Of a stretch of 64,000 nt of DNA, positions 1 to 64,000 are shown piece after piece; position 1 is the stretch's first letter; each line of letters begins with the position of its first letter. The stretch is taken from contig DF236999.1 of the NCBI GenBank assembly GCA_000708835.1, positions 212,627 to 276,626 on the forward strand. Direction: 5' to 3'. A model generated the notes under the pieces. That model ran no database searches. It was not told the DNA's origin and worked only from the letters and a program-made list of their open reading frames with translations. Origin of the DNA: Klebsormidium nitens (taxonomy: Eukaryota; Plantae; Klebsormidiophyceae). The position numbers and the translations under genes were made by a program.

Positions 1-3000
1 TCTTAACCCCTCCAGGTTTCTCTGGGTTAGCCTTAGCCGAGAGTCGGACTCGCTGACCGCCCGCAGTGCCGCCGCGAGCTCGGTTTCCAGCCTAACCTTC
101 TCCTTAACCAGCTCGTCCACCTGGGCACGTGCCTCCTCCACCTCGCGCACCTCCGCCTCACGCTCGAAGATCGGGTTAGCGTACTGGTTAAGGAACGAGT
201 TGTCGCTCTCGTCCAGCTCCCAAGCTTCCCGCGTCGGCGTGACCCCCAGCAACCCGAGCTGCGACAGTGCTGGCGAAAATGGTCCCAACGGGGGTTTCTT
301 TGCTTGCTCTGCACCCCCCCTTTCCGGTGCGTCTCGTACCAACTCACTGCCCGTCTGCCCCTCCTTTTGCAAACCCCGCGTTTCCGTCGACGCTCTTTCT
401 GTGCCCGCCTTTCCGGTCTGTTCCGCCTCACGAGTGGCGGACTCCGTTGTCATCGCTTGCGTTCCCGCCTCCATCTTTTTCCCCTGGAGCGCACCCGCCG
501 CCTCCCCTTCCTTTTCCAGCGCAGCGAGCTTCTCCCCCTGCCACGTCAGCAGCTTCACCTGTTCCTCCGCCTCTTCTTCCAGCTTCCGCAAGTGCTCTCG
601 GAGCGCCGCGACCTCGGGAGACTCTTCGGAAGCCGCTGCTTCCGTTTGGACCCCCACGTCACTAGCCTCTACACTTCCACCTTCCGGTTCCCTTTGCGCA
701 CCCTCTGATGTTGTCTGCTTACCCTCTCGTTCCCTCTGCAAAGCATCAGGCTTTCCACTTAGCTCTTTAAGCGCACCAGTCAAGCCCTCGCGGGACTCTA
801 CCACTTGCGACTCACTCTCCTTCCCTAAACTAGATTGACGCACGTCAGCTCCTGCCACTGTCCCCCCCTCCAGAGTTTCCAGCGTCGACTTCAGCACCCG
901 TGCTAGCTTGGCATTGCGCTCCCGCAACCCATCCGCGTCGCTCCTCCCCTTCCCACCCCACATCTTGCCAAAGCCCCCGAACCTCCGGCCGTCCGCCGCC
1001 TCGCTCGGACTGTCCAACTCGTCGACCACTCCGGACGCCAAAATCTCCCGTACTGCCACGTGGACCGTCTCCTTGAGGGCCGCCAATTCCGTCTGCGGTA
1101 AGTCCGATGCAGACCCCTCAACTCCCACCCCGCCACTACAGTCACCCGTTTTTCCTGCCACCGTTTCCTTCCCCTTCTCTTCGCTACTCCCCGCAGATTC
1201 GTCTTCTGTTGTCCCACTCTCTTCCACACCAGCACTGCCTGCGGGCCTCTCTCCCTCCTCGTCGATCCTCGCCAAAGGCCCCACACTCCGCGCCTCTCGC
1301 ACCCTCCCCTCCAACCGCACCAATTCCTTTTTCACCCCCTCGTTCTCGCTCGCAAGTTCTACATTCTGCTTTTTGAAACTCTCCGCTGCCGCCTTCGCCC
1401 GCGCGCTCTCGTCTCGCGCCTTCGCTAGCCCCGCCTCTAGTTGCCGCACTCTTTGCTTGAGGCCCTGTATTTCGTCCTCCCGCTCCTGGACCTGCGCCCG
1501 CCGCCTGTGGACTTCGGCGGCAAAGTGCCGCCCCTCCTCCACCAGGGCCTCCATGATCGACGCCTGGGCGCGCAGCTCGTCACGCTCTGACGTCAGCTGA
1601 CGTACCTGGGCGGTGAGAGACGAAGAATAAGCGGAAAGGCTGGAAGCCTGCATTGGAGGGCTCTGCATGAGCCATCTTCGCCCACCCGACCAATGAGAAC
1701 GAATCAGGAAGGATTAAATATTTAAGGGCTGCCGTTCATGCTCCCCATTCGAAGAACGGGTTCATCTTGGAAAATGCACTTTTGCACGGCCCAAGAGAAG
1801 ACGCACTTTAGAACGAGGCCAGATCGACCGCTCAGATCGAAGGCAGCGGCTCGATCGAGCGGTTCATGCATTCGGCAGACTGTTCGGACAAGCTTCGGCC
1901 CCCTTACTTGGCGCTCCTTTTGCACCCGCTCCACGTCGGCCCAGTTCTTGAGCGCAGACTGCTGGGTCGCCTTCCGGTTGTACTCCTCCTCTAGTTGGCT
2001 CTCCACGGCTGCGCGCTCCGCCTGGGCCGCAGCCAGCGATGACGCCATCACCTGTGGGAATGACGTCACAAGCATTGAGGGAGCTGCCAGCTTGTTACAG
2101 ACCCCTAGTTCCGAGGCACAAGTCTCCAAGCAGACTCGCTGTTTCGGAGATTCGTCCTAGGATCTTGTAAGGTTCCGCGTTGATCGAGTGCTCATCTGCG
2201 GTCATCAGGGCCAATGAGAACGCTAGTACCAATCACGTGGTATGCAAAGTACAGACCCGGTACAGGCTTTATCTAGACCGGCAATTACAAAGCTGTGCGC
2301 GGACTGGAGATGCGAAGCTGGTGTCTCTGGCAGTTTCCAGTCGACACGGAACCTAACGTCCAGCACGATAACCATACGGCGTCAATCCACAGGACTTCAG
2401 ACACATCCTTCCCGCAACACTCTGGAGACGAGTAACCCATTGGAAGCCCACCTTTGCATTCTCCTCTGCCGCCTGCGCCCGACTCTCGGCCGCCCGCCGT
2501 GCCTCCCGTTCTTCTGCCAGCTGGCGCCCCACATCCCGCACCTCCTTCCCCTCTCCCGACAGCCCCACTGCCGAGCCATTCCCACCGCTCCTTGCATCTA
2601 CCGAGCCCCTGCTGGGTTTCAACGGGGATGCCGGCACCGCTTCCAAGGGCCCCATGCTCCACTCAGGAGACACCCCCCGACCCCTTTCCTCCTGCTCAAT
2701 CAACCCAGTTGACACACCGGTTGATGCGCCAATCGGCCCACTGCTGTTTATGGTCTCTGCCCCGGTTGTTGCAAGCTGGCTCTCCCCATCCCGGCTGCTC
2801 AGAGCCCCCTCCGGAGAGTCGGTCTCCACTTCTCCGCTGAGTTCGATACTGACCATGTCATCCAGGCTTCCGCGCCGCACCGGCCCTGCGACACTGTCGA
2901 ACCTCTTCTGCAGGTTTCGAACGGTCGTCTGTTTGGGTCGCCCCGCGCCGCCATCGGTCGCAAACTCGGGCGTCACCGGCTCCTCAGGAAGAACAACTGT

Positions 3001-6000
3001 CAACGGTTCCGTGCCCGGGGCCTTCCCCCGACCGCTCGACAGGTGCTTCAGGGCGCTCATCAGCTGGATGGGCTTGGCCCGGCTTCGCCTGTTAGAGCCC
3101 CCAGGAGACTTCACCGACCTCCGATATGGAGGGGAGTGCACTTGCACAGCTTGCTTCCTGGATTTCGAAGCAGCTTTCTTGGCGGAGCCTGTGCGTTGCC
3201 CCGCCGTTTCAGACGAGTAGTCTAAGTCCTCCCCTTCTAGCTCGGTGATAAGCCCCGGCCTCTGTCCCGTCGTCCGCGTTTCTTCCCCCGGCTCCATTTT
3301 AGCGATAATCCGCGCCGGCAGATCGTCTTCCTTTCCGGCAGGTTGGGCCTGTAAACCGTTGCCCCGAACGAGAGGCCCTGTTGGGTTTGCCGTCCACAGC
3401 GTTTGGGGGAGAACAAGCCCAGAGTCGCTCTTCCGACGAGGCCTCGGATTGGGCGCCCACAAACTTGCCCCGTCAGCCACTGTTCTCAAGCCTTCAGCCC
3501 TTGGCGCAGCCGGCTTCCTCGTCTCGACTCCCTCCGCGTCCCCCCTGTCAGCTCTAGGCTCCCGTTCCGGCTCTGCCGGCACCGCCACTACTTCTGTTCG
3601 TTTCTGTGCTTGCGTAGAGACATCCAAAATGGGGTCTCTACGCTCTGACTGGTCCTCTTCAGTTATCAGTTGGTTCGCACTACCGGAGGTCGCGACACGC
3701 TCCATATTCGGAGCAGTTTCAGCTCTACCCTCGAGGGACGTCCGTTTTAGTGCGGCCAAAGGAGGGCCACTTTGCGACGGAGTTGGTGGCACCGAGAAGA
3801 ACTCTTCGTTTCCGGAGCTGGCAACGGGGACCGCTTTCCCCGCATCCCGTAAAACACCTTCCACAAAGTTTTCCGAGACGACCAACGTCGCCGCACTTGT
3901 AACACTGCTCCTCACGACTTGCTCACCCGGGCCCCTTTCTACGTTCGCCTTCGCCGGAGCCTGTGTATTCGACTCCGTCGCAACGCTCTTCCCCCTTCCA
4001 ACCCCCTCGAGGCCGCTCGTAAGCGAAGCAGGCAGAATGGTTCGGCCCCAGTACGAGTCCGTTTTGCTCGACCGCTGGTTCTGCCGCTGTGCGGCCGCCC
4101 TGCTACTAATGGGCAGGCTGCTGATGTCCAGCATCTCCCCAATGCGGCTCAGCCGCCGCTCGATGCTGTCCGGATCAACCACCCTTTCAGAGGTGTAGCC
4201 GTTCTCTGTCTCAACGGGAGGAACGCCTGACGTGGAGGCAAGCGCAGGACGCCCTTGGCTGACACCAGCCACATTGGCATCCGCCTCTCCTTGCCCGGCT
4301 TCGGTAACAGAAAGAGCGCCGTCGACTGGCAACCCTGCAACACTAGTTGCGTCCGACTCCCCCACCCTTTTCCGTTCAAAAGCGTCAGACCCCCGAGAGT
4401 CTGCCCCTTCCTCGTTCTCCGCTTTCGCTTCTCCGTAGGTCCCCTCTTCTCTATACCCGTCTCCCTTCGACGCCACTGGCCCTTTCGTGAATATTTCAAC
4501 GCCCCTACGCGCTGCCAGGGGAGCGCTGTCCCCACCGACTGGACTTCCCAGCATGCCGTGCAACTGTTTGCGTTTCTGGTCGAGCGCGACTTCAAGAGCG
4601 GCTTCCGCAGCCAAGGACTCGAGGGCCAGAGACGGCCTGGTGCCAGAGGGGGCGCCAAAACCGGGGGCTGTGCTGCCGAAAGCGGAGCTGGCGTGTCCGA
4701 GGGCCTGGTGAGGAGAGAGAATCATCAAAGGAAGTGCATGCCGCTTGCCACAGGCCAATGACGAAGTGACACGTCTTGTTACCAGGTAGAAATATTGCGT
4801 TACAATCAAGGTTGAATTGCGTCCAGCTTCAGAGAACCTTTGGCTGGGTAGATATGACCTGCGACTGGAGTCAGCACTGATCCCCCACGAGTTCCAAGAG
4901 GGCTGCCTCTGCCCATCAGAACAAGCAAAAAGTGTCAGGGGGGCCATACCTGAGGTGAGGGCTGAGGGGACGGAACGTTGCTGTCACTGTGCTCCCAGTA
5001 CGTCTGTGCAGCAGACTGCAGGCGGGCTTCTAAGCTGATTGTCGAAGCTCCTGCACCCAGAGCAGGACAACTACCTGATTGAGCGCGGAAGGATCTGCAA
5101 AAAGCTCTTCCCGGCGTAGACGCATTGGTCTATCTCTTGTAAGGAAATGAAAGGAACACGCAGGAGAGCCCCAGATGTTGCGGAACCTTGGGAGGTAAAG
5201 TAAGGAGACGTACCACGACCTACGTCCGAACTTGGACATCCTTTCACAGCATCAGACTCAGGGTTGTGCCCAATTGCGCGCGCGTTTGACAGAAGATTAC
5301 AGACAGACATGTAATGGACCGGTACTGGTTGGGCAATAGTCGAACATGTGTAGAGAAAACATGGGACACTCACCTCCGGTGGTTTTCCCTCCTTCTCTGT
5401 CGGGATCAGCGAACTCACGGGCAGTGCTCGGAAACCAGTGGCTGCCTCTACTGACTTCCGTTTGAAGTCTTCTGTCTCCTGGTGCCCCCCTGTAGTGGTT
5501 TGCTCTAGCTGTCGCCGAAAGAGGGTCGTTTAACCCAGAAAACGCCCTGCTAGGTTGGTAAGCGGGGTATGCAGAGGCTGTAGACCCTTCCAGCCAAGAT
5601 GACTGGCTAGGATAGGAAGGGCTGGAAGTCTGCGATTGCTGTGGCTGGAAGCTGGGCATATAAGAAGCCGGTTGCGTCCTCTGTGAGTCTACAAACAAGC
5701 TGGACGACCCGTTACGAACAGTCGGTGGCTTTTCTTGCCAGGGGTAGCTGCTTGTGTGATCGAAGGGGGTAAAGACCCTAGATGGCTTGTGGAAGGTATG
5801 TGATGGCAATTGGAGCGGCTCAACCAGTGGTCTTTTTGATGCCTGAGAGCTGCTCGCTACATGATTGGTGGCTTGTCTCCTTGGACTTCTTTGGTAGCTT
5901 GGCTCAGGGTAAAATGCTGACGTCTTTGAGCTCAAGACATCTGCACGAGTGTCCCAATGCCTACCAGGGGCACCAGACGTCCTACTGGTTGCAGTATCAT

Positions 6001-6157
6001 ACTGCAACTGAGTATGCCCTTCAGGAGGATTCAGATCAAACGCTATCGAAATTGGCCTCAAGCCTTGCGGCTGGGATGAGAGCTGAGCCCATCCGTTTGC
6101 ACTGCGGAGATCAGCAATGGGTGCCGCAGTCTCGTGCCACGGAGCGCTGCGGCCCAA
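1..6157 (-). CDS. Large low-complexity/coiled-coil protein, multi-exon, 3' end beyond the window
   Basis: Minus-strand exons: about 6150-5374 (S/P/Q-rich, donor G|gtgagt), a large exon about 4707-2452 inside the 864-aa ORF (donor AAG|gtgggc), 2051-1908 (VMASSLAAAQAERAAVESQLEEEY...KERQ) and 1647-1. The segments of the last exon that I translated are open and heptad-like (EREAEVREVEEARAQVDELVKEKVRLETELAAALR). Start codon and small exons at 4780-5200 and 2270-2370 are unresolved. No family recognised. Confidence 0.7.
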
Positions 6158-7273
6158 GACGGGCCGACGTAATTGCGCCCCCCTTGGTGGCGGTGCCTGT
6201 TTGGGCCCTCCTGAACTGTATGCATCTGGGGAAGAAAGTACTTTTAGTCAAGCCATGCAAGATCTGTGCAGTTGGTCAAGTAAGGTCCAGGTGATGGAAA
6301 GGGCAAAATCAAAGGCGTTTCCTGAGCACACCAAGACAATTCAAAGGTAAACCCTGGACTAGCCAGCCTCACACAATTCTAGCTGGAAAGCCCCTGGAAA
6401 GCAAGCAGTTTTGAGTTTTCAATAGTGAGTCAGCTGACTTACCACGCTCCTTTGCAGCATATCTGCTTGGAGAGAGGTCCTGATATGGCCCCATGGCTGC
6501 ATTCCCTTTTGCCAGTCCCTTGACTGCCAGCGAGGGCAGTCAGTCCCTTAGTGTTCAGAATGCAGCTGACATTGGGTGTGGGTATGTTCCTCGTATACAA
6601 CATAGGCTTCTCGAACCTGGCAGACTATGATTCCAAGAAAGCACCTTTTAAGTTCGAACCTGGAAACCTCCACTTTTCAAGGCATGCTTTTCAGCACCTG
6701 GTTTTGGAACCCTAATTTTGAAGCTCGGCGTACATTGAAGCCCCAGCTTTGGACTTCACGAACAATGTACCTGTGTGTTCAAATTGCAGAATGGCGCCCG
6801 AGAACACCTTCTGATGAGAAGCCTGCTGTTTGGAAACCTCAAAGCCTTTCTCACGAGCTGATGAGGACGCCATCAGGAGGACGTACACGGTACAGTCCCG
6901 AGTACTCTAGATAGTAACAGTATCAGAGTACACTGTGTCAGTGTGTGTACAGTCAGAGACTAGACTCGGAGTCAGAGTCATTGTCCAACCCGGAGTCGCT
7001 TCCTTTGGAAAGTCGAATTGGCGCCACTCGACCGGCCGGTTGGTACTGCCCAAGGGAAAGATGAGAACCAAGGGGCGAATCGAAGCTGTCCGATCGCTTG
7101 GACTTGACTTCGTGTGACAATCTGGCCGTCTAGAGTCTGAGCACATTGTCCTGTGCGGCCGGTCCATGTCTCCGTGCCGAACTAGGATGTGATCGAATGC
7201 TGCGGCAGCCGTGCAGATGACGGATCAAAATTTTGGAGGTGCTGATCGCCAGAGAGCGCTGTCTGACGTCGCA

Positions 7274-8178
7274 ATGGCGGGGGAAGGTGGGGTTCTGGAA
7301 AAGCAGCACTATTTCCAGGCGCAGAAGGCGTTCGTGCACCTGAAGGTAGGAACATCCAAAGACCCCGGCTGGTTGGATGTGTTCCCTCAATGGGAAGGAA
7401 TGAAGGAAAGAGGGACGCTTTGCTCTGGTTTCACGTCCAACATAGATTGATCAGGGAACTGTGATGTATCTGCGAGAGCCTTTTTCTACCCCTTGTGCAT
7501 GTGAGCTCTTTCACATTGAGCATCCTGGATTATTATGCTCCTCCGGACCTGACTTCCACAGGTTCGCATTGCAACAGGGCAAGCATGACCGGATCACAAG
7601 CGTAATCATCCCCGTAGCTTTTGTCAGCATCAGCGGCTTCCTTATGGTGAGCTTTTGCAATATGCATAGCTTAACAACATAATAGGGAATGTCAGATTTG
7701 AAGGGGATGGTTGAGATGCTCAAACATTCTTGTCTTGGTCCCGACTGACACTAGGCTTTTACCGTGAAAGTTGCACACTTGAATCCCAACGGCAGAAAGA
7801 TCAATAAGTGCCAGAATGCCCCACGTTTTTGGCTTGCCCGTTTGCGTGGCCACAATCAAGTACAAAAGCTTCCTCCTTAACTTTTATTAGGTCCATACTG
7901 CCTGAGCCTGTTTTGGAGCAAGACTATGAGAAATTGAAGTTTTTAATCTACTTCTGTACTCTATTCTCGCTTCAATTGCATATTCGATCTGGGTGAGTCT
8001 GTGGAGTTTGCTAACCTCTTTCGCTCCCTATGACCTCAGTTTTTGAGATCTACCTTTAGAGCTTTCTTCGGCCCTTTTTCTTCTAATCAAAGCCTGTCCT
8101 ACAAATGCCGTGAAAACGTTGCAGGTACGAGGTTTGGTACACATGGCACGAGGAACTGGGAAAATTGAAGGTACTTGA
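7274..8178 (+). CDS. Cytochrome c oxidase subunit VIIa-like, plant type (64 aa)
   Basis: Exons 7274-7345, 7578-7646 and 8125-8178 with GT-AG phase-0 introns give MAGEGGVLEKQHYFQAQKAFVHLK-GKHDRITSVIIPVAFVSISGFLM-VRGLVHMARGTGKIEGT*. This matches the recalled plant COX7a pattern LEKQxYFQ..KHTYLKG..DKITSVAIP...GRGIYNMSHGIGKKE. Confidence 0.85.
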
Positions 8179-9349
8179 GAGCATGAGAAGGATATGCTCA
8201 ATTGAAGCACCACATATATCAGTTGTTGTAGCTGCAACTTCAAGTTGACAACTTGCGGGGGAAGGCTCTTTGCCCCATCAGAGTCGACAACTTCCATATG
8301 AGCAGAACTATGCGGACTCTCTCATCCTAGTCATCGATTTGATATCATTTTGTGTTTGTTTTTGCGTTGTTTTTGCTGTACTTGTGCCACCATTTTTGTG
8401 ATTCTGAATTTAGCAACAAATGCAGCAAGCATATGGGTTGGTCTGATTCATACAATTGCGACGTAGGTTGTTCTTTCGCATGCTCAAGCACCCAGGCTCA
8501 TCCTGCAATGATCACTCAAGGGCACAAGGTGATATATACAAGTGCATGTGACTAGCTGTCTCGAAAATTTGTCATGTGCTTATTTAGTACGATCCTACTA
8601 ACAATGGTACTGACTTGTTCTCCCTGCCCGAGATCATGCAGAACTTTCAGACTCGAATGACCATGCAAATGTATATACTGCCGAACTTAGAGGCTTATCC
8701 GCACTTGTTGACCATCATTTATTGGCTGTGGCCTCCACGCTCGAGCTGATCGGCCTTTGTTGCGGAGAAAGTGCGATCTAGATCTTCGACATATATATGT
8801 CTTATGTATTGCCTCTTTACGTTTCTTTCCATGCGTTTCTTTCCGTGCCACTTAACCGAATACTTACTATAAATTAGGCCAGATCGCGGCGCAGTCGTGC
8901 ATTCAACTTGCCATGACACATGCACGATCAGTGATCGGCTCAGCCGATCTTAGCACAACATGATGTGCATATATGCATTGGAGCTCCGGCACAATCCAAT
9001 GAGGTCACGAATTGGTTCTCTTTGAAGAGCTTCTGTCGGAAGCTCTCATATCGGATTGCGGCACCTCGAGTCCTAGCACCTCAAGCGGCCATCATTGCAT
9101 GCACTCATGTCAGCCTGGTCCCATGGTCAGCCCTGCCATTGAGGATAATCCATGGTGCAGGGGCACCCTAATCCTATCTTCGTTTTACGCTCCAGATCCA
9201 TGGAAAATGGAAGGACCGTGCGTAGCGCCTTTTACATCCCATGACTCATGACACTAGCCAGTCTTGCACAGTCTTCCGGTAATTATGAGGTGTGTTACTA
9301 CGAGTAATCGTCTGATGAATTCAGAACCAATCAATGAAACCTGAAAGAG

Positions 9350-10711
9350 CTAGTGATTCAGATCTTTCCATACTTTGTAATCTGTGTCCGGATGCTTGGG
9401 ATCAAAGAGACCATCAGTACAAGAAACCAGATTAGTAGACAGCTGAGTATCGATGTTTATTACAGCATGAGCAATTGAAGCTCTTCCCACCGTGACTACA
9501 ACATCGTCTCTTTCAAGAACCACCTCGACATAGCCATGTTCGCTCTCAGGATTCTCCACCTGCAATGCAACATCAGGCCAATCGATGGGTTGTACCGGCT
9601 CCTGCCACATGAACAAATCCTGACCCTCAAAAGCGACCTCTCCCCACATCTTCTTATCAAACGCGAATCCAGACAGCTCTGTGAAGTTGGCAACTCAGAG
9701 CAGCACCAACAAAGCAAAAGCAACATACTATATAGGCTTCACTCTGGAGATCACTCTGGAGATCTGTAAGAGAAGCTGAGTCTCACCCTCCACTTCGTTC
9801 TTGCCCCCCACAGGATGAAAGTTTCATTCTTTGTGTGATGCCGGTGATTCCCCCTGGTCTTGCCAGGTAAGATGATGCCTAGGTGCACATCTTCACATAC
9901 AGCCGCCCCTTGACAAGGAAGTTCAGCTTTTGGTCAATTTTGAGAAAGGCAAGCCTCTGCAGTCGGCTCCCACTTTCACAACCGTCTCACTGCCCTTTAT
10001 CGAAACAGATTTCACATTCAAAGCATATAATATCCCCCAGTTCGTCAATTGCCTTTGCTCTTCACATCAAGCGCCCTCCAGATTCCAGTAAATTTTTAGT
10101 GGCACCGGCGAATCTTGCTCCTTATGATCAACTTTGCACTGCCGATTTTGCTGACAGGAAGGGGTGCCTCTGTTTGGCATCAGAGAAGTGCTTTACACAC
10201 TTTCTCATAGAGACGGTGGTTGTAAGGTTGAAACAGATACATACAAGAGGCAAGACACGATAACACGCCTAAAAAGTCAACAATTGTGGTTATAAAGTCA
10301 CACATCACACGTTCAATTATCACCAAATCAGCTCTGAGCACTGATAACCAGACTCGACTTCCATTCAAGCGAAGTGTGCTAAGCCCCATTGCCCAGAGGC
10401 TTACCTTGCAGACCTGCTTGATGGGCTGCCTCCCTTGGATCGACCATCCAGCCCCGGTCATCAGTTCTTGGATCTCCAGCCCCAGGTTGAAGATCTAGCC
10501 TCGCCAAATCAGCATCCAGATGGAGACCACGATCACTATTCGCAAGATTTTTATACGTCCTAGAAGACGACTTTGTTTCCGAAGGGACTGCAAGCAAATA
10601 GAGACCCAGCAGACCACCCAGCGCAACCAAGGAAACAAGAACAATTCTGACCTGCTTTGTAAAATCTGCCTTTGGCTGATAGAACTGCTGATACCTGTCC
10701 TTGTCGCCCAT
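9350..10711 (-). CDS. Type-II membrane-anchored RmlC-like cupin protein (212 aa)
   Basis: Exons 10711-10405, 9908-9787 and 9559-9350 join in frame. N-terminal TM VRIVLVSLVALGGLLGLYLLAV, then DDRGWMVDP, cupin motif 1 HLGIILPGKTRGNHRHHTKNETFILWG and motif 2 GRASIAHAVIN; ends DYKVWKDLNH*. Confidence 0.8.
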
Positions 10712-10941
10712 GTTTCTCACATGAGCTAGATGCGCTTTGCATGGGCTCTAGGCCACCAATGCCAATTATTTCAAGCGCGTGTTGCCATCACCCAGCTTTG
10801 TTACTCTAACCATTTAACCCTTGTTCTGAACCCCTCTTACACCACCTTCTAATCCAGGCCGTCCACTGACGATTTTCTGATGCGTTCACCACTCGATCTG
10901 CACTTCATTCTCACGTTCCCCCCAACCAACTCCTGGGTTAA

Positions 10942-13506
<2,565 letters not shown>

Positions 13507-14615
13507 CCTGTTCGAGGGGGCGCACGCCATCAGCTTTTTCTGACCGCAAGCTTCGTCGTTTAAAATTTTGGAATCATTCCTTTGGGTTTTCCAATCTTTC
13601 CGAGGTCTCATGACCGCTGGACTGTCATCACTCCATCCATGCGCGTGCTTGAGGATACATCATTTGGCTTTAGGTACATGATATACGTCGACTTCGGAGA
13701 TGTGCAATCAAGGCCTCGATCAGACCAATGACCATGCACATGCAATGACCGTCGGTCCGGTCCGCTCGAATCAAATCGTTGCATTGAACCTTCAGTGTTG
13801 AAAATGAGAATGCAATGACCGCATACTAATCTTGTGCTTAATGTTGAGCTTTCTGCAACTACCGTATGCCGGTCATCATGATTGTCAAATGCACTATGGA
13901 GTCTGATGATCTTTGAGTGCATTGTGAAGCTGAGTATATACATGGACGGTGCACCGTGACTGATGCATGGCTGCAGTCACACCCGGCATGCAGCATGCCG
14001 CGCCGGTCCGGGCGCGGCCCCAGCAAGCTCTCGACGTGCATGGCTGCTGAATACCTCGTAGAGATCGCGGCAGCCTAGAAGCCTTGCATTGGTCTACAAA
14101 TCAAAAATTCAGATATTGATCGCTTACAAATGTCCTGTCCAGCCCAGCTGCAGTGTCAGTGACTGTACCATACTGTCTGGCCCTATTTGCATGCATGTCC
14201 CAATTATTCGATGACATCCAGCCAATTGAGTCATTTGCCGCCAAAGCATGTGGCAAACTACTTGGCACAACGCCTGCGCATGTTGCATGGCATGTGTGAC
14301 CAAATGTTGTTATGGAACATTTTTGGTCGGGTCTGCTCATGTGATAGAAAAGTTGAGGAGTGTTTATGGAATCGGATCCGGAAAACAAAGATATAATGCA
14401 CCAACTTGATGGTGATACCCGACTATATCTAAGCCGGTTGTCTGAACGGTACAGGTAGACAACCGTCTTCGAGCCTCCGCTCTTATACGATTCTGATGCC
14501 GCAGCTTATCTAACTCCTAACAAAGAATATCAAAAGAAGCATGACCGCCTCAAAACAAATAGCAAAGAGCTTGCATAGACGTAGCTCCAAAGCACCTGGA
14601 ACAGGCTACAACCAA

Positions 14616-16492
14616 TTACAGCAACTGTACGGCGGCAATTCCTGGAATCTTTTCCCTAAGCTTCTGCGTAACCGCCACCCTTACGGTCATCACATTCGCT
14701 GCGGGCCCATCAATTTGAACTTTCACAACAGGCCCGTCAATCTTAACAAGGGTCAGCTCGCCGCCACCCGTCCCCACCAGATAAGGCCGAATCTCGGACA
14801 AGACCTGCACACCAGGATACACCAGCTTTTACAACAGCTTCAAAGTAGAACATCAAGAAAGGATAGTAAGTCGCATTGCAACAGGGGGGGTGCTGAGCAT
14901 AAGACCGGAAGAACGTTTCAATCGCTCCCGCCAGACTCAGGGCCGTGGAGGGCAATAAAAAAAAACAGTCTTGAAAACGGAACTTTCTGCAAAGCCCCCT
15001 TGCCAAAAGATGGGTCTCACAATCCGCAGCCTTTTTCTGCAAAGCCCCCTTGCCAAAAGATGGGTCTCACGATCCGCAGGCTTGTTGATGCTGCCTGATG
15101 ACAAGGCCTGCTCAAACGGTACAATCTGCCACAAAGTAGGCACGCTGTCACCCTCACATTCTCCACGTTCTCGTCCGTCAGCGGCAGCCCCGTTTCCTCG
15201 TCCAAAACTTGCTCCACCGCCTGGATTTCCGGAATCTTCTCCATGAGCCGCCGCTCAATCCCCATCTTCATGGTCATGGTGGAACTGGGGCAGGAGCCGC
15301 AAGCCCCCTGAAGCCGCAGCCTTACGGTCAACCCGTCGATCTCCACTAGCTCAACGTTCCCTCCATCGGCCATGAGATACGGCCGAATCTCGTCCATTAC
15401 TTTCTCCACATTTTCTTCGGTCAGCGGGACACCTTCGACATCCATGACAACCTGAGCCCTACCTGCACCAAGCATATGCCAGGATGGTTGCCAGAGACCG
15501 TCTGACGCAAGCAAGAAAGGTGAAACTAAACTAAGTTCCTGTTGAGGTTTCCAAAGCATGCAGCGATTAAGATAGCAGTGTCAGATTCTCAAGTCTAAGC
15601 AAGTCTGCAGAAATGGCCCGATCTTTCAAACTCAGGCAAAATTTGAATAACCGCTGTCCGGGGTGAGAGAAAATGTGGGAGCTTCCCGCAGTCTTTCTAG
15701 CAAGCATTTTCCACCCACCAAGGAGAGGGCTGCAATGCCCCAACACTGCAGGATCATGATCTATGACAAAGAACTTTCAACAACCCTGGCATTAAGAAAT
15801 CTCCAACGAATCCTGGCATCAACAGAGACCCACCTTGTTGAGCGGCTCCCCTGATGCCTTTTCTAACAGATGCGACTCCTGGGCTCCGCATCCTCGTGCC
15901 TGCGAAACTGCTCATCCGGGCACCAATCGACGGTGTTGGGTGCCTTGAAATTTTGAACCCCTGCGCCTGCAATCAGTCCCGACGATTGTGAAAAAAATTT
16001 CAGCTTTTGAGCGACCTTGAGGAGTAGAACCCTAAGTAAGAATTCCGAACCGCTGGTCCCTCATGCAGCCCTGCCACTTCGACTTCCGGCACATAGTGGG
16101 ACAGATTGCGGAAGGGTGTCTCTCCAAAGGCGACAATCCACGCAGCTTGAGAACCACCCCAGCGATGCTACTGAACCTGGTTCGACTGCGTTTCATGCAA
16201 ACCATCTTTGGGAAGCATTTGGAAGGACTTTACTTCACTTCTTGTTTGAATGCTGCTAGCCCTGACCACCGGCAATGTTGTTCTGCAATCAGAATCAAAT
16301 ATCTCTTTTGATAGGGCATGAACATACCTTATCCATGCGATGCCTAGAACCCCCATAGTGAACTGCACTAAAACTTGGGGTCTGACCGCTCGCTTCTGCT
16401 CCACAGCTGCAGTTCCTCCCAGAGTCTCCCAGGACAGCTCCAGATAGGCTCGCTCTTGAGGCCAAGGACTGTAAGCCTATTGCCCCCGACAT
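14616..16492 (-). CDS. Plastid NifU-like Fe-S carrier, NFU2/3-like, two NFU repeats (263 aa)
   Basis: Exons 16492-16328 and 15966-15834 (S/R/G-rich transit peptide), 15462-15158 and 14804-14616. First domain has [19 protein letters not shown] and [11 protein letters not shown] (CXXC). The second, degenerate domain [20 protein letters not shown] lacks CXXC. Confidence 0.95.
14984..15083. repeat. 50-bp tandem duplication (2 copies, 2 mismatches) in NFU intron 3
   Basis: tttctgcaaagcccccttgccaaaagatgggtctcac(a/g)atccgcag(c/g)ctt repeated at 14984 and 15034. Confidence 0.9.
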
Positions 16493-16808
16493 CGCTTTAA
16501 AAAAGTTCTGTTGCTGTGGCAATACAGAGAGTGTGTAGATGTGTGCGATTCGCCGTTTCCTCAACCACTTGCCACACACGTCGTAGTGGAAGTCAACAAC
16601 CGTTTTGTTGAAAACTGCCACGAGAAAAAAGTGCAGCAATGAAAGTTTAACCTGGCGTTCACAAAAGAGCGCTCCGTTCAGACGGCCCCAGGTAGCAGAT
16701 TCTTCCAGATGATGCTCCACGAAGACAAGGCGCTTCTTGACCTCCCCAAGGTCCAGACAGCAACTGAGTAAGATCTGGGCCTTGGCAGAGAGATCTGAGC
16801 TGAAGCTT

Positions 16809-17182
16809 NNNNNNNNNNNNNNNNNNNNNNNNNNNNNNNNNNNNNNNNNNNNNNNNNNNNNNNNNNNNNNNNNNNNNNNNNNNNNNNNNNNNNNNNNNNN
16901 NNNNNNNNNNNNNNNNNNNNNNNNNNNNNNNNNNNNNNNNNNNNNNNNNNNNNNNNNNNNNNNNNNNNNNNNNNNNNNNNNNNNNNNNNNNNNNNNNNNN
17001 NNNNNNNNNNNNNNNNNNNNNNNNNNNNNNNNNNNNNNNNNNNNNNNNNNNNNNNNNNNNNNNNNNNNNNNNNNNNNNNNNNNNNNNNNNNNNNNNNNNN
17101 NNNNNNNNNNNNNNNNNNNNNNNNNNNNNNNNNNNNNNNNNNNNNNNNNNNNNNNNNNNNNNNNNNNNNNNNNNNNNNNNNN
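16809..17182. other. Assembly gap (N run)
   Basis: Run of N between the divergent NFU and membrane-protein genes. Confidence 0.99.
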
Positions 17183-17492
17183 AAACTGCGACAGGCCGGT
17201 TTAAGAATCGGGTTGCAGAGGTACGTTCCTTGGTTCCTGGTGGATCATGCTGGACCCAAGTTTCCAAATGTTGGTTAACGCTGCATAACGTCGAGGCTAA
17301 CCCACCTCGCTTCGGACTCGATTCCTTCTCGACCAAATTAGGGTTCGCACTGTGTGATCCAAGCCTTCAACTTCAAGTTTCTATTACTAAAAGCATGAGT
17401 CTGACATCGACATTGACAATGTGCAGAGCTGCATGAGCACCAGATTCGCTCATGCAAGCAGGTTTATAAGAACGGGTGCAATCAGGGACGCT

Positions 17493-19331
17493 ATGGCACT
17501 CCTTTCTGGGTTTGATGGGCTATGCCCTCGTCACAAGGAGATGGCTTTTTGTCTATACGGACAGCTGGCAGGGCTGGCCGTCTGCCTTTTGCTTCTCTCA
17601 ATGGTTACCAGGTCTGGTGAGTCACTTTCTCGCCCAGTCTCGACACCAGTAGGATGGGCGTTTGAATGAGGCAATATGCCTTTCTTCAAGCAAGTGTTCA
17701 TCGAATGAATGTTGGCTGAGCGCTGCTGCACATGTGTTGCATAAATCCAGTCATCACAGGAACTCAAAAATGGTTGGAAGTGTTCAAATTGCTTTCTTAG
17801 ATTGCTTGCCATGCTTATAACAACGTTTCGCGGGGTGGTAGTGTGACATTGTTTCTAGGCAAGGCGTCGTCTAGCTCACGGTATATGCTCAGTACAGTGT
17901 CGCTCGTGGAGACCAATACTGTGCCCCAACCAAGCTGAGTATCCATGGTTCTGCTATGGTTGTGCAGAAGCGCAACCGGACCGGGACGTTTATCTCCGCA
18001 ATATGACAATCTTCCAAACGCACGAGTGGTTCGGCGCACCCCGCGTCTACTTCCACTGCACCGATAATGAAACAAAGGTCTATCTACCTGACGTCACGTC
18101 GCCGGGGCAGCAGTACACTTTCAGTAGCTATGAGTCCTGGCAACCGCTCACCACGCTGCCGGCTCTGAAGTGCAAAAGGTGCGGCTTTTATGAGGCTGAC
18201 ACAATCAAGAGCGATGACGTCTTTGGCGAGTGGGAGCTGTGCCCCCTGGACTTTTCAGCGAACGGATCTTTGAGCAAGTTAGTGGAGGGGGAGTTTGTGG
18301 CCAGCTTCTACTGCAAAGACTGTGCAGCGCCGTCGGAGCCAGAGACTCCAGCCGGCGGGTCCCCTTCAGGCGTGGGCGTACAAGGGAGTCCTCCAAACTC
18401 AGGTGAGCAGGACAAGGGGGCATGCACCACCCCAGCGTCGGGTTCAGATTCTTCACTTCGCGCTCTTATTTCTATCTTCAAAACACACAAATAGGCGCGT
18501 CGTATCAGCTGGTAGGAAAAGGGTGCAGGTTTGAAGGAAATGGTGGAAACGACATTGATTGTGGATTGGGCAGGGGAAAGGGATCCCCCTGACATCCAGA
18601 ATTTGAAAAACTGCTTATGCCCCTGCAATCCGTCGTTAACTTCAGGCAAAGATGCCCTGTCATCACTTCTCTCACTGGTTTGTCTGAATTCCTCATTGGT
18701 GTAGTTGTGCAAAGATGTCAATTGATAAATTTCTGGTCCGCACAAGCTTTGCGCCAGCCTCCAGACTTCCCCTCCCTTCATTCACCCCACCTCACGCATT
18801 TGCAAAATTACCGTCCTGGTGTGCAGAGGGGTCTCATCAGTTTTTAGAGATTAGTTCAACGGGCGTGCTTGTATAGGCACACACTTTTTACCGCCTGCGT
18901 CTGAGCATTTCGAAACTTCAATAACCATCGCGTTTGGAACAGTGTTCAAGAGTTCGAATTAGCAGCCGTGTACTCCTTGGTCGATGATGCTGGAGTGCGT
19001 GTCACCCAGATCTGATCGAACTGACATGGCCTACCGTACCTTTGCTGCAGGAACAGCAGCCCCCTTCGAGAGCTCTACAGGAATGGCAACATCAGCAGAG
19101 CCTCCCGTGGCCCCATCTCGTACAGAGGGAAGGTCGAAAGGTCTGGGCGCCGGGCTGATTGTGCTTATTGTTTTTCTGAGCTTGCTGGGGGCGGTTGGAG
19201 CTGGGGTGGGGCTGATTTCCTTTCACAAGTTTCTGCGGAGGAAACGAAGAAACGATCATGCCCGCGCTTTCGATCTGCTGTTCGACAGTGGGGATGAGCT
19301 GGAAGAGGAAATGGAAAGAGGACGACTATGA
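17493..19331 (+). CDS. Cys-rich type-I membrane protein of an uncharacterised plant family, paralog 1 (279 aa)
   Basis: Exons 17493-17616 (signal peptide), 17968-18402 and 19051-19331, both introns phase 1. Ectodomain TIFQTHEWFGAPRVYFHC...ESWQPLT...KCKRCGFYEADTIKSDDVFGEWELCPLDF...EFVASFYCKDC, a P/S/T linker, a TM, and tail RRKRRNDHARAFDLLFDSGDELEEE. It resembles a conserved land-plant unknown protein that I recall as At3g53490-like. Confidence 0.85.
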
Positions 19332-19354
19332 GATGGAAAGAGGACGACTATGAG
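19311..19354. repeat. 22-bp tandem duplication spanning the stop codon
   Basis: atggaaagaggacgactatgag occurs twice in tandem (19311-19332 and 19333-19354). Confidence 0.9.
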
Positions 19355-20704
19355 AGACTGCATGGAATTTGAAATGAGCCAACCAATTTTGCAATGAGTG
19401 ACCATGCGCCTTTACCTGCGGTTGTAGCGAGAGTTGACAACCTGGGGCTTTGAGACTCACGAGTCCCGTAGCCCCTCCTCTTCTTGACAGAGGGCTCAAC
19501 GGGGAGATGTCAGTGTTGCATGCACTCGAGCAACTCGGTTTTCTTTTATGCTAGTGAGCGAAGTGCAAAGTTTGGTGGAGTCCTCGCAAATCTGGTGAGC
19601 TCTCCGAAGGTTTTCACTACCTTGTCAACTTCGTGACTAGGTACATGTTTGCGATCTTAGCTATACAAGTGGGATGCACCTAGACGTCTTACGTCACTAC
19701 AGGCCGCGACGCTGCGGCGCCCTTCCATTTTGGTGGAACGAGTGATGCCAATGTTCAACGGCGATCACATGGCATGAGTGCACTCCGATGGCTTCTAGGT
19801 TTTGCACTGATGGATATATCTCGATTGCATCAACAAAATATATGGAATGCCTCGAATGCAAATCAATCCGGTCATGGTTGTGTAGCTCGACGTGTAGGCC
19901 GGTACGTACACATGTTGCATATCGGTTGCACTGCCATATATATACGCAACCAATGCACACCGGTGCATGCAGCCATGCGCGACCATCAGCTTGGTCAATT
20001 AACCTATATAGTTGTATCTATGTATTGCCCAACTTGGCATGCACACAATCTCTGCGAATGCAGTCATAGAATTCTAGCAACGTACTATATTATTGGGATT
20101 CATTACGCTAACAAACATTGTGTACAAACAAGCGCAAATTCAGCTGCAAGGCTTTGCATCTTGCGTGCCTAAGCTTGAATTGATGCCTGTAATTTAGAGC
20201 ATGTCGGGTATCTTGCAGATCTTGCTCTCGTGAAACTTGAGGCCTGGATCGTCCTGTCAAGTTATCTTGCGACCCATCATCCATTGTAACTGTAACTGGG
20301 CCAATGACGATTATCTAAGATCAAGCTCCAACTTACGTTCAAGCACTCCACAATGATTTGCAACTAGTTCCGCTTGCGTGATGCAGCACAACTATCACAC
20401 AGCCATCATGATACCAACAGCAATCCAAAATGCGAGGATACTGAGAACAACATACAAAAAGTTGCACGTACGAAAATCACTCTTAACACTAACACCGCTG
20501 CCCCGCTTGGTTCAATCGCCAAGGGTGGTCATAAGAGGGTAATGTTGCGAGATTACTGCTGTCTATGCGCATGCAGAACTTTTGCAGAATCGAGCATCAT
20601 TACAAGTGGTCAGACTCTGAGGGTGCCTGCCAGGAAGATGAATGCTTTGCCTATGATTGAACCCAAATGATCGGACATACTTGAAACTATTGTTAGATGG
20701 ACTC

Positions 20705-21352
20705 TTACAAGGGTCCGACCATGTGCACAACTCTAGAAGCATTAACGAGCTTGTCAAAGTACACCGGCAACGTGATCTCTTGCATACTTTCCTGAAGTCG
20801 GGATCTGCATTGAGCAATGCTTACTTTGTCACCGTCAAGATAATTGGTAGCTGCAGGCACAGACGCTGAGTCACACCTTGCTGTCGGATTCAGGTCCACA
20901 ACTCGGATCAGGACGCGAGATACGGACATGCCCACAAGGAACCCAAGAACACAAAACTCTTGCTGGACACGCACCTTTCTCTCCGACTGGAGCTCTGGTT
21001 GCAAGCTGCCCCATTGGTGTCAAGCTCAACTCCAACAGATTGGTCGGCATAGCGGCCAAGCGAGTCAACCTCATATGGCATGGGGCGCCTGAACGATATA
21101 AGACATAGGATGTGGACAGCTGCGCAACTCTAAGAATGTAGCAGAAGCTTGTGCCTACTTTCTTGCTACTGATGCGGGAAGCGGTGGTGGTGCGGGATGT
21201 GTCAACTCTGGCGCTGCTGCGTCCACATCCTGAGCGGGCCACCTAAAGTCCCCTGAGCGGGACAGCCGGACAGCGAAAGTGATCACTGGAATCACCAAGC
21301 ACACTCCCATCATCATCCGCATGCCTTCTGGGGTCCACCGAATAACCGCCAT
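20705..21352 (-). CDS. Hypothetical small protein with N-terminal hydrophobic segment (about 135 aa)
   Basis: Exons 21352-21159, 21088-20975 and 20804-20705 join through two phase-2 GT-AG introns without stops: MAVIRWTPEGMRMMMGVCLVIPVITFAVRLSRSGDFRWPAQ...RPMPYEVDSLGRYAD...RSRLQESMQEITLPVYFDKLVNASRVVHMVGPL*. No homology recognised. Confidence 0.45.
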
Positions 21353-21674
21353 TCGGAAAGCTTTCTTGTAATCCCAGCATGCAAGTATTGTTCCAGCCCT
21401 CACGCTATGAATCCGATCTAAACAAACGAACGCTGAGCGCAGTACACCCCAAGGAACCCGTCTCGCCTACGCTCAGCTTCAATGGCCAACTACAATTTGC
21501 GTGGACAAAGTTGGCGGCTCACGACACCTTGCAATCTGCCATAGGAATACGTCTGCATGGGGGCGCTACATTCAGAATCCTCAGCTGTCGAGTCTTGCCA
21601 GGACTCCTGAAGTTCGTTAAAGTTCGAACTGTGAAGTTGAATCAAGGGAATTGTGCTTCTTTTTGCAGAGTTGC

Positions 21675-21682
21675 AAACCCTA
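21675..21682 (+). promoter_or_regulatory. Telo-box-like motif AAACCCTA in a divergent intergenic region
   Basis: Exact AAACCCTA between the start codons of the small gene (21352) and calpain (22057). An 8-mer, so it could be chance. Confidence 0.25.
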
Positions 21683-22056
21683 AAACGCTATTAAACCTGA
21701 TTAAACCCACAGAATCTGGAATTCGGCGCGCTCGGATTCTGGAATCTCTGCCGCTGCAATCTACCATTAATGGCGCAAGGGCGGCCTGAGTCAGAAGGTG
21801 GAGCCATGGCCATGGCCACCTTGGCGAAAGCAGCTTCGTCTTCCACAACTCGAGACCCTTCTTGCTCATTCCTGAGGACCATGTCTGCCCAATTCTCGAG
21901 TGATCAACAGCACATAGTTTGTTTGGATACAATCTCGCTCAACTCATGCTTCACATTAGTTATGGCGGGTCTCATTTAGCATACTATCTAAGTGCCGAAC
22001 GGGTGAGCGTTAAAGCGCCACCACCACTCAAAAGATACTTCTTTGGAATAGGGAGG

Positions 22057-25000
22057 ATGGGCCGCAGCAAGCAACCAGAGGATCATGTGGAGAGTGAGTG
22101 ACTTGCATCGATTGCTGGTCTTCGCTTTGTCTTTACTGAAATTGCAAAAATGCTCCCTCTCTCGCTATGGATATTCTGACGTTAGTGCGATCCTTTAGTG
22201 GTGCACGTTGTGTTTCACTTAGGGCAGATTAACGCGGTACATTGAGTCAAATGCCTGTCACCTGCAAGGACCTCTTTCCGCGTACCTCCTTCCTGTCACA
22301 ACTTACATTCGTTGGCTGCAGGTGAAGACGAGGACGGGGAAGATCTAGGGCCATGGACCCGCGTGGAGTCTCTCAAGCCAGCTGGCGACATCTGGGTGGA
22401 TCCTGAGGCTCCAACCGCCCAGCCGTCGTGGGAGGTTCCTCATGGGGAGACAGGGGAGAGTGCAGAAGACAAGGACGCCAGCAGCACAGAGCTGTATGCA
22501 GCGGGGGAAGTATGGGAGGAGCTCATTGTGTACAAAAAGTCGATCATCAAGCCGTCCGACATCAATCAGGTGAGAGGGGTGCAGCGAGGGGGCGACAATT
22601 CTGTGGATTTAGTGGTAATCTGCGCTGAAGCAGCAGAATGACAGTGACTCTGATTCCACCTCTCCGTGGCCACCTCAGACTCATAAAGTTGAACAGATGT
22701 CCTAGATAGACTGGAAAGGGAGGTGCAGATTCATTTGCCGCTTGCTAAGAAGCAACCACCACCACAGCGATCAACTAAGCTTGGGCTAGCAGGCAGCTCC
22801 GGAGAAGCCAGAGGAACTGATGTTTCTTTGTGCCCGCAGGGAGGGCTGGGCGACTGCTGGTTCCTCTCCGCCATAGCTGCACTCTCAGAGGAACCGAAGC
22901 GAGTCCGGTCCTTGTTTTTGAACAACATGGCACATGATGATGGGGGCCTCCGCATCAAGTTCTACAAAAGTGGCAGGTAATTCGCCGATAGTTCCTGCCC
23001 TGTCCAAATCTGCAAAACGCCATAGGACAGGGGCTCTCATTTCGACAAAGAATCATAAACGGTGTCGCTGAAGGACTTTGGCGTTGCAACGACCCACAGA
23101 GGTTCAAGTTCTTTGCAGCGCCAGATTGCCCAGTGGCAAATTCCGTATGCTGGTCAGAGCGCGAGGCTGGACTGTATTTGTCTGCAACCATAGCAGTGTT
23201 TGTGCAACGCACTGTCTTGAAAGTGGCTGATGCACTGAAACAATGAAGATTATTCACTCCTCGTGATTACTTAATCCTCTTGTCGAGCAGAGAGGTGGTG
23301 GTATCCGTGGATGATCAGTTGTACTTCAACGAAGAGGATGATTTGTTCTACGGTGAGCCCCAAACAGCCCCGTCAACCAAACCTATGGCCAGGAGCTCCA
23401 TTTTTTGTTACGCTTTGCTCTCGCTGTGAGCAGTTGTCTCTGAGGTCGAGCTGATTTCCTCTCTGCGCAGGCTAGAACCTAACGCCCAGCACACTTGCTG
23501 TCACTTTGATCCCTGCACTCTTGCTCCAAACCCCAGCTGTTCTCAGATTTGACTCGAGTTTTGCAGCGTCCATCAAGGGGAACGAGATGTGGGTGCCGCT
23601 TCTAGAAAAGGCGTATGCCAAGCTGCACGGCAGCTACGCCGCGCTGTCGGGGGGCTGGCCAGAGGAGGCCATGGAGGATCTCACGGGCTGCCCCGGAAAG
23701 TGCTACGAGATCGCAGATTTTGAAGGAGGTGAGATCACCTCTCATCAAGTTGTTCGATCTGAACTCTCATCAAGTTGGAAGGCTTGTGGGGAAGGGAGCG
23801 GAGACCTTTGGTGCGAGCGATAGTTTGACTCTCTGCTTCCTGACTTCGTTGGGCGTTTCCACCATTGGGTGTGACCTAGCGGCTGTAAAGCTCTCGACTG
23901 CTTCTTGCTTTTAGGGAGTCCGCTCTTGATCGTAGGACCCTGGATGCGGCCGTCACTCTGGACCTGCCCGGTGGCTTGAATCTTCTGATACGAAGCACAG
24001 GGTCGCCCTCTGTATCTTCCCCAACTGTTAGCCCGCACTTGAAAATCAAACCCTTCGACAAACACCCGAAGGCTGGTGGCGATCAGAAACGCACTCTTGG
24101 ATCTGCTTCTGGCCCCTACTTGGTATACGCTCGTACTTTGCGTGCTTCCGTATGAGCGATATCGCGCCTGCTGACGAGACCACGTGTCCATTCGTGTCAG
24201 ATTTGTGGGCGTCCATTCTGTCGTGGCACGCCGAGGGCTACCTGCTGTGCTGTAGCACGGGGACCGTCAAGAAGAAGAAGGCCAAGGGCATTGTCGACAT
24301 GCACGCATACACCATGCTCACAGTGAGTGCTCCGACTCCTCTCGCCTCCTCGTGGCACATCTTCTGACTCAAGTGTCGTCACCCCTTTCGATGTAAGACC
24401 GTGTACTGTCTGAGGAACGCGCTACGACGACCTTTTGGCAGAGCCGGCACGCAGTAAGGCGCACGACTTGCCTCAGTCCGGACAGCAGTGCGCCTGCCAG
24501 GGGATACAAGAAGAAGCAGTCTTCGGCGGCGGGAGCGAACTTCTGGTCAGAGCGGTCTCTGGTCCTATCTGAAGAGGCGTAAATGGGGAGCCTTTGTCGA
24601 TGTCCTGAGCCGTTAATGAGGAGTTATCGTGCTGTCGTCAAGGTGGAGGCCAGAGCCAGGCAAACTCAAAGAGCTCTCTAAACCCAGCAGGTCAGCCTCC
24701 GTAGCTTTTTATCGAGAGTCGGCAGATAGTACTTAAAAGTGTCCGTTCCGAAAAGAGGAGTCGACCGTGACACAGATTCGTCCGCTGAAAACTCTTCGAT
24801 AGTGCCGTCGGAGCTCTCTGACCTCATCATATTTAAAGCTCGAAGCCTCGGCTTTGGCAAGCGTCAGCGTCTTGAAGCATCGCAACCGCACATCTCATCA
24901 CCTCAATATCCGCTTCAAGAGACGCAAGCGTGCTTGCCTTGCCTACAAACCCAACCGCTTTGGCTCGGTACAGGCGCAGGAGGCCCACGGGTTCAAGCTG

Positions 25001-26999
25001 GTACACATCCGCAACCCGTGGGGCGAGGGCGAGTGGAAAGGCGCATGGTCCGACAACAGCCCGCTGTGGGAGCAGTACCCGGACATCAAGCGCGAGCTGT
25101 ACGACGTAAATGCGGACGACGGCGTTTTCTGGATGGCGTTCGAGGACTTTGTCAAGGTGAGCGGAGCGAAGACGAGACGCAGGGGACTGAAGGCGCGGAT
25201 TTATTTGAGTTGGTTGGAGAGGTTGGGCCACTCTCTGAGGAAGATGCAGAGGGTTTCTATGATAAGGGATTTAATGTCGGTGAACGGTGAACTTTACAGA
25301 GTTTCGAAAATCAGAAGTGGGATAGAAGTCGGAAACAGTGGACCCGTTCTCTTGAGCCCGAAGGGAAGGAGCGCTGAAACGTCTGCGATTCGATGGACAC
25401 GCATCGATCCGGATGGATGGGACGATCGACGGGAACCCTCCGGAAGAAGCTAGAGGCTGGCGGTGGAAAGAAGGCAAATGGTCGCACGAGAGTCAGGGGC
25501 ACAAAATTCCGGAAAGCGGCCTGGCTCGTTTGCAGACTGGCAGGAGGGCAGCTTCGTCGGAACCCGCTGAGCGCACCGATTGTCCCCCTTTAGTTGCAGG
25601 CTCGAATGGGAGCATCCTAGGGAAGTTTCACATGCAAAAATTCCAGGAGAATCTTTGCGTCAGCTTCGATCGGAGAACCCCCTACGGCTCATCGACACCT
25701 CCAATTCTTGCACCGGGTAAACTTCTGATAGACGCGTCCTCCTTGCTTAGACCCGTCCTCCTCATATAGACCCCTCTTGGCACATATTTTGAGTCGGCAG
25801 TCACAACTACCACGTTCGGCGTTCTGACCGAGCTTCGCCCGTGCAGGTGTATGAGACGGTGCACGTGGGCTTCGTGACGGAGACTGCGCGCGGCCGGCTC
25901 CCCGCGGCCTTCGACGAGGACACCGAGACGCTGAGCTTCTCCTTGACGGTGACGGACGCAGACACAGTCTTCGTGCAGGCGCACCAAGAAGACCCCCGCA
26001 TGTGAGCTCTCTCAATCAGCTGCCCGCTTTGGAATAACGTCGTGCCACGTGGCTTTCCGGCGACATTTGATACGTCGCGCCTTTCCGCGAATGAGACGTC
26101 GGTCTCTTCTGTGGCGGCCAGATATTAGGGTACCCTTCGCCAAGGGGAACTAGCTCCTCCACGCCTTGTTTTGGATAATCATAGGGTCCGTTTGACGACG
26201 GTAGGCTTGCGCTCGTGATACGGACAGCCAACTTACTTTGCACGATCCCCTTGGTCCGTACCTTCATCAGCACTTTGCGAGTTTGGCCTCGAACGTTCAT
26301 TTGTCGGGTCTGGCCGTGACGTCTTCCAATCAAAGGAGCGTGTTTGGAGCCGCTTCAAACATTCTGTCCGGCAAATGCTGCTCATTTACCTGCTTGCCAA
26401 CTCGCGTGCTGTTGCGCGTGCAGGGAAGGCAGCCGCGAGGACATGCTGGCGCTGCGGGTGACGATTGAGGACGCCGCAGAGGAAGAAGTCTTCACGTGAG
26501 CGTTTCCGTCCATCTGAGCAACATACTTTCAGTCTAGTTGTCACGTACTGGGTTGCCGAACTCTTTGGCACGGTGCAAGGTGTCGCTGTTCTAGGGACTC
26601 TCGACATTCATCTTACGCAAAGCACAAGATTACGACAGGAGCGATTGTCGGGGGATTTCTGCCGCCCGTTGGCGTGTCCTTCGCCGCCCAATCTCCTGCT
26701 CCGCTGCCGTCGCCCCTTCGCCTTCTCAGATAGACGTAGTTCCAACTATGAGGCGCTCTTACACTTCCACTGAGACGTTTTCTGTTGCTTTCAGCAACGA
26801 GAGCGAGGCAGGTGACCGGTCCGTATTGGTGATCGCCACCGACTTGCAACCGGGGGAGTACACCGTGTACGTGGAGGCCGTGGATGGGTGCCCGGAGGAC
26901 GACCGCCGGTTTGTGTTGACCGCTCACTCGAGCGAAAAGGGGGTCAAGATAGATGGGCCGTTTGAGAACGAGGATGAGGAAGACGAAGAAGAGGATTAG
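22057..26999 (+). CDS. Soluble calpain-family cysteine protease (CysPc plus CBSW/domain III-like C-terminus; not DEK1) (460 aa)
   Basis: Ten exons (22057-22093, 22322-22569, 22840-22976, 23291-23352, 23567-23728, 24201-24322, 24974-25156, 25847-26001, 26424-26495, 26795-26999) are phase-consistent. Triad: DINQ|[11 protein letters not shown] (Cys), HAYT (His), [16 protein letters not shown] (Asn). Also [16 protein letters not shown] and [12 protein letters not shown], with an acidic tail. Confidence 0.92.
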
Positions 27000-28544
27000 G
27001 ACGCGCGCTTAGCGGGGCGTTTTAAGCAACTGATATTGGGTTGTGCGGGATGGGGGCGCATTGTGTGTTGAGTCGCGGGGTTGAGTTGCTTCTGGTGAAA
27101 GTGGGAAGCACTCGAGGTAATTGGTTTATTTGCGGTTGTTGGACTGATGTTGCGATACTGCGGGAAACATACTGCCAATAAGAGGTGAGTAACTCAGGTT
27201 ACTATATATTCAAGAGCTGCGGCATGGCACGCATGAAGACTGCGTACTAAGCAGAGCGCCGCCAATCCCTGGTGCAAACGCGGATAGACATAGCCTTACG
27301 TAAGGAAAGCAATCTAAGCCGCCACCATCGCTGGCACCACCGTCAAGGACTGGTACAACCACCGAGGATCAGAAAAGTAAGTACTGTTTGGAAGCGGGGA
27401 TAGGTCCAGCCGGCGGCGCTTCAATCAATTGTGGATGTTCAATGAGTTACTGAAATTCCAAGGAACTAGCTGTTCGATGATTTCGTGATGGCTGAACTTC
27501 TGAATGTTTGAATACATGCATGGCTGCAACTACAGTAGTGACAGACGGTCGTGGTCGAAAGCGCATTCGCTTGCATGCCTCATTTGATATGGACAATTGA
27601 TTGGATCGCAACATGCGACTGCCGCGGCGGCTAATTAAGATTGGTGCATATCACATGCACAGTTTAATCGAATGCATGCCAGGACCTAGCCGAGCAGTAT
27701 GTGCTGCATATGCCGGTGCTATAGACTGCGCACGTACTGCCATGTTGAGCATGATACTGCATTGAAATCTGAAGCTGGCTGGAGCCCGGATCCCTGATCT
27801 AGTGGTTTAGCAGGCCGAACCGTCGTCATTTTGTGTATCAAACGGCCTGCATGGCGCCGGGGTCCAAGCTGCCGCCGCGGGATCAGGATTTGTATGCATC
27901 AGACCGTCGACTCGAGGATCTGATCGAAGCTCTTCAAACAACTGCGTCTGCAACTTTCGATATCGACAACCTTACATGAACCTGCCCTGGAAGTTTGAGA
28001 TTATCACAAGCGCGCTCAAGTCCGAATTAAACAACCCCCAAGGCAGCAGCCAACGATGCAAGATACGAAGGGAGCACTGATATGATTCAATGCCTCATCG
28101 AGGACAAACGACTGACTGCAGACAAGTCCCGCCGCACGCGTGCCAGCATCTACAGCCCTACTGTGCCCAAATCAGTGGCAAAATGTCCTCGTCAGATGTT
28201 TTCGTTAAGAGTGCATAATCACGGTGCGGGGCAATGACTGCTCTTTTAAGGTTGACCTAACATCATCCTCCAACCAGCTACCTAAGCAAATTCCGGCCAC
28301 GTATGACCAGCAGCACTTACTGCAGCCGTTGCCCGGAGCCACGAACAACCTCTATTGATCTTGACCTATCATACAGCGAGCTGTTTAAACTGCTTGCATC
28401 ACGACGGATACCCAACTACGACGGTACACGTACACGCTCCAAGCTTTCAACCAACAAGAACCGCGTCAAGCGTCGGCTCCAAAACAACTTCGTTCATAAC
28501 ATACTCTACACCCCCCCGTTACCTTTACCCTCTTCCGTACGGTT

Positions 28545-30281
28545 TCACGGCAGCCCCTTCTCGAGCTGGCCCGCCTTCAGGTCATCTTCCACGTAAGCCA
28601 ACTCCTGCACCGCTTTCTCGTGCTCGTGCACCCGCTTGGCCTTCTTCCGGAAATAGAACACGACAAAGACGAGTAACAATCCCGCCACGCAAAGGCCCAC
28701 TATGACGAGAATCACAGCGAGCATTGTACTGCTGAGGCCGGAACTTTTGTGAGTCTGGGGCACCGTGAGCGTGGGCTGCGCAGGAAAGGCGCTCGTGTTG
28801 CTGCCCACAAGGCTCGGGCTCGCAACTGCAAGGGGGCGATAGATACAAACGTCAGGTTGAGAAGCACACGAGGTTCACACTGTGGGGTCTTTACTGTGGC
28901 AGTAAACAGGTGGAAAGCTCTTAGGCTTGAAGGCGTGAATATATTTATTATGGCAGTGGACTGGTGGGAAGCTCTTAGAATCAAGGGCGTGGTAGAATGA
29001 GGCTCAACAGTGCTGGATTCGCTCAGAAAGAAATAGGGTCTAGAGTCGAATCAGAGATGGGCTCGCCGAACTTCAGTGTATCCATGTATTAAGTGACGCC
29101 CAATAAAATCTCAACCCTAGCCCTAACGAGGACAATCTGCCTGCGTGACCCAATATAATCTCAACCCTAGCCCTAACGAGGACAATCTGCCTGCGTGAAT
29201 GCACTAACACTGAGACAACTTGAGACGTTTAAGGAGCCCTCACCTGTCGAAGGAGCTCCCGCCAATGATGAGGTAACTGCGGTGGGCGTCAGAACAACTG
29301 GCACCTGCGGCGCCGGCGCCGGTGCTTGCACTCCCGAGCATTCTTGGCAGTAGAAGATTGCGTCAAACTCATGTCCCACATACTTTTCCAAAGTTCCGTT
29401 CGGCGCAAAGTCCAACGGGCAAAGCTCCCATTCCGCAAAGGTGGCATCGGGAATGAGCCACCGCTCGTTGTAAAAACCGCAACGCTTGCACTGCTCGGTG
29501 GGAAGAGTGGTGAGGGGCTGAAAGGATTCGTGGCCGTTGAAGGAGAACAGCTGATTCTCGTCATCGATGTCTGAAAGGTATATTTGGGTGTCGTTATCGG
29601 AGCATTGGAAGTAGACGGTGGGGTCACCCAGAAGCTGGTGCGTCTGGAAGATGGTCAAGTTCAGCAAAATGACGTCGCGGGGGCCTGCGAGGGAATGAGA
29701 TCGCAGTCAGGAAGGTCTGTATGTAGATGCAGCATTGGCAGTTGCTTTGGCAATGGAGGCTGCCGGTGATTTTGCACGTTTGCTAACTTGGTTTGGCTAA
29801 GTTACTCTGGCCTATAAGAGGGCCCAAGCTTGGAGTTTTGGATACTGGGAAGGAGAGAGCCTGATGCAAATAAAAAAGAAACCAGGCAGGGAGAGGCAGC
29901 GCCAGCCAATGCTCTTAAGGCCCACCAGGCATAAGGAGGTGAATGGGTATCCAATGAGGTGAGGGCAAATGAAGCGCTTGAGAAATGGCATCCCACAAAT
30001 AGGCATAGGGTTGCGGTCCACAGGTGAATCTAAATCTGAACATGGGAAAGCAGACTTGCAATGAATGGCGACAAAGGATAGGTAGATATATTGGAGGGCC
30101 GTTGACAAGCCAGTCAGTCGCGACAACCATTAACTGCACTAGCTGCGAGAAGGAATGGGGCATACTTTTTGGAAACCCTATTCCTTTAACCATTGGAGAC
30201 TCGATACTCACAGCTTGAGTCAAAAATCCAACCAATCATGAGTATGACTAATCTCAGGACACTTGAACGTGCAGCAGTCAT
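28545..30281 (-). CDS. Cys-rich type-I membrane protein, paralog 2 (about 263 aa)
   Basis: Exons 30281-30212 (putative signal peptide MTAARSSVLRLVILMIGWIFDSS, donor T|gtgagt; less certain), 29684-29244 and 28825-28545. Ectodomain TIFQTHQLLGDPTVYFQC...ESFQPLTTLP...CKRCGFY...FAEWELCPLDF...EFDAIFYCQEC is clearly homologous to paralog 1. TM LAVILVIVGLCVAGLLLVFVVFYF is followed by RKKAKR. Confidence 0.82.
29099..29198. repeat. 50-bp tandem duplication (2 copies, 1 mismatch) containing telomere-like CCCTAG/CCCTAA
   Basis: cccaata(a/t)aatctcaaccctagccctaacgaggacaatctgcctgcgtga at 29099 and 29149, in an intron of paralog 2. Confidence 0.9.
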
Positions 30282-31721
30282 CCGATTCAATAGCACAGCC
30301 CCGGGGCAAGTTCCAGGTGAAAGGAGAAGCGGACGTGGGAGGGGGGTCCCAAACAGTGAAATCAAATAGGGCGAAGCAGATAAGGGGCACAGGCGCACTT
30401 AACATGACAACAACTTTGAAAAGAGATCATCTTCTGGTGACTGCAAACTTGTCTAAAGGACGATAATGTCAATGGCAGAGCAAAGCGGAATCAGGAATGC
30501 AACCTGCGCCTACCACCAACAGCCCAGGAGCTTTTAGCTGCTAATTGCACCTATCAAAATGTCTCGATTGACTGGAGCCATTTGCTGAAGGGAGGACTAC
30601 ATCAATGGTCACGACATGGCTGCCATACCAACTGCGCCAACTCAATCACAGCCTTTTTCAGACCAAGCATGTTTCAAGGCTTCAGAAAGAATGGTTTGGA
30701 AGGGATCCCTTTGCCCCTCACCTGCCTCAACCGCTGGTGCCCAGAAAAGAACGCACGCCAAGAGACACGAAGCGCATAGTAGGTTCCTGAAGAGGGCCAT
30801 GGTTGCCACAAAAACTGGTCCGCCGGGAGATTTCTGCTGAAAGCGCCCCTTTCGCCTACCTAGTTAAGGTTGCTCCACCATTTCACGAACACTGCAAGCC
30901 CTTACTCGAGGCTGAGCTGCAACATGTGCTGGGCAGCTTTGCAGCTTCTCACATGATCAGATTTCAGGGCTAGCAACCCACAGCTTCTAACCCCCTGGCA
31001 CGCCTGAGTGACGTCAAATATCTTGCAGAAGTGGCACTTTCTGATTCTTGCAATGATTGCAAAGATGTACAACTTCTTGAATTCTGCCATCTGTCAAGTT
31101 TGTTGGGTGCGTGTACAAACAAACCGATCTTCAAGATGCGGTATCCTAGGTCCTAGGTACCATACCGGTAAAAGGGTGCAGCCCACGCGGCGGGGGATCC
31201 CTTTAACCACGACTCTTTCCGAATGTGCCAGCTCTTGATGATATACGATGTTCGCTTGTCCTCTGCAAAATTTTGGGTCCCACCGTCCATTTTGGGCCCC
31301 CTAGTAATGACCGTGGTGGAGATTACCGGTGCCGCTCAGACATGTGCAACTTGCAAGGTGTCCAGAAGCAAGACATGATTGCTGCCAGCAAAACATGTGT
31401 AATGCATCGTCAACAAAGTTTGATAAACCTTGCTTGGCAAGTTCAGGTCTGCAGCACTTGCTATCCATGCTTCGATATCGCTTCGTTCACCAATGAGGCA
31501 CGGGGTGAGCAATGGCATGCTGCACAAGCCTCTCCGCTTCATGTCAATAGGATTTAGTAGTTTGCGCATAAAGAGGCAACTTTTCAGGGCGGCCGGTTAA
31601 AATGCTAGCTATACATACAATCAGTAGGTACTGTCAAGTTGCCGACCAACCTTTATGCGTTTACCCAGCTGCTCACGTTCCGTTGCATTAGCACGAAGCT
31701 TTTTATTCAACAGAAAGTCGG

Positions 31722-34700
31722 CTAGAGCCGCTTCTTCGATTGGGAATTTATGGCTCCTAATCGATCTATCAGAGGCGGGTGCGAGAAATGGTATGTGGAA
31801 TACCAGGGGTCCAGGTTCATGGCCGACAGGTTCTCTTCCTGCAAGAAGTAGAAGTTGGCTTTCAACGTGAAGGTCCTTGTGCTTTTATGAGCACCGCACT
31901 GGGTCCGATCCGGACCAGCATCTTAAGAGTTGATTGGGAGGGACTGGTCTAGAAGCTTTTTAGCCTGTTTCAAATTGAGGGAAGCAAGGAGGTTGCGACC
32001 AGGCTCTGATGTTCGCCAAGCCGGGTGACCGGCACACGGAGAGCTCGCATCTCGACAGAGTCGCAGGGAGACTGAAGTGAGCCCTCGTACTATAAACTCG
32101 GCATCCGCACAACTCTGAGAGGGTTCTAAGGAACAGTTACGTCATTCAAGCAATTAGTTTGAGGAGGCAGAAATCCCACCTGCAAGCGGATGAGCCCCAC
32201 TTTGAGCGGCTCTGCGTACCCCAGGTGGACCGCAAAGGCGTCCGCTTGGTACTCGAATGTCCGGCTGACGATGTTGAACACGAACGACAGCGTGTGGCTC
32301 ACGGGGCCAATCACGAACTGCAAAGACAAGGACGTGCATAAGGAAAAGAGAACAAACGAAATCAGCAATCACAGAGAGGAGGTTTTTTGGGCTATATGAA
32401 AGTCGGGGAGATCGTTTTTGCTACCTCAGCACGTTCGGTTGGCGACGTCACTCGCGAACATCAGCGCTGCCTCCACCAACACGCTGGGTTCGTCTTGGGA
32501 CCGCGCACCAGCTAGAGTCAGGAGAATCGAGTTGTTTCCAGATGCTGCTTTTGAAACAGACGTAACGCACGGCTGTCACTCAAGCAGGACGATTCAGCAT
32601 CGTTCCTACCACCCGCCCTTCTGTCTGTCAGGAGCGCGCAGACTTTGGCAGTATACTCATAAGTTTCATGACCAGATACGCAAAGATTGGAGAGCTTACT
32701 CCAAACAGCAGCAGGCCGATCAGCACGGCCTCCGAGTCGAAGCCAAAGCTCTGGTAGAGAACCTTGCTGCCCTTGATCGCTTGGAAGCCGCCCATGTACA
32801 CCAGCCAGATGACCTGCCAGAAGCGGCGGTGTGAATGCCCGACGTGGTGCACTACGAAAGTTCCGGGGTGAGCAAATAGGAGCAAGGTCCTGATGCAGTC
32901 AGCTGAATGTGTACAGAAGCCGGAAAAGCACGCAGGCAGATGAGCCGAAGCCAAAGTTGCTAGGACCTGCTGATGAGACCGAGAGAGTGATCGCACGAGA
33001 CGAGCCAGGCACATCGAGGCTGAGCGCTGAAAGTAGCGACTGCTCTTTCGCCGATCAGCGCAATCAGTTGCTCCGCTCACCTGCTGAGCTAAGAACGTGT
33101 AGACTGTGTGGTTCAGCTTCCAGTGACCCTGCAGCGACACGCGGACAAGAACCGCTTAGCTTGACGACACGGCTTAGTGGCAGGATACTAAAATGTGTGC
33201 AAAAGCGTCCTAAAGCACTGATTCAGCAGTCACTGTAATTGACACAAGCGTGCGCACGAAGCCAGTCGTTGCAGCAAATCCTCTTGGGATGTCAATTCTG
33301 GTCTGTGCGACATGCTGACATGGGCGTCAAAGGGATCGAGAACGTGACTGTGATGCAATTTGGCGTACCAGCTCGTGGCCGATGACCGCAACCACCTCCT
33401 CGTCCTTCTTGCACTGCACGCAGAGAAAGGCGGCACACATGACGTCCGTAAATTCCTAGACTAAAATCAGAGAGAAGCACAGTGACTCCGCGACCGGAAT
33501 TAAACTGTCCAGAACGGGTCGCAAACTCAAGATGGAGTTGACTAAAAAAAAGCCTCGCCTTCCAGCGGCCGTGGCCTGCAAGGATCTACTTCTAATCGTG
33601 CTAATCAAGCTTCCTAGCATACTATTCCTTTTTACTACATTTTAGAAGGGCCTGGCATGTGGTCGTTTCAGACAAGACTGCAAAGCAACTTTTCGCTCAC
33701 CTGCTCGAGCAGGGTGTCGTAGAGGACGATCCGCTTGTTCTTGAAAAAGCCGTACAGGTACGCCTGTAACAGCAAGCAGGACTGATTGCATTTGAGTTGC
33801 GAAGTGGGAAACACAAAGCGAACCAGACGTTCGGCCTCAGGAACGGTCGCCGAAGCGGCCTTCGAACATCTTTCAGCGAGAGGAAGATCCAAACGCCCTG
33901 CGTGGAGGTATCCTGATTCAGAGGCTCCGTTGCTCACCCTCTCAAGAGTGCAAAAAAGGACTGCAGTCCAAGCAGCATCGTGCCGATCGAGAGCTTTCCG
34001 TCCGAAGGCTTACGTTGCTGTGGCCCGATCGAATGGATCCGTTGACAACGAAGAGCTTCTTGAGGGGGTAGCTGAGGGACGCTGCCAGCTTCTCGATCTC
34101 GGTGCGCAGGGTGCCTTCAGGCAGCTGCAAATACGGGCATGTACTTCGATAAGAAATAGCAGCAGAATCACGAGCTACTATGAAGAACGTCCTGCCCTCA
34201 CTAGCGCTGGCTTGTCCTTTTTGATACTGGGTTGGACACGATCAATTCCAGACAGCTGGCGTTCTTCCAAAAGCGAGTAGTGGTAAAACTTCGACCACAC
34301 CAGACAAAGCTTCTGGCCTGTTTGAAGGCTTCGGTAGAGATGTTCTGAAAACGAGCGGTGCCTGAGGTGAGCTCTCACGGTGCACTCACCGTTGTGTAGG
34401 TGTTGAAGAGAGGCGCGATGACAAGCGGGTAGAGGACCATCATGACCAGGGACAGCACCAGCAGGAACGCCCAAAGGTACACGGCCAGGTACGGCCCGCC
34501 GACCTGGGGGAGACAAAATGCAAAACCTTTTTCATGTCGTTGTAACATCGAAGAGAGCTGCGATACGTAAACGGTGACAGATTGTGCGATGAGTAGGAAA
34601 ACGTACACTCTGTGCGGCTTGCTCGCAGGAGCGGGGCTTCAGAACGCTCAAGTAATTTCCAGGTTCGGAGTCCAGAGCGAAGCAGACTAACTCGAGACTA

Positions 34701-36773
34701 GTAGAGCAGATATGCATGACGGCTCGGTTGGGCACTTCCTTCATTTGGGAAGGTCGAGAAGCTGCCGTAGAAGCTGTGGTTTCTCCTGATGGAAGCGCAA
34801 GCGAACGAAATGTGGCGCCAGCAATTGCTCACCTTCACAATTGTGATAATTCCGGCAATGATAGGAGGCGCAATGATTGCCGTCAGCGCATACCCCTTGA
34901 CAAGGTCTTTCACAAAGAGAGCCGGAGTTTGCTGCAAAGAATCCCCGCATGTGTTACATCAATCCTCAGTTGTGGAGTCCTTGTCTAGGATCCTGAACAG
35001 ATACATTATTGGGACACGAAGCCGTTCCGAAATCACAACTAGCTTGTTTGCATCGTCTTCTTGCCACCTGAAGCTGAGAAATGCCATCAAGCATGTAAAC
35101 CGAAGCTGCTTACAACCAATCGCCAATGGAAGTGACCATATGAGGGTGGTGCAAAGCATTCGACGAACCAACAAGCAGACAAAGTATGAAGTCACCTTGT
35201 TGAATCCATGCACTTGCTCGATGACAAACGTCGAGTAAATTGACCATGGAAGGTCGGTGACCTGGAAGGAGAGAGGCTCAGCTAAAGAATAGAACTGGGC
35301 GCTGTGTCGTAAAATCCAGAAGGAAGTGGCAGTGATTACAAAATAGTGAATCAGCCGCATGAGGAAAAAACCTTCTCTACTTGTAGGTCTCACACACTTT
35401 TGAACGGTTTGTGCCTATCGGATTCTGCAGAGTGCCAGTTAGAATGCTCAAAGCCAATCGTATTCCTGCACAAATATTTGGGGAATCTCTGGTTGCCACT
35501 ATCTTAAGGGCTCGTGCATCCAAACCCAAGTGCTGATTCTGCCCTAAACTTACGAACTGCCAGTTTAACTTATATGGACAACCTAGTATGATAAAAAAGC
35601 ATGGATCAAGTTGAAGGCGGTCACAACAACAATCCCGAAATGAGACGGAGCCCCAAAACTCTCAATAAAAACCTTTATTGAAAAAGGAGTGGGCCCATAC
35701 CTGTGACCACACAAATTGGATGGCCAGAAACAGAAGAGACTGGAGAATCTCGTGTTCTTCTGGTTTGTAACCGTACTCTCTCAGAATGTCTCCAGATCTC
35801 TGCAGGATGGATTGAGGGAGTAGTTAATGACCATGTCAGCATTCAATAACAAATCATGTGATTCTCACGAGCTTCTAGCACTTACTTCTGCAGAGAGTGG
35901 TGAGAAGCCCACACAATATAGTCAGCGCCCTCCCAGCGAAAATGAAAGTAACATACCAAAGCCAGAGAGATGGAAAGACTACTGCTATTGCATGAAAGAC
36001 ATACATTGGGTTACTCTCTATGCGATATTATCACTGTCAAGATTTTGAGAAGGAGCCCCTTACCAGCCACAGCCATGGGAGGACACCAAACAGAAGTATT
36101 GCCGTCTGCTCAATCTGCCCAACCGCCGAGTGTAGGAGGCCAAAGTAGCTGCATCACGACAGCAGAACCTCAGCGAGCGTTGATGGATGGACAAGCTGCG
36201 AAGAACATAGCAACCACACCTTAAATTCTGGTGGAACTATGTCAAATTTAGAAAGTGACCGCACTGATTGGATCATTGAAGGCGCCAGATGGACGTGGCA
36301 TACCTCTTATCCAGCTGATATGCCTTGGACTTCTCGAACTTTTCTGCTGAAACTATTCCTTTCAATTGTGGCGGCAGGCTTGGCCTTTTGAGCGCCTGCA
36401 ACTGTCGAAGGTCGAGATACGTCTCGAAAACGTACACCACCGTCTGGAAGCCTGCAAATTGCAATCGCGCAGAAAATTATCTTCAGAACACTCAATGTTC
36501 AAGACATGGCAAGCTGTTTCATTCCAAAATTTGATGTTCCTCAAACAATCTGAAGGCATGATGCATTACTGGACTGATCCATCAAAAACACCATCTAAAC
36601 AGTATCTTTCAGTCCTTCTAATACCCATTTTACGGCAATTGCATATGGGGGACTTCCAATAACATATCCATTGGAATTAATGATCACCCGTGAAGCAGAG
36701 CAAAGAGGGATGTTCGGAGCATACCAACAACTAGGTACAGCCAAGGCCAGCTTGAAAGCTGCAGCAACTCCAT
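31722..36773 (-). CDS. STE24: CAAX prenyl protease 1 (Ste24/ZMPSTE24/FACE1), M48A zinc metalloprotease (431 aa)
   Basis: Fourteen phase-consistent exons: 36773-36725, 36451-36304, 36148-36064, 35799-35701, 35261-35196, 34931-34833, 34503-34390, 34124-34014, 33763-33701, 33413-33369, 33128-33081, 32813-32700, 32317-32180, 31838-31722. Motifs STFVIEQVHGFNKQT, NAYLYGFFKNKRIVLYDTL, HELGH (HExxH), EYQADAFA and HFSHPPL; C-terminal KKRL fits KKxx ER retrieval. Confidence 0.96.
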
Positions 36774-37529
36774 TCTGTCCACAGACGGTAGCAGCCAAAC
36801 CGCGGGCCCTTGCAGACACGCAAACTTGCAACTCACAAATCCTTCTGACTGCAACTCAAGCTACTCCATGCGCGCTGCCTGACAGGACACGCAAGGCTTG
36901 AGAGGATGTTCAAGAAGCTGAGACTTTCTCGTGTACCACCACCATCAGCACCTGTGCAAACTTTATCTACGCCAAATTGCGAGGCGCCAATGGTGCTGCT
37001 GCAATGCGTGTGCATGTCGCCCAGTCCTTCAAGTTCTTGATTACTTTTCAAAAAGCAAAGAAAAGTTTGGCAAAGAATTTCCCAAAATGGCACATTTTGA
37101 AACGCTCAAAGTGCGCAAATTTGTCAGTTTGTCAAATTTGCTCCACCGCTACACGAAATACATCGCGTGTCAAGCTGCATAATGCCACATTACCATACCG
37201 TATAAGCAACGTGATTTTGCGACACCGACATGTAAACTTACAACGGAGTTTTCAGCGCCCAAAAAGGTTAAAACGCAAAGTTTGGAGGCTGGATACCACT
37301 GCCAGGCGCTTTTAATTCAACGTCATTCATCTTGCAGGCCCACCTGGGCGCCCACAATGACATGCAACTTTCTGACAAGGCAAGCTGGCAGGAGGGCGTC
37401 CCAATGCGTCCTGCAAGACAATTAAAGCTTGCTAAGCAACCTAGAAAGTGGTTTTATGTTGTGTTCAGCTTGCGGATTGGACGCAGTGTCTCATTGGTTT
37501 GTATGTCACGCTGATAAACCTGTCAGAGG

Positions 37530-40500
37530 ATGGGGCAGAAAAAGCGGAAGCCAGGTAGGACTGGAAATCAAACGGTTGGCAGCCCAAAGAATGCAGAGCC
37601 TCCGACCTTTGAGACTACTGTAAATGAGGGCAGTTCAAAGAGCAATGCGGCTTTGGAGCTGGAGACAAGTACGTTGTCAAAGTTTCTCCAAGCTGACTCT
37701 GCAGGTAAGTGTCATGAATTCATGCAGAATTGGCGCCAGTCACTTGGAAGTAAGCTGCCACGAATGAAATAGCGGGATGGGGGTTTGTTTGGGGCAATCC
37801 CTGGCTTCAAGCTTGCACCTTCCGTTTCGGGATTAAAGAGGCCATTCTTATGGGACTTCTGGGAGATTCAATACTCGTTGATTCCATCCATCTACTTTCG
37901 TCGGGCGTTTTGCCATGTTTATCAGGTCACACATCCACTCCATGTGTGCTCAGTGTGTGGATATATCAGCCTTTTTCTCCCTGAAATGCTGGGCCTATCG
38001 AGGTGAAAGGTTGTCACTCAATCTGTGCGGGTCCACAGTATTTGCATGAAGGCTCCAAGTTCCCTAGCTGTCTTTCAAGAAAGAATGCTGAGGAGCCTGT
38101 ACGCTAGTGTTCAGGTAGATATTCACCTGTGTTGCAAGAAAGCCCCGATCCCTTGCGGTGCTGTCAAAAAAGCAGTGGCAAAAAAGCGCAGAACTGCTTT
38201 TCCTTTTGGTCCAGCCACATGTTGAACAAACAGTCTCGGCACCCCTTGTAAAGCGCATTTCGCTTAACCCTGGTTGCTGTGCTATTTGCCACCCTCATCA
38301 AAGGCACGCAAGCAACCCCCTCCTATATCAAGTCCACATTGCCCGCCTGCCAAGCCAGAAATGCCTGTCACCTTGCGCACAAACTCCTCCCTTCAATTGT
38401 CAGCAGGGCTCAATCATCCAGAACCTGCTGCCAAGTGCCTTTTTCTATTTACGCTCTGCAGCGGTCCAGGAGCGCGTTGAGCGAATCCAGGAGCTGCTGG
38501 GGAGCGAGACAGAGCTCACCCTCGCGCAGCGCGCCGACTTGGTCTACAACCGGCGCCCCGAGATCCTGGACCTCGTGAGCGACCTCCAGCAGGCGTACCT
38601 TATCCTTGCCAGGCGCTACGACCACGTCGCAGGAAAGGTCGTCCGCCTCGTCAAAAGCGCAGACTCTCCGGTTCTGGACGCACCCATCCTCCAACCCCTG
38701 AGCGCCACGAAGCGCCGCCCCGCAAAGGGCAGCAACGGGAATTCTAAACGGGGGGGAGATGATAGGGCTGCAAGTGCGTCCCCTTCACCCTCAGAACGGA
38801 CGACTTCTCCTTCCCCCGAGGGCTCCAATTTGAACCCAGATGCTGTCCCCTTTGTGGCGGTCCCCCAGTCGCCGCAGCTCAATCCTGCAGCTCCGCCGTT
38901 CACACCCTCTCACCCAATCCTGACTCCCAGCACTCCAAACGGCATCAGTGCCCCGGCCCCCAACCAAAACACACTGCTCGGCAAGCTACGATTAGCGGGT
39001 GCTGATGCTGAGGGGGATCCCGAGACCCCCCGCATGAGTACGTTCCGTTTCAAGGACGTAAAGGCCAGCGGCGGGTACAACGTGGAAGAAGAAGGACCAC
39101 TGCATGCTGGCCACCTCTACGGCGATCTTTTGGGCGAAGGCCCTGTGCACGCGGGGCACGCCACCGGTTCCTGGGTGCCCGAATCTGTGTTGAACACAGA
39201 AGACCCGCTACAGGGCCCCGACATCCAAGAAGTTGTGTCGTCGGCTGTCAAAGGCGCGAGCACAGAAGCAGAGTTGGACTCGGAGGGAGAGCCGCTGCGA
39301 GACTCGCAGCCGCTGTCGGCGTTCCTTTGCGCTGCGCAGATCCAGGAGGCGGCGGGGCGGAAACAGGGCCTCTCCGACGCCCCGCGCGAGCTGAGCCTGA
39401 GCGCAGGGCTGGAGGAGGGCCCTGTTCACGCGGGGCACGCGCTGATGATCCGGGGCGCCAGCACCAAGTTCGAGCGGGAGTTGCGGCTGACGGCGCAGAT
39501 GGCCGAGGCGCTGGCGAGGGACCAGATGCAGGCACGGAAGTTTTCGGACCTGGATTCAGAGTTTGTGCTGCAAGTGAAGAAGGACGGGCAGCCGGCGCGG
39601 CCGGTGGTGAAGCAGTCGCTGCTGGAAGAGATGATCTGCCAGGACAGGGGGGCGAGCGAAGAGGACAAGAAGCAGCTGGAGGGCATTGGGGATCCGGTGC
39701 AAGAAAGCGGGCAGGTGAGGGGCTGGATACGAAGCTTTTCGGGAGCGAAGGCAAGGAGTGTGTGTAGATACGGCTCGATGGTCGCGGGTATGGACAGGGA
39801 TGAAATCGATGTTTGCAATCGAGCCATGCGAGGTCAATCTTGATCTGCTTTTGAGGTCGATCAGACAGGAGAGTGGGTGGACGAATCCCTCTGCTCTTTC
39901 TTGACTTCACGGGGCACGAGAGCTGCGCAGTCAAGGACGCCGTTCCTCGTTTATTCAAACGTTTGACTGTCTCGACCATGAGGTTAACACCGATCCCTCT
40001 CGCTCTTTCTGACCTCTTGCGTGTGGGCCTGTAGCATTCGGACGCGTCGGACGTCGAAGCGGAGCCGCTGCGGGCGTCCGTCCTGGAGGCAGAGCGGCTG
40101 CGGGGCGAGGTGAGCGATCTGGTGGCCCAAAAGCGCGAAGCCATCCGCTACCTCACGGAGTGCGTCGACGTCATCCGAGACGAGAAGAAAGACGTGGCAG
40201 CGGCAGCGGCACGCCTGGCGGCGGAGAACTTTGCGCTGCGAGAGCAGCTCGAAGAAGTTTTGGAAGCGCGGGGTGGGGGGCTTCGGGGGTTTGGAGACGA
40301 CCGGCAGGGGTGGGGAGAAGTGATTGCGGAAGCGTTGGAGTATGGGGATGTGGACCTCAGCGGGCTAGCGGAGTCGCTGAGAGCGCATGCGGCTAGTCCG
40401 TCCACCAGTAACGGAAACGGAGAGGGACGCAAAGCGAAGGGAATTGTGATTCGGGAGCCGGAAGCAGGGAGTAAGAAGGGAATAGAAAGTGGGGAATCGA

Positions 40501-40676
40501 GTGTAGCGGATGTAGCTGGGGACCGCAAAGGAAAGGGGAAGGTTGAAGAAGAGGCGCCGTTGGATAAGGGGCGGAATGGAGGGGGTGGGAAGTCGGCGTT
40601 GCAGGAGCTGCGGGAAGAGAACGAGTCTTTGCGAAGAGCTCTAGCAGCGGTAGGCGAGAAACAGAGCCGGAGATGA
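37530..40676 (+). CDS. NET (Networked)-like actin-membrane adaptor with N-terminal NAB/KIP1-like domain and C-terminal IRQ-like motif (about 689 aa)
   Basis: Exons 37530-37704, 38462-39714 and 40035-40676 (phases 1 and 0). NAB-like: LSKFLQADSA|AVQERVERIQELLGSETELTLAQRADLVYNRRPEILDLVSDLQQAYLILARRYDH, versus recalled KIP1 consensus KWL..NL.DM..KV..ML.LI...ADSFA.RAEMYY.KRPEL...VEE.YR.YR.LAERYDH. IRQ-like: AQKREAIRYLTECVDVIRD, versus NET4 AEEKREAIRQLC.SLE.YR. Confidence 0.75.
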
Positions 40677-42082
40677 CCGCTTGAGAGGTAAGTATAAGGC
40701 CAGCCCACTCCAGAAGACCAGAAAACAGTCGCGGAGCAGTACGTTCGGGTTCATTGTAACTAAACGTTAGTTGCTTGGTAAAGGTACGGTTTGATGAGCC
40801 GGTGGAGGCATGGCAGCTCCACCTCCCTAGGAACCTGTGCAGTTTTGAGAGGGGCAAAGGTTTCGAGTCGGGTTGAGCTTGACATCCGTTTGTAGTATTC
40901 AGATAATTAGACGTTGATTTCAGAAGTGCCTTTGTAAGCCCTTGCTGTACAGCGATTCAGAGTGTCGAGTCAGCTTGTATTGGGTCGAGGTTGGTCTTAC
41001 ATACGTTCTACAATGAAGTGCATTTTCGGAGTTGCTATTGTCTGCGGACGTTTGGATCTCGTAATGGGTAGCTCACAGACAGGCTTTTGTCCTAAGTAGA
41101 GAACTTGATCGGTCGTGCGTGAAAAGAATGGATTACGTCTTGAGTAGGTTGAATCTTGTCAGTTAAGTTCGGCAATGCAGAGTTAAAGAGGAGTCCGACC
41201 GCGCTTAGACTTGTTCAAACAATGGGGTGTCCTTCCAAGTCTCAGGAATCTGTTTTGCACCGCATAGTGTCTGCATGCATGCACCAATGATAATTGCAGT
41301 TCCGACATGCAATCGTGATTCACCACTGAGCGATTGTGATCAATCGTTGGTCGGGCATATGTTGACGGCTACTTCTTACACTTGATGGAATCATGTACGC
41401 ACGTGCGTGGTACCCAGTGAGGCCCGCGCGAGCAGTTTGATAAGTAATCATTCATTGCACAGTGCATGCAGCATACGACGTACGGTGTACCAATGATACC
41501 AAAAATATTATAAGACGGTTGAAGTTTTTGTATTAAGCAAAATTAAAACTCCCGTTTTAACATGAATGTCGAGCTGCAACGTCCAGGCTCGCGTGGAGGC
41601 CTACATACAAGTACCGGACCGTCTCTTGCTTTAAGTTGATAATCAAGCTGACGGTGCGAGTTTCTCTGCATTATGATGCACAGGCAAATGCGGCCCACAA
41701 CGACAAAACATTCGAAATTCGGGCCCGGAAAAAATAATGTGGCCGCATTTGCCTGTGCATCATAATGCTTCAATCGATACCCAGCCATGGCCATGCAGTC
41801 TAGATGTACGAGGAGTCGAAATTTTTCCCTTGGCGGTTGCGCGCTGGCAGTTCCTTGTGTTATGATTGACCGGGTGAAAGTGGAAACTCTTCCATACATG
41901 ATCGCCCCTCTTTATGATCGTCTCTATCAAACGGTTCTAGAGAATATGTTCGTTGGCCAGGAACCAACGTTTGACTGACAACGAACGACTCAACATATCT
42001 CCCACAACACGATGATCCCTGCAACTCGCAGCTCCAACCTGGGGGACTGCCGTTTGAGGAAGATCATACGTTTCTAAATCTC

Positions 42083-45000
42083 TCAGATTAGACTACCGGT
42101 GCGCCTGTGACCTTTGCTCGGCGACGCGGTACGCATTCCGGTGTTGCACCTTTCAACGATGTTGGCGACCAGCCGCCTTGACCTTTGCACGAAAAAGTCG
42201 CCACGCTTTTGCAGCTTAAGCTGCAAGTCGGGACTCTGTAGCACATACCTGAGAGGGCAGAATTCACGGTGGCGTTCGAGAAAGCATGTTTTCGAAGAGC
42301 CGAGTCCCGGGATCAGCACCCACAGAAGTTACCGTTCTGCACCAGAGAGCTCCCTAAAAGTTGAGCATACGTTGACATGTCAAGAAGGATGAAAGGAAAG
42401 CCCTCGGAGGCGGTTGACAATCTCCTCTCCAAATCTTGCAGCGGCGGGCCCGGCGCTCTGGAAATTCACTGGACTAGCCCAAAAACCCGCAGTAATATCG
42501 TTGCAGCAGAGTGTAGATCGTCCTTAAAGACCATCCCGCCAAAAAACTAAGTAGCAACAAGCGCAGAGGACCCATCCTGTCTACTGTAGTCTGCCCTTTC
42601 TTTTCCCAGCAGATTTCCAAGAAGAAGACAGACGATGGATCTGGTCGCGATACGGCCCGCCGGTTCTCACCGCATCTCCTCCTCGAACTCCTCCCCGACG
42701 TGCGCGCACCCCCCCGGCACCCCGGGCAGCAGCAGCGTCACGGTGTGCGCGAGCTTGAAGACGCGCAGCCCGTCCAGCGCGGCCGCGGGCGCCAGGAGCA
42801 GCTTGATCAGCCGCCGGAAGAGGGCGCTCAACCTGCGCGAGAAACAGACGGCGGTTCGCGCGAGAAAAGTGTGGAACTTGCTTGGTGCAGCCCTTGGCGG
42901 GCTACAGCGACGATACGAAACGGGCGGAACAGCGAGCTTGCCGCGTTGCCGGACGAATGTAAGTTTCACAAGCTCTGCTTTGACAGGCTAGAAACGAGAA
43001 TGCGAAGGATTAGAGTCTGTTGCACTTTATCTCTCGCAAACAACTGGCACGGTTCAGAATCCCAAAGAAAAGTTGCCCTTCAATTTCTGACTCTCTAAGA
43101 CGAAGTTCGTACGGGCGAGCGAGTCGTTACAGTCGATGCCAAGAGGATCCTTCGATTGCAGTCCATCCAACGACGGCCCATATAATCACCCTCAATCGTG
43201 CACATTCGCGCGCTCCAGCAAATCAAGCTCGCGCAATCTAGTTTCGACCAATCTGCCCCACCTCTTCCGCAGCGCAGGCTCGGGCGCTTTCCTGAGCGCC
43301 CACAGGACGAAGTCCGGTTCCGGCGCGGCCCCCGCCAGGAACGCGTGCTGGCCCAGGCTGTCGGCCTCGAACAGCAGCGCGGCCGCGAGGTCAACCGCGG
43401 CCGCCTCTTGCAACGCGCCCCGCGTGACCGCCTGCCAGGGTTTGGGGTTTTCGATTCAATTAAGGCGGTGGAAAGTGGGGTGTTGAGGGGTCTCGCTTCG
43501 AACTTGCAAAAGCAAGTTCGAGCGTTGGGGACGCAAGTTGGAATGGACAGCGTAATGCAAATGCGCCGAGCCAATGCAGAAAGGAGTCTGGCGTCCAGAC
43601 CTGAAAGGTCTCGTCAGCAGCGACTGGACGAAAGAACTGATAGACCTCCCCGGGCCACGAGAAAGGGAAGCAGCGCAAGTCTGGCGAGAGGACTGCGCGG
43701 TTCGATTCGATGTAGGCCCGACGGGAAGACAAACCCGCTTTGTCCGCTTCTATCAAGAAACCTGATCATGCATTTCGTGGTCAAGGGCGCACCTGTTGCT
43801 TTGGGCTGCCGTGGGATGCGATCGGAGCCGTTGACGGGTCCAGCCGCTCGAGAAGGAAGACGTCGACCAGGAAGGTGTCCAACGAGTGCGGGCTGTAACG
43901 ACGACACGCAAAACTTGGTACAAGTCTTCAAGGAGGACCCCACAAAAGGCCAACAATGCAAAAGAGGTTTGTCTGCAAGGCGTTCTGCGCAAGCAACCTA
44001 ACATCCTTGCACGTGCGCTTTGGTGCTTTGTGAAACTGTGAGGCGATGCGGCAGGGATGTACGCGCCAGCGGCTGCTAATGACTCCACCTTTCTGACGGC
44101 TTAACCGTCGAGCAAGCCACGCAACAGATAGGCCTGAAGCTTACTGTGACTTCATCCCCAAGATCACGCCAAACGGGCCTAACTACGTCTCAGCTTCAAG
44201 CACTTAGGGCGCAAATTGCGCACCGTAAACCACGACCAATAACCATAAGTGCCTACCTGGCGACGTTCATGAGGTTGAGCCGCGAGGGGATCCCCTCGCT
44301 GTTGCTCAGCACCCGCTGCACACAGTCCACAATCCGCAGCACGTTCCCGCCCGCGCGCGCTTGCCCCAGCCGCCGCAGCAGCCACTCCCATCGCAATACG
44401 ACAGCCGGGTCCGGTTCATAACTCCTCTCCACACTAGCTCTTTCGACCCGTCTGCGGTTGGCCCCCCGGGTGACGTCGTCCCGAGGAAGCGGCCCGCTTA
44501 TTCTCCTCCGGTCCTGCTGTGACGTCAGCATGACGTCGTCTTCCCGGAGTTGCGAGGGGTCTGTGGAAGCCCTCGGTCGAGTGGACGGTTTTGCGGTTGT
44601 CTGGCGGAAGCTTGAAGAGTGTGAGAGTTTGGGAGAAGGGGGAGGAGGCGCGATGTCGATGCGCTTGGTTGCTTGGGCCAGCCAGAGGCGAAAACTGCCG
44701 GCCAAGAATCTGAACAGGACGTCGCTCTGCAAAAGCCGCAAAAATGCGCCTCGATGAGTCTTTGCTGTCAAGCACTTTCGTTTTTCCCTTTCCCTGTTTA
44801 CGCAGAGGTTTGACTTCACGGCAAATCACGTCGAGGAACAGACTGGCAGTACAAGCAGACCCGAAGCTCCTGCAAACTGGACATTTGCGAGAGACTTTCA
44901 TCTTGCTGAGAATGACGGGTGCCGCATCGACGCAGCGGCGGGACACTCGGTCGAGAGTCCTCTTCCAAAGCGGGGAGAATGGGTGAAAGAAAAGGAATCG

Positions 45001-47524
45001 TCGTGGAGTTGGCGTTTGAAACCGTTTCGAGTTTCGCAAAGACGTCGAAAGTGCTGTCTCCAAGGCAGCCCCACCTCGAAGAAGAGCCGTTTCATGAGCG
45101 CGCTCGTTTCTGCTGCGACCGCCAACTCTTCCAGCGCGAGCATGGGGCCATCGTCCCAGCGGCTCGCCTTCGCCAGGATGCACTCCTGCAACGGAAACGG
45201 AACCAGCGAACGGAACAGAAAATGGAACACGGAACGGAGCGAGGGAACGGAGTGAACAAGGACCCAAAGAAAGAAGGGAACGAAACGGCAAAAGGAATGA
45301 GGGGAACGGAACGCAAACGGAAATTAACGGAACTGGTGGCGTGGGATTCAGACGGTCGAGCAGACCCTCTCGTAAGCAAAACGTTGTGGAGCGTTTCCTC
45401 CTTCCTTTCCTTTCAAGCCAGATCGGCACGAGTGCACGCAAGATTTAATCTGCTTCGCGTCGATTGCCAAAAGAGACCATCCGTTTCCAGTGTCGACTTG
45501 GATTCAGCTCGAGCCTCATCCATTGAAATACCTTGCCAGAAGACTGTTGTGCGTTGGTGTCTTGCTCACCTGCAGTTCTCGGAAGAGGCCCCGAGTGGAG
45601 GCCTGCCCTTCTTGCAGAGTCCGCGAGGGCTTGCCCAGCACGTGCCGAGGAGAGAGCGGCGCAGGAGCCAGCTCCGCCTCTGCTTGTTGCAACGCGACCT
45701 GCCGCTGCCACGGGTCAAACAGGAACCATCAGATTGTGCCACGTAGTACGTCCACACGCACACACCAGCATTTACACGAGCTGCGTGATGTAACGTGAGT
45801 TTTTGGGAGAATTTGTGATTGGAGCCATTGGTCTACCACTGCCGTTGTGTCTGCCTTGTTTCGTAGCTGAAAGAAGTTTTGTTGGATGCAAGCCGGAAAA
45901 CGTGTTGGTCAGCATCATGAGTGGGAAATGACACGAGACTCAACCAGAGTCAACTCTTGACCGAAGCAAGACTAAGGATGGCTGCCAAACCCATAAAAAT
46001 GTGTTTTGAAGTCGTCACGATCACAGAGAAGCATACAGCACTCTGCTGGGCAGAACGGCATATAGTGAACGTTGATGCTTGGAGTTCCTGAGGTTCTCCT
46101 GATTGAGACCGTTAAAACACGTGCTACAGTAGCTTCGAGCCCGTTGGAAATTTGCGCGGCCCTGCTGCCGCCGCATCTTAGCATCTCACCATGTGAAAGC
46201 CGATCCATGCGTGCCAAAGGTGGAAGTATAGCTTGGACTGCTTCTCCAGAGTCACCAAGGCTAGGTCTGCAGCAGGAGCCAGGTCAGGAAAGTTAGAAAG
46301 TCCAGTCTTGCTGAGGCTTGCTGACCCTTGTACGAAAACCAAATTCATACGAGCTGATAATGCAGTTGTAAAGAGGTTGGAAACATTCAAGTACGAAGTC
46401 ATCGTGTGGACTCTTCTCTTGGGCGATGATGCGCACGCGGTCTGGAAGGAGTCGGGCAGACAAGGAGTCGCTCTGGACAGCCTCGCGATTGCTTGTTTGG
46501 ACCAAGGGATGCATGCAGTTACTTCGTTTCCAAGGCAAGCACAGAGAAGCAATCGCAGACGTGTTGCCACCTCACTTTCCAAGCTTGGCGGCGATCGCCC
46601 CACCGGGCTATCCAGCTCCTGCCTCCCTTCCCTAGGGCCCAGATCTTTGCTTGAGTTAGATCGCGTAGATGCAAAAAAGCTGCTCCTACGCCTCTGAGTC
46701 TCTGGGCTGAGGTTTTGGGGGCTTGATTGCATATCTGTTGACTCCTTCCCATAGGCTATGCGCGTCCGGCGGCTGCACGCCTGGATGTTGACATCCGCCA
46801 GGTAGTCTGCACCGCCATTCTCCTGCTCAATCTCCTCAATTGCGCTGAACTGGATGGTTTGTACGCGAGGGGGAGAACCGGTGCGCTCCACAACAAAGAG
46901 TGTGTCGGATGTGACAACAAAGTAGCGGTAGTCTGGCAAAGAAGGTAGAAGACAATCAGGGGCATCATCACTGTAGTTTGGACCATATCATGAGGGTACT
47001 ATGATTTGCCAGACTTTGGCTTGAAGCCAATTCTAGGAAATGAGTTGCTGGAGTCAAGGCTGATGCTCGAAACATCCAGATGACCCTGCCATTCGAGAGT
47101 GAGTGACTCCGAAGTATTGCTTTGGCAAAGATGATGATGTGGTGTGAAGCAACTCGAAGCAGACCTTGTGACGTCAAGTGCATATGAGCTTCATATGCTA
47201 GTGGTGCTATATGCTAGTGGTGCTATATGCTAGTGGTGCTGTATGCTAGTGGCGCTTTGAGCAGCCTCCATCTCGATCTGCTGTCCAAGTGTGAGCCCTG
47301 AGTTTTCAGTTGTGTCCATGTCTGTTGGTATGGCAGCATTCACGTTATGTAGACTTACCTTGTGGCCTGCCATTGTTCTCCACGAGTGCAATCTCACAGT
47401 GCCGAATCTGAGCATGGGCTTCCCGGGGCAGCACACGCAACACCACATTGCCCTGGGCAACGACATACTTCTGGTGGCTGTGAGACTTCCCTCCATCTGG
47501 TATGAATTGGCTTTCATTTGCCAT
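42083..47524 (-). CDS. C12orf56/DUF4551-like uncharacterised protein, multi-exon
   Basis: Exon 47524-47359 (LRVLPREAHAQIRHCEIALV) splices in phase to an exon from 46932 (DYRYFVVTSDTLFVVERTGSPPR). Further coding blocks lie near 46450-46190 (LYFHLWHAW), 45700-45570, 45170-45050, 44420-44250, 43670-43560, 43410-43200, 42830-42670 (EEFEEEMR) and a last exon ending at 42083 (YVLQSPDLQ...). It resembles recalled human C12orf56 (LRRHLPPEVYDAVRAYEPCIV...KYVVLSDRLVYLTENPPK; EEFRYFI). Internal boundaries are only partly resolved. Confidence 0.55.
47193..47256. repeat. 16-bp minisatellite x4
   Basis: ATATGCTAGTGGTGCT x3 plus a variant GTATGCTAGTGGCGCT, in intron 1 of the C12orf56-like gene. Confidence 0.92.
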
Positions 47525-47900
47525 ATCAGAAAGCAAAGCTGACCGACCAGGCAAATTCTAACCCATGGTTTTCAAAAATTGGGCCCAACACGCATATAAA
47601 CTTAATGCTGAAAGCTTACATCACTGGCAGCATTCAGCAGTGACCTTGAAAAATGCTGTTTCCACGAAGGCCACCATGGATGCAAAGAGAACGTAATCTA
47701 GCTTCTAAGAAAAGCCTTGAAGCAGGCATTGCATGTCTCGGAGAAGAAGTGCCTAGAAAGAAAGGGGAGAGGGCAACAACGGGAAGGAACAGTAAGACTA
47801 CTTTAAAAGAGTTGGCAGAGCGTTGAACCCATTGAACGGTGATGACTTCACAAGTTTCTGTCACAATTTTCAAATGCATGATGCATGAGTGAGTGCTTTT

Positions 47901-47919
47901 TAGGGTTTGCCGAACCCTA
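47901..47919. promoter_or_regulatory. Inverted telo-box-like pair in a divergent promoter region
   Basis: TAGGGTTT (reverse AAACCCTA) followed by GAACCCTA, forming tagggtt-tgccg-aacccta, between the ATGs at 47524 and 48464. Confidence 0.3.
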
Positions 47920-48463
47920 TAATGGAGTCTCCTGGTTGGCGCTATCTTGCAACTGTGGCGTCGAGAGGTTCAAAATGCGCGCACAGCTCGCGAGAAAGCG
48001 AGTTTCAGGCGCCCGCACCTACGGGCTATAGGTAGCTGAGCGCTCTGCTTGCAAAGCACACTCAGCGAGTCTCAGCCACATTGTTGATCAGCATGGGCAT
48101 GCAGTGGCTTGACGCATACCAACATCGTGCTGGGTGAGGCAAAGAAGGGAAGCAAGAAGGACCATCGAGGTCTGATATCCCCGTTGATCAGTAGCAACCG
48201 AGGACTGTGCCTGGAGTCCGCTGTGTTGTCAGGTGCGCCGTACAATATGGAGGTCGATTGCTCCTTCTTTGTGATGCCCAAATGCACTTTGCCTGGAGGC
48301 AGCTGCTGCATTTGGTGCCCCATTTTGTTGCCCTTCAGCATTTGACGACCTATCTCTGGATTGAGTGTGACATCTTGCTGAAGGACAGATTTGCTTTGCA
48401 AATTGCAGAACACTTGACTGGGAAGCTGATCTTGGCTTGACAGCATTGCATGGCGTGTGCAGG

Positions 48464-51400
48464 ATGGCTGCTGCTAAGGATAGTGCAATTGCACAATTGC
48501 TGGCACTACAGGTGGGTATTTTCTGCAAGGGCTTCTAGCCTATCGTTCGTCGCTTACTGAAGAACTGTCCCCAAGGATGGTTTGCACTGCGACTCTGCTT
48601 CGATGCAAGTCTATCATGAGAGAAGGGGTCAGCCCACCCTTTTGCATACATGCCAGTTCCTGATGTGATGTTCCTACAGGCGGAGGTGAACGCTCTGGAA
48701 GCAGAGAAAGGCAAGCAGAAGCAAAAGGCTGAGCAGCTCCTATGGGACAAGAGCCAGCCGCTCTATGAGGTACGCTGTACACCACTCGACACCTTTTGGA
48801 CACATGAGTAACAGAAGTTCTCGTTCTTAATTCACGGAGTTGAGTGCCACATGTCAAATCATGGACTCTTTGGTGATTGGTCATCACCAGTATGTTTCGG
48901 TCTCTAAGAGAAAGGGTGTCAAGTGACTAGAATTGCGCTGAGTACTTCTTCCATTTGCTGCAGAGGCGCCGCCAGCTTGTCACTGGCGAGAAGGAACCGT
49001 CCAAGGAAGAACTGGGATTGTTTGAGGCAAAAGTGGACGATGAGTCGGGGGGACAGGCTTCCAGTACACGAGATGCCAAGGCTTCCAAGGGAGTGCCAAA
49101 CTTCTGGCTTAGGGTCTTGAAACATCAGGTATGCACAGCCAGTGCCAGTCTGTCCCTAAGTTTGTGTCATGTACACGAGACCAGGGCACTCCACCTTTTT
49201 CACAAGATGAAGTAGGACGAAAGGTGGCATGAAATCGTACTCATGTTCTGCTCCCGTCTCTTATTGTTTGATCATCCATGTCCGCACAGAAAAATTGCAA
49301 AGTGTCCTTCTCTTGATGAGGAACACCTCAGCATGTGCTGATGCGGTCCTCCGCACTTGCACAGGACACTATCGCGGAGCAGATCCGCAAAGCAGATGAA
49401 GCGGCACTGGCCTACTTGGAGGACGTTCGGATTAAGAAACCTAAGAGAGGGGCAGGGTGAGCAGCGCTTTCGTTTGACTACTCGTCACTCAAACGAATAT
49501 ATTCGACGCAGTGCAAATGTCCAGCATAGTGTTAGCCTGCAATGGTCAACTGCCTTCTTGGCACATGTGGCAATCTTTGTAACGGAGTAAAAGTGTCAGG
49601 TCTAGTATCAGCCTCTGATGATTGAAATATTTGGACGGAACACCTCGGGCAATAAGCAGGGTGCATGCGCAATCACAATCTCTGGAGTTTGACAGACTTG
49701 ACTGCGTACTGTCATCAAAAATTTGAAACTCCTGAAGTATTTGTTTGGGGGATACTTTGATGCAGGTTTCGGGTGGAGTTCGAGTTTGCGAACAACCCGT
49801 ATTTCCTGGACAAGGTCCTGTGGAAGGAGGTGTTGCTGGAGAGCGAAGACTTGCCCATCTCAACAGCCGTCCTGTCGGAGGCACCCCCCATCAAGTGGCG
49901 GAAGGACATGAATCTGACAGTGCGCCAGGTGGTGAAGAAAGCCAAGGTGAGGCGCCGCACATCAGGTTTTAGATGAGAGTCTGTGCACAAGATCGGGAAT
50001 GTTCACACAGCAAATCAAGCGGCCATACTCAATCTACGAGAGTGCAGAAGGTTACGAAGGATAACTTTGCCCGTTCATAAAGGTTGGGGTCAGCCTGATG
50101 TACATGAAGGTGAACTTGGAGTGATCTCTAAGTTCTCTAATGCCTGATCCCTCCAATGGTTAGAAACGTAATTGTTCCAATATGGAACGAATTCGTAAGA
50201 AGGTTGTGCTGGTGCCTGCAGTCTGGCAAGGGGAAGGGCAAGTCGAAGGAGAGCGCCACGACTCTCAAGACGAAGCCAACCCAGTCGTTCTTTAACTTCT
50301 TCGGAAGGGGCGCTTCCAAGGGCAAGAAGCAGACGGAAGCGGAGGAAGACGAAGATGAAGACGAGGATGAGGACGGCAGCGCAGCGGCAGCTGGCGATGT
50401 GCCGCTTGCGCATGCAGACGTGATCTTGGCCTTATGGAACGACGTGAGGGTTTTTCCTGCTCTTCTTGCTCTTCTGCTTTTGTTGCTTTGGCAGTTCCAG
50501 AGCTGGTGGAAACCATCCGCCTGTTTGCAGAACCTCTTTCTGCTTTTTTTCCGCTCTTTTGCACTTGTTGTTTTGCTGTACCAGAGCTGGCGGAACCCAT
50601 CCGCTTGTGTGGAGTGCTCGCATACTCTCTCCTAACTCAACAACTTTGATCAACTGAATCTGGTTTAATGACTTGCCGTAAATGTAAAATAGTCTCTCCT
50701 TTTGGTCTCAGAAAAGCTTCTGTCACATTGTCAGCTTTCCGGCGTCATCAGAAGTAAAGTTTTCGCTTTTGTTGCCGCCGATTGCCTGCGCCATCAGAAG
50801 TCTGTAATATGTTTGTTCGACGTCGATTCCAGAGGTCACGAACGATGTCTCTTGTCTGAACAGGTCGTGCCAAATGCGGTGGAGCTGTACATGAGCGAAG
50901 GTCTGTCCAGCCAGGGCATCGAGTCGGAGGGCGACGAGTACGAGATGGTGGGCGGCAGCGAGGCGGAAAGGGAGGGCCTGCCGCCTTCAGCACAACGAAG
51001 GCTCAGGTGGAGAAAGGCTCGATCTCTATCTCTTGCAGTAGAGCACGTTTCTAAAGCTGTTTGAAAAATGCGACGCTCTGGTGAACGGAGGCCGGACGGC
51101 TGTAGGGCGATTCTGAAGGGCGCTCTAACGGGGATGGGACTTTGCAGAATGCACCTTTCGGAGGATCAGGTGCGCCTAAAAACTGCAGAGGCGGAATTGG
51201 AGCATATGCCCACAGTTTGAAAGTGACAGATTCTCCAGTCAGTCCTCACCGTGCCTGTTTCTCTTATCTTCGCACTTCGCTTTCACAGCTAAACGTTCTA
51301 AGACCGTCGTCGTCACTTGTCATTACAGGGCCTTGCAGTTCCTCCACCAGCAACGAGTCGCCCTTAAGCAGGCGCGTGACAGATTGTCGAGTCACTCCTC

Positions 51401-54400
51401 GCATGCCTCTTTCACTATCTTCACCTGACGCTCTCGCTGTCACGGCCGAAGGTCTCACGAGAGCGTTGTCGGGTTTTCTACAGGGCCCTGCAGTTCCTGC
51501 ACCAGCAGCGAGTCGCCCTCAAGCAGGCGCGCGACGCAGATCTCCGCAAGATCGAGGACGACCTCTTCGCGTGTGCCGAGGGTCTTTTGGACCGGCGCCG
51601 CTTTGTCGTGGTCGGCAAGGAGCGCTCCACGGAACGACAAGCGCTAGCGGTTGCGGATGACGCAAAAAAGGGCGGGTCGGCGCGGTTTGTCGAGAATATG
51701 GTGGTCCCGCGGTTCTGGTTGCTGGCGCTCAAGGGCTGTCCGGTGACGGTGGAGCTGATCCGGCGGGCGGACGAGCGGATTCTGGCGTACCTGGCGGATG
51801 GTGAGCGGAAAAGGGCCGCGAGGTCCTGCTGCGAGGCCGTGCCACAAGGTTCAAAAACGGCTTAAGCGAGAATTTGGTGCGAGATCTTTTCTGGATGTTC
51901 CGTGTGAGACTGTTTCCAGCGACGTCGATTTTAGAGCCGCTCGACATTCTCAGAGGCGAAGCAACGGCTGAGGATTCCTGAATGATCCTGTGGAAAACCA
52001 GATTCAAACCAGAAGCAATGGCACACCAAAATCCGCATGGGGATTACTACTCCTTCCTCGCCCCCGATCTCTTCTCTCTTACGACGTCGATCCGTTGGTG
52101 CAGTCCGAGCGGCCCGGCTACCGAAGGGCCTCCGAATCGACTTTGAGTTCCTGCCAAACCCTTTCATCGAGAACGAGGTCCTCAGTCGGACGTACACACT
52201 GACGGACGACACACAGGCAAGACATCCGGCTCGCTCTAGTTCCTGTCGCGCATGCGCGCTCAGAATAACTTGCCAGCAAGCAACCGACAATCGCAAACAT
52301 TCTTCTACTTCACGAAAAACGGATCCGAAATAGATTGTGGCTTCGATGATCGAAATCGCAAGAATGCTTTCCCTCTGTAGTGCTTTAGATGCTGCGACGC
52401 CACTGCGTCCCGGCGCACAAAAGCGACCGGCGGCGGATGGTGTTGACGCGTGGCACTTTCGCTGGGAATCCAGGTGGTAGTGGAGACCGAAGCAACGCCG
52501 GTCAAGTGGCGGGAAGGCGTATACGACATCACCGCCAAGAAAGGTGGGACTAAACGAGTCTACTGCATAGTCGCAAAATCTCCAATTAGATATGCTGCCT
52601 GTCTTGCCAAGTCAGGGAGCATGGATTCGCCTGCAAGAGGGAGGGGAACGCTGACACACGAAGAATTTTTCGACATGACGATCTCTGGTCGGCTCTCGTC
52701 GCAGGTAAAGGGGGATCTTCCAGGAGCGGGTCCACAGCAAGGTGGGTCGAGATGGGCAGAAGGATGCCCTTTTCAACGTTGAGCTGGCCTCTCTTTTTCG
52801 CGGCTTTTGTCGTTCGACTCCGTTGCCTTTTGGATGCATGAAAGTTTTGTTCAGGATAATGAGACCGAAGCACCGAGCTTGGAAGCCGCCTCTTTGCAGT
52901 CAGGCTTCACGATCCATAAGTCGTAACAGCATCGATTATATTTGCAGTTTCTTCTCGCTGTTCACGAAAGATGGCGCCCAGCGCGTGTTTGCGGGCGACA
53001 GCCGGACGCCTCTGACGGGGACGGAACTACGGTAAGCCTGGTCACATTGGCGTTGAGTGCTGCACAGACTTTTTGGTTTCCCAGGATTTGCTGGGGACCA
53101 TCTCGTGCGTTTCAATGACTTTCCGTGCACGTTGACCGTGAGGGCAAAACCCTGAAAGTGACTTCTCGAAGAGCTGGTATGCTTCAGTGTAGATTGTAGT
53201 TTGCTAACCGACATGGCGGAGTCACGCCCTCAGAACGCTGTACTAAGGCGCTTGTCTTAGTTTGCCAACGACGAGGATTGTTGTGCTTGAGAAGTTCTTC
53301 TCTACTGAAGCGGTGCTCTGACTTGTGTCCGGTGCTCTTTGACAGGGACCGAGAAACCGCCCTGGCTTTCACCCTGCGCGACGTGGTCATCCCCCGGGCG
53401 GTGAACCTGTACCAAGTGGCAGCAGCGTGGGGCCAGGAGGAGGACCCCGGGTGAGAGCCCGTCTCAATGACAGGGGAAATCAGAGGCCGTTCAGTCTCTC
53501 ACTTGAACAGTGGTTTTGGTTTGAGGAAAGTAGGGGCGGAGGTGATTTTCATTTGAAGGGGGTTCTTAGGTTTGCAGGAGATGCTGCTGACGAAAGAAAG
53601 TGCTCTCTGTATTCGTGTACGGATAAGGGTCGTCGAATGGATGGATTTTTATCGGTCTTCACGGATTGACGCATACTGATTCTGCGGTCTGTTGCTTCAA
53701 CGCAGCGCTTCGGAAGAGGACGAAGAAACGGACTCGGATGGCGACCTCGACAGGTGAGGCCACAAAAAGAGAGCATGCAATGGCGCAAATGCATCTTCAA
53801 GACTCGCTAGCCTGCGAAACCCTTTTGCTTGGGAGTATCCCCATGGTTGTGGTCTGGATTCACACTCGTGTAGGCGAATGGAGACGGGGGATTGCTCAGG
53901 CACGCATCCTTAGTTTTGCAGCCTGAGATGCCCGTCGTTTGATGGTGGTGTGCGCACAAGCAGCGAGCAGAGCTAGCGGAACCTGGACTGGTTTTACTGG
54001 TGTAACCGCTGTGTACCCCACCTTATCTCAACATCTTCAACGTAAAGGGCCCATAGCCACCCCTCTCAGGAGGTGGCTCCCCAACGAATGTAATTCTTGG
54101 AGTGGCCTATGCCTGTTTGGTTTTACAAACCTGTTGACAGCCGTGGTTCTCACTTTCAGCGACGAGATCCGGCGACGAGTGAAAGGGAAAACGGGCCGTG
54201 GGCGCCGACGGGGGGCGGGCGATGTCGACGACTGGACCTGCTGCGGACTGAGCAGGACGCAAATGCTCGTCCTGCTGAGCTTGCTCATAGCGCTGCCCCA
54301 GGTAAAGCTGATGAGTCGAGGCCTGTTGCTGCACTGTTCTGAGCTCTTGTGACACTCTGGCTTCTGTCTAGTCTGGCTCGGTCAATTGGCGCAATGTCGG

Positions 54401-54638
54401 AGGGCTCTTCGACCTCTCCCTGCAAGTCCTTGAACACCAGCCTAGGCACGGATTTCTAAGATGCTTGCAGCGGGGGTGCCAAATGCCAACAGTTTACTCG
54501 ATCGCCGGCCTGTCGCTCGAGTCTGTTTTTTCCACATCGACCACCTTTGAATTGGGCTAACGGCTGATGTCTCCCGTATGTGTCCCGTTCCTGCAGGTAT
54601 TGTATCTCGTTGATATGCTTCTTGCGAGAAGGTATTGA
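48464..54638 (+). CDS. Protein with two tandem NAP (nucleosome assembly protein)-like domains and a C-terminal hydrophobic anchor (about 632 aa)
   Basis: Sixteen phase-consistent exons: 48464-48511, 48680-48769, 48964-49128, 49365-49456, 49766-49946, 50222-50443, 50864-51006, 51484-51800, 52104-52216 (GC donor), 52474-52543, 52705-52741, 52948-53031, 53346-53450, 53706-53753, 54160-54301, 54597-54638. Domain 1: PLYERRRQLVTG, GVPNFWL, DEAALAYLEDV, FEFANNPYF, IKW, SFFNFF, VVPNAVELY. Domain 2: LPPSAQRRLRALQ, VPRFWL, DERILAYLADV, FEFLPNPF, VKW, SFFSLF, VIPRAVNLY. Tail MLVLLSLLIALPQVLYLVDMLLARRY*. Additional upstream exons are possible. Confidence 0.82.
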
Positions 54639-55115
54639 GCCAGAGGAAGCCGTTGTCACTTTGTGAGGCCGATACGGCGTCCTTGCTGTGTATATATGAG
54701 CTGAGGAGAAAACAATGTGTACATTCGTTGATACGTCGATTGAGCACCGCTCGTAAACGCAGTCGAACCAGGTTGTCACCAGCTGAAAGCCCTTGGATAG
54801 GTTTGTTGACGTCTTACGACAGCACTGGTCGTGAGCAACGAGGTACTTCACTGTTGAATCACCGTCGTTCTGATATGGGTCTTTCAATTCACGCTTTGTA
54901 CCGTGCCGGGTCAATCATTGAAAAATGGGAACTCGAGACAACACAGACTCTTAATTGTAGGCCGTCAAATCTGGAAGAAAAGCGAGCTCGCATGTTCGAT
55001 CATAGCATTCAATGGATTGTTGCATGCGGGCCGCCGGCATGAGTCCGATTATTGTTGAACTGCTTGCGGTTTCATAATCTGTAGCCTTCTTATCAATACA
55101 AACGTGACGCATTTA

Positions 55116-56361
55116 CACAAGCTACCTATGGTGGGTCTCGACGGTATCGACCGCGCGACGGTCCGGTCTCAAAGTTCTTACACCGGTGTTACGCGCCGCG
55201 ACGAATTGTGTACGCAGCACTGACGACCGTACTCGGCAGTACTTGAGAATCAGGTCTGAGTTCATGAATTGAACTTGTTCTGACACGTCGATCAACGGTT
55301 ATGCGTACTATACGGAGGTACGGTACCGCTCGAGTCTGCGCGTACATCTATTATGAAATTTATGGTCTTGGTCGGAACTTCCGACTTGAACCACGCAGGA
55401 GTACCGCGGTACCCAGACTGAAAGGAGAGTGCAGGAATTTGATAGANNNNNNNNNNNNNNNNNNNNNNNNNNNNNNNNNNNNNNNNNNNNNNNNNNNNNN
55501 NNNNNNNNNNNNNNNNNNNNNNNNNNNNNNNNNNNNNNNNNNNNNNNNNNNNNNNNNNNNNNNNNNNNNNNNNNNNNNNNNNNNNNNNNNNNNNNNNNNN
55601 NNNNNNNNNNNNNNNNNNNNNNNNNNNNNNNNNNNNNNNNNNNNNNNNNNNNNNNNNNNNNNNNNNNNNNNNNNNNNNNNNNNNNNNNNNNNNNNNNNNN
55701 NNNNNNNNNNNNNNNNNNNNNNNNNNNNNNNNNNNNNNNNNNNNNNNNNNNNNNNNNNNNNNNNNNNNNNNNNNNNNNNNNNNNNNNNNNNNNNNNNNNN
55801 NNNNNNNNNNNNNNNNNNNNNNNNNNNNNNNNNNNNNNNNNNNNNNNNNNNNNNNNNNNNNNNNNNNNNNNNNNNNNNNNNNNNNNNNNNNNNNNNNNNN
55901 NNNNNNNNNNNNNNNNNNNNNNNNNNNNNNNNNNNNNNNNNNNNNNNNNNNNNNNNNNNNNNNNNNNNNNNNNNNNNNNNNNNNNNNNNNNNNNNNNNNN
56001 NNNNNNNNNNNNNNNNNNNNNNNNNNNNNNNNNNNNNNNNNNNNNNNNNNNNNNNNNNNNNNNNNNNNNNNNNNNNNNNNNNNNNNNNNNNNNNNNNNNN
56101 NNNNNNNNNNNNNNNNNNNNNNNNNNNNNNNNNNNNNNNNNNNNNNNNNNNNNNNNNNNNNNNNNNNNNNNNNTCATGACACTCGGTTACGGCCGAGCAA
56201 AATTTTGAAAGTACTCGTTGTGTACATGTTACGGAAGTCTGAGTCGTCGTAACGTGAACCGCCGGTACTACCTACTGACGAAATTTGATACCGGGTCCCA
56301 CATTTTCGTCGCGGTTCGAGTCGAAGTCGACTCGGCCGGAACCCACCATAGGTAGCTTGTG
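55116..56361. mobile_element. DNA transposon/MITE with 21-bp perfect terminal inverted repeats and TA target-site duplication
   Basis: Left end TA(55114-55115)-CACAAGCTACCTATGGTGGGT(55116-55136); right end ACCCACCATAGGTAGCTTGTG(56341-56361)-TA(56362-56363). The interior contains an N gap, and no transposase is visible in the sequenced part. Confidence 0.82.
55447..56173. other. Assembly gap (N run) inside the TIR element
   Basis: Run of N. Confidence 0.99.
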
Positions 56362-56993
56362 TACTAGCTGGGCCGCCTCATATTGGTTTTATACTGCCAG
56401 GGCGGCCATGCACTGCACCATGGCTTCGGATCAAGTTGCATGAGAAGGTATAGCCGCTGCGGCCAGCTAGCTTCTGAGCTGATAGCTGGCAGGGTCTCCC
56501 TGAGGCCCATGATCGTCGGCTTTTTACAGGAGGCACATACATAATGCTGCATGAAGGACTTTATGCCACCATGGTGAACAGGTGCAGCCTCCGCCCGGAC
56601 CGACGGTCTTGCTTGAACGAGACAGTTCACGTGGTGTGCAGATCAGAGTATGTAAGCATATAAGCGGGCAGGTTGACGCGGAGTTTACTTGCATGTACGT
56701 TCGATAATGTGTTCAAGGAATATGCAGCCGCGATAGTGAGGCCCGACCGGATCAGGAACGTCATGCGAGAACAGTAGTTGAAAGGCGACAGATAGGTGCA
56801 CTTACATCTCATGCTGACGCACCTCCAGACCAGTGCAAAAGTCACAAGTGTCACGAAAACTACCCACAAGGACGATCTAGGACTTTGACGTGCTCAATCA
56901 TCAAGTCAAGGGTGTTGCTTTTGAACAAAAGCCTGACCCCAAAAGCAAACCGAAAGCATGTACAACTTTCGACAGTAGCAAAACTTCGACAGT

Positions 56994-59900
56994 CTACTCC
57001 TGATCAGCGGCTCCCGTGCTGACGGGGGCCGCTGCTGGCACAGGAACTTCCTGCTTTTCTTCCTCCTCTTGTTCTACAGGATCGTCGAACTCTTCGTTGT
57101 CAACAACTGGCCGCTGCTCCGACGCCTGCGTTGCACCGCCGCTTGACGTTGCTAGCTGGGGACTGCCTGCTGCTTTGTCCACCAGGCCGAAAAGGGAGAT
57201 GATGGCGCCAGTGCCCAACTGGACCGGCCGCTGCAGCAGCCTGCACGAAAATCACTTTGACCATCAAGGGCTCGTAACCCGATCATGAAGGGCTTGTGAC
57301 GCGAGAGAGTACGCGAGGGAGAACCCTTTAGATTTCGCAAAACCATCCTCCGAACAGGATAAACCTCGAAGTCTCCCCTTGGTCCCCCACAAAGGACTAT
57401 CCCTGGCTTGTTAATCTTTCAGCACTTGCACGCTCAGGAACATTGACCAGAAGTCAGTTAACGTAAACATTCCCGCTTAAGACAAAGTTGAGACACTTGG
57501 CAGGGAAATACAGACTATTCCAACTCAGAAAGACTGTCTCTAGTAATCCAGAAATCCTGTCCGCGGTTCTGACCTGAGATCCGCCTTGACGTCGTCCAGG
57601 CTCTGATAGGTCTGCACGCGCGAGTAGATGCTGGAGGCGATACCGATGAGCGCAATCAGCTGCAGCGTCTTCTCCCATTCCCACAACGCCCATGACCCCA
57701 AAACCACGCCCTGCACCCAACGCGAAGGTGAGTGCTATGACGGAACAGGTTATGAGAATCGCAGAATTCATCTCAACTGTTCTAAGCCCGAGACGATTGT
57801 AAAACTGTGAAGCTTTTACAATGGGAAACTCCGCCTTCAGAACAAGCAGCAAGTGGATGGAGAGTTGTGGATTTGGTTGGACCCACTTGAACTTCAAGAT
57901 GACAACCAGGACGAGTGTCGGCAAAAAAAACAGTACGATTGGAGTGGCGGACACGTGTCAGATAACGGATTGAATTTCGAAGGGTTGGAGCGGAATATGA
58001 ATGTTGCTTAAAGCACACAAGGAGGCTGCATCCGCTGCAACCTTCAAAGCCGCTCCTCATTCTTGGTCCGTACACGAACTGTGTCTTGTCCGTCTCTGGT
58101 GTGCACGATGTTAAACCGTATCTAGAGCGTGCCAAGAAAGCTCACCGAGGCGATGCTAGTCGCGAGGAGCGGAGCAGGAACCCCCGTATCTTCCGCAATG
58201 AATGCTGCCTCCTGCAAACAGAGCCACGGCCGACTGTCAAACTTGGCGCCTCTGAACTACTCAACAGACACCCCAATCAGTGCGTCTTTCGAGGAGAATT
58301 GAGTTTGTCCAGTGCGATGCGAGCCGAATCCAGTGATTGGACTCAGGCTCAGAAACGTGCACAGCATCTTTGCCTCGCTGCATAGGGTACGACCTTGAGA
58401 AACACGAAGCATCTCGACTTCGTTCTATACGAAAGTGTCCCGCTCAAAAGCCCCTAGACGAATCTAGGACAGACAAGCATAGACTGCCTTTACCCAAGGG
58501 CCACGGCAGCGCTCACCTCCTTGAGAATGGCGACGGGTTTCTCCGGGACGTCCTCCCTGGTCGCCTGGCTGGCGGCCCACGCAGCGTAGCCCCCGTCTAA
58601 CCGATACGCCTTCTGCACTCGCAGCCAGCACGCACAATGAACCATGTAACATTTTCAGCAGGTCCGATGTTCCAGACGATAAAATCTCGAGCTCCTGCGG
58701 GCGGACAGGTGAGCCGAGGAAAGGGCTGGAAAGAGTCCTAGACGAGGGCCACGCTTATGCTACGAGGGCAACCCGTGTGCGTTTCACAACGGCAGGCAGT
58801 CGCAAAATCAAATACGCCCTGCCGAAGATGAGCACCAAACTTCGCCTCAAGATCGTTGCGCGAAAGCTTCCCTTACCCACTCCGCTGAAGCGACAAAATG
58901 GAGCCAGAAAATGAGAGTTGCAGGGACGTTTTCCAATCCGCTAAGGTCACGGAGAAGAGATAAAACAAACGACAGATGCAGGGGCGGTTGGCAGCTGGCG
59001 TACCTTGACACCCGCGCGGGCGACTGCCCGGGCAACGTCCTTGGAGGCGGCGCCCCTGTCGTCCATCACAACGACCGTGCTGCCGGACTGCATGCACACC
59101 AGAGGGCGACGTCAGTTGCGTGCTCAGAGAAGGGCGGGGAAAGTCGCCCAAAAAGGCTGCCTGGATGGCTTGGCGATTGCGAGCAAGTTGATCCGTCTTT
59201 CGATGCGTGTGAAGACTGCTAGGTAGACCCGAGATGAGGGACGGCCTTTCGCGGCCCCCGCTGGCATTGGCAGATGTTTAACACGATCATGAACAAGTTC
59301 ACTCCACACATCTGGCGTGTGTTGTAGACAACACTTCTCGGTAACTGTACGGCCGGCGACACTACGCGACGGAGATTGGTCGCCCTAGTCTGCAAATTCA
59401 GACATTGCAAGTGCGCCAAAATTTTGGCAGTCGCGAGTCATAACGCAAGAGAGCACGGATGGTGTGCGGTGCATGGCTCACCCCGACGTTCTTGAGCCCC
59501 TTGATCTTGGCGGCCAGTATTTGGTACTCGACCGCTGCCGCATCGCCGACCAGTTTCCGCACGCTGTTGTCCAGCTGCCAAAATAGGAACGGAACCGAGT
59601 CAGTGCAAAACGGTTAAGATTGGTAAAGGCCTGTTGAATCGCACAATGAAACCAGAGCGCCTGTTAGACTCGAAAGGGACAGAATGTTGACCATCACCAT
59701 TCGCGTCTTCAATTCTAGGATGCGTTCTCGTCAAAGTTAAAGAACTACCTGTATTCTGGACTAAATTAGTTTGTTGGTTTGAAAGGGCCTCAGGTGCGGA
59801 ATACCAGAAGTTGTTATTTGATATGCTGTCTATGACAGACAATAGGACTTTGGGGTCAAAGCAGCGCCCTTTGAAGGCCTGCCGATCAAGTGCGGCCAAC

Positions 59901-62900
59901 CTCTGACGAAAAGCACACCCTAGGTGGAGATCCGATCGGCAATTAAGGGATTTCTATGTTGGCAATGAGGACGCAAAGTCACGAGTTTTGACGGAGCCCT
60001 TATCCTGCTGGTTCAAATGTGGGCAAGCTCGACTGGGCATGAACAGAAAGTTTGGGAGCAGTTTTTCACCTTCTCGAACTCAACGCTGGCCTGCTTGAAT
60101 CTGGCACCCCGTTTTAGAGCGGGGATGCCATACGAATCCCTCAGTTTCTGCAGAGCAAACACGATCCAAATCAGCAAGTTAATACATGAGCATCACAAAG
60201 GATTCCTCTTCCTTAAAAGGCTCGAAACGCGGAAACACAGTGAAGAAACGGTCCTGATTCCTCTCATTTTGGCCTCTCTGTTTCTTTCCTTTGTTTTGCA
60301 CTCGCAACAGTCTCCCAGCATTCCCGAGTAAGGCGGCTCTACGAGCGATCAAACGGCATGACTGCAGCTGCGGCATCACTACGAATTGGGGGCCGGAACT
60401 TGCAGCTGCGGCATCCCTACGAAGTACGAGCCGTAGCTAGAGCGGGGGCTCACCTGGGGCCGGATGTCGACCAGCAGCGCTTGTCGCTCCTTTTGAAGCA
60501 ACTCAAGCGCCTCTTCGGGGGTCAGATCGCCCCCGTAGCCCGCCTTTTCTCTCAACCACCAGGTCACCCTGCAACAAATCAAACCTTCTTCATTAACGTC
60601 ATTTCAGAGACCGATAGAAGGTGGGTTCAGAAACTCATAGAGTTCTTGCTTTCTGCCTTCTAGCAAGCTTTCGCATGGCCCTGGCACGAGAAAGACGCCC
60701 CCGCAAGTCCCGTTAGCAAAAAGTACACCACACGTACTTTGCGAGACTCGATAGGTCTTTCTTTGCAGCTTCAAGTTGCCACTCACACTAGCGCTAGAGT
60801 TCCGCCACCCACGAGCAGAGCTGTGACTGCGGGGTCGTTCGGGTTGAAGCCCACCGCCTCCTCTGCGCTCACCACCAAGCTGCCTGCAACCTTTCCTACC
60901 TGATAAACACAGAGAAGAGTCGTAGTGGTTACATCATACGAACACACTACCCGCAACTGCAGTCGCTTAGAGACTGCAGTCCGAGATGGATCCTCAGCGG
61001 TGTTGAACCACACTTTTTGATCCGAGAGCAGAAGAACGCTCTTGTGCAGTGACAGAATGAGAAATCTTCCTGGAAGCAACTTTTATTCAAGAGTCCGACA
61101 GAATGGAGCAAGGCACGAGACGGACTTCTCAAGTGCACGAACTCTACAGAACGAACTCTGCATATTGGAACAGCCTTATCAAACGGATAACCCACTTGTC
61201 AGGGACTTTTCTGAGCATCTCCCACCTCTTTGAGCACCTCCTGCAGCGGCCCGCTCAGCTCCCCCGCCGTCTTCTTCACGCTTACGAGCACTTCCCGCAC
61301 TTCCGGCGGAAGCGCCCCCTCCACCTCTTGCGAGACCCTGGCCGCCGTGTCGGTCACTCCCGCCGACGCTTGCTCGATTGCGCTCTTCAACGGCCGTCCG
61401 ATTCCCCTGATTGGCTCGAGGATGCTATCGGCTTGAGCTGTGAGTTGAGAGGAGACTTGGGAGCCCGCCCCCGACACTGACTTGGTGGTTGAGCTCACTG
61501 TGTTGGAGAAGGTATCCTGGGCTGATTGCACGGCGCCAAAAAAGCCGTTCTTGATGCCGTCGAGGGACTGCTTGGCCGCAGTGATGGAGTTTTCGACAAA
61601 GCCGGTAGCGCCGCTGACCGTGTTGCTGAAAGTCTCCTGCGAGGGACGCAGACATTGTTCTGACTTTCAGGGACTTTTAGGCATGTGTTGGAAGCACGGT
61701 GACTGTCTGATACCTTACTGAATATGTGTCGGCCGCAGGAAAGATTCCCCGAAATGGATCAGTCTACAAAAGATCTCCCACAAAAAGACTTTCTAAGGAG
61801 AAGCCCGGTGAAACTGACCCACCCACTGCGAGAACCGACGACTCAAGCAGAGATATCCCAAAGCCTCGAAACTTGTGCCTGCAAGTGCTCAACCTAATTT
61901 GCACCCATACCTGCGCATCTTGAAGCACATCATCCACTGCTGCCTTCCCTGCCCCAAGCGCTGCCCCCGCGCTATCCACTGCATCTGAAACGCTCTCCTG
62001 CGCCGCAGTGACCGAGTCTGACGCAGACTCCTGGAAAGACGACAGTGCGCCTGTGATCGCCTGCCCCCCTTCCTCCGCTGCCACTGGAGCGCTTCCTTGC
62101 ACCCCTTCTATCGCGCTCGGGGCTGCTTCCTCGACAACGCTGGGCGAGACCTTGTCAACAGATTCCAGCATGGTCTGTGCGCTGTCGGGCACGCTTGGAG
62201 GTGTCGGTGCCGACAGCTCCTCAGGAAGATTTTCAATGGACGGTGCTGAGGGCTCTCCTGCATTTAGGGCAGGTTCTGATGCGTCCGTGATGGACTCGGC
62301 GGACTTGCTGGTTAGCTTGTCAGCGAACGCTTTGAAGGCGTCTTGCACAGACTCCAGCCTGTCCTGAGTCCCCTCGACAAGGTCCTGTAGAGCGTCCCCC
62401 GCATCCTCAGCCTTATCCTGGGCACCCTCTGCAGGGTCCTGAAGGGCCTCCCCGCCCTGTGGCTTTGACAGGCTGTCTACCCAATCACCAAAGCCGCTCT
62501 GAAAGTCCTGGATGGCTCCACCCGCCTTCTCCCCTGAACCCTCGAACAAGTTCCTAGTTCCTTCGAGCACGTCCTCCACGCGCTCCTTGGCGTCGTCCAT
62601 GACATCAGCGGCCAGCTCTTGCGCACCCCCCACGACGTCAGCGGCGCGTTCCTTTGCGTCGTCAACAACATCATCTAGACTAAGCTGAGATGCGTCAGCC
62701 ACATCTTTGAGTGAGTCTTGTGACGCTATAATCTGATCGACCGACGTGTCGGCTTCTCCAACTTGCACAGAGGCTGCTTCTTCTAAGGACAGTTCGTACG
62801 TCTGACTTGCTGCTTTCGCGCTGCTAGCTGTGAGCAGTTGGCCAGTGCCTAGAATACCGGCTGCGCTTTTCAGTGGTAGCTTGCAGGAATTGAGTCTACG

Positions 62901-63480
62901 CAGGCCACCTCTTCCCAAAATGTACCCCGTGGCAGGAACTATCCTCAAAGCACAGCCACCCTGCGAATATGGAATGGAGTATCACCTTAGCACATTACGA
63001 GTGGGTGGTTGTCAAAAGCAAAAAGGCTCCAACTTCCTGCAGTAGTGCCTGACCTTGTGTTCACCAACCCATGGAAGCAGCCCCAAGTAAGCACCCTTCC
63101 TAGATAACAGGCGATGCCTTTTGAAGCAATACGTGGCCCATTTGAACATGTCACAATCACTTCTGACCCCCTTGACATATCAAGATCTGAGGCACATCTG
63201 AAATGGAAACTCATCCTTGTGAGGAGTGCCGGTTGCACTTACACATTCCACATTGTTGTAAACATTTTCTCTTGGACTTTGCCAGGCGACCTTTGTAAGC
63301 TGGCTCTGACTACGATCAGTTCCAACAATGTCCCAGTCTTCTCCCGTGCGCAGAGAAGCTGCATTGAGGACTTACCTCTCCTGCTGCCCAACCAGGTCCC
63401 CCAGGCCTGTTCCATGTGCTACTTGCAATGGCACAAGATCCTTTGCAGCTAGCGAGCTGCAAAGGTGAGCTTGCAGCCAT
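56994..63480 (-). CDS. Chloroplast CAS-like rhodanese-domain protein (At3g59780-like by recall) with a long acidic N-terminal region
   Basis: Phase-consistent exons: about 62945-61911, 61636-61226, 60899-60787, 60568-60454, 60147-60070, 59574-59482, 59087-59004, 58612-58517, 58211-58146, 57710-57574, 57240-56994. Motifs GYGGDLTPEEALELL...LLVDIRP, GIPALKRGARFK, VVVMDDRG...SKDVARAV, AYRLDGGYAAW and EWEKTLQLIALIG...IYSRV. Transit-peptide exons between 63480 (MAASSPLQLASCKG) and 62950 are not resolved. Confidence 0.85.
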
Positions 63481-64000
63481 TCCGCCTCAGCACTTCTCTC
63501 TCCCACGTTTGACCAACAGAAGCTGCACAGAAGGTGGTACCTTCTGCGTAAGTTGCCAGATCAGTAGGGGCTTTATGAAGTCAGCAATGTATGCAATGCA
63601 CGAGAATGCACGATGACTGGAGGGCTTATTCAGCAAGAATGAAAAAAATGTTTCAAACCCCGCTAGCTAAGACCAATGCAAGCCTGGCTTGACGGGTTAA
63701 AGGACACAAATGATCTTCACTGACTGCAAATGCGGGTCTCACGTTGCAAACTAGGCAACTGCTTGAGCCCCAGAAAAATCGCTGCGCAAACTGGCCTGGA
63801 AATGAGGAGCACGCTGGCGCTGCTTACCATAAAGTTCAACTCCAACTTGCCGTCCTCAAAGCCCTAAGAAATGCAAAGACTTCATGTAGTGGCGTGTGAC
63901 AACTGATCCAAACGATCAGTCGCCCAAGAACTTAGGACCTTTGTTGCATTGGCAAGCCTGGCGCAGGCACTGATCGTCCAAAAGGTTGCGAATGCAGTCA

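Follow-up and report, generated by a model that had tools for sequence, protein, structure and literature searches.

The principal plant-specific adaptors joining actin and membranes are the NETWORKED (NET) proteins, and the locus described here raises the question of whether such an adaptor already existed before plants colonized land. In the one published survey of NET evolution that we found, NETs are reported to be absent outside tracheophytes, and their origin is linked to vascular-plant cell biology. This agrees with the background given by a sequence-only reading of the DNA, which proposed that the locus encodes a NET4-like protein which, in a charophyte host, would push the origin of the actin-vacuole tether back in time. 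The locus lies within a window (the whole stretch of DNA analyzed, 64,000 nucleotides) from Klebsormidium nitens, which is a streptophyte alga and not a vascular plant. In the literature covering algal or Marchantia NET and NAB proteins, as well as the gene identifier, we found Hawkins 2014 at most; broader searches brought up no work on NETs from algae or bryophytes, and nothing turned up from 2015 onward on NETs, actin, and tracheophytes. The novelty is tempered by automatic annotation in UniRef, where the product is already named "NAB domain-containing protein."

The gene spans positions 37530 to 40676 of the forward strand and comprises three exons. Exon 1 (37530..37704) encodes amino acids 1 to 58 and the first base of codon 59; these residues form a basic patch at the N terminus (MGQKKRKPGR), then a leader that is disordered, and then the first segment of the NAB-like domain, LSKFLQADSA (37674-37703), without a WWW..SH motif. 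A GT donor at 37705, directly 3' of the LSKFLQADSA codons, opens intron 1 (37705..38461; 757 nt, GT..AG, phase 1), which is followed by exon 2 (38462-39714), intron 2 (39715..40034; 320 nt, GT..AG, phase 0), and exon 3 (40035-40676, stop codon included). Both introns are skipped in RNA-derived contigs from four runs belonging to four studies, with the splice joints reported as 37696->38454 (cut +8) and 39712->40033 (cut +2), both GT..AG. The spliced product has 689 amino acids and is identical to the NCBI protein KFL_000500510 of K. nitens, also of 689 residues; the exon 2 translation matches it from end to end at 100%, an identity that establishes the charophyte host on which the proposal depended. 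KFL_000500510 is thus a transcribed and spliced K. nitens gene, located within a 276-kb contig of that species.

Profile and sequence searches firmly place a NAB domain in KFL_000500510, as the sequence-only reading had claimed. The main part of the domain (38462..38640, forward strand; amino acids 59 to 118) includes the segments RRPEILDLV and ARRYDHVAGKV, and the helix set first noticed does end with RYDH at 38625. The Pfam KIP1 model (PF07765) matches amino acids 47 to 112 at profile positions 10 to 74 of 74, with 38.8 bits and an E value of 1e-9, above its own gathering score of 33.9. In the reverse direction, an exhaustive phmmer search of 1.84 billion protein representatives with the algal NAB domain gave 84 matches at an E value of ≤1e-3, every one of them on a NAB domain. 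Thirty of these matches were looked up; all 27 that carry organism names come from an angiosperm, Ginkgo, or a fern, and many are named NETWORKED or NAB-domain proteins. We also compared the alga with 49 canonical NAB domains at the 27 columns of reliable alignment in which these domains are ≥90% conserved. The algal residue is identical in 15 of these columns, including S, K, L, A, Y, RPE, Y, LA, and RYDH, and conservative in several more; Leu to Ser57, Arg to Leu105, and Glu to Arg109 are nonconservative changes.

Given that amphipathic helices can resemble one another by chance, we considered whether the protein might have no NAB domain at all. The structural comparison proposed in the sequence-only reading offers this idea some comfort. 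The AlphaFold model of the NAB part is helical (mean pLDDT of 79), and KIP1 clusters do appear among its structural neighbors (TM scores of 0.63 to 0.68), but generic bacterial helical hairpins fit as well or better (0.72 to 0.77), so the fold comparison does not discriminate; no solved structure exists for any relative of the protein. Against a chance resemblance stand the KIP1 score above a curated threshold, the 84 significant reciprocal matches at the right position of NAB domains, the identical columns with RRPE and RYDH among them, and an intron whose position and phase are those of land-plant NET genes. We therefore regard chance similarity as so improbable as to be nearly negligible.

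The intron in question is intron 1. The sequence-only reading had stated that land-plant NET genes are interrupted at this point, and the statement proved correct: a phase-1 intron at the identical aligned NAB codon was found in the alga and in all four NET genes of land plants that we compared, namely, NET4-like genes from Cuscuta and from the fern Adiantum (P0022), a NET3C-like gene from Ipomoea, and a NET2D-like gene from Typha. The shared position lies nine residues past the S of SKWL; it is a feature observed here and is part of no published family definition.

The algal NAB domain departs from the canonical form at its start. The tri-tryptophan WWW and a His are listed as invariant across all Arabidopsis NETs (Hawkins 2014), and the suspected lack of the WWW..SH motif in the alga is real, as amino acids 1 to 60 contain no Trp. 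An in-frame TAA at 37515-37517, five codons 5' of the ATG, means that a W-rich segment cannot be encoded upstream in exon 1, and the motif is likewise absent from both syntenic Klebsormidium-type orthologues (L005 and L006). The K. nitens protein is therefore a natural NAB variant lacking the tri-tryptophan, and it opens the question of which part of the domain binds actin. A land-plant protein type with a comparable gap is known: the At1g48405-type "kinase-interacting (KIP1-like) family protein" has a NAB-like domain without WWW and was held outside the NET family as an outgroup (Hawkins 2014). In our comparison this type was represented by P0053 of Punica granatum, which, like the alga, lacks a tri-tryptophan start and aligns to Pfam KIP1 only from profile position 10. 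Unlike the alga, P0053 has a higher KIP1 score (54.6 bits), no match to a profile of the IRQ domain (2.6 bits), and no occurrence of the PAM2 or HAGH patterns for which we searched. The raw phmmer score of the algal NAB domain is also higher against fern and Ginkgo NET4-like proteins (45 to 47 bits) than against P0053 (36.7 bits).

The second element of the proposed NET4-like architecture is an IRQ-like core at 40092..40190 (forward strand; amino acids 496 to 528), which sits within a long predicted helix (amino acids 480 to 555, pLDDT of 90 to 98) and contains KREAIRYL (residues 509 to 516) at 40131-40154, exactly where it was first noticed. A profile HMM of land-plant IRQ domains scores the K. 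nitens protein at 13.3 bits (E value of 2.8e-6 at Z=1, i.e., for one protein), a level reached by 0 of 40,000 shuffles (maximum, 11.6 bits). The background on this profile is ≤3.4 bits in 41 long NET1/2-type proteins and ≤5.2 bits in the remaining non-IRQ matches. True IRQ domains score 16.5 to 61 bits, however, so that the algal segment falls below every bona fide IRQ scored. With hhalign, the segment is matched at 78.8% probability (E value of 1.7e-5). The alga has all four residues that are invariant in the IRQ domain (K, E, I, and L), and the eponymous Q is replaced by Y. The core is also the best-conserved island within exon 3, with AQK[KR]EAIRYLTECVDVIR invariant among the orthologues. 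Taken together, these comparisons give moderate support to an IRQ-like similarity that is real but modest.

Set beside NET4A and NET4B (and the NET4-like proteins of ferns, Ginkgo, and Selaginella), the algal protein shares a NAB/KIP1 domain near the N terminus, the same phase-1 intron, and a helical C-terminal part in which the pattern K-R-E-A-I-R-x-L ... D-x-[LI]-R-D-E falls in the same register as the IRQ domain. Its size is likewise moderate, at 689 amino acids compared with ∼400 to 560 in NET4-like proteins. There are also differences. The KIP1 score of 38.8 bits compares with 114 to 130 bits for canonical NET4-like proteins, whose WWW..SH start the alga lacks, and IRY replaces IRQ. The IRQ-like core is internal, with KREAIRYL lying 173 residues from the C terminus of the 689-residue protein, whereas the IRQ of the land-plant proteins that we examined lies 25 to ∼90 residues from the end, and the K. 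nitens protein contains no counterpart of the NET4-type C-terminal tail. NET4 binding to RABG3 requires this tail together with the IRQ. The alga additionally carries PAM2-like and EGPxHAGH motifs and a basic or disordered leader of 46 amino acids, and, being a streptophyte alga, it falls beyond the published distribution of NETs. Given the low IRQ-like score and the missing tail, actin-vacuole tethering by this protein is only inferred.

The same observations can be read differently: KFL_000500510 may be genuinely NAB-like without being a tether of the NET4 type, in which case its similarity to IRQ would be a coincidence between charged coiled-coil helices. Such a protein, akin to the At1g48405 group, would have another role, e.g., connecting the cytoskeleton or the nucleus with mRNPs bound by poly(A)-binding protein (PABP), via the two PAM2 motifs, or with a partner of the EGPxHAGH motifs. 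The low IRQ-like score, the absent NET4 tail, and the KIP1 alignment that begins at profile position 10 exactly as in P0053 all fit this interpretation, as do several features of the middle of the protein. Two tandem PAM2-like motifs, SNLNPDAVPFVA (amino acids 180 to 191) and PQLNPAAPPFTP (amino acids 196 to 207), are encoded at 38824..38907 on the forward strand. They form conserved islands amid an otherwise variable region of the orthologue alignment, and although the Pfam PAM2 score is under the cutoff of 20 bits in K. nitens (17.5 to 19.2 bits), it is over the cutoff in the orthologous proteins P0002 and P0003 (22.1 and 23.3 bits), each of which has two motifs. The Pfam PAM2 family is named after the ataxin-2 C-terminal region, and it also takes in Paip1/2 and, in plants, the CID and ERD15 proteins. 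The algal motifs resemble those of such proteins in being of the LNPxAxxFxP type and in lying in a disordered region, the usual setting of PAM2 peptides that bind the MLLE domain; the alga differs in its borderline score and in having a NAB domain, and we know of no PAM2 protein with one. These two conserved motifs suggest an additional link to PABP.

Farther downstream, a conserved central region (39016..39525, forward strand) contains DPETPRMSTFRFKD, three EGP[LV]HAGH motifs (39085-39114, 39133-39159, and 39412-39438), QPLSAFLCAAQIQEAAG, and a segment beginning GASTKFEREL. Many of its columns are invariant across the three orthologues, which are 63 to 88% identical overall. The region has no Pfam or Atlas match, look-alike searches of the ESM Atlas with the middle and C-terminal parts yielded no usable match, and its lack of a land-plant counterpart again fits a non-tether function. 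So does the N-terminal KKRK patch, which looks like a nuclear localization signal. This would be a simpler reading of the N terminus than myristoylation of MGQKKRK, which we dropped, as the Arg at the fifth position after the Gly does not fit the PROSITE N-myristoylation pattern. Against a coincidental IRQ resemblance, the match holds its register across 43 columns (P of about 1e-5 to 1e-6), the core is better conserved than anything else in exon 3 and follows the NAB domain in the order also seen in NET3/4, and the raw scores of the NAB domain itself bring it closer to NET4-like proteins of ferns and Ginkgo than to P0053. We judge a non-tether identity to be possible but rather unlikely.

The age of the family can be gauged from this gene only if the gene is native to the alga. 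Two related Klebsormidium-type genomes carry it in the same neighborhood, with 63 to 88% protein identity; these syntenic loci keep the NAB domain, the IRQ-like core, and the PAM2 and HAGH motifs, and both L005 and L006 preserve LSKFLQADSA together with the GTAAGT donor. In a tree of NAB domains, the Klebsormidium pair falls outside all 78 tracheophyte sequences on a long branch, and the IRQ-bearing NET3/4 types form a basal grade of the tracheophyte sequences. If the gene had been acquired horizontally from a vascular plant, or if it were a contaminant of the assembly, it would be uninformative on this point, and the distribution is indeed patchy: the named phmmer matches are confined to tracheophyte and Klebsormidium-type sequences. 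As no other streptophyte alga or bryophyte appears among them, the distribution rests on one algal class. In word-based searches, exon 2, the C-terminal region, or the NAB region retrieved only the three Klebsormidium-type proteins, and the C-terminal region nothing beyond the K. nitens protein itself; this method requires shared 5-mers and so says nothing about distant kin. A foreign origin is nevertheless highly improbable in view of the 276-kb K. nitens contig, the local introns, expression in runs of four studies, the conserved neighborhood in two related genomes, and a tree position that is not nested in any donor lineage. The architecture (no WWW, with PAM2 and HAGH motifs) is also unmatched by any land-plant NET among the matches.

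The explanation that we favor, and hold to be reasonably probable, is that KFL_000500510 belongs, as a divergent member, to the NAB-domain (KIP1/NET) family and is a true NETWORKED homologue with a NET4-like layout, in which NAB and an IRQ-like helix were probably combined before the Klebsormidiophyceae split off. In this layout, NAB-type helices (amino acids ∼47 to 118) are followed by a mostly disordered middle and by C-terminal helices, the first long one bearing the IRQ-core-like segment at amino acids 496 to 528. The protein would act as an adaptor: its NAB helices would attach to actin filaments, in an interaction that the missing Trp-rich start might weaken or alter; its long helices would dimerize; the helix with the IRQ-like core would bring in a partner, for example, GTP-bound Rab7; and the two PAM2-like motifs would engage the MLLE domain of PABP. 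That a streptophyte alga expresses a homologous NAB gene carrying the shared intron places the origin of the domain before the Klebsormidiophyceae separated from the land-plant lineage, at a stage when NAB was probably coupled to an IRQ-like helix, and implies that in bryophytes the domain was later lost or diverged past recognition. The NET family thus probably arose before plants colonized land; the finding is tempered in that many supposedly land-plant-specific families have likewise been traced to Klebsormidium.

The gene also bears on whether the IRQ-Rab7 link is ancient. More tentatively, a complete NET4-type module of actin-binding NAB and Rab7-recruiting IRQ helix might have been working in streptophyte algae before land plants and been lost in bryophytes, alongside an ancestral PAM2-mediated tie of PABP-bound mRNPs to actin or endomembranes. 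Such a tie, if true, would be undescribed for any NET. Finally, the protein ends in a further conserved helix (amino acids 664 to 688), which, with the remaining residues and the stop codon, is encoded at 40599..40676 on the forward strand. Its segment LQELREENESLRRALAA (40599-40649) is invariant in L005 and L006, and this part of the protein gives a weak second match (1.3 bits) to distal positions of the IRQ profile.

KFL_000500510 comprises three exons on the plus strand: exon 1 (37530-37704), exon 2 (38462-39714), and exon 3 (40035-40676, stop codon included). The splice model predicts exactly the 689 aa of the NCBI entry "hypothetical protein KFL_000500510 [Klebsormidium nitens]," which the exon 2 product matches at 100% identity along its whole length. 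This makes the host a streptophyte (charophyte) alga, in keeping with the supposition of the sequence-only reading. Intron 1 opens with GTAAGT one base past the Ala58 codon (phase 1), directly behind LSKFLQADSA, and intron 2 is in phase 0. RNA-derived contigs from four public runs, belonging to four different studies, were compared with 37400-40900 (3,501 letters). Both splice joints were present in all four runs, with GT..AG ends and zero sequence differences, and intron sequence was restricted to low-depth contigs in two runs. In run X1 those contigs span portions of both introns, and in run X5 portions of intron 1 (37751-38452 and 39740-39973), at a word depth of ~2.6-4.7 versus ~100-230 on exons, which would agree with small amounts of unspliced pre-mRNA or DNA in the two libraries.

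Metagenome or run assemblies contain two relatives, P0002 with 88% identity and P0003 with 63%. Each is a prokaryote-style gene call made on eukaryotic DNA, comprising exon 2 only and running on into the intron (L006:5001-6317 for P0002 and L005:5001-6311 for P0003); since only exon 2 is covered, protein-level searches miss exon 1 and the IRQ-like exon 3 of the orthologues. At their loci, L006 and L005, collinearity with the window extends over ~11 kb, neighboring genes included. In L005, DNA similarity takes the form of short separate blocks, and the blocks inside the KFL_000500510 orthologue fall on exons. These are true orthologous loci. They also bear on a G-rich stretch of exon 3 (~40270-40312), where contigs from all four runs stop and resume, leaving gaps of 15 to 90 nt that no single contig bridges. 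Because the reading frame through this stretch is kept in both orthologues, the gap is probably an assembly break rather than a splice.

Four lines of evidence, namely, profile, reciprocal search, residues, and gene structure, agree on a NAB domain, the actin-binding domain of NET proteins. The full protein scored 38.8 bits (E = 1e-9) against Pfam KIP1, above the gathering score of 33.9, and the alignment pairs aa 47-112 with positions 10-74 of the 74 in the profile. The score for exon 2 by itself was 32.2 bits. The KIP1/NAB-like helices proposed from sequence alone are thus recognized by the profile, and their RYDH end lies exactly at 38625, where that reading had put it. Using aa 30-130 as query, phmmer recovered 84 matches at E ≤ 1e-3 among 1.84 billion representative proteins, nearly all at residues ~20-95, the canonical N-terminal NAB position. 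Thirty of the 84, including every atypical one, were looked up. Three were clusters from unnamed run assemblies; the 27 carrying an organism name were all angiosperm, Ginkgo, or fern, and many were named NETWORKED 1A/2D/3A/3C/4B-like, kinase-interacting, or NAB-domain proteins. The reciprocal search therefore returns tracheophyte NET/NAB proteins, and its sole nontracheophyte match was P0003, the Klebsormidium-type orthologue. Bryophytes and other algae gave no match in this one single-sequence exhaustive search, with its high significance bar and 30 of 84 matches looked up, and divergent bryophyte or algal relatives could have been missed by it. The list is headed by angiosperm proteins in which the NAB is repeated two or three times in tandem, because the scores of the copies add up. 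Such gene models, with 2-3 tandem NABs per protein, include P0004-P0008 (Paulownia, Syzygium, Brassica, and Typha) and may represent annotation fusions of tandem genes or real duplications.

For residue comparison, we used columns ≥90% conserved in 49 canonical NABs, of which 27 were reliably aligned. The alga has the same residue in 15 of these, among them SK-L, A, Y, RPE, Y, LA, and RYDH. Several others show conservative substitutions (W to F in SKFL, D to E, and F to L), and three more conserved positions carry a different residue (Leu to Ser57, Arg to Leu105, and Glu to Arg109). The AlphaFold model of aa 30-135 consists of helices (mean pLDDT, 79), and Atlas structure neighbors of the NAB part include KIP1 clusters; however, generic helical hairpins score equally well, so the fold adds little to the case. 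In all four land-plant NET genes mapped exactly to genomic loci (Cuscuta and Adiantum NET4-like, Ipomoea NET3C-like, and Typha NET2D-like), a phase-1 intron lies in the codon after the nine residues SKWLQxxLx, in line with the land-plant intron named in the sequence-only reading. In the alga, intron 1 interrupts the codon following SKFLQADSA, likewise in phase 1, and its donor is kept in L005 and L006. Without common descent, the same position and phase across such a distance are difficult to account for. We consider homology of the algal domain to NAB highly probable.

The WWW and subsequent His of canonical domains have no counterpart in the algal NAB when it is aligned to the 49 canonical NABs. 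A longer exon 1 is excluded because an in-frame TAA (37515-37517) precedes the ATG, and both orthologues start MG[QN]KK... and retain LSKFLQADSA without any Trp. The absence, already noted from sequence, is genuine and old in the Klebsormidium lineage. W15-W17 and H20 are among the residues identical across all Arabidopsis NETs (Hawkins et al. 2014), a survey in which the At1g48405 group served as the NAB-like outgroup. An At1g48405-type protein from Punica granatum (P0053) resembles the alga in that its Pfam KIP1 alignment likewise starts only at profile position 10. Because the Trp cluster is missing, we hold the prospects for and against actin binding by the algal NAB to be evenly balanced. 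In a quick, poorly resolved ML tree of 80 NAB domains (69 columns), the Klebsormidium pair fell outside all 78 tracheophyte NABs, on a long branch (1.55); on the tracheophyte side, IRQ-bearing NET3/4 types formed a basal grade with the long NET1/2 types nested within. Such a topology agrees with deep vertical descent and speaks against a recent transfer out of any plant lineage. Directly behind the start Met lies a basic patch, GQKKRKPGR (37533-37559), kept as MG[QN]KK[RK] in the orthologues, which looks like a nuclear-localization signal or a membrane-binding polybasic patch. It does not fit the PROSITE myristoylation pattern.

The second NET4-like element is an IRQ-like segment. KREAIRYL lies exactly at 40131-40154, and KRE[AV]IRQL occurs near the C terminus of 12 proteins among the phmmer matches; the alga also shares the land-plant pattern ...[IV]D-x-[LI]-R-D-E... 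outside the octamer. A profile of nine land-plant IRQ regions gave 13.3 bits (E = 2.8e-6, one-protein search) at aa 496-528, a score reached by none of 20,000 whole-protein shuffles (maximum, 10.0 bits) and none of 20,000 C-terminal shuffles (maximum, 11.6 bits). The same profile gave ≤3.4 bits on 41 long NET1/2-type coiled-coil proteins (53,927 residues) and ≤5.2 bits on the remaining proteins without IRQ, whereas variant IRQs missed by the regular expression (IRH, IKQ, and IKE forms) scored 16.5-61 bits. The algal score is clearly over background and under every accepted IRQ. Profile-profile comparison of three Klebsormidium C termini with twelve land-plant IRQ regions aligned 43 columns in the expected register, with a probability of 78.8% (E = 1.7e-5). 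AQK[KR]EAIRYLTECVDVIR is invariant in the orthologues, yet exon 3 is just ~54% identical in L005, and the segment lies within a long modelled helix (pLDDT, 90-98). Two features speak against a full IRQ domain: the NET4 tail has no counterpart in the algal protein, and 173 residues separate the motif from the C terminus, versus 25 to ~90 in land-plant IRQ proteins. We lean slightly toward homology of the IRQ-like core to the NET3/4 IRQ. Published work narrows RABG3 binding by NET4B to a minimal piece, aa 464-511, and shows that both IRQ and C terminus are required for RABG3 binding and tonoplast signal. Given this requirement, the missing tail, and the motif's distance from the C terminus, Rab7 binding by the algal helix is offered only as a hypothesis.

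Although most of the protein's central part is disordered (Atlas whole-protein model mean pLDDT, 0.44 on a 0-1 scale), it holds conserved islands. Two tandem PAM2-like motifs, SNLNPDAVPFVA and PQLNPAAPPFTP (38824-38907; cores LNPDAVPFVA and LNPAAPPFTP), are kept in both orthologues; they are borderline on Pfam in KFL_000500510 and over the cutoff in both orthologues. In known proteins, the partner of PAM2 motifs is the MLLE domain of poly(A)-binding protein, and the algal motifs suggest the same binding. Three EGP[LV]HAGH copies (two at 39085-39159 and one at 39412-39438) are kept in the orthologues with variants HAGY, HSGH, and HDGH; neither Pfam nor the Atlas yielded a relative for these or for several further invariant blocks. 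None of the fetched phmmer-match proteins matched the PAM2 or HAGH patterns. The C terminus closes with an invariant helix, LQELREENESLRRALAA.

KFL_000500510 is an expressed, conserved NAB-family gene with its elements ordered as in NET4. The protein would be a helical, probably dimeric adaptor, in which the NAB helices may contact actin filaments while the IRQ-like helix and linear motifs recruit partners, with Rab7 a moderately plausible candidate and PABP a plausible one. The combined description, a divergent NAB/NET-family homologue with a NET4-like layout and predicted adaptor function, strikes us as moderately probable. Automatic database annotation has already flagged the NAB domain (UniRef name, "NAB domain-containing protein"). 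Hawkins et al. (2014) state that no NETs occur outside tracheophytes, in a survey whose genomes did not include Klebsormidium. Our literature search found no paper joining NETWORKED, actin, and Klebsormidium, none on "NAB domain" with algae besides that survey, none with Marchantia, and none citing the gene identifier. Three IRQ-domain papers all concern Arabidopsis, and the words evolution, algae, bryophyte, moss, Klebsormidium, and tracheophyte do not occur in a 2025 review of NET and VAP27. What we rate as new is a WWW-less, PAM2-bearing NAB protein in a streptophyte alga, beyond the published taxonomic range of the family.

Upstream of the gene in the orthologous loci, minus-strand gene calls match Peptidase_M48_N (L005:1-3420 and L006:197-3500). 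Collinearity of these loci with the window makes a syntenic M48-type protease gene probable at ~33400-36950. A further conserved gene lies downstream, at ~41950-44540.
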